64,000 nucleotides of DNA from Hyphochytrium catenoides (Eukaryota; Protista; Hyphochytriomycota). The notes under the pieces were generated by a model. That model was not told the origin of the DNA. It saw only the letters and a list, made by a program, of their open reading frames with translations, and did not search any database. The stretch spans positions 62,001 to 126,000 of the forward strand of contig FLMG01001299.1 of NCBI GenBank assembly GCA_900088475.1, written 5' to 3'. Below, one piece after another: positions 1-64,000 of this stretch (the stretch's first letter is position 1; every line of letters starts with the position of its first letter). The position numbers and the translations under genes were made by a program.

Positions 1-669
1 AATGTAAACGCTTTCGTGTGCTCTTCTGGCTCTTTTGTTTGGCTCTGTCTGTCCATGAGTCGCGCATGGTTGGCTCAGCCTTCTCTTTACGTCCGGAATA
101 GCCTTTGCGACAGCAATAGACTGTAGTCTTCTCTTCATAGAACCAGGGGTAGCGTACTCTCCCCGAGAGCCAGAGGAGTTATAGAGGCTCTCTTCGAGTC
201 GTCGTGCAACGACAGGGAGACGAGTGAGAGCTTGCAGGTCCGAGCAAGGCGTGTTACTGCGCATTAAGGTCAATATGCGCGTCCTCATCATCCGCCTTAC
301 GGGCCCATCTGAGAAGGAGTGCCAAGCCTGCGGATGGTCTATAGGATTAGGCCCTTGAGTAGAATAGAGAACAGGGGAAGAGAAGGAAGATGAAGAAGGG
401 AGAGAGACGCGAAGACGGTCATCGCGTTCACTGCCGATTGCTCTTCCTCCCGTGCGCGGCTGTAAGAGTGAGAAAGGTCTAGCATCGCCTTTCACTCCCC
501 CTTGCGTCTCTCCGTGCATAGTAGTAGTAAGAGTCGACAAAAGAGTGGCAGGGCCGCCAGCAGGTAACCTTCTTTCCTCAGCCAGCCCACTGTCAGAGGA
601 CAGAGGGACGAGCTTTACGCGAAAATGATGGCTTCTGGGGCTGGAGATGCTGTCTTCGGACGAGCTCAT
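1..669 (-). CDS. KIX-like domain protein (plant HAC/MED15-type KIX), 3' end runs off the window
   Basis: Stop-free minus-strand frame from ATG 669 to position 1, absent from the ORF track because it is open at the edge. 327->1 reads AWHSFSDGPVRRMMRTRILTLMRSNTPCSDLQALTRLPVVARRLEESLYNSSGSRGEYATPGSMKRRLQSIA, matching the KIX-like pattern W..D...R..M...I....LP..ARRLEE.LY....S..EY......RRLQ. Upstream exons are possible. Confidence 0.6.
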   Translation of the reverse strand, partial: MSSSEDSISSPRSHHFRVKLVPLSSDSGLAEERRLPAGGPATLLSTLTTTMHGETQGGVKGDARPFSLLQPRTGGRAIGSERDDRLRVSLPSSSSFSSPVLYSTQGPNPIDHPQAWHSFSDGPVRRMMRTRILTLMRSNTPCSDLQALTRLPVVARRLEESLYNSSGSRGEYATPGSMKRRLQSIAVAKAIPDVKRRLSQPCATHGQTEPNKRARRAHESVYI

Positions 670-1491
670 GGCTTGGCAGTGCGTAGGTTCTCTGGTCTCT
701 CTCAGTCCTCCAATACACAGATACCCAAGGTACCCAGTTAATCCCGTGAGAGAACAGAGACTAAGGAAGTGATGGTAAGATCCTGTTGTGCGCCTAAAAG
801 ATATCAAGATCTCATGGGCCTAAGAGACACAATAGTGCCGCATATCTACTGCGGACCAGTGGTGTGAGTCTTTGTACCTGCGACTTACAGAAGAGAGACG
901 CGATGGTTATCCTTTCTTCCGTCCCGACAGAGCTAGCCCATGCCGGATAGGATATAGAGGACACAAGTCTTTAGAGAGCTGGCACCGCGATCGTCAGTAA
1001 AACAGACAGAATTGCCAGCTAAGAGAAGGGGATAGAGGAAGGAAAAGAGAGGGAGAGAGACAAAGAGAAAGGAAAAGAGAAAAAGGTAAGAGCAGCAGGA
1101 GAGGCTGAAGAATGCTATAGAAACAGAAAGCGGGCGACAGGGACAGGCGTCCAGAGAGAAGGAGTGCTGATGTAAGAAGGGTGATGACGACACGAATCCG
1201 AGTCGTTGCTCTAAGGTAACATGTGAAGCAGCGGAGAGAGAGAAAGAGAGCGATCGGCGTGCTGCTCCTTAAGAACAACAAGCTGAGTTGATGAGCTGAT
1301 GGTGGTGCGTGTCCTGCCAGCAAGCGGCGTCCGCCCAACAACTTCCACGGGAAGAGGTTGTTCTCTCTCGCTTCACGATAAAAGAGGAGCATCCAGCAGA
1401 CAACACCAGGTTACGACATGAGAAAGAGACATTGCACAGAGACGGAGACACAGAGACAGAGACACAGAGACAGCAAGAGAGAGAGACGACG

Positions 1492-1493
<2 letters not shown>

Positions 1494-1535
<42 letters not shown>
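1494..1535. repeat. (GA)n microsatellite
   Basis: Perfect GA dinucleotide run, preceded by degenerate GAGACA repeats from about 1420. Confidence 0.95.
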
Positions 1536-1538
<3 letters not shown>

Positions 1539-3632
1539 TAGCTAGTTTGCAGGGTTTGGATAACTGAGGAGAAAGAGAGGAAGAGGAAGAAATCCAGAAA
1601 GAACTGCAGAAAGAGCTTTTGGAGTCAATGGCAAGAAGAGACCCTATCAACTAGCGAGACAGAAAGAGGGAGATCATACTTAATAGATACATGGAGGGAG
1701 GAGAGATATGGATGGGATCTCTTCTGAGAGCCTGTCGCGCTGGCTCAGAGAAATAGAGTTAGGTGATGTGATGCACGGCGGGTGGCGCAAGTGCGAGTGC
1801 GAGAGATATTCGGAGAATCCTCAGTCAAACTCAGCGATTCAGCCAAATACAGGCTGACTGCATAAGGCGGTTAATGTATAGAGTTAGAAGCGATCTTTTG
1901 GTGAGTCTTAATAGGGGCTTGCGGTTGACTATCAGGAGAGGTTTGATCTGGCATCTATGTCAGTCAGGAATATTATCAGGTAGATAGGTGAGAACCGACT
2001 CTGACCTATGTTTTGTGACGTTGTGAAGGGAACACCTTTCATGCCCTGGGAATGCGGTCAACGATTAGGTACATATTGCGTGGTAGGCAGCCTTCAGGCT
2101 CCCCAATCGGCGAAGGATAAGGTGAGAAAGAAGAGTTGAAGTTGGCTTCCTGCTGGAGCACCTTCTGTGGCCCAGGCTGCTGTCACATAAATCACGCGCC
2201 TCTTGCCTACCCATCCCGTAAAGACGGGCATACCAAAGTCCGTACAGCGGTGGGTGGGTCTACAGGCGAAGAGGCTGACATACCCCCAATACCGTTTATG
2301 TCACAACACGAGAGGGGACTGAAACAAACGTATTTCTTCAATAGAGGTTTTGAAATAAACGCAAATGGTGCCTTTCACGTTTTTAAAGTACTGGGAACTG
2401 TTGAAGGCTGCTTGCTCTATGCTTGAAATATTGAAACCTTCAAGGCATCGTATATCCAGTCTCTTTGTCGCTCTTGTTGACCTGTCGCACCTAAATAACC
2501 TTCAGCAGTAGGAATGGGCGGGTAGGCCCTTCATCTTCGAGGACATTAGACAAGGATGGGTGGTCACTGTAAAGTGAGAAGGCGTTGCATACGCCACAAA
2601 AGGCAGGCACCAAGCATGAAGTGTGCCTCCTTATTAGCATGTGGCCGCTAACGGACTTTTCATCTCTCTCTTTTACAAGGGCCAACATAATAAGCTGGAT
2701 GGAGGACTCTCTGTCTCTGTCTATGACCGTTTAGCCAAGTTTGCCTACCTTTGCTAACTCTACTCTATATCTGCTCATGGCCCGAATCCGCTCCGTTCCT
2801 AACCCCAAATTCGGAGAGCATACTAACTTTGGTAATAAGAAAGATATCCTCATTAGGGAAAACCCCTGGAAGATCGACCGTCCCAATAGTAGGAGAGAAA
2901 CTGCACTAATCTCGTAAATTAGAACTATTCTAGGAAGGTCGTTACTCTGGACCTGTAGCGGACAGGCACGGGAGGAGTGAGAAGAAGAGGAAGCTGCTTG
3001 CCTTGGGCGCCTAGCGACGGCCTCGTCTTCTCTTCTCCGCCTCCTGGGGCGCGGCGCCGCTACCTCCTCCAACACCGCCAACACCAGAGAGACGGATTGA
3101 TACTGGACGAGGCTGGGCTCGATCTCAGTCATAAGGTCTCTAGTAGAGGAAAAGTAGCAAAAAGTAGTGGTGAAGAAAGGACTACAGGCGAGCAGATCGT
3201 AGATGGTGCAGAGGTTGCAGCCAGGGCCTCAGCTGCTTACCGTCACGTCTCCAATTCATCCTCCTACTTCCCTCTACTCCTTTCTTATTGTCAAGTCCGC
3301 GGGTCCCGGTTGCGACCCTGGAGTCCGTCATAGTGTTGTCGGCTCTTTCATCTGTACCTAGCAGTCGCACGGCCTGACATTTAGTAGTAGTTTACTAGGT
3401 TTGCCTCCTGCTGCCCATTACGTGTGCTCACTGCATCTCCTGCTGCCATGGATACCACTATTACCTCTCCTCCCCTGGTAAAGGACTCTCACTTTGAAGA
3501 CAGCGAAACAAGCCTCCAGTGTGTCTGGATATTCGTTCTAAGATATCTGTCAATGGGCCGGACGGGACGAACGCTAATAACCAGTTGTTGCAATATTCCT
3601 TTGGTTAATAAGCACCATAGCCTAGCTTCACA

Positions 3633-6600
3633 CTATCGTTCAGTTGCTGTCGCACCGCCATCGTGCCCTTTCTCTTTGTCTGCGGTGCGCTGTAGACTGA
3701 CCTGGAAATCAGGCAACTGCTCATAGTCATAACTGCCTGAGGGGGCACCGTCCTCACTTTGCTGTCCGTCCAAAGATGGCCTGGATTTGTCGTATGAGCT
3801 CGTCTCGCTGTCTTCTAGAGAGAGAATGCTACTTAGCCTTTTTGTTAGGGGCATCTGCAGACAAAGGCAAAGTTAGAATTAAGGTCCAGTGAGGAGAGAA
3901 GAAGCCAACCAGTGAGCAGAGCGGATTAGGTCGTACATAGCAACATCAAGGACCGGAGTTAAGAACGTGTAAGGCACTAAGGTATAAGGCGATGCTGGCA
4001 TCTGCAAGACCCCGATAAACTCAGTACCAAGTTGACCAGTGTTAGCTCTGTGAAGTGAGAGTTGGGGTGACGCATGAATCAAACCAGAAAGAGAATTGCA
4101 AGGAAGAGAATAAGGACGACAAACCTCCCACAACTCAATGGAAAAACAAGACGCTCCTACCTGGTCAGGCTCAAAGACCATGATCTTTCGTGTTGCCCAC
4201 TGTATATCGGTTGTTCTCTGAACCGTTGTCATCCAGACGTAAGGTACAAAGAAGCCCTCGGGGTTCTCCTCCTCCTCATATTTATATTCCGTCGAGCCAC
4301 GGCGAATTTTCTAAGGGAGAGCGACATCAGTGAACCCTAGTCCATCTTCTCACAAGGAACTGCTCCCAACTCAAATAACGTCAATTCTAGTTATTAAAAC
4401 CTGCTTCCCCCGTACTCTCCGGCCCCAGATCACCTCTGAAGTTTTTATAAATATGATTAGTCGTGGATGGCTAGCGTCTCTCCTCTGAACGCTATCCTGC
4501 TGTCAAGGTTCCAGAAGAGTCTCAAGATAAGCGTCTCCACTGTGCGCCTAAGCTCTTACCTCTGAAATACCGCTCCCAACTAGCAGGCTTTTGGAGCCTG
4601 CAACGATAACCTTTGTCACATCTTCCACTGTCGCGTTATCCGGTAGTTTCTCGACATCACTCTGGAAGTGTTGTATCACCTACAATCAGCCCAGCACCAA
4701 TTAGCGTTGGATGGTTCGCTGAAGGTTGAAGCTAAGCTGTTTACCTGAAGGATTTTGTCCACGAAAGGCTTGAGACGTTCCAAAGCCTCAAGCTTCTTGA
4801 AGAGGGACTCCCCATGCAGCAGAGCGTATACCTAACTTGGCAGCAAGAGGCAGAACGTCATAAAGGGACGACGCTTTTAGTGAAGGCTTCCTCCGTAGCT
4901 ATGTGGAGGTGGAGCAGTAGACTTCTCTCTANNNNNNNNNNNNNNNNNNNNNNNNNNNNNNNNNNNNNNNNNNNNNNNNNNNNGTTGTCTGTAGGGTTTA
5001 GCGTGGCATTGTTAGCAGCTGAAGGGAAGCCACCTACCAAGTGCGGGTTGTTCTGCAGCAGACTGTAGTTCATACAGACATTAAGAAACTCTAGCATAAG
5101 GCGAAGAAACTCATTGTACGCTTCGTATGTCGGCAGTCTCTGCCAGATACGCCAAAGGCGATGGCAGGATAATTAGAAGGAAAAGACATAGGAGCAGATG
5201 TTAGGAAGGGCAGAGCGCTAGAAAATTGCAAGGAGGGATGAGCTAGCTTTATGTCAGTAGCTAATACCAAGCCGCAAAATTCTCGAGAAGGGGAGGAGTT
5301 TCAAAGGGCCCGAAGGTCGTTAATCTTTACAACGATGCCAAGCTTAGGCTTAAGCCAACCAGCCAACAGATAGGGAAGATATATTTACAAAAGGGAGCGA
5401 GAAAGCTGGACCTACAATGTCGCTCTTGTCCTCGCCTCTCGGAGGGTCAGAGAGCAGATCTTCATGTAGGCGCAGTAGCTTCTTCGCGAGGAGCTCGGTA
5501 GCGCCGACCACCTTTTGAGCTGTATAAGGATGGAAGCCCTCAGCATGCGGGGCTAGGTTCGACAGCGCGGCAAAGCAGTTGAGGTGGATATAAGAATCCT
5601 GAAAGGCATCGGGTCGAGAGATTTGTGAGATGAGAGACTTGTGGCAGAGAGGGTGCCACGGCATACGGCGCGATTGGCTTCTATACATTCGTGGAACCTC
5701 GTAGGTCGCCTTGTTTCTCTCTATCTTCCCTTCTATCTCTGTCTGTGGGTAAACACAGGTCGCCGTGTGTCTCTCTTTCTCTTTCTCTTTGTCCCTGGGT
5801 AAACACAAAGACCTTCCTTTCCTCATTTTCAGGCGTCTTGTTCAAGGATCGTTCTCACAATACGCCTTCTTTGCTATCCCTTATGCTGCCCTTGGAGTTC
5901 CCACTCTTACGCACCTGAAGCTTCGTAATGTTATATAGAATTACTCTCACTAGGACTATCAGCATCAGACTTCCCAAAGAGATGTTTGTGAGGCGTCGTT
6001 CATGAATCCAGGGAACCTGAGGAAGGATCTGCAAATAACGAGCTGTGAGCCCACCTCTTCCCACGCTGTCTCATTACTTTCCTCTTCTCTGAGGCAATTT
6101 CAACCTTGGTACCCTCCATACTGAGCATCCGACCTCCCGCTATGGTTACCGCATTTAAGGCTAGAAAAGTCTATTTTTAGCCATGTTGTTCCCCTCAAGG
6201 GACAGAATCCCCCCCACTTCACCGTCCCATCCTCTCTGACTCCGTCGATCACGCAGGACAGCGCTCCACCTCACGTCTCTAGTAGGTAAAGCCACGTACA
6301 ATTTTTTGGAAGGACTCCTCTCCAAAGTTGCTTTCTTGTGTGAACGTAAGAAGCAGGATAACAAGAAGGTAGGATTGGGTGGGCCGCAACCTCGCAACTT
6401 GGTAGAGTGAACGAAGGATGGGGACTACCTGCAGCTGAGAGTTAGGAAGCGACGCTTATGGCGACAGGCGACGAGAGACGAATAGCTTCTAAGACGACTG
6501 AGGCCAAAAAAGAAAGGCTGCCGTGTTCTAGATAAAAAAGAACCTGAAGCATGAACATTCAAAGATAGAGAGACAAATGCGCAGCTCGAAGCGAGACAGA

Positions 6601-9269
6601 GAGAAGGAGCTTACCAGCTGCGATGAGTGCTCCAAGGTAGTAATGGTGTGCTTCATAAACAAAGAGTTGCCATACATGAGCGTGTAAAGGAGAAGAACGA
6701 CGTGCTCCGATAGAAGATTCCTAGGGTTCACAGCGAAGCCATCAAAAAGTAAGCTCCCCTTTCCGTTACTCCTGCTTGAGCTACCATGCCCATTGATAAG
6801 AAAATCGCTAAGTTTCCTCTTCCCGTCTACAAGTTTCCCCCTCCTAACGCTGTCAAACGTCGAAGTCTGACGTCAGATAGGTCTAACTACTGCTTACTTC
6901 GCGATGCCCTCAGTGAGCTCTGGGAAGGAAATGGGAATCGCCCCGCCTTGAGGATAGAGGACCGCCAACTGGTCAGCGGTGACTGCAAGAGAAGTGCAGT
7001 AGCGGGGAATTATCAGAGATCGAAAGCAAAAAAATCAAAACTAGGTCTCACTTGCCCCTTTACGGTGTCCCTCACACCACAGCTGTCTCCCCTTACCTTT
7101 ACTATCAACTAGTCGGCCCATGGCCTCCCTGTAGGGGTTCAAAGCTGGAGCTCTGTTGCAGAAGAGAACACGTTAGGAGTTACGGCGGATAGAACAGCCA
7201 GGGAGCTGATTGGGCGCGAAAAGCAGAAGGAGGCAAGGAGAACGAGAGAGAAGATGGACCAGACAATAGGGAAGACGAAGGGAGAAGGTCCGGAATCCTC
7301 GGCAGCGCACCTATTATTGTGTGTGAGAATCAAGAAGAGAAGCACACATCTATCTGCCAGAGGGCATGCCTGCCTTGAAACAGGAAAGAAGTAACTGTAC
7401 ACCTGCCATGGGAAGAGGAAGACGGAGGCTAGAGACCTAATGTCAGCTAAAGAAGATCACATAATGTGGACGAATATTAGCAAGGTTAAAGCGGCTGAGA
7501 TGATCACGAATGGATGGAACTCCAAAAAACTCAGAGTGAGGAGAAATTAGTTAGAAACTTCTTTACTAGAGCATTCTCAGGATGAAAGCAGAGAAAACGG
7601 CACTTTAGGAGGAAGAGAACGGTAACGAAGTAGCGACACTCTTACTTGCCACCGTTTTCCCTCCTTGCTCTTCACCCTTTTCCTTTTCGGCATCATAATC
7701 TATATTTAGGGAAGCATTGGCCGCCTCTGTCGCCTCCATCACATCTGGCATTGTCTGACTGTTCGGGCTAACTTGCTCCAAGTACCGGAGCAGGAGGTTG
7801 CGGACCTAAACGAAGTGAAGAGGACCAAAGGAAACTTTATTGGTCTGCGACGAACTTTCTATCAACGAGCTGTAACGGTTCTGAATCAAGGGAGTACACA
7901 TTAACAAGCTTTAGGTCGAAGGGAGCGGAGCAAACGATGAGCAAGGCAAAGAAGTCCGGGAGGAGAGTTTAGCAAAGAGTAGGCACTCCCAAAGAGTAGG
8001 CACTCGTACCACGTGCTCTCCAATCGATGTGGACTTTCCCTCTTCCAAATGTTCCCTACCAATGGCCATTAGAATGTCAAGGAAGCGATTGTCAGAAGTT
8101 GGCTGCGGAGTGCCATCTCCGGCAATGGTATTCTTGTCCAAAGGCTGAAAGAGCTGCGTGGAGAGAAGAACCAGGAGCGTGTTGACAGCTTCTAAGTGAA
8201 GATCGTAGTATGTGCCCTCTGGTTGTGTATGAATAAGTATCGCCAGTAGAGCTCGGACCAGCTCTGTGCATATATCTCCTACATGTTCGCGCAGGGCCAA
8301 GCGGGTGTCACAGAGATCAGTTGGAGGGAAACTCAAGAGAAACTCGCCGCCACGCCAGGAAGGCGAAGAGAAGGAGAAATGCGTATTATAGCCCATAGTA
8401 TGGAATGAAAGACTGCAAAATCGCATTCAATTTGCTGAGATGGAGAGAGAAATGGAATCTTAGCTACGACGAGTTACTGCTCAGAGTAAAGGAAACCCCA
8501 TTACCTGAAGGTGTTGAAGGCGCTAGAAGCCAGGGGTCAGGAGGAGAGTTGCAGCAGCCCCGTGGCAGATAGTAGAAGTAAGACGAGACCAAGGGTTAGC
8601 CATTCACAAGGTCTTTCTTCCCTCTGCTCTGACTCTTCTATTCTATTTTACTCTCTCCGCATACTTATACTAAGAAAATCGTCCTATTGGCACTGGCGGC
8701 CAAACCTTGAACGAACGATTGCTCTGTCTTTTCCTGGTCTTACCCACCTGGAGGCCCCGGAGAGCAATGCTTGAGCAGCTCCTGTGGCCCAAACTCTTCA
8801 ATGACATATTTGATAAAGACTCTGGTCAGGAACAATGCGTTAACCAATGGGATCTTAGATTCAGGCTGTCCCACAGGCTTAGACGACTTCACGGCTGCGG
8901 CTGTAGAGCGCTGCAGTACGAGAACGAGATGATGCAGCAGGACACTGAAGTTGTTTGTCATAGCATTGTTGAAGGCTATGGCAGGGAAGTGCATAGAAGT
9001 GACCAAGTTGAGAAAACAGAGTATATATGGAGGAAAAGTATATGTGTGTTCGAGTGAGAGATAGTTTGAACCGAAAGAGGACCGAGAGAGAGACACAGAC
9101 AGAGAGACCGAGAGAGAGAGCAGAGAGATAGCAGAGACAGGGACAGAGGAAGGAAGAGAGAGGAAGGAAGAGAGAGAGAGACAGAGGAGAGACAGGGGAG
9201 AGACAGAGGAAGGAAAAGAGAGAGAGAGGAAGGATGAGAGAGAGAGACAGAGGAGAGACAGAAGAAGGA

Positions 9270-9341
<72 letters not shown>

Positions 9342-9786
9342 AGAGAGTGGAAGGGGTTAGGGCGACGGAAGGGCAGGTGGGCAAGGTACACTAGTGAGAT
9401 TGATGCAGATCCGAATGGCTTGAGAACATTGACAAGCCACCGGCGGCAGTGGGAACCTAATGCATGTAGTTTCGCTAGCTTTTCCGAGAAGATAACAGGT
9501 GGGCAGAAGAGTAACAAGTACGATGAAGGCGAAATTTTGTAGAGAAAGGAATGACAAAAAGGTGGCCAAGTGGCCGCTTGCCTTACTGACCAAGCTTTTG
9601 GCAAAGATCCTTGGCAGCCAACGTGAAGTTGTGGGGAATAACAGCGTGAAGTGGCTGGCTAAACCCAAAAAGCTTGGACCAGACAGGCTGGTCCGCTGAA
9701 TAGCTCTTCTCTTCACATATGGCGTTCAAAACGGCAAGGTCACCACTCGGAAGGGCCTTGCCCCCGGAAGATGGGACGTTACCCAT
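3633..9786 (-). CDS. DYM: Dymeclin (Golgi-associated, predicted N-myristoylated), multi-exon
   Basis: Starts MGNVPS (myristoylation-type). Spliced exons include LCQKL/AFNNAMTNNFSVLL, LVNALFLTRVFIKYVIE, YYDLHLEAVNTLLVLLSTQLF, PLADRCVLLFLILTH, VPWIHERRLTNISLGSLMLIVLVRVILYNITKLQ/DSYIHLNCFAALSNLAP and the hallmark YKYEEEENPEGFFVPYVW (~4230-4290). Last exon 3854->3633 follows a phase-0 intron. Confidence 0.92.
4932..4983. other. Assembly gap (N run); others at 16162-16189, 16697-16744 and 60600-60656
   Basis: Runs of N in the sequence. The last one abuts a GA microsatellite. Confidence 0.99.
9084..9338. repeat. GA-rich low-complexity tract ending in a perfect (AG)n run, inside dymeclin intron 1
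   Basis: Degenerate GAGACA/GAGGAA units followed by ~60 nt of pure AG. It generates the spurious SLSLSL/ERERER ORFs. Confidence 0.95.
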
Positions 9787-10271
9787 CCTTTTCCAGGGCC
9801 AAATAGATCCTTGAATAACCCCAGAGGGGGGCGATTGCTCTTCACGGTCCTCCCATATGCGGTGTGACCCCTCTCTTAAGCTGCTTCAAAGCTTAATCCT
9901 CAACTGTTGCTAGGTCGGCTTCCTGATGAAAAGTGATGGTAAAGTGAACGCGCAGCACGATCAGGAGCAAGGCGCTGTTGATACGATGCAGAGTCTGCGG
10001 GAAGATTGCTGAGAAATCCGAGACTCTTTTCTAAATCGTACAGCTGTACAGCATAAGACATCCAAAACAGAGACGGGCTAATGCCCCTTTCCTTCACCTC
10101 AGAAACCGATGATGGAGTTTTATGCATCAGGCATCGAAGAGTTAAACGCCAAAAGGGGGCTTAGGCACCGGCAAGGATCTCGGTTAGCGGTCACCTTTTG
10201 CTATTTGTGACAGACGCAATATTTACAAGGCTAATCAAGGAAATAGCCTCTGTCATCAGGAATAGTATTAG

Positions 10272-10291
10272 CCAATCAGAATCTGCCAACG
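10272..10291 (+). promoter_or_regulatory. CCAAT box / ERSE-like element in the divergent dymeclin-bZIP promoter
   Basis: CCAAT-cagaatctg-CCAACG, i.e. CCAAT-N9-CCAACG versus canonical ERSE CCAAT-N9-CCACG. Imperfect match. Confidence 0.3.
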
Positions 10292-10686
10292 GGGAATGCG
10301 TCAAATGATTGACCAGGTGAGCTACCATTCCGGACTTTTCGATTCCGACATTCCGAGATGAGCATTACAAAAAGGTAGTTCAGTCCGAAATATGACTCTC
10401 ACAACCAGTATGTCAGTAATATTACCTTTGATAATTGTGAAGAAGCACGTCGCTGTGCTAACCCAATAATAGTACGCCTTCCCTATAGAGAAAACTTTCT
10501 TCCACCCTCCTCGAGACGTCATTGCCCAGTATTCGCAATGACAAATCTCTGTAAAACGTGTCTGCGAATGATCTTCATCTCACTTATCAAGAGACAAAGC
10601 AGAGCGCAGGCAGGGTAGACGGCAGAGAGACCATAGTAAGAGGAACTAGACAGAATAGACTTGAAGGTCTTTCGTTGACGTCTACG

Positions 10687-11880
10687 ATGAGAGTCGAAGA
10701 GGATGGCGTCCTCAGCCTCGATCAGGAGGAAGCCTTGGCAGTCTTTCGGGATTTTGACTTTGACAAGGCTGCACCTTTCCCAATTCTAGAAGACGAGCTG
10801 TACTCAAGCTCGTCTCCTGCCCCGTCGTCCTCTGCATCCACTGACGGAGATGCCATTAGTCTTGAAGACGAAAGCCTTGTCAACACGCCTCTCAGTAGTA
10901 TGGAGGATCAGGAGATCCTGGACGACATCCGTCTTGGGGAAGATCTCACCCTTATGTTGGAGGACGCACCTGCAGCCTTTACAGCCCCGTCGACAACACC
11001 CGTGGCGGTTCCGCAGCCGGGCCTCTGTGTCGCAGCGGTTTCAACTCCTCAGGCTCAGGGCTTAGAAGCTTACGCATTTGAGGGTGTCTCGCAAGCTGTA
11101 CCCATACCTCTACATTATGAAGAGGTAGTGACAACCACATCTGTCCCCAAGCGGCAACTGCAAGAGCCGTCCACGCCATCTGCAGCAGAAATCAAGAGAT
11201 TGAAGAGAGATATCCGCCTAATGAAGAACAGAGAGAGTGCCAACCGCTCCCGTATGCGCCGTAAAGAGCTGATGAATGCACTGGAGGACGAAAACAAGGA
11301 GCTCAGACAGAAAATCTCCGAGCTGAACGGCCAGGTGGCTGCATACAAGGCAGAGAGCGAAACTTTGAAACGTCACAACCGGTTGCTGGAGTCTCTCCTG
11401 ACTAGGAACAATAGAATGCCTGCAGTCTCGGAGAGCGAAGTTTCTTCTGCGGTCACATCGCAGAAGGAGACTGCGGTGACGGGGGCGGGCGCTGTTCTCT
11501 TCGCAGTCGTATTCTCGGTATCGCTGTTTTCTCTCTCACCATACCTAGAGGGAGAAGGCGCTGACGGGTCGGTCTTCCCATCACCAATGCGCAGAGGGAG
11601 GGTCCTCCAAGTTATGGACAGCGGTGATTCTGCTGCCTCGTCTGGCCTGATCAGCTCTCTCCCTTGTCTTTCCATCTTGGCCTTCCTCTTTAACTCGGGC
11701 AAGCTGTTCCATTGGTTGACTCGGGGGCTCTTCATCTTTCTTTCGGTACTGTTCGCTTTTTTTGTCCAGGAGAAGCTTAGTTCTTGGGACTTCTTCATGA
11801 GCAAGTGCAGAGACGTCAGGGGAGCATGGAGCCAGAACTCGCAGTTGCCAATGCTTGCGACGAAAGACAAGGCTTCATAG
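10687..11880 (+). CDS. Membrane-tethered bZIP transcription factor (ATF6/CREB3/plant bZIP17-28-like), single exon
   Basis: Acidic N-terminus; basic region KRDIRLMKNRESANRSRMRRKE plus leucine zipper; hydrophobic segment AVLFAVVFSVSLFSL; RRGRVLQ motif; further hydrophobic segments near the C-terminus. First in-frame ATG is 10687 (the ORF track starts at a GTG). Confidence 0.85.
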   Translation: MRVEEDGVLSLDQEEALAVFRDFDFDKAAPFPILEDELYSSSSPAPSSSASTDGDAISLEDESLVNTPLSSMEDQEILDDIRLGEDLTLMLEDAPAAFTAPSTTPVAVPQPGLCVAAVSTPQAQGLEAYAFEGVSQAVPIPLHYEEVVTTTSVPKRQLQEPSTPSAAEIKRLKRDIRLMKNRESANRSRMRRKELMNALEDENKELRQKISELNGQVAAYKAESETLKRHNRLLESLLTRNNRMPAVSESEVSSAVTSQKETAVTGAGAVLFAVVFSVSLFSLSPYLEGEGADGSVFPSPMRRGRVLQVMDSGDSAASSGLISSLPCLSILAFLFNSGKLFHWLTRGLFIFLSVLFAFFVQEKLSSWDFFMSKCRDVRGAWSQNSQLPMLATKDKAS

Positions 11881-12273
11881 TAGAACAGAGAAGTTCCCTC
11901 CTTCGCAGAGGCGTCAAGACGTCTAACGTTATTTATGGTGTTACATGCCCTGTAACATTAATCTTATTTATTTGCTTACTAGAACACATCTTCTCATAAC
12001 AGGTAAAAGTTAGACTTCTCTCTTCGTTAGGGTCATAGATGGACTCTAGGACCAATGCCCTTACCAGGTCGTGCCATACTCTTCCTCACTTGTTGACGTT
12101 CTCCTCCTAATGTAGCTTCATATCCATCAGTCGGTCTACCTTGTCCGCCGAACTGTCCATCTCTCTGCCGCCGTCCATCTCACCCTCTTGCCCATCAGCA
12201 TCCCCTCCGTGCTACCGCACTCATTTTTGAATAGCCTAGGAGTTTCCTCAATCGCGCAAGAGAATGTCTTGGC

Positions 12274-13645
12274 TTACGCGTCCGCCCACACCCCATTATT
12301 GGCCTTGGTAATGGTTGTAGAGACGCGGTTGAACTTCTGCTCTCCTTGAACGGGGGAAACCGGCGTCGACAGTTGCCCCTCGCTTACTGCGGACGACAAC
12401 GATGGGTCCTTGTTGGAGGGAGCGAAGGTGCCAACACGGTCAGAATTCACACAATACCTTAGGCCTCACACCAGCAAGAATGAGGCAAGAGAGAGATATC
12501 CCCACTGCCAAACTAAACAGAAAGCAGGTTGAGGCGAATTTAATAGAGGTTGACGCGAAGGCTGAAGGGATAAAAGTGGTGAAAGTGGTGGCTCACGCAG
12601 AAAGGAAGGAGCTCCCTAACACTTACTCTTTTGCTCTGCACCTTAAGCATGGGATCCTTATCGTAGAGCCACGCTCTTTGTGCCGCCGTGTTCCGCTTTG
12701 AGTCCTCATCGTGCCTAACGATTTCTCCGCAGGCCCCGGAGGTCTTGAAGCCCTTCTCCTGGCGTTGGGAACCACTGCCGCCTGATTTGGAAGATAGAGG
12801 TTGACTGAGAAGACTAATCACATTCGTCGCATCCAGGAAGTAAGAAAGAGGCTGGGGGAGGAGAGAAGCGAGCGCTTAAGAGTGGAGCACGGCAGTGAAT
12901 CAGCAAAAGCCTGGGTATCAACCCCACCTGCCCTTGGAGCAGAGCTATCATGCATCATCCTTTGTTCTGTCTTGGAGCATGCCTCGCCCTTTCCATAACT
13001 AGCCTGCGTCGTGGTCTCAAAGTGATTGGACGCATATCTCTCTTCCCCTTCAACCGCGCTTTGGAAGCCCTGTTTGAAGCTATCTTTATCCTCTCCGCCT
13101 GAAGAAAGGCTACGCTGCACCGCACCTATCGTATCCAACGTCGCCATACGTGGCTGGCCGCCTTTCTCTGCCTAAAGTAGAAGTTGGTCACATCATAGGG
13201 CTTAAGAATGAGGATAAGTCAAAGCCAAGACAATGAAGTAGATTGATGCCGGGAGCGACGTCTGCTTAGCTAGCAGGATGGAAACAAGTTGCTAGCGAGT
13301 AAGGGGAGAAATCTTGCCTGGAGCTTCCTCTTTTGCGCCGGAGTGAGGTCCCTTCCTTGGCTCGGTACTTGAAAGTGTTGAGCGTGAGTGGTGGTGACTT
13401 CTCTCTGCCGAAAGAAAAGAAGAGGATTAGGCTTATGGGCAGCAACTCCACGTCCTAGCTCACACGCGTACATTCCCATAGTCAGCCAACACACCCTTCA
13501 GAGGGGGTGCCCGCTCCTCAAACCAGTTGCCTGGTGACGACCAGTGTTAGGGTGAGCACTATGAGACTCTTTCTCAATTGAGCGCTTTCTGCGAGAAATG
13601 GTTGTTACCGTGGAGTGTCTCCTTCTGATAGTCTCGAGTCCCCAT
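12274..13645 (-). CDS. Putative axonemal microtubule inner protein with N-terminal NWE motif (CFAP107/CFAP95/CFAP68-like), 6 exons
   Basis: Manual splicing gives MGTRDYQKETLH/GNWFEERAPPLKGVLADYGN/REVTTTHAQHFQ...KRKLQ/AEKGGQPRMATLDTIG...FETTTQASYGKGE/PLSYFLD...RNTAAQRAWLYDKDPMLKVQSKR/DPSLSS...GVWADA*. All junctions are in phase. GNWxEE and TT-x-x-x-x-[YF] motifs are typical of doublet inner proteins. Confidence 0.62.
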
Positions 13646-14034
13646 CGCCTATTACTGCTGAACCAGCTCGTCCACTCTTCGCTTCAATCCCTGGCCTTCT
13701 AGTCTCCCTAAGGTTGGGATGTACTGCGCGATGTCGTCAGCGTCACTTGCGAGCTGTAGATCTGGGTCTAGATATACAGGGCCGTCAGGGAGAAGAGGAG
13801 GAATCGATGAAGTCCTGTCGCACTAGAACCAATGTGTCCAGCAGGAAGGCTGAAGTCAGGAGCGCATCCAAGGTAGAGAAGAGAGAGGAACTCGGAGGAC
13901 ACTGAGAGCGTGATGGGTGATGGCGAACGAAGAGGCATGACCACTTGGCTGACAAGAAACAAAGACCGTCGGGAGAGATAGAGAAGAAGAGAGGAGAGGA
14001 AGTGCGATAAAAAGGATAAGATACCGTGTGTGTG

Positions 14035-14187
14035 GAGACAGAGGGGGAGAGAGACACAGCGAGAGAGAGAACCTGATTAGAGACACAGAGAGAGACAGAG
14101 AGACAGAGAGAGTTCGAGAGAGAGAGAGGAAGAGAGCAAGAGAGTTTGAGAGACAGACAGAGAGAGAGACATAAAGAGAGAGAGACA
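14035..14187. repeat. GA/GAGACA-rich low-complexity tract
   Basis: Degenerate AG repeats upstream of the NWE-motif gene. Confidence 0.85.
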
Positions 14188-14745
14188 AAGCGTGAGGGAC
14201 CGGCGGCAGCAGCAGGTGGGGTAAACATCAAGGAAGAAAACGGAAACGGATCACCTTGTCTACAATCTTCACAGGTCATTCAAACCATTCGGATTAGGAA
14301 CCTAACTTGATAATATCCTACATTCGGCGGCTCGCCTTATGTCCGGAATCATCCCAATGCTCATTCATATTTAGAATAATACCTTCTTATACCCGATATG
14401 GATGGCCTTGTTTATGCAAAACTCAGTACTAGGTATGAACCTCCCTGACATACCCAGACTGGGTGAAAGGCAAGGCCGTCAAATGTATGGAACTGTTCTG
14501 GGAGATTCATGGTATCCGTCTGAAGCCAGTACAGTTTGTATGGGAGCCAATAGAGAGAGGGAGGGAGACTGACGATTATTGTCGATCAGCAAAAAGTCAA
14601 TAAAAATCTCCGCCCGCATCGGCTTTCCCAACAAGTCTGTGAAGCTTTCAGCAGCGCTTCCAAGGCATTTTTGTCAGCAGTGAGCATCTTCTGACCTTTT
14701 GAAGCTTCATTGGCTGCTACCGTAGAGGCAGAAGAAGTCAGAAAC

Positions 14746-15278
14746 ATGGTGTGTGATGCTGGTGCTATATTAGGTATCTTATAATACTATTCTGTTTTAA
14801 CATCTTCTTGCTGTGGCGTCGCAGGCCTCAGTTCTTGCAAAGACCGCTAGGACAGCCCTTGCTAGGAGCTCCCAGCAAGTGCGCCGCTTTTCTGTCCATG
14901 ATAAGGCGCATGCTGAAGGTATGTTTGTAAGGTTATGTTGAGTTTCTGTTTTATACTGTCTCATACTCTTATGGCGTCTTTAAGAGGAAATGCGCAAGTG
15001 GGCAAAGATTTCCAAAGCTGCAGTAGCGGGGGTCACGGTTTTCGGAGTTATCACTATCTACAATGAGTCTCAGCATCATGAGGAGCATGAAAACCCAGAG
15101 TATTCATACCTAAGAATCCGCACTAAGAAGTTCCCTTGGAAGTGCAGCGACTGCGGGTAAGACTACCGATTGGCTTCACGGTTGTGTCTCTCTAACGGCG
15201 ACTTTTGGTTCCTCTAGCCCCTTTGAGATGGATTGCATCAAGAAGTGCAAGGAAGAGCTAGCTGCTGGTTCTGAGTAG
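14746..15278 (+). CDS. COX6A: Cytochrome c oxidase subunit 6a, 4 exons (14746-14748, 14825-14918, 14985-15156, 15218-15278)
   Basis: Not in the ORF track. Spliced product M/ASVLAKTARTALARSSQQVRRFSVHDKAHAE/EEMRKWAKISKAAVAGVTVFGVITIYNESQHHEEHENPEYSYLRIRTKKFPWKCSDCG/PFEMDCIKKCKEELAAGSE*. It has a mitochondrial presequence, one TM helix and the signature YLRIRxKxFPW. Confidence 0.92.
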
Positions 15279-15695
15279 GCGCCTCTATTGTCCGGAGACC
15301 TGAAACAGGCTTCTTGATCACCACTGTGCTAGGAACGAGTAATAAGGTTAGCCGTGGGACAGGCTACGCCGAAGGGTATGGGCGTTGTAGGGGGTAAGGC
15401 AAGAAGAATGAAGACAAGCTCTTGGCACAAGGGCCGCTTCCCCAAGATGATCGGTATACCTAGTAGTTTCTAATTTACTCCCGTTAATAATCAAATCGTA
15501 TCCCCCTACAGCTGGGCAGAGCCTCTGTCGCGCTAATTGCTTCCCTGCAGACATGTGAAGCTGTGCCTCTGCACTGTCATGGCCAATGGCCTTAGCCATG
15601 AGAAGGGCATTGGTATGCTCTCCATAATGATACATTAGCTCTTACATAGCAAGCTAGCAACCGGCATGGTACTGTTACAATCAAACTTGCCACCG

Positions 15696-26364
<10,669 letters not shown>

Positions 26365-29274
26365 CTATGGGAGCGGTGTTGTGATTTGCCCTTTCCAGAG
26401 ATCGGCGCGTTGTGTGCCCTTCATAGTTTTCTCTCATCACTTTTTTTGCTGTCATTTAGGCGAACAACACGGTAGTAGGGCAAAGCTGCAGCGGAGTACA
26501 GTCGACAAGGCCGTTAGTCGGTTGGCTTGGAAGGGTAAACTTCTCACTTCTCCTATCGCGATCCTTTTTTTGTTTGCCTTCGTCCCGCTGCTGCTGGACA
26601 GCTTGTCCTCGAGCTCCTGCTTCGCCCGGATAATTACAGAAGAGTGCTTGCTGGTGTCTTAGGAGAACAAGAGGTTCCGCGCTGATGTTATAAATAGCAT
26701 ATGAGACCCAATGAGGCTTGCTGCAGTCGTTGACCACCATCGCGGGTCGTCACCAGCGGCCCGTAATAATAATTGAGTGACGCTTTCCTTTGGTAGGGCC
26801 ATCACGGCGGGTGCCGAGCTACTTAGTTGCTGGTTGGTTGGTCGACGAGAGGAAGAGGAAGAGGACTCAATACCTCGATCTATTAGTCTCTAAAGCTCGC
26901 CACACTGAGTGTGCACTCACTTCCATCACAGCCGATATCCAGCTCTACGCAACAGACAACTTGACGGACTGATCGTCCCTATACTCGGTCCGTTCCTTTT
27001 TTCATGGTCAGACGATCCAATAACACGTTTACCACCGCGCCATCTGCTCACTGCGTACACTTTTCAGCATAGAAGCTTCTTACTTCTCCGGGGCCAGCCC
27101 GTTAGAAGTTTCCTTTCATTTCTCCATTGATGAGAGTGCCAGTTCCTCTCTTACTATGGACAAGGACCTTCCTGCTATGGCTAGCAACCCTGTTCTCACT
27201 CCCACACATCCACAGTTTGTCAAGCAATAATCGGGCATTGGCAAAACGAAGGAACATGTATGTTCGCCTCACTCCTTCTGACTACCACCGGTCTCAGACG
27301 TCACCCATCAATCCGCCAACTAGGGAGAGAAAGATCCGGAGACTCAATTTAGCCACCGTTTCATGCCCCTGCTCCCTCTCGGAAGCTATATTTCTCTCTT
27401 TTTAGCGGCTTCTGACTCCTTTGTAGACAGTTCTTTGCCATCTTTATCCATCGTTTATCTTCATATGGCATCAGGTGCCCAGTTGACAAGAAGGCACGAG
27501 ATACCAGAAGCTGACAGATTCCTACCAACCTTCCGTGCACCTTGACATCGCGTCACATTATAGTGCGTTACTTCTTGAGCTCCTCTTCTGAAGTACTAGT
27601 GAGACGAGTCGCAGGGGAAAAAAGCTCAGTACAAGCCAACGCATGGCAGTTCAAAGCTTTTCGCCGATCATGGTTTACTAATGACTGTGTCAGTAATGAA
27701 GTTAGAGATGGCACCATGAGCTCGATGGAGGGCGACGGCGTGCCGTACGGGGTGGTGGTGCTGCCATCAACCCTCTTCTCGGCCCGCAGTATCCTGCATG
27801 CACCCGGACTTTTTGCAGTCTAATATTGATTAAAGTTCATCTTCTGACGAAGCTACTCTAGAATAGAGACGCTACTGCGCTATTCTTTCATTGGGTAGTG
27901 ACATAGAAGGCCGTGCCTACCCTAAAGCGAAAGATCTATCGTCAATGCTCTTGTCTCTAATCTCTTTTATAAATGTTCCAAGCTAAAGCGTTCCATGCCG
28001 TGCAGTGCGCTGAGCCATCAGTGTTAGTACTTGTGCTTCGCGCTCGGTGGCTGATGTACCACCCGTTAGTTAAAACCTCTAATCTCCACAAGGCATTGCA
28101 ACTATCCTCGGCTTCGTCCTTAAAGCCTACTCCTGCACGTCTGCGGACATCGCGTGGTGCTAAAAGCTCGCCAGCTAGCTTACTGGATGAAATTTTGCTT
28201 GTCCCTGATCGTATCCGCTGCGAGAACTATTCTACCACCGCCATCATAACGTGAACCTAACACATGGTCCTTTGTGTGACAGGCTTACGCTGTATTCTCA
28301 CGAAAGAGGTATGGCAATCATTAGACTTGCTCATAATGTGCTTCTTGAGTTTGACTCACGGCACGGTCGAGCCGCAGACTCCAAGCAAGCAGTATTCATT
28401 TTAGCATCTTTCGAGGGTGGCAGGGACTTCAAATCACTTCCGTGGGCATCAGACCTTTCAGACTGTTGAAGCTTTATTATACACGACGGAAGACAAAGGT
28501 CAGCCCCCTTACCATCGCTTTCCAACACCAGACCTGATAAACAAGCAAACCGTAGAGTTCTCTTACCCAAACCACCAGCAGCAGCACTGGCAACAGCAGC
28601 AGTGGCACAGCGGGCAACAGCACCAAGAGCAGCTCAACACAAAGAAGGGAAGTCAATGGCGTGCCTGCTGACATTCATCCTGCGTCAGAGAAGACAGCAA
28701 CGAAGGCTCCCCGCCAAATGAAGCCGGCATAACGGCCATAAACCGCCTCTTCTGAGGTGTGCAAACACTCACTAACAGCGGCGACGCACACGCTGTAAAT
28801 GCCGTACAGGTACTGATGTCGCAGGTGAGAAGCTCGTCTGTCTATGAAAAGCTTCCCGCGCTTTTTCTTCCCTACAAAGGAAGTTGGCGCCAGAAACTTC
28901 CGTCATCATCTGTCAATGAACTCTCCTTAGGAGGATGTCAGAGCTCATTTGAAGGTTGGACCGCCTCCGTCTTCCTGAATCATTGAGATAACGCTGTCGT
29001 ACTAGTATAACTTGCTTCTTGGCCACATGCTTTGTCTCGGAGTTCAATCTGAGGAATTGTCATCGTCGGCTTCGTTGAACTCTCCTTCCTCCGTTTTTGT
29101 CCAAGGCCTTTAACATGGAAAGATGAAGCATGACCGAGGCAGGAGCCCTTGGACGAGCAGAGAACTACTTCATGTTCCGCCTATTAGGGCCCAATATGTG
29201 AAAGGAGGCTCGCTGCAGCTGAACCAAGCCACCTTTATCCTGTTGCGTAGACGAGGTTGACATCTTTGAAAAGG

Positions 29275-31779
29275 ATGGAGTTACAAGGTGCCTTCGAGCT
29301 TGAGGGCTTCTTGGATGACATGGGAGTTGGACTTGCTTCGCCACCTCGAGAGGTGGCGAATTCCTTACCCCAGTCGCTAAGAACGGGACTGCAAACGGTG
29401 TCAGAACTTGGAGTGCCTGTCACTGAGTCGTCCGTTACGATTAGAGCTTATAAGCGGCCTCTCAGTGGTCTATCTACAGAGCGCAGCTTTCAACACGAGC
29501 GAGAGGCCACTGAAGAAAATGACCATTTAGATTTCAAGACACATCTTCTTCTTAAAATTTCCTATCCGAAGAGGTACAGCTGCTTAGGCACTATCCTCTA
29601 TGGAAAGCAGTTAGAGGATATAAAAGGTAAGAGAGTCAACTTCAAGGCGGTCCGGCCGGTTCTGATTATCTCCTCAGTGTCGCTGCTGAGAACTATCGAC
29701 GAAGGAGTCAATGAGGCCTTTCTCGTGCTCGGTCCTCCTGGGTCTGGCAAGAAAACTATTTTGACTCAAGTACTCGACTCCATCCGCGAAGGGGAGAGGA
29801 AAGCCGGGCCAAAGATCAAGTTCTCCGTTGTCACATTGAACGGATTGTGGCATTCCACCAGTGATGATGCAGTGGCTGAGATCATTTTGCAGTTGTCCGC
29901 CGTACCGGATGGTTCCAAGAGGGTAATGAACCTTAACACTGACCTGAAAACCTTAACCCACCCCGGCACACCTCTTTCATGTTGGTCTCTCCTTATTTGG
30001 CTATCCTATGCTATGAAGAGTAACATCATGTCATGCTGCCTTAGGTGGTGCCTCCATCCATAGACCGCCTGGGCCTTCTCATGGACATCTTGGAGTCCAA
30101 GAAAGCAGCGAAAAAGAGTCTTGTCGTTGTCCTAGAAAATTTTGAGCACTTTGCGAAGCAGCGGCAGGCCACTCTGTACAAGCTTCTCGACATGCTGCAG
30201 GTCGGGCCCTCACCCTCCTAATTTCGCGGGCAGCATACTGCTTGCTGAGCGTGAAACTCCTGGAACAGGAATCAACAATAGCGGTGGCAGTCGTCGGTCT
30301 AACTTCGGATATTGCAGCGGTGGAGAACCTAGAAAAACGGATAAGATCTAGGTAAAGGCGCACATACGATCCACTCTTTACCATATGGGAAGGTCCAATG
30401 TGTCCAAACGCTCTGACTTAATGACCTTGACTACCTTGACTGAAGGATTGCGTGGCTTATACTTTGTCATGCAGGTTTTCATCGCGGATAAGCCTCATCC
30501 CCTCTTCAGCTACGTTAGAGGACTATTTATCGGTGGGCACATGAAATTTTTTGGCTCCGGACGCTTATAGCTCAAACCCTGGATCGTGCTTGCGATTCTT
30601 TTGTAGGTGGTCCGTGGTTACCTGTTAATCTCGGACAAGCTTATTCGGAGGCGCTGTCCATACCGGCTCTCCCGATATAACAGCTTGGTCGGGACGCTCA
30701 TAGCCAGTAAACCGTTTCAGAGCTGGTTGGAGAGTCATTTGGTGCATTCGGGACTCACTGTTAGCTGGCTCATGAGAGTTCTCTACTTAGTTGCGTCAGG
30801 CCTGCGAATGGTTGACGGTAAGAGTAAAGCGCTTTCAGCCACAGAGCCCAGTTTGTCTCCTATGATGATGTCATGTTTAGGCACCTAGTTCTAAAGCAGC
30901 GGCGTTTCATCATTTCCAGGTTATTCTGCCCTAGACCTTGCCGACTTTGAACGGTCCGCCCAGTTTGCAGGCCTCCCTTCTCGAACGACAGTTTTAAAGA
31001 ACATCCTGAAAGGTGGGCATCCTGACTTCAGTCTAGTGTTACTGGTCATGTTTCGAAAACGTTTGTCTCACAAATCGTCTGTCAAACATCTTCACATGAC
31101 GATCAGACCCATCTCGCTTGCGCTCTACCTTACGAGTCGCCTAACCTTTGCATTCTAGACCTCGCGGTGATTGAAATCGCACTTCTTCTGGCGCTGAGGC
31201 AACTCCATATCAAGCAGGAAATGTCGCCAGAGACTCTGCCACACTGCACTTTTGAAATGATCTACCGCGAATATGTCCAACAGAGCACGATGTCCAATAC
31301 TCATCCCTCTCTATACAGCAGAAGAGTGTGTCTCAAGGTAGGTCTGACGCTCCTCTTCTGTCTGTACATTCCTGCTCATTTAGACCATCTACTTCCATAC
31401 TCCCTTCCCTGTGAGATGCCCTTTGCTTGCTATTTGTGGCTCCCACGCGTATGGGCTCCGCCTTGTTGAGAGTTCAGTTGTAAGCCTTAGAGCTTCTTTC
31501 TCTTGCCTAGCCTTCCTTCTTAGCCTCAGACAGTGGTCGACTCACTTTTCCCTTCGAAAGGCCTTCCAGAATCTTCTGGACCTGAACCTTGTGGAGTTCA
31601 CCGATTTAGGGGAGCGAGGAAAGTCTCTATGCTTTGCCTTCGAAAGAAGAGGCGAGCATCGACTGCTTGGCCATCAGAAAGTCAACATAACCGTACCCCC
31701 TACTCTCCTGTTATCCATGATAGAAAGTGGAGAAATCTTCTGCCCGCTGGAGATTAGAGTCTGGGGCTTAAAGGGCTAG
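29275..31779 (+). CDS. ORC4: Origin recognition complex subunit 4, multi-exon
   Basis: Walker A region LVLGPPGSGKKT; VVTLNGLWH; Walker B region VVVLENFEHFAKQRQATLYKLLDMLQ; VAVVGLTSD...LEKRIRSR/FSSR; C-terminal winged helix TFEMIYREY...KAFQNLLDLNLV. Start codon uncertain. Confidence 0.88.
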
Positions 31780-31819
31780 GCCACATTTTATGCACAGGTC
31801 TGCCAATGCTTAACCATTA

Positions 31820-32633
31820 TCAGACAACCAGGCTCAGTGCTCTGGGTAATAGGAAGAGTGCAATTCCTCCGTGCAGGAAGTAACCAAAGGCTGCTCCTAC
31901 TATCACATCCGAAGGGTAGTGATGGCCTAAGACTAACCTAGAGAAGCCAACCAACATGGCCCAAAGCCACAAGAAGGTCACAACGGTTTCCGAGAGTTTC
32001 AGAGAAGGGAACACTGACTTTATAACTGGGAAGTTATCTGTAGGGAAGAGTAACAAGTCAGGCAATCGGCTGCTTAAGCTCCTTAGATAGAGGAAAGGCC
32101 CACTGTACCTTGAGCTGTTCCTGCTAGCACACGCAGGATTGTGAAAGCGCGGGTTGAATGCCCTGACGGAAAGGAATGGACATCAACAGAAACAAATCGG
32201 GCATCGTGACGATGTGTCGGGGGTCGATGCCGTTTCACGGTAGCTTTGAGGATTGGGATAATGCAGATGTCAACCTGCATCGCATAGTTAGGCGTTTTAC
32301 AGCTGGTGAGGAATAATTAGTGCCCTTACCAGCAGGGCCAGCCAGAAAGTGACGATGAACCGCTTTTGATCTTCGTTTAGATTGAAGCCAATGGCCAGCC
32401 AGTATAAAAGCGTCAGAATTGGAATCACGAGAAGATATCTACATAGCAAAGACATGGAAGGTCAGCGCTTGGCGACACTCGTAAAACACCATAGCTCCAC
32501 ATGCTCACAGTATGCCGTCAGCAGTGAGCGCAACCAGCTCCCATGCTAGAATAGCGACCCGCGAGTTGCCGAGAGCTTGATGGATGTTGCGGACTACCCA
32601 GAAGTCCCAGGCATAGAGATTCTTCACAACCAT
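31820..32633 (-). CDS. PAP2-family lipid/polyisoprenoid diphosphate phosphatase (PLPP6-like), 4 exons
   Basis: All three PAP2 motifs: KATVKRHRP, SFPSGH, SRLVLGHHYPSDV; several TM segments. Confidence 0.9.
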
Positions 32634-33271
32634 GGCGTTCTGCCTCCTAACGGCCCCGCCCTGCCGTGACAAGATTTCCCTTTTATGGTATACTAGTAGA
32701 AGGAGACGCAGACTCAAGAGCAGCGGGTGGAAGACTGAGACTCACAGAGCCGTGATAAAGAGTTTCTAAACGGACTGATGGTCGCTCTCCGCGCTCCTCA
32801 CGCCTACATGCTTGTATAAGCCTCGAGCAAGGTCATTCATTGCCTGACCTGCTCAGCAAGGTCTGTTCTCCAATTCTCTGCCATCTTTTGCGCCTCATCA
32901 TCACGATCTCACTCAGCAGGTAGTAGCCGCTAACGCTATTACATGTTTCGCATGAGAAATAATACTTCTTTGGGAAAATTAAAACCTATTGTTAATACGC
33001 CTGAAAGATTCTAGGTAGAGAATATTCCTGTTTGTTTCGCGAGAGGTTTCAATAGAGAGGTCACAGCTTCAGAAGCAAAGAAGGCAAGAAACCAGCCAAG
33101 GAAGCTTCAGAACCCGTGATGCTTCCGCGCCTCGTCTGATTCTCAAAGCTCAACTGATGCTGGCCCAGCGCGATGCAGAAATGCATTGCCGTGTCATCCC
33201 TCCAGCGTTCATGAACTATGGCGAGGCACACGGATCACGCTCTGTAAGGAAGACAACTCTCGGCGGAGGGA

Positions 33272-35799
33272 ATGATGGACTCTGACCTCAATCCACAGCA
33301 GCCTGTGGATCCTGCTTCCCACTCTTACCTTGGAGAGATCCCATCGGTAAGGATGTCTCTGACGCATCTAAAGGAGAATGCTGAAAGTAATCTAACTTGC
33401 AGGTAGAGAGACAAGCTATCTATGGCGATGGAGATGTGTTGCAAGTGCCGCTGCTGGTACTGCCAGGGGTTGTAAGTATACCGATCGCCCAGCTGTCCTT
33501 GCTCATACGGTTTTCCGTCAATGGCGTCCTTCACGGCATTCTTACGAGTCACGTATCAGGTCCTCTTCCCTGGCGAGACACTACCACTCAAGATGTTGAC
33601 ACCAACCGCGGTTGGAGCCCTTCACTCAATTCTCTCTAGAGAAAACCCAATTATCGGCGTGACGAACCACGACGAGGACCATCCAGATGCCGATGACGAT
33701 AGGACAATCAATCATATCCATCCTATACTCGGAATGCGCTCCCGAATCTCCCGTGTCGGGACCATTGCAGAGATTCAGCAGCTCAACCTTCCAATAGCCA
33801 TTGAGGATGAAGGAGGTACCCAAACAATCAGGTGGCTAAGCGGGGCCATCGTTGACCCGCTGGGCCCAAGTAACCTCGAAGTCTTGGCCCTTTCATCTTT
33901 TATCTTTCTTATGATAGCCAATGCTATATTCAGAGTAGCACTCTATTCTATTATTTGAAGGGTCTGAGCGGTCTCTTCAAAGTTGCCATCTTCGTGAGAA
34001 TCATTGCGCGGCTTGCTGCGTCTACTGCACGTGTGTTCTGTTGACTGGACGCTTCCACCGTCTCATCTTTGCCTTCTTCACCTTTCACTTCTCTACAGCT
34101 GCAGTTATAGCGAAGGGCCGTCGCCGCTTCATAATTCGTCGACTTTTGCTGCGAACCAATAGTATGAGTTCTTTACTCTTTCGTATGGTGGGAAGCTTCT
34201 TAACAAGGGCCACAGTGGAAGTCTTGAGAGATGAGCCCCACAGCTGCCCTCTAGCTCCCTTATATCTCACTGGCGCAAACCCAAAGGTATCTGCAAGACT
34301 CATTTTTGTTTGTTCTTAACAGTAGATTAACCCCTCTTTTATTGGCTAATGAGAAACCCCAAGCCAGCCTGTTAGCTCTGCTTAACTCGGCACTCTCTCG
34401 TGGTTTCTCATGATCCCATCATGGCACCGCTTGCTCTCACTTGCATCTTTATGATAGAAAGAATTGGGGGAGATGCAAATGATAAACCGGCCAGCAAGGA
34501 TTGCCGTCTCTGTTTCGACTCTCCCGTGGTGGCTCTTCTCTGTATATAACTGTCAGGCGCTCAGTGCAAAAATTCTACTAGTGCTGAAGTCCTCTTCTCG
34601 TTGGAGTTCATTGGTCCAGAAGTACAGACCTCACCGCAGGTTGGTACAGCATGAAAGAGCCACAAGTGAGCTCTCCCAATTTCAAACTCCAGGGGAAGAT
34701 GAAGGACAAGGTGCGTACCTACTGAGGACCAAATCTCAGGATGGCTAAAGGTGGACAGGACCAGCTAGGAAGCAAGAGAGGAGGGGACAGATGAGCAACA
34801 GGGAAGTAAAAGCTGCTTGGAAGCTATTAACGCTGTCTCTCTCTCAGGGTCCACAGATCAGATAGTCCTACCTCATGACCCGACCCTCTTCTCTTACTGG
34901 GTGGCAGCCAATTTGCCTCTCTCTGATTCTGAGAGACAATTGCTCTTGGAGGAAGACTTCACGGTTGTGAGGCTGAAAAAACTTCTCGGCATCTTACTGA
35001 AAGCAGAGAGCTCGCTCGACTGTGCGTCATGTGGGACACTACTCAGCCAACAAGAACATGTGTTCACCCTCAGTTCAGAGGTAGGTAGGTCTAATGGTCT
35101 CATGTTGGGAATTATAGCCGAGCAGACAAACCACCGGCCAGACAAGGCAATCACCATCAATGTTTCAATATGACATTATCCGTGATTTTCCTTAGGGAGC
35201 TGTAAGCGCCTACGTGAATCCACATGGATTCGTGCATCAGATTGTCACACTCAAAGACGTTAGGGACAACGCAGTGGTCTACGGAGAGAGCTCGGCTGAG
35301 AACAGCTGGTTTCCTGGTTACAGGTGGACCATCATTTCCTGTCGGTAAGCATTTAACGGCTTCAGCTTCATTCAGTCACTCTCTTTCTTCTACCCGCAAA
35401 ACCCAGATACACTTGGGCTTCCCTATTGGTTGAGGTGTTGTCGCCTTCCTATACCTTCTCTGAACGCGCGTTATCTAGAAACTGTGGAGTTCATTTGGGC
35501 TGGAAGTTTACTGCCGAAACCGACAGTCTCAGTCTCAGGTGCGTCGATGGTAGCATTCGCATAAATCTCAGTGGGCCATTACTGTTACCCCATGGACGGT
35601 TCCGTACTTCTTGTCTTTCTCGCCTCTAACTATCTCTCCTCTCTCCCTATCCAGAGCATTTTGGGCCTTAAGACGAGCCATTGTGCGGACGAGTTCATCC
35701 GACCAAAGAGAAGATGAGTCATTATCCTCCCCAACTTCTGGCTTGGAGGAAATGGGAAGTGGAGAGGATTTGGCTTCCGATTCCGACGAATCCTTCTGA
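33272..35799 (+). CDS. CRBN: Cereblon (LON-N plus CULT domain), multi-exon
   Basis: PASHSYLG; PLLVLPGV/VLFPGETLPL; VGTIAEI; VIAKGRRRF; DPTLFSYWVAANLPLSDSERQLLL; CASC...AYVNPHGFVHQIVT...ENSWFPGYRWTIISCR/NCGVHLGWKF...FWAL. Confidence 0.93.
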
Positions 35800-35871
35800 C
35801 TTGAGAGTACGCAACTTTCAGTTGGAGCGTTGTCTAGAACGAGGGGCATGAACTAGACTCATAGCGATGCC

Positions 35872-38800
35872 CTATTGGAGTGTGCACGTCTTGCTCTGAG
35901 CCCTTTCTCGCTCAGCCTCTAGTCGTCTTGCCTCTTCCGCTGCCAGCTGAGTCCTCAGCTTCTGGAGTTCTGAGAGAAGTTGGTCTTCCCGCCTCTTGCT
36001 CTCCTCCATTTCGGCCTGCATATGCTGAATGGAAGTAGGAGTTCAGGTTGCAAGGCTTTCCAATGTCGGACTGGCCGTCGTGTCCATCCATCTCTCATCC
36101 CTCTATTGCGCGCTCTTCTTTTTCGTCGACTTCCGCTGCCCTTCTTCTTCAAGCACCATAGATGACTTCAAATGGATTGTAACTCCCTATTTCTACGTTA
36201 CAGTGTATGAAGCAGACATCGCTATGTTTACCTTTAAAGCCTCTTCTTTCTGCTTTAACGTCTCTCCGTGGCTGCTCTCCTTCTTCTCAAGCGTCGACTT
36301 CATGTTCTCTAGGTCGGCATGTTCCAAGTCCAGAAGGTGCCGAAGTTCCTGCAACTTGGCCTCCGATTCTTTGCGTAGCCTGTCCGCTTGCTGAGACTCA
36401 CAAAGAAAGGCTGTTTGCGTTTCCTCAAACTTCTCATGAAGAGAAGATAGGGCTTCCGCAGAAGTCTCAATAGGCATATCCAAGGGAGTGGAGAGATGTA
36501 AGGCCATTTCCTCAGCCTGTCCTGTCTCTGAAGGGTCGCCGCACAGGAGCTGCGGCAGGAGTGTGGGAATATGACGAGAGTAAATGATGATTAGTTCTGA
36601 CGGTTGAGGATACCAAGCGGCGGGAGGCCGACTCAAAGCACAAATTCGTATGGCATCCTGGAGCTAGGGATCAAAAACTGTACTACGAGGAACCAATATG
36701 TCCTACAGCTGAGATATACCTCCAGCGTCATTGTACCCGTCTCAATGTAGTTCACCAGTTCCTCGGTCACCAGTAACTCTCGCTTAGCGGTGTACTGGAA
36801 GTCGATGACCTTGTTCTGCAAATTTGAGCAGAGAGCCCTCTCTGTGCAAAAGCACTCTGGTACCGTGAAGAACTGAAAGCGGACATAAGGGTAGCAAAGG
36901 TGTGCGGAGGGCCCACCAGAGCCGCAATTGCGAGCAGAGGCAGGAAATGCACCCAGTTTGACCTTCGAGATGCAGAACTTCAGGGAGACTTGTGAACCGA
37001 TCAGGTCCTTGACTGAAGACTGCGAGAAGCGGTTGATCTCTGACGCCACTTTGAACTACATGGGAACGATAGATGGCTAAGTGACTAAGTAACGCAAAAA
37101 TGTAAATGCCGAATGATAGCATTCCTGGATCCAATTTGTAGAGCGAAGTTGCCTAAGAAATAGAAGCCTTACCTCGCCCTGTGGTGAGCGTATAAAAGGG
37201 GTGATTGAGAGGGATAAGGTCCCGACGGTTCTCCCTTCACGGTCCGTAAGAACTATCTCATCATTAATTTCTATCAGGTAGGAAAGCCTTTAATAGACGT
37301 CAAGTGATTGAGGTTAGGAACTGGGCTTTCGGGGATAACGAATGTAGGCTCAGACCAATGTAAAGAGACAGGCTATATCGTGGTGGTGAAAAAGCAGGTG
37401 CTATAGAGCTACGGATGCCGCTGAAAGGCGCAAAGCAATGAGCCATAACTGTATGCTTTAAAACGGCAAGCATATAGGAAAAATAGGCCAGGGAATCCTG
37501 ACCAAGCGATAAATCTCCACTTACGGCTCTAGGTGAACGATCGCCTCTGCAACGAGGATGTCTGCCCACTCAGGCCGGAACGGATCTAGCCCAGCCCAAT
37601 TTTGAGTCGCCTCACTCGATCCTCGGACCATTGCCTCTTCAAACATCAGCCGAAGAGATTCAAGACGAGAAAAGAATAGAAAGGGAGACCAGAGGAAAGT
37701 CCGGAGAGAGCTGCTGCTAATGTCTTGCAACCGGACTAAATAGGACTAGAACACAAGGACAACCAGAAGTTGGCAGTCATCAGCCCCGACAGGAAGGCAG
37801 GAGGCGACAACTAAGGTAAAGTAGAGAGGGGACGGTAGAACCATTTGGGCTACACGCGCCAATAAGGACTAGACAATGTGAAGGTACAAAAAGAGGGAAG
37901 GGCATAGAACCGGCGGAACAAGGTAGAGAAAGAAAATTAAGATACTCGGGTCCATGAAAAAGAACGCGATCTCTGTGTGCCCTTATATTTACATCTTTAG
38001 GTTTACCTCAGGCTCCACTGCAGAGACGAGGGACGCGGTGTGATTGCCTTGTAAGGCCGTAGAAAGGGCGTTGAAATGCGCCACATCCATCTGCATTCTC
38101 TCACTGGCATCACCTTCCCAGACATCGTCATAAAACGGATGGAGAGGTCTTCTGAAGGTGGGATTTTCTGCTTCCGAAAGGCAGACAGAAGAAGGCTGTT
38201 CCGACAGGCAAGAAGGGATAAAAGCAGTGATAATTGTGATAATGAGCCGGGATATAAGTCCACTGAGGAGAGAGTACACAGAAACAGAGAGCAACAAGGC
38301 CAGACTTTCAAACACTATCTCACTCTTGAAATGGCGTCCATCTTTTGCTTCTTATCCCCTCCAGGGTGTATCAGCAAAAGTGCCACTGATTGGCCTAGAG
38401 TGATGACATCGCCTGCCGTTCGTGTGATAGTCAGGTTAAGAAATGGGAGTTGATGTACACCATAGACCTGAGATGAAGGAGAGCAAAGTGATGCAGGTCG
38501 CCCTACCAAAATGTGTAGGCCAGTTCTTGGGAAAAGAAGTCTACTTCATGAGGGGACGAAAGGAGTGTGCACCGACAGGTCTTGGGGAAATGGCAAAGAA
38601 AGAGGACCATGATTGGTAACGACAGAATAGGAAACCGGACATGGTCGGCATGGTAAAGAGACATGAGTTCTACGCACCATCCTTGATCTCCTTAACGTCG
38701 TCGAGGCCCATAGACTCGCCATTGAGGGCAAGAGAGGTACCTTCAGCGCTGCGGAGCATGAGAACTGGAGGGACGAGAGCACAAAAACTTTAGATAGAAG

Positions 38801-41800
38801 AACAAGATTCGAAAAAGGGTACCACCAGTACGAGGTATCCAACTTGAGAGAGCGGAGTGGCAATCCCTGCAGCAGTGAAAGAAATGGCTGTTTGGGAAGA
38901 TCTATTGGGGTTGGGCCTTACCTTCTTTCCGCTCAATATAGCAATGCACACCCTGTATTCCCAGGGCTCTCAAGACAATATGCCTGGCTGCCTCGTCGCC
39001 ACTTTCCTCCTCAACCTCCTCTCCAAGTGCGGAGTTGGAGCCGATGACATTTGTCCCTAAAAAGGCAGGACGGGAGTTAAGGAGTCTGGCAGAGGTGACA
39101 GCTATGTAGTAGGTGTGGTGAGTCTGGCTGCGGAAAGAACTCTTCCGAGGTATAGGACTTTCCTGGGGCTATACGGAAAGCGACTCGTCCGTCCAGGACG
39201 GTGCTCCCCACGAGAGGGAAGAGTAAAGGTTCCGACTGGATTGTTAGTGGTACGAAGAGCCCCAATCTCCGATGAAATCGTCGCCTGCTGGCATTCTTAT
39301 CGTCTCCTAACGCCAGTCTATCGCGTATAGGAGTCTACCAGATGGTGGAGAGAGTTGGGACATTGTCTTAGCAGAGAATCAATAGGCTCGTACCACAACC
39401 ACGTCGGATATGTTCCTATCGCTCAAGATACGGCAGGTAGGAGAAGGAAATAGTGCTCAGCCGTGGCCAGAGGGCTCCACGTTACCTTCAACTCACGAAG
39501 AAGGTTAGAGGCCAGTGCCTTGGCTTTGTCCCTCGCTCTGCCTCGCTCACCAGGCGTCTGAATTGACCGCCTTGTCCCAGCAGTAGATTTCCTTCTCCCA
39601 TCGCCTCCTCCGTCACCTCCTCCAAGCTCTTCTAGGGTCTTCAAGTACTCAGAGAGACGAACTGTCACCAGCCTGGGGCCGAATTTTTAGCCCATCATTG
39701 GAACTCCAGGTAGACAAGCCAATAGGGATGCACCATAAAAAGCAGATAGAGGGAGAAAGTGTTGCCATTTAGTCTTTCATACCGTTCTCCTAACGCGGGC
39801 AACGGGAAAAGGACCCGGAGCCGCTGGGAATATTTAAGGGTTCGAGAAGTCTCCTAAATAGAGTGGCTTGTTAGATGCCAGAGGCTTTGAGGTCGTAAGT
39901 TCAAGACGAAGACATACCTGCTCACATTCTCCATCAGCAAGGATATGACTAAGGAAAAGCAACATGGACGAGCCTTCCAGGGCATCCTTCAACAGTTGGT
40001 CCTACATTATTAAGACAGAATTAGGAGAGGACCAGAGGATGGGACAAAAGTGCGAGGCAAGCTGAGCAGGCGCGAAGTATGCGAAGTTAGGCAGAAGAGA
40101 GTAGGAGGAAGAGGCAGATACACATACGCCAAGGACGGCCAGAGGCTTCTTACAGTCACACCTATGGGCTGAAATCTAGCTAAATAGTCAACAAGGAGAT
40201 ATAAATTGACCGGTTTGGTAAGAGCTAAAGATACCAGGAAAGATGGACCCAGCATCTCTTCCGTCCTTTGCACTGCCTTTAGACCAGCTTGTACCATGGA
40301 CCTCTGAGCCAGATATTGATGGATGGGCAGCATTTCCTGCCAAATAGCAACAGGACACGTTCGTGATGCAAAAACATGAAGAGAGAATTGAGAAAATAAA
40401 CACAGACGCGTCGTCAGCTTTGGGTTATGGAGGAAGTCAGTCGAGCCAGGCGCAGACCGTGAAAGTGGCAGAAGAGGCGAGAAGCAAAAAAAGAAGAGGC
40501 ATCGTTTGGACGCTGACATTTGAGGGAATCCTTGACTCTTACGGGTAACTCCTTATTCATAGAATTGCTGCGCCCCTTGTGCTCATCAGAGATAAGGGGC
40601 ATTGATTGACTAGAGGAAGAGCGATCGACGTTGATAGCATATGGGAGGGGGCAAGTGTTGGCAGGACTCTCAATGAAAACGAATCTAGATTGCATTCTTT
40701 CTTGAGGCGTCTCTCGCTCTCTCCTTGCGCAAGAGAGGATGACTGCTAGACTGAGGCGGTGCTCCATTATATCCCCAGCAAGCAGTTGGAGAAACAGTTC
40801 AGCAAAGCCGTCATCTACAACCTAAAAAGATAATATAGAACGGAATGGAAGGGTCCGTTTCAAATTAAAAGCCAGATCTGTGAAGGCAAAACAAAGCAGG
40901 ACGGTAGCCTTCTTTCAAAGAGACAACTATAGTGGATAAGCATGAAGCTAGACACCTGTTGTTGACGGACAGCCAAGAGACAGCGAGGGGGCTAGACCCG
41001 GAACATATAAGGGAGATGAGAGGATGCAGAATGAGGGAGTGAATCCTTGACACCTTGATCGCCTCGCTATAGCTCCCAACTGTGATGGACTCTGCTCCTT
41101 CTACAACGGAGCCCACAGGGGGACATGTCGTCACCCTGATTGACTCATTTGATGAAAAGAGAGATCCTGTTCCCTTGGGCTGCTGACTCGCTTCTTTCCC
41201 GGATTCTGCTTTCAGGAGATCATGCGTGTGACCGTTATAAAGGGAGAGCATGGTGATATCGAGAGTCATTTGTTCCTCTTCTCCTCCTCCACTTTCGCGT
41301 GAAAAAATTTCTTCCAAGAAGATCTGCAGAAGCCCTGGTTCGCATCCATATCGACCCCAAAGAGTGGTCGACTTTCCTGCGCGATGCTGGGATCACCCAG
41401 AAATGAGAGAGAGACGCTGAGAGGAGAATGCAACACCATAAACGGATAATCCCATAGCAATGGCTGAGACATAATATCACTAGGCGACCATTCAATGGCG
41501 AAGGTCAAACGAGATAGAAAGCACATTTTCAAGAAAGAGGAAGGCTTACCTGTCCGTAGGCCAGGATTGTGACATTCCTTCCTAAAATGTTGCGGGTTAG
41601 CGGGCCCTTGTTAGGAAAGGAGGAACACAAAGACCACTAGTGGAAGTGCAGCAGAGTTTCATACAGAGCCAGTATGTGCAGTCGTGCAAAAGGACACAGA
41701 AGGTGGCAGGATCAAAGAGACGCTCGAAGCCAAGGAGAACAATCTACCCGATGCACAGGCCGCCCATAGCACGGGAGATATATCCACCCAAAGCGAGTGG

Positions 41801-42446
41801 ACGGATCCTCTCTCCTTATTCTGTCTCTCTCCTTTCTCCTGTCTAGCTTCCTCTTCCTCGCTTTCCTCGATATCTTCTCTCTGCTCCCAGACCCAATCAA
41901 AATAATACTTTTGCCCTCGCTTGTTGGCCTTCCCTTCAGAGTCATTGGGGCGGAGTATACAAACGTTGCCATCGACCTCCAGACAGCTACGAAGAGAGAA
42001 GAAACAGCCGGAGCAGGTGCCAAGACAAAGGAATAGATGGGAGACCAAGGCAGCGAACCTTAGTGCGAGATGACACGAGGAATAGTCGACGACAAAGGGG
42101 AGGACAGTCGAGCAGAGAATGGCTTCTTGATCAAGTCAGAGACGCAAGGCGGGGTAAGACTATGACAACGGACACCAGAAAGGCGCCCCTAGGCGAGCTT
42201 CTGCAGAGAACGCGACAAGTCACTTGGACATAGAGACGCGGACCGAATGGGAGGAGGATGTGGCGTTGAGAGACAGAAGGGCGAAAACAGAGAGAGAGAA
42301 GAAGGGAAGGGAGGGAGGAAAGATGTGGAACTCAGGAGGAAAGCTTGAGGTCCATACCGCTTCCTTGTCTGCTTTTTATTTCGGAGCCCATATTGGCGAA
42401 CTCTCGCCCCGAGATAGACTCTTTGGCTGTCTAAGTCGCTAACCAT
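35872..42446 (-). CDS. Divergent kinesin-like protein (KIF28/KLP-6-like tail, degenerate motor, C-terminal CaaX), multi-exon
   Basis: RVYLGARVRQ; KYYFDWVW; spliced P-loop NVTILAYGQ/HRAGKSTTLWG; ITMLSLYNGHTHDLL; DQLLKDALEGSSMLLFLSHI; tail DPFRPEWADILVAEAIVHLEP and VTEELVNYIETGTMTLEVY; coiled coil; last exon ends ...SKTCTLQ* at 35872. Confidence 0.75.
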
Positions 42447-44009
42447 CGCGCGCTCTATCACTCACTCCACAGTGAGTGAGAGACAGCAGACGACAAATGG
42501 GAAGAAAGCAAGTCGCCAGCAGAGACGGCAGACTTTCTGCTTTTCTTAGATTGGATGGTCACTTCACCATCGTCTGCTCTTTCATAGCGTGAAGGTGAAG
42601 GTCCCCACCACCCATAAAGTAGAGGATCCTTTAGTGTGCTCTTCCGCCTGCATCTTGGCCCCTCGGTCAGCTTTACTCATAACCCGCGATGATGGTTGAA
42701 TATAATCTCTCCTCCTCCGTGATCCCCCGGCTTGGATTCCTCAGCTGAGCGTGTAGTAGTCCTCCTTATCGTACAATCCCGGCTATTAGCAACGCCTTAT
42801 CCCTCTTAACTGAAGCCTGCGGGCCCTTTCTCCTCTCTGTCTCGTCGTCTCTCTCGCTCTCTCTCTCTCTTTCCCAGCTCAATCACTCTCGTCCGCACGT
42901 GCCTCTCTCTTTCCTTTTTCTTGAGCTTCTCTTTCGCTCTGCGCTCTGTCTCCATCACCATCCGCTCTTGGCCTGCCCGTGAGCGCATCGGAGGCCGCGG
43001 CCGCGGCCGCTCCGTTGAGAGGCGAGCAGGAGAGACGATCAGAAAAGTGATCAGACGAAAGGGCACAGATTTACGTGCAGAAATCCCCCTGGAGCTTTCA
43101 AACGAGCAAGCCGTTTTGCTAGTTCAGTCACTGTGTCAGGGCGGCAGAAGCGTTAAAAGGGCGAGCAGATGAAAAGCTTCAAACGTTAATTTTGGGGAGG
43201 TTCTGATGGATCTGCATTATCACTTCTGAAGATCATTGCCTTTGGCTTTCCAACGGCCGGCGGAGTGAAGGAGTCGAGCTGTATCGCCAGTCGCCAAGCG
43301 CTGTCTATGCTTCACACAGAGTCCCATGTCGTGAGGTTGCCATCATGAGACTTACCACTTGGCTGGTGTGCGCTATTCACAATCTCACTCGCGCCACCTC
43401 TCGGATGCAAGTGGACGACAAACTGCAGTGGCTAGTCACCATGGTCCAGTGAGCAACTTCGCTCCTCTGCTTTGCTCGGACGAGCTACCGCGCTCAACTA
43501 TATCTCGCTTGGATATTCGCTTATCTCAGCAGATTGGTTACAAGGGACTCCGCAGTCTCTAATGCCATGCAGTGCGCAATTATCGCTCGTTTGTGTGCCA
43601 CAATTGGGTGTACTCAAGGCGAAGTCTCAATAGCAAGAGGGTAAACACACCGTCTGGATGGGTGGAATCTGGTCCCAACTGAACAGTCCATCAATGCGGC
43701 TCTTCCTTGATGCACTAAGGTGAACTAAGAGTAGAAAGGTTGCCCAAGAGAAAGCATCATGGTACCTCCTATGTGTGATAAAGTCTATTGCCTAATTAAC
43801 TTTATAATAATGAGCTCTAGCGCCTTCAGTATCGCCCCGTGCAGCTAGTAGAGGAAGAAAGTTGGGCGCCGACGCTTACTTCTCATGGGATGAGAATGGA
43901 CCAGAGAGGAAGTCATTAAGAGACCCAGGGAGGGAGAGACAAAAAGAGAGAGAGAACTATTTGACAGATTTGGGCAGCCTACTTGCGGCGATCCTCTCTC
44001 TTCGCTAGC

Positions 44010-47000
44010 TTACAACTGCGCATGCTCTCCAACGATGCGTTGGCCAGAGCCAACTTCTCCAGGAGGAGTCTCAATGACTGCAATATCTGTCGAGAGTCGA
44101 CCAAACGGCATACTGGGAACAAAGGTCCGGCTCTTTCTCGAAGAAGTTATCCTTGTCGGTAGTTTCCTCTCACTTGTTCTTTCGGACGATCTTCTGGTAC
44201 TAGTGCTTCGCCCCATAGGAGAAGAGAGCTTTTCTCGAAGAAGAGAAGAGTGCCGCACGTTGCTGCGTCTTCCAGTCCCTACTGATACCATGTCAAGAGA
44301 GACTCGTCCTAGGTCGCCATCCGTTACTCCACTCGTCCTCAGAGGAGTCTCGAGTCCGATCCACTCCGTCTCCCCGCAATCAAAGAATGAGTCATCGCGA
44401 GGCTTATAACTCACTGCCCCAGGGTAGATGCTCGCAATGGAAGAGGAGAGACGCTCTCTACCGCTCATTCTGCTCTTCCTACTGGGCCTCCCAGCGGCAG
44501 CAGGGCTCCTGCCCGTCAAGTAAGAAAGGCGCGGGTTGGTGTAGGAGCTACGGCTTCTTGGGATTGAACTGCGAAGTTCTGCTCCGGAAGTGATCGAGCT
44601 CCGTCTGAGCTCAACCTGAGATCTAAAGAGGCTATCTGCATTCGGGTTTCTGGCGATCGTCATTGAGAACTTATCAAGCTCTCCCATCATGCTTGCCCGC
44701 TCCTCATATGGTTGAATCGTGCTCAGAATCCAGGCAAACTCTTCCTCTGGACCGCCGGCCTGCTCAGCGGCACTGGTGACGTCTCTTCTCGCCAAGCGGA
44801 CTTGGCTCATCCTATTGGCTATCCAGAGTTGCTGTTCGTGGTTAGAGCAGTATCTTCCTATCGAGAAGAACTTGATCAGCGTCTCTCTATACAGCGAGCC
44901 CCAGCGCTGTCTAAGAGCTGTGACAGCTGGATCCAGCAGACGTGCTGTTAGCTTCTCTGCCGTCCACTCGCCAGAGTTCCAGTCTATGGCAGGGAGGCCG
45001 CCTCCCAACTCACAGATGGTCGAAGAACATGCGAGCACCTCCAGTTGAGCTCTTCCAAGGGCGAGAGGCTCTACCGGCGGGACTACGCCGCCAAAGTTGC
45101 CAACAAGATCCTTCGTTCCACCTGCGTCCGTGGCCGCAATAGGTAGCCCTGCCAGCCCTGCTTCTATAATGGCCATAGGTAAACCCTCCGAGATAGAAGA
45201 GTTAACAAATATGTCTCCCTGTGCCAGTACTTCTAAAGGCTTTGCCAAGCCCATCAGAGAGACGTGCTGGGCTAAGTCTAGGTCGCTTATTGCTTTTTCA
45301 CAGAGCGCTGTGTATGCCAGATCCTTCGTCTTCGAGCCATAGATGAACAAGCGATAGCACTTGATGCCGTGAATGTTAACAATGGCATTTGCTGCATAGA
45401 TGGCGTTCATAATATCCTTCAGCCTGTAGACATGAGACAGCATCACCGCGGTGACGTAAGCATCGTCCCTGTTCTGCCAGGTGTTCAGTTTGATGTGTGC
45501 GGAGTTTTGCCCGTTGACAATTGGAGAGATACTCCTTTGCATCTCAACTCTCTCTGCTGGAGAAGAGTACTCTGTCCCGATAATTCTCTTTTCCCAATCC
45601 ACATTGCTACTAACATTGCACGGGGCCACAATGTCTGCTTTCCATAACACTACCTTGGAGCACAGCCGGATCAGCCCCAGCAAAGCGCTTCGTACAAAGA
45701 GACTCTCAGAGTGCAATTCGGAGACTGCCAAAGCTCTCTCTCTCCATAGAATGCCGTGGTCCCATACAACGAGGCTCCAGCCTGCTAACTGCTTGGCAAT
45801 CACACCCAAAAGGCCCTGAGGACCGTGATGGGAGCAATGCATCATCCCGGTATTATCCCGGTTCAGCGTAGGGAATGGTACTTGCAGGCACATCAAGTGG
45901 CAAACCCAGAGCTCTAGAGCACGGTCCAGGTCAGCCAGAGCTGGAGGCTCAGCCTCGTAAGCCCTGTAGCCAGAGGGAGGGAGGAGCCATTGCCTTGACC
46001 AGCATTCATGCACAGCTCCATTGGACCAAGTCTTCTCCCAATCAAAGACAGTAAAGTAGACATAAAGCTCCGTGAATGCTTCAGCCGCATCTTCAATATC
46101 GCTGATGGAGATCTCATGAGCTCTTGAGAGCTCGATGATCCTCGCAAAAGCAGGGCAAAAGCGCTCTTGCGTGATCTCCATTGTAGTTCTATGGCTCTTG
46201 ACACTCACCGTGAGAGCAGATTGGAAGGCCAAGAAGTTCTCCAGCGCTCCACCCAGGTTAGGGCTCCATAGAGGTGTCACTAGCAGCTGGCTGACGTTAG
46301 GTTCTATCTTCTCGTTGGGAGGAATTGGTGCGATCCACCCCGCCTCTGCAATGGCATGCCAGCGTATTCTCTCCATAGTGCCCTGCACCAATTGACCGCG
46401 ACAAGTAGCCACACCTCCCCCATTTAAGGGCCACGTACCGGAGTCTAAGCAGACGACGTGCAGTTTAGAGGTGTCTGTCCGCCGTACGATGCTCTCATGG
46501 ATGTTCCAGTTACCAGCTGTGGCCCCTCCTCTGGCGAACTGTCTCAGATCATCCCACTGCGTCAACTCATAGACGTTTGTCTCTGCAAGGGCAACTTCGA
46601 TAGTATCCTGAAGAAGGAATATCTCATCCAATGCTTCCTGAAAGCGCCCTGAGTAGCGAAGAGAGAAATAGTACAGGAGAGACGGCTCCCGCTCAAGAAG
46701 CCAGAGCTCCAGACACTCTGCAGTCGTGGCGGGGATAGCTTTAGAAGTCATAAACTCTACCAGAGCTTTTCTGCTTGTCTGAAGCCACTCCAGGTCAAAT
46801 GACCTCCCTCCTTCCAGATCTCGTCCACTCTGTCTCTCGCCTTCTCCCACCACCGAGACAATCTCTGCTCTTCCCCCTTCCCCTGGAGGGGTGACAACAG
46901 CCTCCTCAGTGCTCTGCAGCTTTTTTCTCCTGGAAAGGCACGGCAGAGAGAAGAAAGAGCGACGGGTGGTATCTACAACTTTCTTTCCTCTCCCGCTGAC

Positions 47001-50000
47001 CCTCTTACTAACGAGACTAGGCTGTGGTCTAACCTTAGCGAAGAACTCTTCAACGAATGGGTCTCCAGACCAGATGAGCCAGTCCATCAATAACCATCGG
47101 ATCACCGACGCGAACCGATGAAGCATACAGAGAGTCTTCTTCGCTGCTTTGCCTATCTTTCTTCCTCCTTCCCTTTCTACCTCGAAGAGATCCTGAGAGA
47201 AGCAAACGTCTCCGCAAAAAGTGGCGAAGACGAGCGGAAGCCATGGATTCACCTCTTTCACTGCCTCTTTGAATAGCTGGTCTTTGTGCTGAACAATCCA
47301 TTTGGTATTTTGCATAGAAGAGGCCCATTTGCTGCTTCCTAGTTGGCTCTCCACACCGACGGGTATCACGTTGCTTACGAGCCTCTTAGCGGCCTCTTCC
47401 ATTACGCAGAGGGAGAGGCCAACCCGTAGAGAGAGGCGCGTCGCCGCACTCTGAATGTGCCTCTCAAATGCCTCAGGAGAATAAAGATATTTGTCCTCAG
47501 ATTGGTGGAGCTCTGCCCACGTCTCCCTAAAGATTCTAAAGTCCTTGCAACCGATAAGTTGGCACAATTCCTCACTGCTTTGGATCACAGAAGACACATC
47601 GGAGCTGACATCATCAGTGGGCAGGCGGTAGATCAAGCGGATGGCCATCTCTCTGGCCGAGGGTGAGAGGGCCATCCACCTTCCAGAGTTGACGGAAGAG
47701 CAGGATAGCACACTGGCCGCGCAGGAAGGAGTGCGATCAATGAAGGAGAGAAGTGCCGAGGCGTCTGACCACCTGTTCACCTGTACCAGCATGCGAGACG
47801 GAAGTAGAGCAGCCTCGGACCGCGGAAGGGAGAGAGCGGCTGGGGCGAAGAGCTCCGCCAAGACGCCCAGATGATGCCTCCCCGTCTCCTCCTCTAAGGA
47901 TTCGTGGATCACTGCCTCCATCCGGGTCAGCTCATTCTCAAACACTGTCTTCGCCATATATAGAAACATCTCCTTTTCTCTCTCGCGGACAGCCAAATGT
48001 CTATGACTCAGCAGACAGCTATCTGGGACCACAGCAACCTTCCAGGTGTACCTCTTTCCCTTTAAAAGACCATCATAATCCCTTAGGGCTGTTTCCACTA
48101 TGGGTGGAAGTAGTGAAGGGCCAGAAGGGAGCTCCCATGTGACCTCTTGAACTATAACGTTCTCTTTCTCTGATTGTTCGGCAAGCCAACCCCTACAAGC
48201 CTTAAGAGCTAGACTTTCCGGCCGTGATAAGAACGTTTTATCTATCCCTAGGAATCGCTGCCCACTGTGGCCAATGTCAGGGTTTGCCATCAGAAGACCG
48301 GTTGATAAGCCATTGTTATACATGAGAGAGTGCATCCCTCGCATCAAGATGAACGAGAGAAGAGCGTACAGCACCCCTGTGATAGGAAGGGCAGTGAACG
48401 AAAGATCCCAGCACGGCCCAGGACTGGTTGGAGAGAGACAATCAGGAGCATTTACCACGTAGGAAAGAACGACATTGGCGACAACTCCTCCACTTAGCCC
48501 TATCAGGGTAGAGATGGCGGCCAGAGCGATGCATCGTCCCTCATAAGCCTTTCCTATGCAAATCTTGTGTACGAGACCAAATAGGATACCGGTATATCCC
48601 ACCAATTTAGAGGCGAAGAGCGTGATAGAGTACCATGACCAGTCTCTCGCAGCTAATAGGGCCAGCAAAATCACACCTCCTCCAACCGCAAGGCACACGT
48701 AGCCAAAGGAGGCCATCGCTTCGTGATACCAGCTTTCGAGGAATTTAGTCCCTCTTTTCGTAGCTTCTTCTACGGCTTCATAGGTGTCAGAACGCACGTG
48801 CAGCCAGTCTGCCCTCTTGGCATGCCGGATCAGGTAAACACTTTCCAACGCTACAGAGCAGAAAATCAAATAGACGACTGACATAAAGTCTGCAAAAGGC
48901 GCGTTGGGATCTGACACAGGGGCGCCATATCGGGTCCAAGCTCTGAGAAGAAGGTCTGACATGATCATAACCATGTACACTGTGCCAAACACTGCGTCGT
49001 TTTTGATCAGGTTCCAGAGGGTGCGAGCCATCTCCATACGAACCATAGCATTCTTTTCCAGAAGGGATATCTGGCTTCGTACCTGTGCCAGAAGAGAGGG
49101 ATTCATTAGCAACTGAGGCAAAGAAGACAAAGATGCGGAGGACAGATAGAAATGAGAAAAGCCAAGCGCAAGGAAAGCAAGAGAAGTTGCCAGAAAGCCA
49201 CCGCAAAGGTTATGTTGGGCGAGCAAGTATAGCCAAGGAACTGAGCTTGCTCTCAATGACAAAAAAAGGCCGAAACAGAAGCGATCAAATGCAGCAGACC
49301 TCAAGAACCTCACAGAACAGATAATACAGAAAGGAGAAATAGCCAACTTCCTCGCAGCTAAGTTGCACCTACCAGGTACTCATCCCAAAGAGAAGTGTCT
49401 CTTTCAGGCATGTCCAAGCCTCTGACAATGCAGTCATACTGGATCAAATAGAACTCCATGTCGCGGTCGAGGAAGCCCCAACGGCGCTTAAACAACAGTT
49501 TGTCTGTCATCCAGAGCCCTTTCCGCAGCTTTTCATAGAATAAACTCTTAGCTTCCACCTCTGTTAGCGTGGGATGCCTCTCATACCATTGCTTCCATTC
49601 GACGTCAGTCAGAGTAACAACTGTGCCTTTCCTAATTGAGTCCTTAAACCGCTTGATATTCCGCAGCCAACCCCAGATAAGGAGAAGCATGAAGAGAGAG
49701 AGTCCGGAGAAGTAGACAATCACATCCGCTGTCTTAGAAAGGACGCCACACTCATGAAGGATTGGCGACACTAGAAGGAGAGAGGTGGCGAATATGACAA
49801 TTCTACCTCCGAACGTGCTCCAGTGTCTTCCACCGTTTGTGGCGCTGATCAAAGAAAGGAGCATCACATAGACGCCCGCTATTCCAAAGCCGCCAATGAA
49901 AACGAGTGACTCTATTGGTGTCCAAACTGAGAGCGAGATAAGGAAAAGGAGGGGCAGAAGGAAGGCGTTGAAGATGAGGAAGACTGTCATCACGAGCACT

Positions 50001-53000
50001 TGTGCCACTGCTAACTTAGTAATGAGCCACCGATAGTAGTTGTATGCCACAATCTTGGCTGCAGCAAAGGATATACCACCATAGAAAGCGATAGAATGAA
50101 TGATGGCGAAGGTCAGCACTCTCTGATGCTCTATAGAAATAGCATGCGGACTCACAAGAAGAGACGAACCCAATGCCGCACGCAGGATAAGCTCCAAAGC
50201 CATAGGAATAAGGAAGAAAGAGATGGACACGCCTCCCTGGAGAGCCAGCTTCAAGTTGTCCTTTTTGAAGACTCTGTCTTTTAGCTTCGTGAAAGGGTTA
50301 ACTTTGGTCAGGAGAGGCTCTTCTAACTTCTTGGAAGCAAAAGCAGCCCCTGCAGTTTGTTCATGATAGCCCGCGGAGTGGTCAAAGGCAACTGCTTCTT
50401 GTCTAACCACTTCGTTGACCACTTCTCCGATCGTGTCGAGGTCTGACTCGACAAAGTCTAACATGAACTTCTTATGGTCCCCTCTCATCTCCATCAGCAC
50501 CATCTGAACATGAGGATCATATGCAGGGAAAGGAGAGGCAGCTCTGTTGGCGAGGACGAGGTAGCGAACCATACCGACAGCGCCGTCTTTCTTAAAGACA
50601 TGCTCGTACAGCCACTGGCAGCCGATAGATGAAGCGAGAGGGGCGAACTCATCAGCATCCTTTGGAACCCGGCGAAGGAAGGTGGCCAGGACGACGCATA
50701 ACATGTTAAAGATATCACGGGCTTGGCTGCTCCAGGGCATGGCCTCCCATAGTTCCGTCACCGTCGCTCGCTTGTTCACTTTGGAGGTGATTTTTCTAAA
50801 GGTGCTTGTCTTTGCCGCCCCTGCTGTAGACAAAGAAGCACCGGTCGTAGATTGTACCGCATAAAGAGATTCTGTCCACTTCTCTCTCTGGGCAAAAGTT
50901 CTAGTTCCTCGGAGAGAAGCTACCACGGCCTTCCTCAGTCCCACAACTACCCCATTGTAGATAACCTTCTCCTGTGGATGCTGGTACGTCGCTTGGTCGA
51001 GAACCCCTGATGCTATGCGCAGGAGCCAGAGAAAGGATGCCTTGTCTTGTACGCTCATAACTTTCTCTAGGTCAAACAGAGCTGTGGTAGACTGATAGGA
51101 AAACGGCCGGATAGACATACTTCCTTCCTCATGGCTCCCTTCTGTCTTTATGTGCGAGACACAGTCTACCATTGAATCTACTGCGTGACAGAGGAAGAGG
51201 GGTGCGCCCTTAGCCCTCAGGAAGCTCCAGACTACAAGTGCTGGCGGACTAGGATGATCTCGGTTGACAAAAACATAATAGTCTCTCCTCCCAAAATCGT
51301 CTAGCCTGGATGACATCACCGCGTGGAACTGTACGAAGCAAGCCTGAGAGTCTGTTCCATCGTGGTACATGAGGGCACGAGGATCCACTGGAAAGACCAT
51401 CATCCGCTCTGTTACGTCACCTCCCAGATCCTGAGTGCCACCAAGCAGGAGAGAGTGGAGCACCGCAGGGAAACGATCAAGATCCCCGTAACTCTTGAGG
51501 ATGTCATAGACAGTCTGTACCTCCTTCGGAGCGGCACTTTCCGTAGTAAGGCGGTCCAGAGAGCTGATTACGGTCAGCATCTCCGCCCACAGGGAGCGAT
51601 TTAACGCATCCTCCGAGTCTGGATGTAGAGCCTCGATACAGTCACTGTCTAGCAGGTACTCGCAATTGGACGTGACAAGGTCAAATACAGAGCGCCTCAC
51701 CTGGCAGCCCATAGTATGCACACCGGTAGAGCTTTCCAGATAGCTCTGAAAAAGATCTTCCTCTAAAGGAGACACATTATCTTCCTGCACACCGTCCACT
51801 TCAAGGAAACTATACAGCTCATCTCCCCAGATGGCCTTCTGAGAGAGAGAGGAGACAGGATTGGGAGCTACAGCGGCAGAGTGGGACGACTGCATAGCCA
51901 TTATTTCTTCCAAGACAAACACCAAACTGGCACCATACTCGGCGCACCAGAAAGGCTTTTCGTCCTCTCCGAGGAGCTTCTCCACTGCTTCCTTAGTCGC
52001 CAGTAGCCACTCAGACTCGACACAATCCAAAGGGGAGACGCTGTCAAGATAAAGGAGAAGAGACTTAAGGTCCGCACAGTTGTCGCGGATCTGGCCAATG
52101 GGAGGGCAAAACGATCTAATCGGCTCTCCTCTCCTCTGCGCAGCTGCACTAGCTTGCGGTACCTTCTCTCTAACATCACACCACGCCTTGTGGAAGAGCT
52201 TGATATCCTCTGCACTAACTAGCTGGACAAAATTTAGAGGCTGGTACTCTCTCTTCCCATATACTGGAGCCATAAGACGATCATTTCTTTCATAAATCCA
52301 CCGTACCGCGCCTCGCATGCCCCAACCCTCAACGGTACTAAGAAAGAAGCTCACATCTACGTTAGAGTAGAAGCGATAGTCGAAGAGAGTCTTCTCTGTC
52401 CAAGGCACATAGTTAGTTTGAGGCACATAGCGCTGATCGTCGGGCACAAGCTTCGGGTCGAAGGCTGTGAACTTGATGGCGCTGGTGGCGTCCACAGATT
52501 CATAGGCAAGCACTATTAGCTCCTTGTCTTTCTTCTGTGCCTCTTGCAACATGGTGGTAAAGGAGGTCCGGGACTTGTAGATCTCATTGCTATGAGTGAA
52601 CTGGAATCGCCCTTCGATATCCAGGAAGCGGTTCCGGATGACTACTCCAGCAACATCTATGCCATTCAGTGCCTCAGAGTCCATGATGAAGGCGTCTCCA
52701 TTCTCTAGTAAGATCCTATAGTCTGGGGCTTCACCTGCAAAAGCTAAGAGCCATTCCCGAAGATGGTTCCACTGTGTTCGAGTGGCCGATGAGGCTAGGA
52801 CGGGAATGTGCTGCACCAGTATGCCATCAATATTGCTGGACCGTGACATAAGATGGCTTGCCAATTGCCCAGGAAGCTTGTCGAGGGCAGCCAGCTGCAC
52901 TTCGTGCTCAGGTGCGGCTTCATTAAACCCTGGCAAGATGTCATTAACCGAAACCTGCAAGATCCTATAGAAGCTGCGCCCCTGGCAGTGCCGGCAGTCG

Positions 53001-53170
53001 ATAACATTGCCTTCCTCTTGCAACTGCTTTTCCAATAGCTTCAGCGGCACGAAGACAATATCTGCTTCTACCTTGTCCACGTTGTCATAAAAGCCAAAGC
53101 TGCGACAGCTATGCCACTCAGCCCGACGCGCTAGGCACGAGCATGAAGCAGCAGGGATCGAATCCTTCAT
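44010..53170 (-). CDS. ~2,950-aa multi-pass membrane GT4 glycosyltransferase (PelF/DUF3492-type; fungal Gtb3-like)
   Basis: Exons 53170-49373 and 49082-44010 are joined by phase-0 intron 49372-49083 (CTG|gtaggt ... gctaat ... tctggcacag|GTA). PelF-like motifs: DSGTWPLNGGGV, VWDHGILWRER, VMLSHVYRLKDI, NSSISEGLPMAIIEAGLAGLPIAATDAGGT. Central block of many hydrophobic helices. Two small in-phase upstream exons could move the start to ATG 53477. Confidence 0.85.
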
Positions 53171-53767
53171 GCTGAATGATGCGGTCAGATGGAGGTAACT
53201 ATTATTGCCTCCGTTCCACAGCTCTCAGCATGTCCATCGGCCTTACACTGGAGATTGCGCAGAGCTTAATGTTGTACCTAGAAAGCTTCAGCCAGGACTT
53301 GCTGACGCAAAACCTACCCCGATAGACGATTTGTCGACTGAGGGAAGCTTCAGCCAATAAGCACAAGGCCTCCGCACCTCTTAGTGCGGTATCTCCAATC
53401 GAGGCAGACTAACCGTTGTGACAGCTGTGCACAGGAGCGGGGACGAGCTTAATGCAGAGCGACTGCGGGCGGTGCATGTCTATCCCGCGTCACCAAGTCA
53501 AGCCACACAAGATCGACAGAGATGGAGACGAAGACGGGAAGGGAGGTTAGGAAGATAAAGCAGGATCATAGGCGTAGGCGTGCCTGAGACTGCAGCTGGT
53601 CGCGAACAATCAAGGATCCTCTGCTTCTCTTCTTCTGAGAGGTGGATGAGGACAGGAAAGCGGAGAAAGAAAGGTGCACACTTTGGCCGTCTTCTGCTCC
53701 TTGTGTCCAAGCTGCTCAATGCTGAGTTTTACTGCCGATGATAGACAGACAGAGTGAGGGCACGGCA

Positions 53768-53787
53768 CCTATATACCCCTATATACC
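53768..53787 (-). promoter_or_regulatory. Duplicated TATA-like box upstream of the GT4 gene
   Basis: Exact 10-bp tandem duplication, reading GGTATATAGG x2 on the minus strand, ~290 nt upstream of the candidate ATG at 53477. Confidence 0.4.
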
Positions 53788-56297
53788 TCCATCGCTAGAT
53801 AGGCCTGCCTTTGCGACCTGTGGTGTGGTCGGACCAGTGTCCCCTCACGTTCTGCTGACATTTTGCTTCTCAATTCGACTCCATAAAGGAAGGGCTGGTC
53901 CATCTCTCTTATCTCTCTGTCTCGCAGACGGCTCAATTATATAGAGATAACACAATATATTACTTCCTCTCTGTCTTGCCTAATCTGTTGATGCCTGTCA
54001 AAGAAATCCAGGTCTCCGTTTCTCAAACCTTCTCTCTGTCTCTTCGTGCTTTGGGGTCTTAGTCCTTTATCCCCTTGGATCTGTCTAGTACTCCGTGAAA
54101 ATACTCGCTCTAATACCAATGAAGGAGTTACACAAAAGTAATATCTCTTGCTTACTCTTTCTCCATAGGTCTGGGTTCTGTCGTCTGTCTCGCCATCATC
54201 AAGAGTCACTCTAATAGGAAAGGACATACTGTCTGGACCTAGACTCTACCTATTACTACTTCACCCCCAACCTTGAACATCAGCAGGTTTTTCACCCACA
54301 AGCCTTGCATACTACTAGAGGCCATCTTGTCCAACTCAAATAAAAACAATATCTCCTACCACGAAAGAATTGAAACCTATGAAACAATGCTCCAGTCGAT
54401 TACAAGCTTGATTCGATGAAAGAATTCAATACTTTCAGGGAATGATTAATGATCTAGAACGGGAATCGGGCTGGCTTTTTCCAAAAGAGACAGTTCAGCT
54501 TCATTCTGCGCTGTCATTGGTCAAGGCGTCTCATCTTATTCAAAGGCTGGAGAAACAGTTTTGCGTTGGTTTATGATTGTAGGTCGTAACGGTAGTGCAT
54601 CGCTACAGTAGTAACATACTGGCATGGCACCACCTCCATCATCAGCTCTACTATTATCGCATTATCGCAGCTATCCTCACCGCGCCAACAAGCTCGTCGA
54701 CTCATCGATCATCGCCGTCCCACTCCCTAAGGACGACTCTTTGTGACGATGAGGGTTAACTCTAGGCTATCTTAAAGAACCTTCTGGCACTTGATTGCTG
54801 CTCGTCGGTAGCGGGCCGTGTAGTATACATAGAACTATATATCGATGACGTAGTAGCACAGGTAGAAATGGCACTACTCTCTGTAGCAATAACTGGCCTG
54901 TGCTTGTCTATCTTGTATCACGTTCCTCCATAGGTACAGGAGGTGGTCTGCACACGTCAACTGGGTGGGGCCGCTTTCCTGGCCGTTGATGATCAATGAC
55001 GATGATTGATGTAGAATGTCCTTTGCCCGACCATTTGTCAAGTACTGCATCTACTGGAAATAGAGTAGGTCAATCCCTAGGTGCACTTGATGCAGCTGAT
55101 CTACAAACTCTACGTGCTCTCGAACTTCCAGATACGTGTAGAGCTTGAGCTAGAAGGATTGTCAACCTGTTGCCCTTTCAAGCGCTGTACAAGCGCTGTA
55201 CAATACTGCACCCTTTTTTAAATTACAAGCACAAAGAAGCACTAGTTAGTAGGGTGGTGGAGTTAATATAGTGACACATTTGCTATGCGCGAAACACAAT
55301 TACTACTTGAGTCCTGCACCGCTTTCGTTTCTTCGTAATAATATAAAGACGAGGTAAGAAGATGACTTAGCCGAGCTTCATGATGATGGACAGTTCCGAC
55401 GACAAGGGCTACGACCAGCGAGAATAAAAAAAAGGTTGATGCTACTGACCTCTTCGTGAATCTCAAAAGTGCCCAAACTGCCCTCACACAGTCCAACTCG
55501 TCGGAGACATTGCAGTGCGAAGAGAGGCAGGTTCTCGACCCATTGCTATGACGCATAATCATGAGTACATCATACCGCTGATGAGCTGTAAGTAGTACTG
55601 GAAGCAACAAGCAAGGACGACGAACGACGAGCACGAATCATAATTAGTGGCCTCCTCCACTACTACTCATCTTCCTTCCTCCCTAGGGAGTACCATGGAC
55701 CGTCAGTCATGACATTCGGGACTACCTCCTCCACTGGAGTCTTTCTTATTGGCGGTAGCATTATTTCCGGCAGAGCCTCTTCAAACTTATAAAGCGTCTA
55801 TTAATACAGACGCGTGCTGACATTATCATCAACGCCCCAACCAATTGCACATATGCACTTCATCAGCCGCCACGATGGGACGGATACCCCCCACCCTAGC
55901 ACCACCAGTAAAATCTATATCTAATAGTGTGTTGACGCGACCTATCGAGATTCAATACCCCCCCGATGATGCTCCGTCTTCAGATGCTCGCGTCCTCAAC
56001 AGTTTAATTCTCCTATCTCTTAGGATAAGCGAGGAGACTGCTTGATGGTTGATTCAGAGATCACAGCGGCAACCGTTATCATCCGTCATTCTCGCTCAAC
56101 CTAGCTAGTAGTAGAAGAGAAGTATTGTCAATCATCTCCATGAAACGTCAAGAGTAATGTAAGAGTGGAGTGTTGCTTGCGCTCACAAGCCCCCGTCTGA
56201 TTGGCCTGCTTTTTCGTCGTCAACACCTATGCATTGATCTTTAAGTAGCTGGAGATACTGGACGAGAACGCGACAGCCTCGTGAGCTCGTATTAGAA

Positions 56298-56344
56298 TGC
56301 TTGTGGGGACACCTGCTTGTGGGGACACCTGCTTGTGGGGACAC
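56298..56344. repeat. 16-bp tandem repeat, ~3 copies
   Basis: TGCTTGTGGGGACACC x2 plus TGCTTGTGGGGACAC, head to tail with no spacers. Confidence 0.9.
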
Positions 56345-59300
56345 AACTTTTGGGTACCAAGGGTATCGCCGTTGCGTCTCTTCCCGATCGTAGCAGAAAC
56401 AATCGTCAGGCTCCCTGTTCTCGAACATACTTTCATTTCCTGTCCCGATCACCAGTTGTCAGTACGCGGAAGTATTACGCCACTGGCCGGATGGATTATG
56501 CCAATGTAGTGATCACAACATGCAACAAGCAACAGTCGACAAAACACGAGAAGGTCAGAATTTGTATGTCTTCTTGCATTTAGTTCTTACCTTGCGGCCT
56601 CTTGGCCTGCTGTCCTTCTCGGTAGCAGCACCACAGTCACCAAAAAAGGAAGGTGAAAGAGGTCCACGTAGGTCAATGTATCCTATTTACTACTAATCGA
56701 CTTTAGTCGATCGAGATGGAGGAGGAGGGCAATGTGATGAATGTGGGCCCTTATTAATCATTCTCTACTAACTGCAGCGCGCACTCAAAGGTCCAAGCAA
56801 ACGATGGATTGGGGGCCAAGCTGTGTCTGCTTTAATCATGCTCTTGCTAAAGCGGGCTCTCTTTCAGTCTAGATTCGTGAAGACTACAAATGCATGCCAC
56901 CACTTCTACAAACGATGGGCATTACCTAATCGGAGGGCACTAAGTCATCAACAACGAACTGCCACCAGAAATCTGGGCGGTGGGTTTGGGACGGAGCACA
57001 GTGCCTTACCATGAGGGAAGCATTTTTCATCCACAGTCTACCCCTCCGTGCTTCTTGGATTGGTCCGGATCCTTTTTCTTCCTGCGGTCTAGCTAGCTAC
57101 GATTTTGACAATGCTCTTCTTCTTAATCTGTGATGGGCTAATATTATCAAGTAAGATATCTTGAACGAAGTACAAGCGATCCGCTACCACCCACAAACAA
57201 CAGCCATGTCCTTAATGCCCTCCACTATAGGAACCCGATAGACAGCTAAAATGTGTAGGTGGAACTCCCGCTGGAATAGTCTTCTGGACGCGAAAAGAAC
57301 AAGAAGTGATCATTTGAAAATTTAGCTCCCTGCTTATCGTATTACAGCAGGCAGGGATTGGAAAAACGTGCAATGCACAAGAACAGATACTAGTGAAATA
57401 TCTCTCTCTGGGTGCTTGTCGCCGCTTCCAGTATAACCTGCGAACTGAAAGAGGACAATCGACCTGCACCACTTCCGCCGCCGTTGCTAGCTTTGCGTCG
57501 ATCCCATGCCCTACAATCTTCACTGCAAAGCACTCGTCGTTTTAGAGTGCCCAACAACACTGGGTCAACGCTTGCATCATCACACTCAACATCGCTTTAC
57601 AAGTCTCTTTGTGGTGGCAGTGTGTCTCCGTTGGAGAAGAGCCAACTTCCCTCCAGGCAATAAAGCTCAAGGCTGTCGATCAGGGACCCCACAAGCAACG
57701 CAATAAGGAAAGCTGGAAGGATCAAGATATCATTATTATCCAGTCAAGAGTACTTCAAGGTTTGCAGAAACAAAAATATTCCCAGGGTCGGAAGTGTCAC
57801 AGAAGATCGGCCGGATAGTTTATTACGACCAGCGTGGGCCCTGCAGCAACAAGATTCTATTTTTCCGTCCCTGATGACATGCAGGGCCAGAAACAATCAA
57901 CTAGCTGCCGTAGTAATGGACAAGAAGAGAGGATGCTCAACTTTGCTTAGTACGATGTAAACCCTGTCACGCACAAGATCTTAGAAGATAACTTCAAGAA
58001 TCACTGAATGCGTCACAAGAACAGAGTTAAGGTAAAGCCAAACGATCCATCATGTGTGTGGCCAGAAGATTATGATCGGACTATTGACGGACTTTCTACA
58101 GGCAAAACTTTTGAGCTTCAAGGTTAACCTTATCAGACTAGCAACCGTCATAACATTGATCATGTCCGACCTTTATTAGGGGGGACAAAGATAGTGGGGC
58201 GATGGAGCACGAATGCACAAGTATGCTTCTTCAAGAATTGCCCTACTAATATTGACTGGTGGAAGAACCTTGTATGCCAAACTACAGACTGACTTACTTC
58301 CTGCCCCTGTATCTGGGCGCCATTGCTCTTCTTGAAGTTCAGGTGTGGCAACACAAAGGAAAAGAGAAGGGCCAAAGGCGAGACTCCATCTTCATTGGCG
58401 TCCGCTGAATGCTATGGCCTTGTATCTAGAACTGCACATTCTGTTGGCAGCAAAAAATCTATCATCGTACTTCTAGTATAGCAGAATAATGGAGGCATCT
58501 CTTGCTGTCTCAGGCTCTCCCTCTCTAGAACTAGGGGTTACTGTGGAATACCACTTCCAGTCTGGCGCAAGCAAAGAAGAGAGAAACAAGAATCAGAAAA
58601 TTTCGCTGTGCCAGGATGTTGCCCTGTCATCCCTAGCACATAAGGGCTTTGTATTGCAGGGGGCAGTTTTTATCTTCAATATACAGTACCGCCCGCAGTT
58701 GCAATGTGACCAAAGATGGTTGCTACACTGACTCACAGAAAATTGGAGATAATTCAGTTGTATGATAAAGCGCGTGTCATCATGTCTGCAGTCATCATAA
58801 TAAGCTCCAGAAGTCCTGCATTTCAGTCACTTCAAAGGTAGAACTAGATCGCCCTTGTAGCGCTATAGTGGGAATCGTTTTATGACCAAGTATTATGAGA
58901 TTCCGTCCTAATATATCGCAATCTACAGGTATACCCAACCACAACAGTCATTATGACAGAGTGGTGTGAGGTTAGCCCTTATGCTTCTAGTGGTATGGGG
59001 CTAGGCGAGCCCAAATGGTAAGTATAATTTCCTATTATATTCGCAAAATCCATCTAGCTTTGACCTAAAAGACAAAAGACCTCCATCTACAAGGCTACAA
59101 GAGACACTACAAATGTACCTACAAAATTATGCTTCGTTCGGGAGAAGGTCCTACCGTAGGTCCTACCGCTTTGGGCATTGATGACTGTAGAACTCTACAA
59201 GCTTCTTACCCCATCGGATGGAGCCAACTCCCAAGCTTCTTTCGATAGCACAGCGGTATTGTAAGTTTGGGCTTTGAATTCTCTACAGCAGTCCAAAGAT

Positions 59301-60997
59301 TGCGCCACCTAACACGGACACAATGTGTTTGCCCTGCAAGTTATTCTGACTTGCTACCAAAAGAAACATTTCTCTCCGCGCTTATAGGGCCATTTGTTGT
59401 AAATCTTTCATACAGTTCTACCTTTGGGCAAATGGAAATATTTGAGGAAGGTTTAGGTCTTCCATTGCAACTTCGACATAGCAGCCCAAAATGTCCTAAA
59501 ATGTGACCTAAACTACCAATGCGCTGAGAGGTATCTACCAATCAGAAACAAGGACCTTTCCGACTGCGAGAGGGCTAAAAAAAGAGGTTTTGGCCAAAGA
59601 CGCTATGTTGTTTAGGGGCAAGTGAGAGTGATTTAGGGAATAAGACCTTGAAAGCGGGAATAAACATAGTGGTAGAACCGTGACAAAATAGAAACCATGA
59701 TTCCAAGAAAGGTTCTATTGAACAGGTCTAAACATAGGGCCGAGAAGGATTACTTACTATAGCAAAGGAAACGGAGGCCCCTCAATCATGCTTCGTGTAC
59801 TTTCTAAAACTCTAGCGGGGGATAAGACGGAATGGGAGCAGCGATGCAGCGAAGCAGTACAATAAGATAGTAGATAACACTACGGAAAGGGGAAAAAGCC
59901 AGAGTGCTTGGATTGTGGAAGAGCCTAGAGGCATGATGATGGTTGATGACCAACACGCGTCAATGTGAACCAGCCGTGGACCTGGCGGGAACAATCTCTG
60001 TCTCTTGAAGCCTCGTCATATATGTCTCTTCTTATAAGTCATAGTTCCTCAGGATAACCAATCACTCTGTCTGAATGTTTCCTGGCTCTTTCTTCGTCGG
60101 AGCCCCTTTCTCTACTTGTCTTAGGTGAGCTTTGTGCTGTGTGCAGTCTTTCGAGGTGTGATGACTGAGGGACTAGACGTGCCTACGAGGCAAGCCGCAG
60201 CTTCACATCCTGCCTGCCTCTTGGATGATGGTGATGATCACTAAGAAGGAAAGAAAGGATGATGAGTAGCGTTGAACCTGGGCAAGATAAACTAGAGAAG
60301 GGAATGTGGCAGCTGGAGGACCAGGGAAGAAACGGCAAGGTGAGGTGAGGCAGCTTTGGAACCCTGTTTATCTCCCGAGACCGGTTCTGACGAGACTCTC
60401 GTCTGCCTCCTCATCACCTCAACCAGTATGCTGGAGGTCCATGTTCCAACCACATGATGATAGGGAAAGGTCTAAACAAGAGGGAGGACAAGTGGAGCCA
60501 TCCCTATCAACCCTTGCTTGCTGGCATTGATTGAGAGCTTCCGCCAAAAGCTGGACCGGCAAAGTGAAAAGATAGGGAAGAGAGAGAGAGAGAGAGAGAN
60601 NNNNNNNNNNNNNNNNNNNNNNNNNNNNNNNNNNNNNNNNNNNNNNNNNNNNNNNNTTACTTATATACTCCGGAGTAACAATTAGTCCTTCGTCTATCAA
60701 AGTTGATGCCCTTGACTCCACATTAATATTGTTCCAGCAAAGTAAACGACATGGTTCGACATGAGATCCTGCGTAGCTAAGGATGATTGATCAGGACTTC
60801 TGAGACGTTCCTCACAACCAATACAGAAAGATTCTAAGGCAGGAGTCTCGCTTTTTGTCCGCCACAACGACAATAACCAGCACGGGCGCAACCCTCCGCC
60901 CGCGTTATCCACCGCTCTCCACTCCCAACCGCCATCCTGTTAAATTATCCTTATCCTTCAATTCCTACAGAAGCTTGGCAGGAAGAGATCTAACAGC

Positions 60998-61906
60998 ATG
61001 TTATTATCTATGGCTTATCGAAGAACGCTTCCAAATGGTTCTTCTATGGGGTACCACAGAGAGGCGACGCCAACACCCACCGGCTTGCCACAGATCTCAG
61101 GCGATGAGCTTTCCACCCTATTCGACATTCTTGTGGAGGATCACCAGCAAACCCATCTCCCAATATACCCTGCATCTTCACTTGTCCCACAAGCGGCGGT
61201 CACTGCCACCTTTCCCGGCAAAGCACCTAGTTACCATGAGCTTTATACCATGCAGGTGCAGGCGCCATCGCCAGTCACTGCCAAAGAAATGGCTCTGATG
61301 ACTCCAAACATGCACTATGTTATCCAGCCACACTCTATGGCTGCTCCCATCCCTCCTCCGCGGAGAAAAACTAGGCGGAACAGTAAGCCATGCTCTTTCG
61401 AGAACTGCAAGCGAATGGCAAGATCGAAGGGTCTGTGCAAAGCACACGCTGAGAACACTAAATGCAGCTTTGGAGACTGCACAAGACAAAGTCAAGGCAG
61501 GAACCTCTGTGTGAAGCATGGAGGCGGAAGGAGGTGCGAGGTGGAGGGGTGCAGCCGAGCCGCACAGAGCAAGAGAAGATGCAAAGCACATGGCGGCGGG
61601 CCAAGGTGCACGTTCCCTGGTTGCACAAAGAGCAGCCAAGGAAGTGGCAAGTGCCGCACTCATGGTGGTGGCCCCAGATGCAGGGTTCCTGGATGCAACA
61701 AAGGGGTACAGCGGCTAGGCCGTTGCGCCTCCCACAGCGCTTTGGCAAGCGAACAAGGGCAACACCAACCTAATAAGGAGTCTGTAGAAGGACAAGGCGT
61801 TGTGTTTGAACAGGAGCAAGAGCCAGAGTTCGAGGAGGAGGATCAGAGCCCACCAGCGTCAGACACCTCCGAACTCGCATGGGAAGGATCGGACTTTGAC
61901 TTATAG
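60998..61906 (+). CDS. C-x4-C-x9-C-x2-H-GGG zinc-finger repeat protein (WRKY19-N-terminal-like repeats), single exon
   Basis: Five tandem repeats such as CEVEGCSRAAQSKRRCKAHGGG and CTFPGCTKSSQGSGKCRTHGGG, with a Pro/Gln-rich N-terminus and acidic tail. No WRKY domain. Confidence 0.85.
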   Translation: MLLSMAYRRTLPNGSSMGYHREATPTPTGLPQISGDELSTLFDILVEDHQQTHLPIYPASSLVPQAAVTATFPGKAPSYHELYTMQVQAPSPVTAKEMALMTPNMHYVIQPHSMAAPIPPPRRKTRRNSKPCSFENCKRMARSKGLCKAHAENTKCSFGDCTRQSQGRNLCVKHGGGRRCEVEGCSRAAQSKRRCKAHGGGPRCTFPGCTKSSQGSGKCRTHGGGPRCRVPGCNKGVQRLGRCASHSALASEQGQHQPNKESVEGQGVVFEQEQEPEFEEEDQSPPASDTSELAWEGSDFDL

Positions 61907-62550
61907 TTCCGTCATCCTCAGCAGTCTTTACAATTATTTATTGCTGCTAGTCAGTCATGTCTTCTGTCTGTACAGCTTGTACCTTCAGCGTTATATTTAC
62001 CTTCTTGTTGATGTCAAAGATTGTGGAAAAGGTCTGACCGTAGACATTAGTTGTCTCATTGTCCCTGCTAGAGCTAGTCTTATTCTCCTCATATTCCACG
62101 TCTAAGTTTATAATAGAGATCAGTTGTCTCTGTTTAGGTTAAGGGCAAGTCAGTTCTTGTGTATCCATGCTGTTCTCCATAAGTGTCAATAGTGTGAAGG
62201 ATTGCCCATAAGACTTCTCACCTCGGAAAAGTCTTCCGGCCCAAAGAAGCGATTCAAAGCACAGAATGGAATGGTAGAAGTGAGATCCTTTACCCCTGCA
62301 ACTGCCCTGGACCAAAAGCTGTACCCCGCAAAGGGGAGAAAGTTGCAGTTCCTGTGTCTTTATCACCTTCCAGCTTGAGAAAACGCAGTGACTTTCTTTC
62401 TATCTAATAGTGAGGGACTGCGGGCCGTAGCACAAACAAGCCATATAGAGAACTAGACGAGCAAAAAAAGGATGATCAAAATTTGATCCTGGGATATGGG
62501 CCAATCCCTTGCTGCTTTCATATCCACTATTCCTAACAACTGCCATCCGT

Positions 62551-64000
62551 CTAACCCAGCGACTTGTCTAGAGGTAAGGCGCTTTCATCCTCGAGAAGCT
62601 CAGCTGTGATTTGGGACGAGTCTATTCTACTCTCCTCCATAAAGTGTGCGTAGGAGTGAATGGACAGGTCCCATTGGTGCCCGCCTTCGGTGTTGGTTAA
62701 TCGATGCTGCTGAAACCGCTCGATTATGGACTGTGCCTTCTTCTTGCTTCCAAGATGCACCAGTAAGCTGCTGCTATCTACCCAGCTATGAGTATGGACC
62801 TGTCCTCCATCTAGACCCAGAGAGCTGAGGTATGCCATTATGTCCGGCAGGGCCGTCTCCGCTTCGAAGCTCCCTCTGAGATAAATCACTTCTTCCAAAT
62901 CTCTATCCTCGTTCGGTCCCGGTAGGCCAAGATGCCCATTTGCCATCTGCATTAGGTATACTTTGTTCAGTGAGGAGAATAAGGTCGTTGAAGAGCTAAT
63001 GCCAGATGGAGAAGTAGGAGCATCTAAAGATGTAGGGTCAGAAGGAGGTAGATTTGGCTCCATTGACTTTGATTGTTCTTCCGATGTTGCCTGTTGCAGG
63101 GAGAGTATCTCACTAGCCCTGACGCCTTGCTGTCCAAGGGCCTTGACAAAGACCACGCCTGTCATGTAAGCGTCGTAACCTGCCTCGTGCGGCTTGCTTA
63201 CTTTCTCATACAGCTCAAAATCTGGACTTAAAACAACCGGTGGTTCTGCTTCAGATTTTAGCTGTTTGAACCAGGTGCCTAACGCGAAGCTTCGACGTTT
63301 TTCCTTACTGGAAGATGCAGAGTCAGCCAGTTGCCGTATAATGTACTTTGTATCAAAGACATATGGCAACTTCGCATGAAGGCGTTTTGTGAACTCTCCA
63401 CAACTGTCCGGAGCAGGACCCCAAAAGCGGTGAAAAGTATGAAGGAGGTCCAAGGCCCCATTGTGAGCAATCACCGGTTTCCTGAACTCTGTGATAACGT
63501 CTAGCACCTTTCGGAAACCCACCTCTTCAGAGATTCTACGATGCAGCATTTCTCTCTGATACCGTTTCAACTGCTGTCGGACGTCTTCTCTCTCCTCCTC
63601 GGAACCTAGGTAAACGAGTCTCATGCGTAGAGGCCCATCCTTTGGCAAATCCTCATTATCCTTATCCAGCCTAACGGCCTGGACGAAGTCCACCATACCC
63701 GGCAAAAGAGTATAGAGAAGATGTCTCTCTTTCGGAGTGCAGGGCTCTAAAACGCTGAAGGGTCGCCCCAAGTCATCCTTTTGTAGCGACTGGTCACCAT
63801 CCGCGATTTTCTGCTGAAGATTCCGGGCCATCTCACATACTTTGGCCAAGAACGCGTGATCCTTTCGACCATACCCTTCTCGTTCCTTTGACGGAGTCGA
63901 AAGGTACATTTCCATCGCCTTGCGGCTAGTTTCCTCCTCCTGTTCACTAAGAAAGGGAATTCCTTCTTCTATCCACGCGTTAAAGTTGAAACCCGCTTGA
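62551..64000 (-). CDS. PARN: Poly(A)-specific ribonuclease PARN (CAF1/DEDD family), 5' end runs off the window
   Basis: GFNFNAWIEEGIPFLS at the edge; GFRKVLDVI...KPVIAHNGALDLLH; YVFDTKYI; HEAGYDAYMTG; LNKVYLM; RRM-like C-terminal region (SWVDSSSLLVHL). Confidence 0.9.
   Translation of the reverse strand, partial: QAGFNFNAWIEEGIPFLSEQEEETSRKAMEMYLSTPSKEREGYGRKDHAFLAKVCEMARNLQQKIADGDQSLQKDDLGRPFSVLEPCTPKERHLLYTLLPGMVDFVQAVRLDKDNEDLPKDGPLRMRLVYLGSEEEREDVRQQLKRYQREMLHRRISEEVGFRKVLDVITEFRKPVIAHNGALDLLHTFHRFWGPAPDSCGEFTKRLHAKLPYVFDTKYIIRQLADSASSSKEKRRSFALGTWFKQLKSEAEPPVVLSPDFELYEKVSKPHEAGYDAYMTGVVFVKALGQQGVRASEILSLQQATSEEQSKSMEPNLPPSDPTSLDAPTSPSGISSSTTLFSSLNKVYLMQMANGHLGLPGPNEDRDLEEVIYLRGSFEAETALPDIMAYLSSLGLDGGQVHTHSWVDSSSLLVHLGSKKKAQSIIERFQQHRLTNTEGGHQWDLSIHSYAHFMEESRIDSSQITAELLEDESALPLDKSLG

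What the first reader, a model, noticed from the sequence alone, without database searches (positions are those of the whole stretch)
44010..53170. Giant Gtb3/PelF-like exopolysaccharide synthase in an apparently non-fungal eukaryote
Seen: two huge ORFs splice into one ~2,956-aa protein with a soluble N-terminal region, a central multi-TM block and a C-terminal GT4 carrying GTWP...GGV, HGILWRER and SISEGLP...EA motifs. Known: these motifs characterise bacterial PelF (Pel polysaccharide), and a very large membrane-bound form is Gtb3, the galactosaminogalactan (GAG) synthase of Aspergillus and other fungi. Inference: the flanking genes point to a flagellated, stramenopile-like host, so this may be an alpha-1,4-Gal/GalNAc adhesive or mucilage polymer system in a lineage where I know of no description of it.
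Basis: partly seen in the sequence, partly recalled or inferred. Interest (0 to 1): 0.88.

Follow-up and report, generated by a model that had tools for sequence, protein, structure and literature searches.

The report
Giant Gtb3-type polysaccharide synthase, protist
An oomycete-like protist carries an intact 2,956-residue gene of the family that makes the sticky galactosaminogalactan polymer in moulds; this extends a "fungal" biofilm-sugar machine to a non-fungal lineage, but it is a new member of a known family.

Summary
Two minus-strand ORFs (53170-49373 and 49082-44013) join across a 290-nt GT-AG intron into a 2,956-aa protein. It has about 980 soluble N-terminal residues, 12 hydrophobic segments (6+6), a middle soluble domain, a PelF-type GT4 domain (Pfam DUF3492 + Glyco_trans_1_4) and a Ser/Arg-rich tail.

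It is collinear with the roughly 2,800-aa fungal Gtb3 family from about residue 980 to 2700. That family includes Metarhizium Gtb3, whose gene sits beside an epimerase and two Sph3-type genes. An uninterrupted metagenomic homologue runs straight across the splice junction.

Allelic or strain differences in a DNA run are 16 synonymous to 3 non-synonymous in the exons and crowd into the intron, so the gene is under selection.

In a tree, the eukaryotic proteins form one clade apart from bacterial PelF. The window protein pairs with an unnamed environmental sequence and lies outside both fungal clades.

A confident model of the homologous Metarhizium membrane block has the MOP (MATE/MurJ/Wzx) exporter fold, which suggests a fused exporter and PelF-like polymerase.

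The 64-kb window holds no GAG partner genes. The host looks stramenopile (soft evidence). The sugar made is untested. Verdict: a new member of a known kind, of moderate interest.

The parts
44010..53170 (-). Whole gene: two exons, 2,956-aa Gtb3-type synthase (stop codon 44010-44012)
49373..53170 (-). Exon 1, aa 1-1266
   Evidence: all 11 SNPs seen here in a DNA run are synonymous
49083..49372 (-). Intron, 290 nt, GT..AG, GC 0.46. It has in-frame stops and is not a multiple of 3; it carries 8 SNPs and a 1-nt indel between alleles
   Evidence: homologues run across the junction without it
44013..49082 (-). Exon 2, aa 1267-2956
50231..53170 (-). N-terminal soluble region, aa 1-980: no Pfam family and no full-length relatives by phmmer
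52091..52933 (-). N-terminal alternating beta/alpha domain, aa 80-360. It aligns weakly with the N-terminus of fungal Gtb3 proteins; a GH191/PelA-hydrolase-like barrel is a lead only
49667..50230 (-). Hydrophobic segments 1-6 (aa 981-1168)
   Evidence: hhalign to the fungal profile 98.4%, E 9e-15
48342..48995 (-). Hydrophobic segments 7-12 (aa 1296-1513)
   Evidence: hhalign 99%, E 9e-18; the homologous Metarhizium block models as a MOP fold
46773..48341 (-). Middle soluble domain, aa 1514-2036, with a conserved HExxE...H motif at aa 1659-1670 (47871-47906)
44781..46772 (-). PelF-type GT4 catalytic region, aa 2037-2700 (Pfam DUF3492 at 45633-46454; Glyco_trans_1_4 at 45033-45443)
44013..44750 (-). 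Ser/Arg-rich C-terminal tail, aa 2711-2956 (43 S and 32 R in 246 residues), probably disordered

Best explanation
This is an intact, selected, two-exon nuclear gene for a single-chain, synthase-dependent exopolysaccharide synthase of the Gtb3 family. Gtb3 is the ~300-kDa putative galactosaminogalactan synthase of Aspergillus. Shown here: the C-terminal domain is a PelF-type retaining GT4 with every residue that is invariant between a bacterial PelF-like protein and the eukaryotic forms. The 12-segment membrane block and the middle domain are homologous and collinear with fungal Gtb3 proteins. The homologous membrane block of Metarhizium Gtb3 models confidently as a MOP-superfamily (MATE/MurJ/Wzx-like) 6+6 transporter. 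Inferred: with 12 membrane passes, the N-terminal region, middle domain and GT4 domain all face the cytosol. The GT4 domain polymerises UDP-activated hexosamine, most likely UDP-GalNAc with or without UDP-Gal, giving an alpha-1,4 GalNAc-rich chain as in Pel and GAG. The fused MOP-like module passes the chain across the plasma membrane. On this reading the protein combines in one chain what bacteria split between PelF and a membrane partner encoded next to it. Outside the cell the polymer would be made cationic and adhesive by Agd3-type deacetylases and trimmed by a Sph3-type hydrolase. Other notes of this scan report such genes elsewhere in this genome; I did not verify them. The genes are not clustered here.
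For: Gene model and motifs. Pfam DUF3492 + Glyco_trans_1_4; best NCBIfam model is PelF. All 17 plasmid tblastn hits at E<=1e-8 are PelF-type (15 annotated pelF, one DUF3492 protein, one 'icsA'). BLASTP of the GT region to chytrid proteins of 2,800-2,900 aa gives E ~1e-100 at 34-41% identity. hhalign to a 21-member fungal full-length profile: aa 983-1265 at 98.4% (E 9e-15) and aa 1282-1954 at 99% (E 9e-18), collinear. Pairwise HSPs cross the exon junction. The metagenomic protein P0049 aligns to aa 700-1692 (E 8e-80) with exact contiguity at the junction. The profile includes P0028, Metarhizium album Gtb3, whose gene neighbours an epimerase and two Spherulin4 genes; Metarhizium GAG production is published (PMC8224951, title and abstract). 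Gtb3 is described as a 300-kDa transmembrane glycosyltransferase (PMC9860509). The 6+6 hydrophobic pattern is shared with fungal members. The membrane-block model has pLDDT 78.9 and pTM 0.79; its top ~47 PDB matches are all MOP transporters and the AlphaFold DB matches agree. Purifying selection: 16 synonymous to 3 non-synonymous differences. Base composition matches neighbouring host genes. Bacterial pelF operons carry GH114, Spherulin4 and epimerase genes, the same enzyme set as the fungal cluster.
Against: No transcript spanning the junction was seen. Only two short contigs from RNA-labelled runs match the exons, and they could be DNA. Identity to the characterised ascomycete clade is only about 30% in the GT domain, and the protein lies in a separate clade, so donor and acceptor specificity cannot be transferred with confidence. 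None of the GAG or Pel partner genes lies in the 64-kb window. The membrane block shows no sequence similarity to PelG. The MOP fold was modelled on the Metarhizium homologue, not on the window protein itself. The first ~980 residues are unexplained. Even for Aspergillus Gtb3 the enzymology is unproven.
Confidence: 0.6

Rival explanations
1. It is a true Gtb3-family synthase, but this clade makes a different polymer (another hexose or hexosamine, or another linkage) with a different role, such as a cyst or spore wall or a cell-coat component.
For: It forms a separate, well-supported clade with an environmental sequence, outside the ascomycete Gtb3 clade. GT-domain identity to Metarhizium Gtb3 is only about 30%. 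It scores below the PelF equivalog cut-off (69 against 100 bits). No partner genes lie nearby. No member outside Ascomycota (plus Trichosporon) has a characterised product.
Against: All detectable bacterial relatives on plasmids are PelF-type, and PelF is described as polymerising UDP-GalNAc. Other scan notes report Agd3-type and Spherulin4-type genes in the same genome, enzymes specific for alpha-1,4-GalNAc/GalN polymers; I did not verify those notes.
Confidence: 0.3
2. It is a recent horizontal acquisition from a fungus or bacterium, or an assembly contaminant, and not a resident gene of the host lineage.
For: The gene has one intron in 9 kb while its neighbours are fragmented into short ORFs. 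It is unclustered and next to a gene-poor stretch (another note of this scan). No oomycete protein appeared among the homologues found.
Against: It sits on one contig with eukaryotic genes (bZIP, dymeclin, PARN-like, Zf_WRKY19). It has a spliceosomal intron. Its GC (0.517) and GC3 (0.564) match its neighbours. It is present at normal depth, with two alleles, in the DNA runs. It is excluded from both fungal clades and from bacterial PelF with 100/100 support. Its closest named relatives are only 34-41% identical.
Confidence: 0.05
3. The two ORFs are separate genes, a membrane protein and a soluble PelF-like transferase as in bacterial operons, or the locus is a decaying pseudogene.
For: No spliced read was recovered. 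One contig of a run of unknown kind covers the acceptor unspliced (48990-49140).
Against: The frames join exactly at canonical GT/AG sites. Homologues are continuous through the junction, with the residue count matching exactly. Exon 2 has no plausible start upstream of membrane segments 7-12, which are the second half of one 12-segment block. Intact ORFs of 3.8 and 5.1 kb with a 16:3 synonymous to non-synonymous ratio argue against decay.
Confidence: 0.05

Closest known systems
Gtb3 of Aspergillus fumigatus and Metarhizium (putative galactosaminogalactan synthase, ~300 kDa)
   Same: Same size class and the same order of parts: soluble N-terminus, 6+6 membrane block, middle domain, C-terminal DUF3492 + GT4. 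Collinear homology runs from aa ~980 to 2700, and the catalytic motifs are conserved.
   Different: It lies in a separate clade, with about 30% identity in the GT domain and about 20% in the membrane block. It is not in a gene cluster with uge3, sph3, ega3 or agd3. The host appears to be a stramenopile, not a fungus. It has a long Ser/Arg-rich tail. Its N-terminal ~980 aa are barely alignable.
Chytrid and Neocallimastigomycota Gtb3-like proteins (uncharacterised, 2,700-2,900 aa)
   Same: These are the best named hits: 34-41% identity over the GT region at E ~1e-100, with the same architecture. The one chytrid locus checked (Gonapodya) is also unclustered.
   Different: The window protein is not inside that clade, which has 100/100 support without it.
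Bacterial PelF (GT4 of the Pel polysaccharide system) with its membrane partners PelD, PelE and PelG
   Same: DUF3492 + GT4 catalytic domain, with every column that is invariant between the bacterial PelF-like row and the eukaryotic rows conserved. The only plasmid-borne relatives are PelF-type. The operons carry GH114, Spherulin4 and epimerase genes like the GAG cluster. PelG is annotated as the Pel transporter/exporter; from my own recollection it also belongs to the MOP clan.
   Different: PelF is a soluble protein of about 500 aa, whereas here the transferase is fused behind a 12-segment module. The score is below the PelF equivalog cut-off. There is no sequence similarity between the membrane block and PelG. 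No c-di-GMP receptor (PelD) counterpart was found.
MOP-superfamily transporters (MATE, MurJ, Wzx)
   Same: Twelve helices in two bundles of six. The model of the homologous Metarhizium block matches them exclusively at the top of the PDB list, with probability 1.0 and target-normalised TM up to 0.57.
   Different: There is no sequence-level family match. A cytosolic insert of about 125 aa lies between the two halves. The block is fused to a polymerase, so the substrate would be a growing polymer rather than a lipid-linked unit or a drug (inference).

Membership tests
Gtb3 family (eukaryotic single-chain PelF-type synthases) | C-terminal PelF-type GT4 domain (DUF3492 + Glycos_transf_1) with an intact E-x7-E and the N-terminal GTxP..GGV motif | tested here: met
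Gtb3 family (eukaryotic single-chain PelF-type synthases) | One chain of ~300 kDa with a multi-pass membrane block before the GT domain, collinear with fungal members | tested here: met
   hhalign 98.4% and 99%; HSPs across the junction; the 6+6 pattern is shared; the size of Gtb3 is from PMC9860509
Gtb3 family (eukaryotic single-chain PelF-type synthases) | Groups with eukaryotic Gtb3-like proteins, apart from bacterial PelF, in a tree | tested here: met
   The eukaryotic clade has 100/100 support
Orthologue of the ascomycete GAG synthase Gtb3 | Falls inside or sister to the ascomycete Gtb3 clade | tested here: inconclusive
   It forms a separate clade with meta_P0079; the branching order among the eukaryotic clades is unresolved
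Orthologue of the ascomycete GAG synthase Gtb3 | Lies in a gene cluster with uge3, sph3, ega3 and agd3 | tested here: not met
   No tblastn or tblastx hit to these or to PelD/E/G in the 64-kb window. Partner genes are reported elsewhere in the genome only by unverified notes
Orthologue of the ascomycete GAG synthase Gtb3 | Needed for production of an alpha-1,4 Gal/GalNAc polymer | not testable with these tools
   Needs chemistry and genetics
Bacterial PelF (NCBIfam NF038011 equivalog) | Score above the curated cut-off of 100 bits | tested here: not met
   69.4 bits over profile positions 285-423 only
Bacterial PelF (NCBIfam NF038011 equivalog) | Soluble ~500-aa protein encoded in a pelDEFG-type operon | tested here: not met
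   Fused 2,956-aa eukaryotic protein with no pelD/E/G nearby
MOP (MATE/MurJ/Wzx/PelG) exporter superfamily, membrane block only | 12 helices in a 6+6 arrangement with the MOP fold | tested here: met
   The fold was shown for the homologous Metarhizium block, modelled with the window halves in the alignment. It is carried over to the window by hhalign and the shared hydropathy pattern, so for the window itself it is an inference
MOP (MATE/MurJ/Wzx/PelG) exporter superfamily, membrane block only | Sequence match to PelG or another MOP Pfam family | tested here: not met
GH114/GH191/GH166-type alpha-galactosaminidase barrel, N-terminal domain aa 80-360 | (beta/alpha)8-type fold matching these families, with the Asp/Glu catalytic pair | tested here: inconclusive
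   The model is poor (pLDDT 55). GH191/TM1410 fill the top 11 Foldseek ranks, but VIA Z of 8-8.7 is equalled by viperin and NifB. Profile comparison with GH114 is negative, and the PDB sequence search found no GH family. Catalytic residues could not be assigned

The most novel reading that the evidence does not exclude
Gtb3-type single-chain synthases (MOP-like exporter fused to a PelF-like polymerase, perhaps preceded by a galactosaminidase-like barrel) are an old, eukaryote-wide family kept patchily in fungi, a glaucophyte, green algae, marine protists and this stramenopile. On this reading the organism makes a Pel/GAG-like cationic GalNAc/GalN adhesive or wall polymer together with unclustered Agd3- and Sph3-type enzymes, so galactosaminogalactan-type matrices are not a fungal invention.
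Probability: 0.35. Interest if true: 0.7.

Novelty: new member of a known kind. Interest (0 to 1): 0.5.

Why it matters
In the literature I could search, galactosaminogalactan biosynthesis is treated as a trait of Pezizomycotina plus one basidiomycete (PMC4817252). Agd3 homologues are noted only in chytrids and bacteria (PMC7229062). I found no paper placing a Gtb3-type synthase in a stramenopile or any other protist.

A full-length, selected Gtb3 homologue in an oomycete-like protist widens the range of this adhesive-polymer machinery. So do the Cyanophora protein and the environmental clades seen here. The monophyly of the eukaryotic forms makes the origin of the family testable.

The confident MOP-fold model of the membrane block also gives a concrete hypothesis for how Gtb3 exports its product. 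A 2023 review says Gtb3 had not been modelled because of its size.

The practical weight is modest. The family, its domains and its likely chemistry are already known, and homologous sequences already sit unannotated in public databases.

Tried and rejected
- RNA support for the splice. The RNA-only run search listed nothing. Laying four runs gave no joint, only short exon contigs in two RNA-labelled runs.
- Relatives of the N-terminal 1,200 aa. phmmer against 1.84 billion representatives gave 11 short fragments only. The Atlas feature search gave nothing above 0.46.
- PelG origin of the membrane block. hhalign of Burkholderia PelG and of the Streptomyces PelG-position protein against the fungal profile was negative. 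No Pfam hit appeared even at E 10.
- GH114 homology of the N-terminal domain by sequence. hhalign was negative, and the PDB profile search returned only chance mGluR hits.
- Cluster partners in the window. tblastn and tblastx with bacterial and fungal partners were negative.
- Naming the organism. The PARN-like neighbour has only 27-30% hits, mostly to vertebrates, and the run ids are coded. Only soft evidence for a stramenopile host was obtained.
A single-protein query returned only Flavobacteriia, so plasmid records supplied the wider PelF sample.
- One literature query was badly built and uninformative.
- Recent horizontal transfer or contamination was rejected on composition, flanking genes, the intron and the tree.
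Full report
**Observation**

The window holds two very long minus-strand ORFs, 49358-53170 and 44010-49346. Only seven other ORFs in the whole 64 kb reach 200 aa.

Reading the sequence between them shows a GT at 49372-49371 directly after ..GAG TAC CTG. An AG lies at 49084-49083, preceded by a pyrimidine-rich stretch.

Exon 1 (53170-49373) ends on a codon boundary. Exon 2 begins in the frame of the second ORF at 49082. The intron is 290 nt, is not a multiple of three, and has a stop 13 nt in.

**Is the gene model right, and is the gene alive?**

I could not obtain a spliced read. The RNA-only search listed no run. No joint was reported.

Three indirect lines support the junction:
- The metagenomic protein P0049 (1,671 aa, filling a 5-kb contig) aligns to exon 1 up to its last residue at P0049 position 643. 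It aligns to exon 2 from residue 7 at position 650, so the residue count across the junction matches exactly.
- With the spliced protein as query, single BLASTP HSPs to P0049 (aa 700-1692, E 8e-80) and to many fungal proteins (for example aa 983-1474 to Cadophora, E 2e-12) run straight through residue 1266/1267.
- A DNA run at about 25x carries two alleles over the intron. There are 8 SNPs and a 1-nt deletion within about 150 nt of intron, against 19 differences in 5.6 kb of exon. Of those 19, 16 are synonymous and 3 are not, and all 11 in exon 1 are synonymous.

The gene is therefore coding and under purifying selection along its length, including the orphan N-terminal part.

**What it is**

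Pfam finds DUF3492 and Glyco_trans_1_4 / Glycos_transf_1 in exon 2 and nothing in exon 1. The best NCBIfam model is PelF, at 69 bits, below its 100-bit equivalog cut-off.

A tblastn of the GT region against 72,556 plasmids returned 17 records at E<=1e-8, all PelF-type. Fifteen are annotated pelF, one as a DUF3492 protein and one as 'icsA'.

In the 5.8-billion-protein collection the best named hits are chytrid and anaerobic-fungus proteins of 2,400-2,900 aa, at 34-41% identity and E about 1e-100. Pezizomycotina proteins of 2,500-2,900 aa follow at E about 1e-70. One of these, Metarhizium album P0028, is encoded beside an epimerase gene and two Spherulin4 genes. That makes it the Gtb3 of a GAG cluster. 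[quoted passage not shown]

**Homology outside the catalytic domain**

I compared the window protein with a profile of 21 full-length fungal proteins (A1):

| Window residues | Profile columns | Probability | E-value |
|---|---|---|---|
| Exon 1, aa 983-1265 | 730-1027 | 98.4% | 9e-15 |
| Exon 2, aa 16-688 (spliced 1282-1954) | 1044-1698 | 99% | 9e-18 |
| aa 111-341 | 98-278 | 58% | 1e-4 |

The GT region aligns by plain BLASTP at E 2e-106. Everything is collinear. The N-terminal match is weak but also collinear.

The first ~980 residues otherwise have no relatives. phmmer of residues 1-1200 against 1.84 billion representatives found only 11 fragments of 66-183 aa.

**Anatomy and mechanism**

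Hydropathy gives six segments at aa 981-1168, a loop of about 125 aa, and six more at 1296-1513. Neocallimastix and Metarhizium proteins show the same 6+6 pattern.

I modelled the Metarhizium Gtb3 block (P0028:792-1371) with an alignment that includes both window halves and P0049 (A5). The model has mean pLDDT 78.9 and pTM 0.79.
- Its best PDB matches are MOP-superfamily transporters almost without exception for about 47 ranks: MATE, the lipid II flippase MurJ and the lipid III flippase WzxE. Probability is 1.0 and target-normalised TM reaches 0.57.
- AlphaFold DB clusters agree: MATE, flippases and O-antigen/teichoic-acid exporters.
- No sequence similarity to PelG was detectable. A link to PelG, which is annotated as the Pel exporter, therefore rests on fold class only. 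Its membership of the MOP clan is my recollection, not a result here.

The GT domain keeps every column that is invariant between a bacterial PelF-like protein and the eukaryotic forms, including the E-x7-E of retaining GT4 enzymes.

With an even number of passes, the N-terminal region, the middle domain and the GT domain should all be cytosolic. The GT domain must be, because it uses nucleotide sugars.

The most likely mechanism is a fused exporter-polymerase. The PelF-like domain builds the chain from a UDP-hexosamine, and the MOP-like module takes it across the membrane. This step is inferred.

The sugar is inferred from family context. PelF is described as polymerising UDP-GalNAc. Bacterial pelF operons carry GH114 alpha-1,4-polygalactosaminidase, Spherulin4 and epimerase genes. 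The fungal cluster enzymes are GalNAc/GalN-specific.

**Evolution and host**

A maximum-likelihood tree of the GT region was built from 45 rows and 677 columns under LG+C20+F+G4. All eukaryotic proteins are separated from ten bacterial PelFs with 100/100 support.

Within the eukaryotes there are well-supported clades:
- ascomycete Gtb3 plus Caulochytrium;
- a chytrid, Neocallimastigomycota, Olpidium and Gonapodya clade;
- two environmental clades. One includes marine Tara/ENA contigs where a string of same-strand ORFs probably forms one giant gene;
- long branches for Cyanophora paradoxa (identified) and a protein labelled as a Monoraphidium MAG;
- the window protein paired 100/100 with a 676-aa Logan protein of unknown origin.

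The order of these clades is unresolved. The window protein is outside both fungal clades, so it is not a recent fungal or bacterial import. Its GC and GC3 match neighbouring genes. Its neighbours on the contig are eukaryotic genes: bZIP, dymeclin, a PARN-like nuclease and a five-fold Zf_WRKY19 protein.

Evidence on the host is soft:
- The nearest Atlas clusters of the Zf_WRKY19 neighbour are dominated by Oomycota.
- The PARN-like neighbour has no relative above 30% identity.
- Several follow-up notes of this scan call the genome an oomycete-like stramenopile. I did not verify those notes.

No oomycete protein appeared among the homologues. The gene is therefore rare in that group, or those capped searches missed it.

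**Context**

No homologue of Uge3, Sph3, Ega3, Agd3 or PelD/E/G lies in the window. The Gonapodya homologue is also unclustered. Other first-stage notes report three Agd3/CE18-like genes and one Spherulin-4/GH135 gene elsewhere in this genome. If real, they would complete a dispersed GAG-like toolkit. I could not read those regions.

**Weak leads**

- The N-terminal domain (aa 80-360) models poorly (pLDDT 55) but as alternating strand and helix. Foldseek puts GH191/TM1410 alpha-galactosaminidases in its first 11 ranks (E 5e-5 to 5e-4) and the PelA hydrolase domain at ranks 28 and 31. These belong to the barrel families that cut GAG and Pel (PMC12054363). However, VIA-align gives Z of 8.0-8.7, no better than viperin or NifB, and profile comparison with GH114 is negative. 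I count this as a lead only.
- The middle domain carries a motif, HESLEEETGRHH (aa 1659-1670), that aligns with a conserved VHExxExxxGxSH in the fungal proteins. Its function is unknown.

**Novelty and verdict**

The searchable literature confines the GAG cluster to Pezizomycotina plus Trichosporon. It notes Agd3 homologues in chytrids and bacteria. I found no description of a Gtb3-type synthase in a protist. Public sequence collections do already contain non-fungal homologues.

This is a real, intact, new member of a known family in an unexpected lineage. It is not a new kind of system.

Noticed in passing
window 52091-52933 (-), aa 80-360: The N-terminal domain models (poorly) as an alternating beta/alpha fold. 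Its top Foldseek matches are GH191/TM1410 alpha-galactosaminidases and the PelA hydrolase domain, the enzyme families that cut GAG and Pel. Sequence profiles do not confirm this, and a second aligner ranks unrelated barrels equally.
   Followed up: partly
window 47871-47906 (-), aa 1659-1670: An HESLEEETGRHH motif in the middle cytosolic domain aligns with a conserved VHExxExxxGxSH in fungal Gtb3-like proteins and with FHEVFEAVTSTH in P0049. It may be a metal-binding or catalytic site that I did not find described.
   Followed up: no
window 49083-49372: The DNA run carries two haplotypes that differ about ten times more densely in the intron (8 SNPs and a 1-nt indel in ~150 nt) than in the exons. 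This shows the sequenced sample is heterozygous or mixed.
   Followed up: partly
window 44013-44750 (-), aa 2711-2956: A 246-aa Ser/Arg-rich tail lies after the catalytic domain. It is not aligned to the fungal proteins and may be a regulatory, phosphorylated extension.
   Followed up: no
window 60998-61906 (+): An intronless ORF with five Zf_WRKY19 zinc fingers. Its nearest Atlas clusters are almost all from Oomycota, which is soft evidence for a stramenopile host.
   Followed up: partly
L033 (Streptomyces californicus plasmid NZ_CP070243.1) 4336-13771: A bacterial operon with pelF, an unnamed 468-aa protein in the PelG position, an SDR, a nucleotidyltransferase, a spherulation-specific family 4 protein and an endo-alpha-1,4-polygalactosaminidase. 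This is nearly the same enzyme set as the fungal GAG cluster.
   Followed up: partly
L041 214-13175 and L042 1854-13351 (marine metagenome contigs): A run of same-strand ORFs (1445, 79, 739, 1116 aa with DUF3492, and in L041 also 420 aa) is probably one giant Gtb3-like gene of a marine eukaryote, split by a prokaryotic gene caller.
   Followed up: no
L039 2-11603 (JGI metagenome contig): A 1,447-aa ORF ends 17 nt before the 2,413-aa Gtb3-like P0003 on the same strand. Together they may form a protein of more than 3,800 aa.
   Followed up: no
window 53171-60900: Few long ORFs lie upstream of the gene; another note of this scan calls this stretch a gene desert. I did not examine it beyond the ORF lists.
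   Followed up: no
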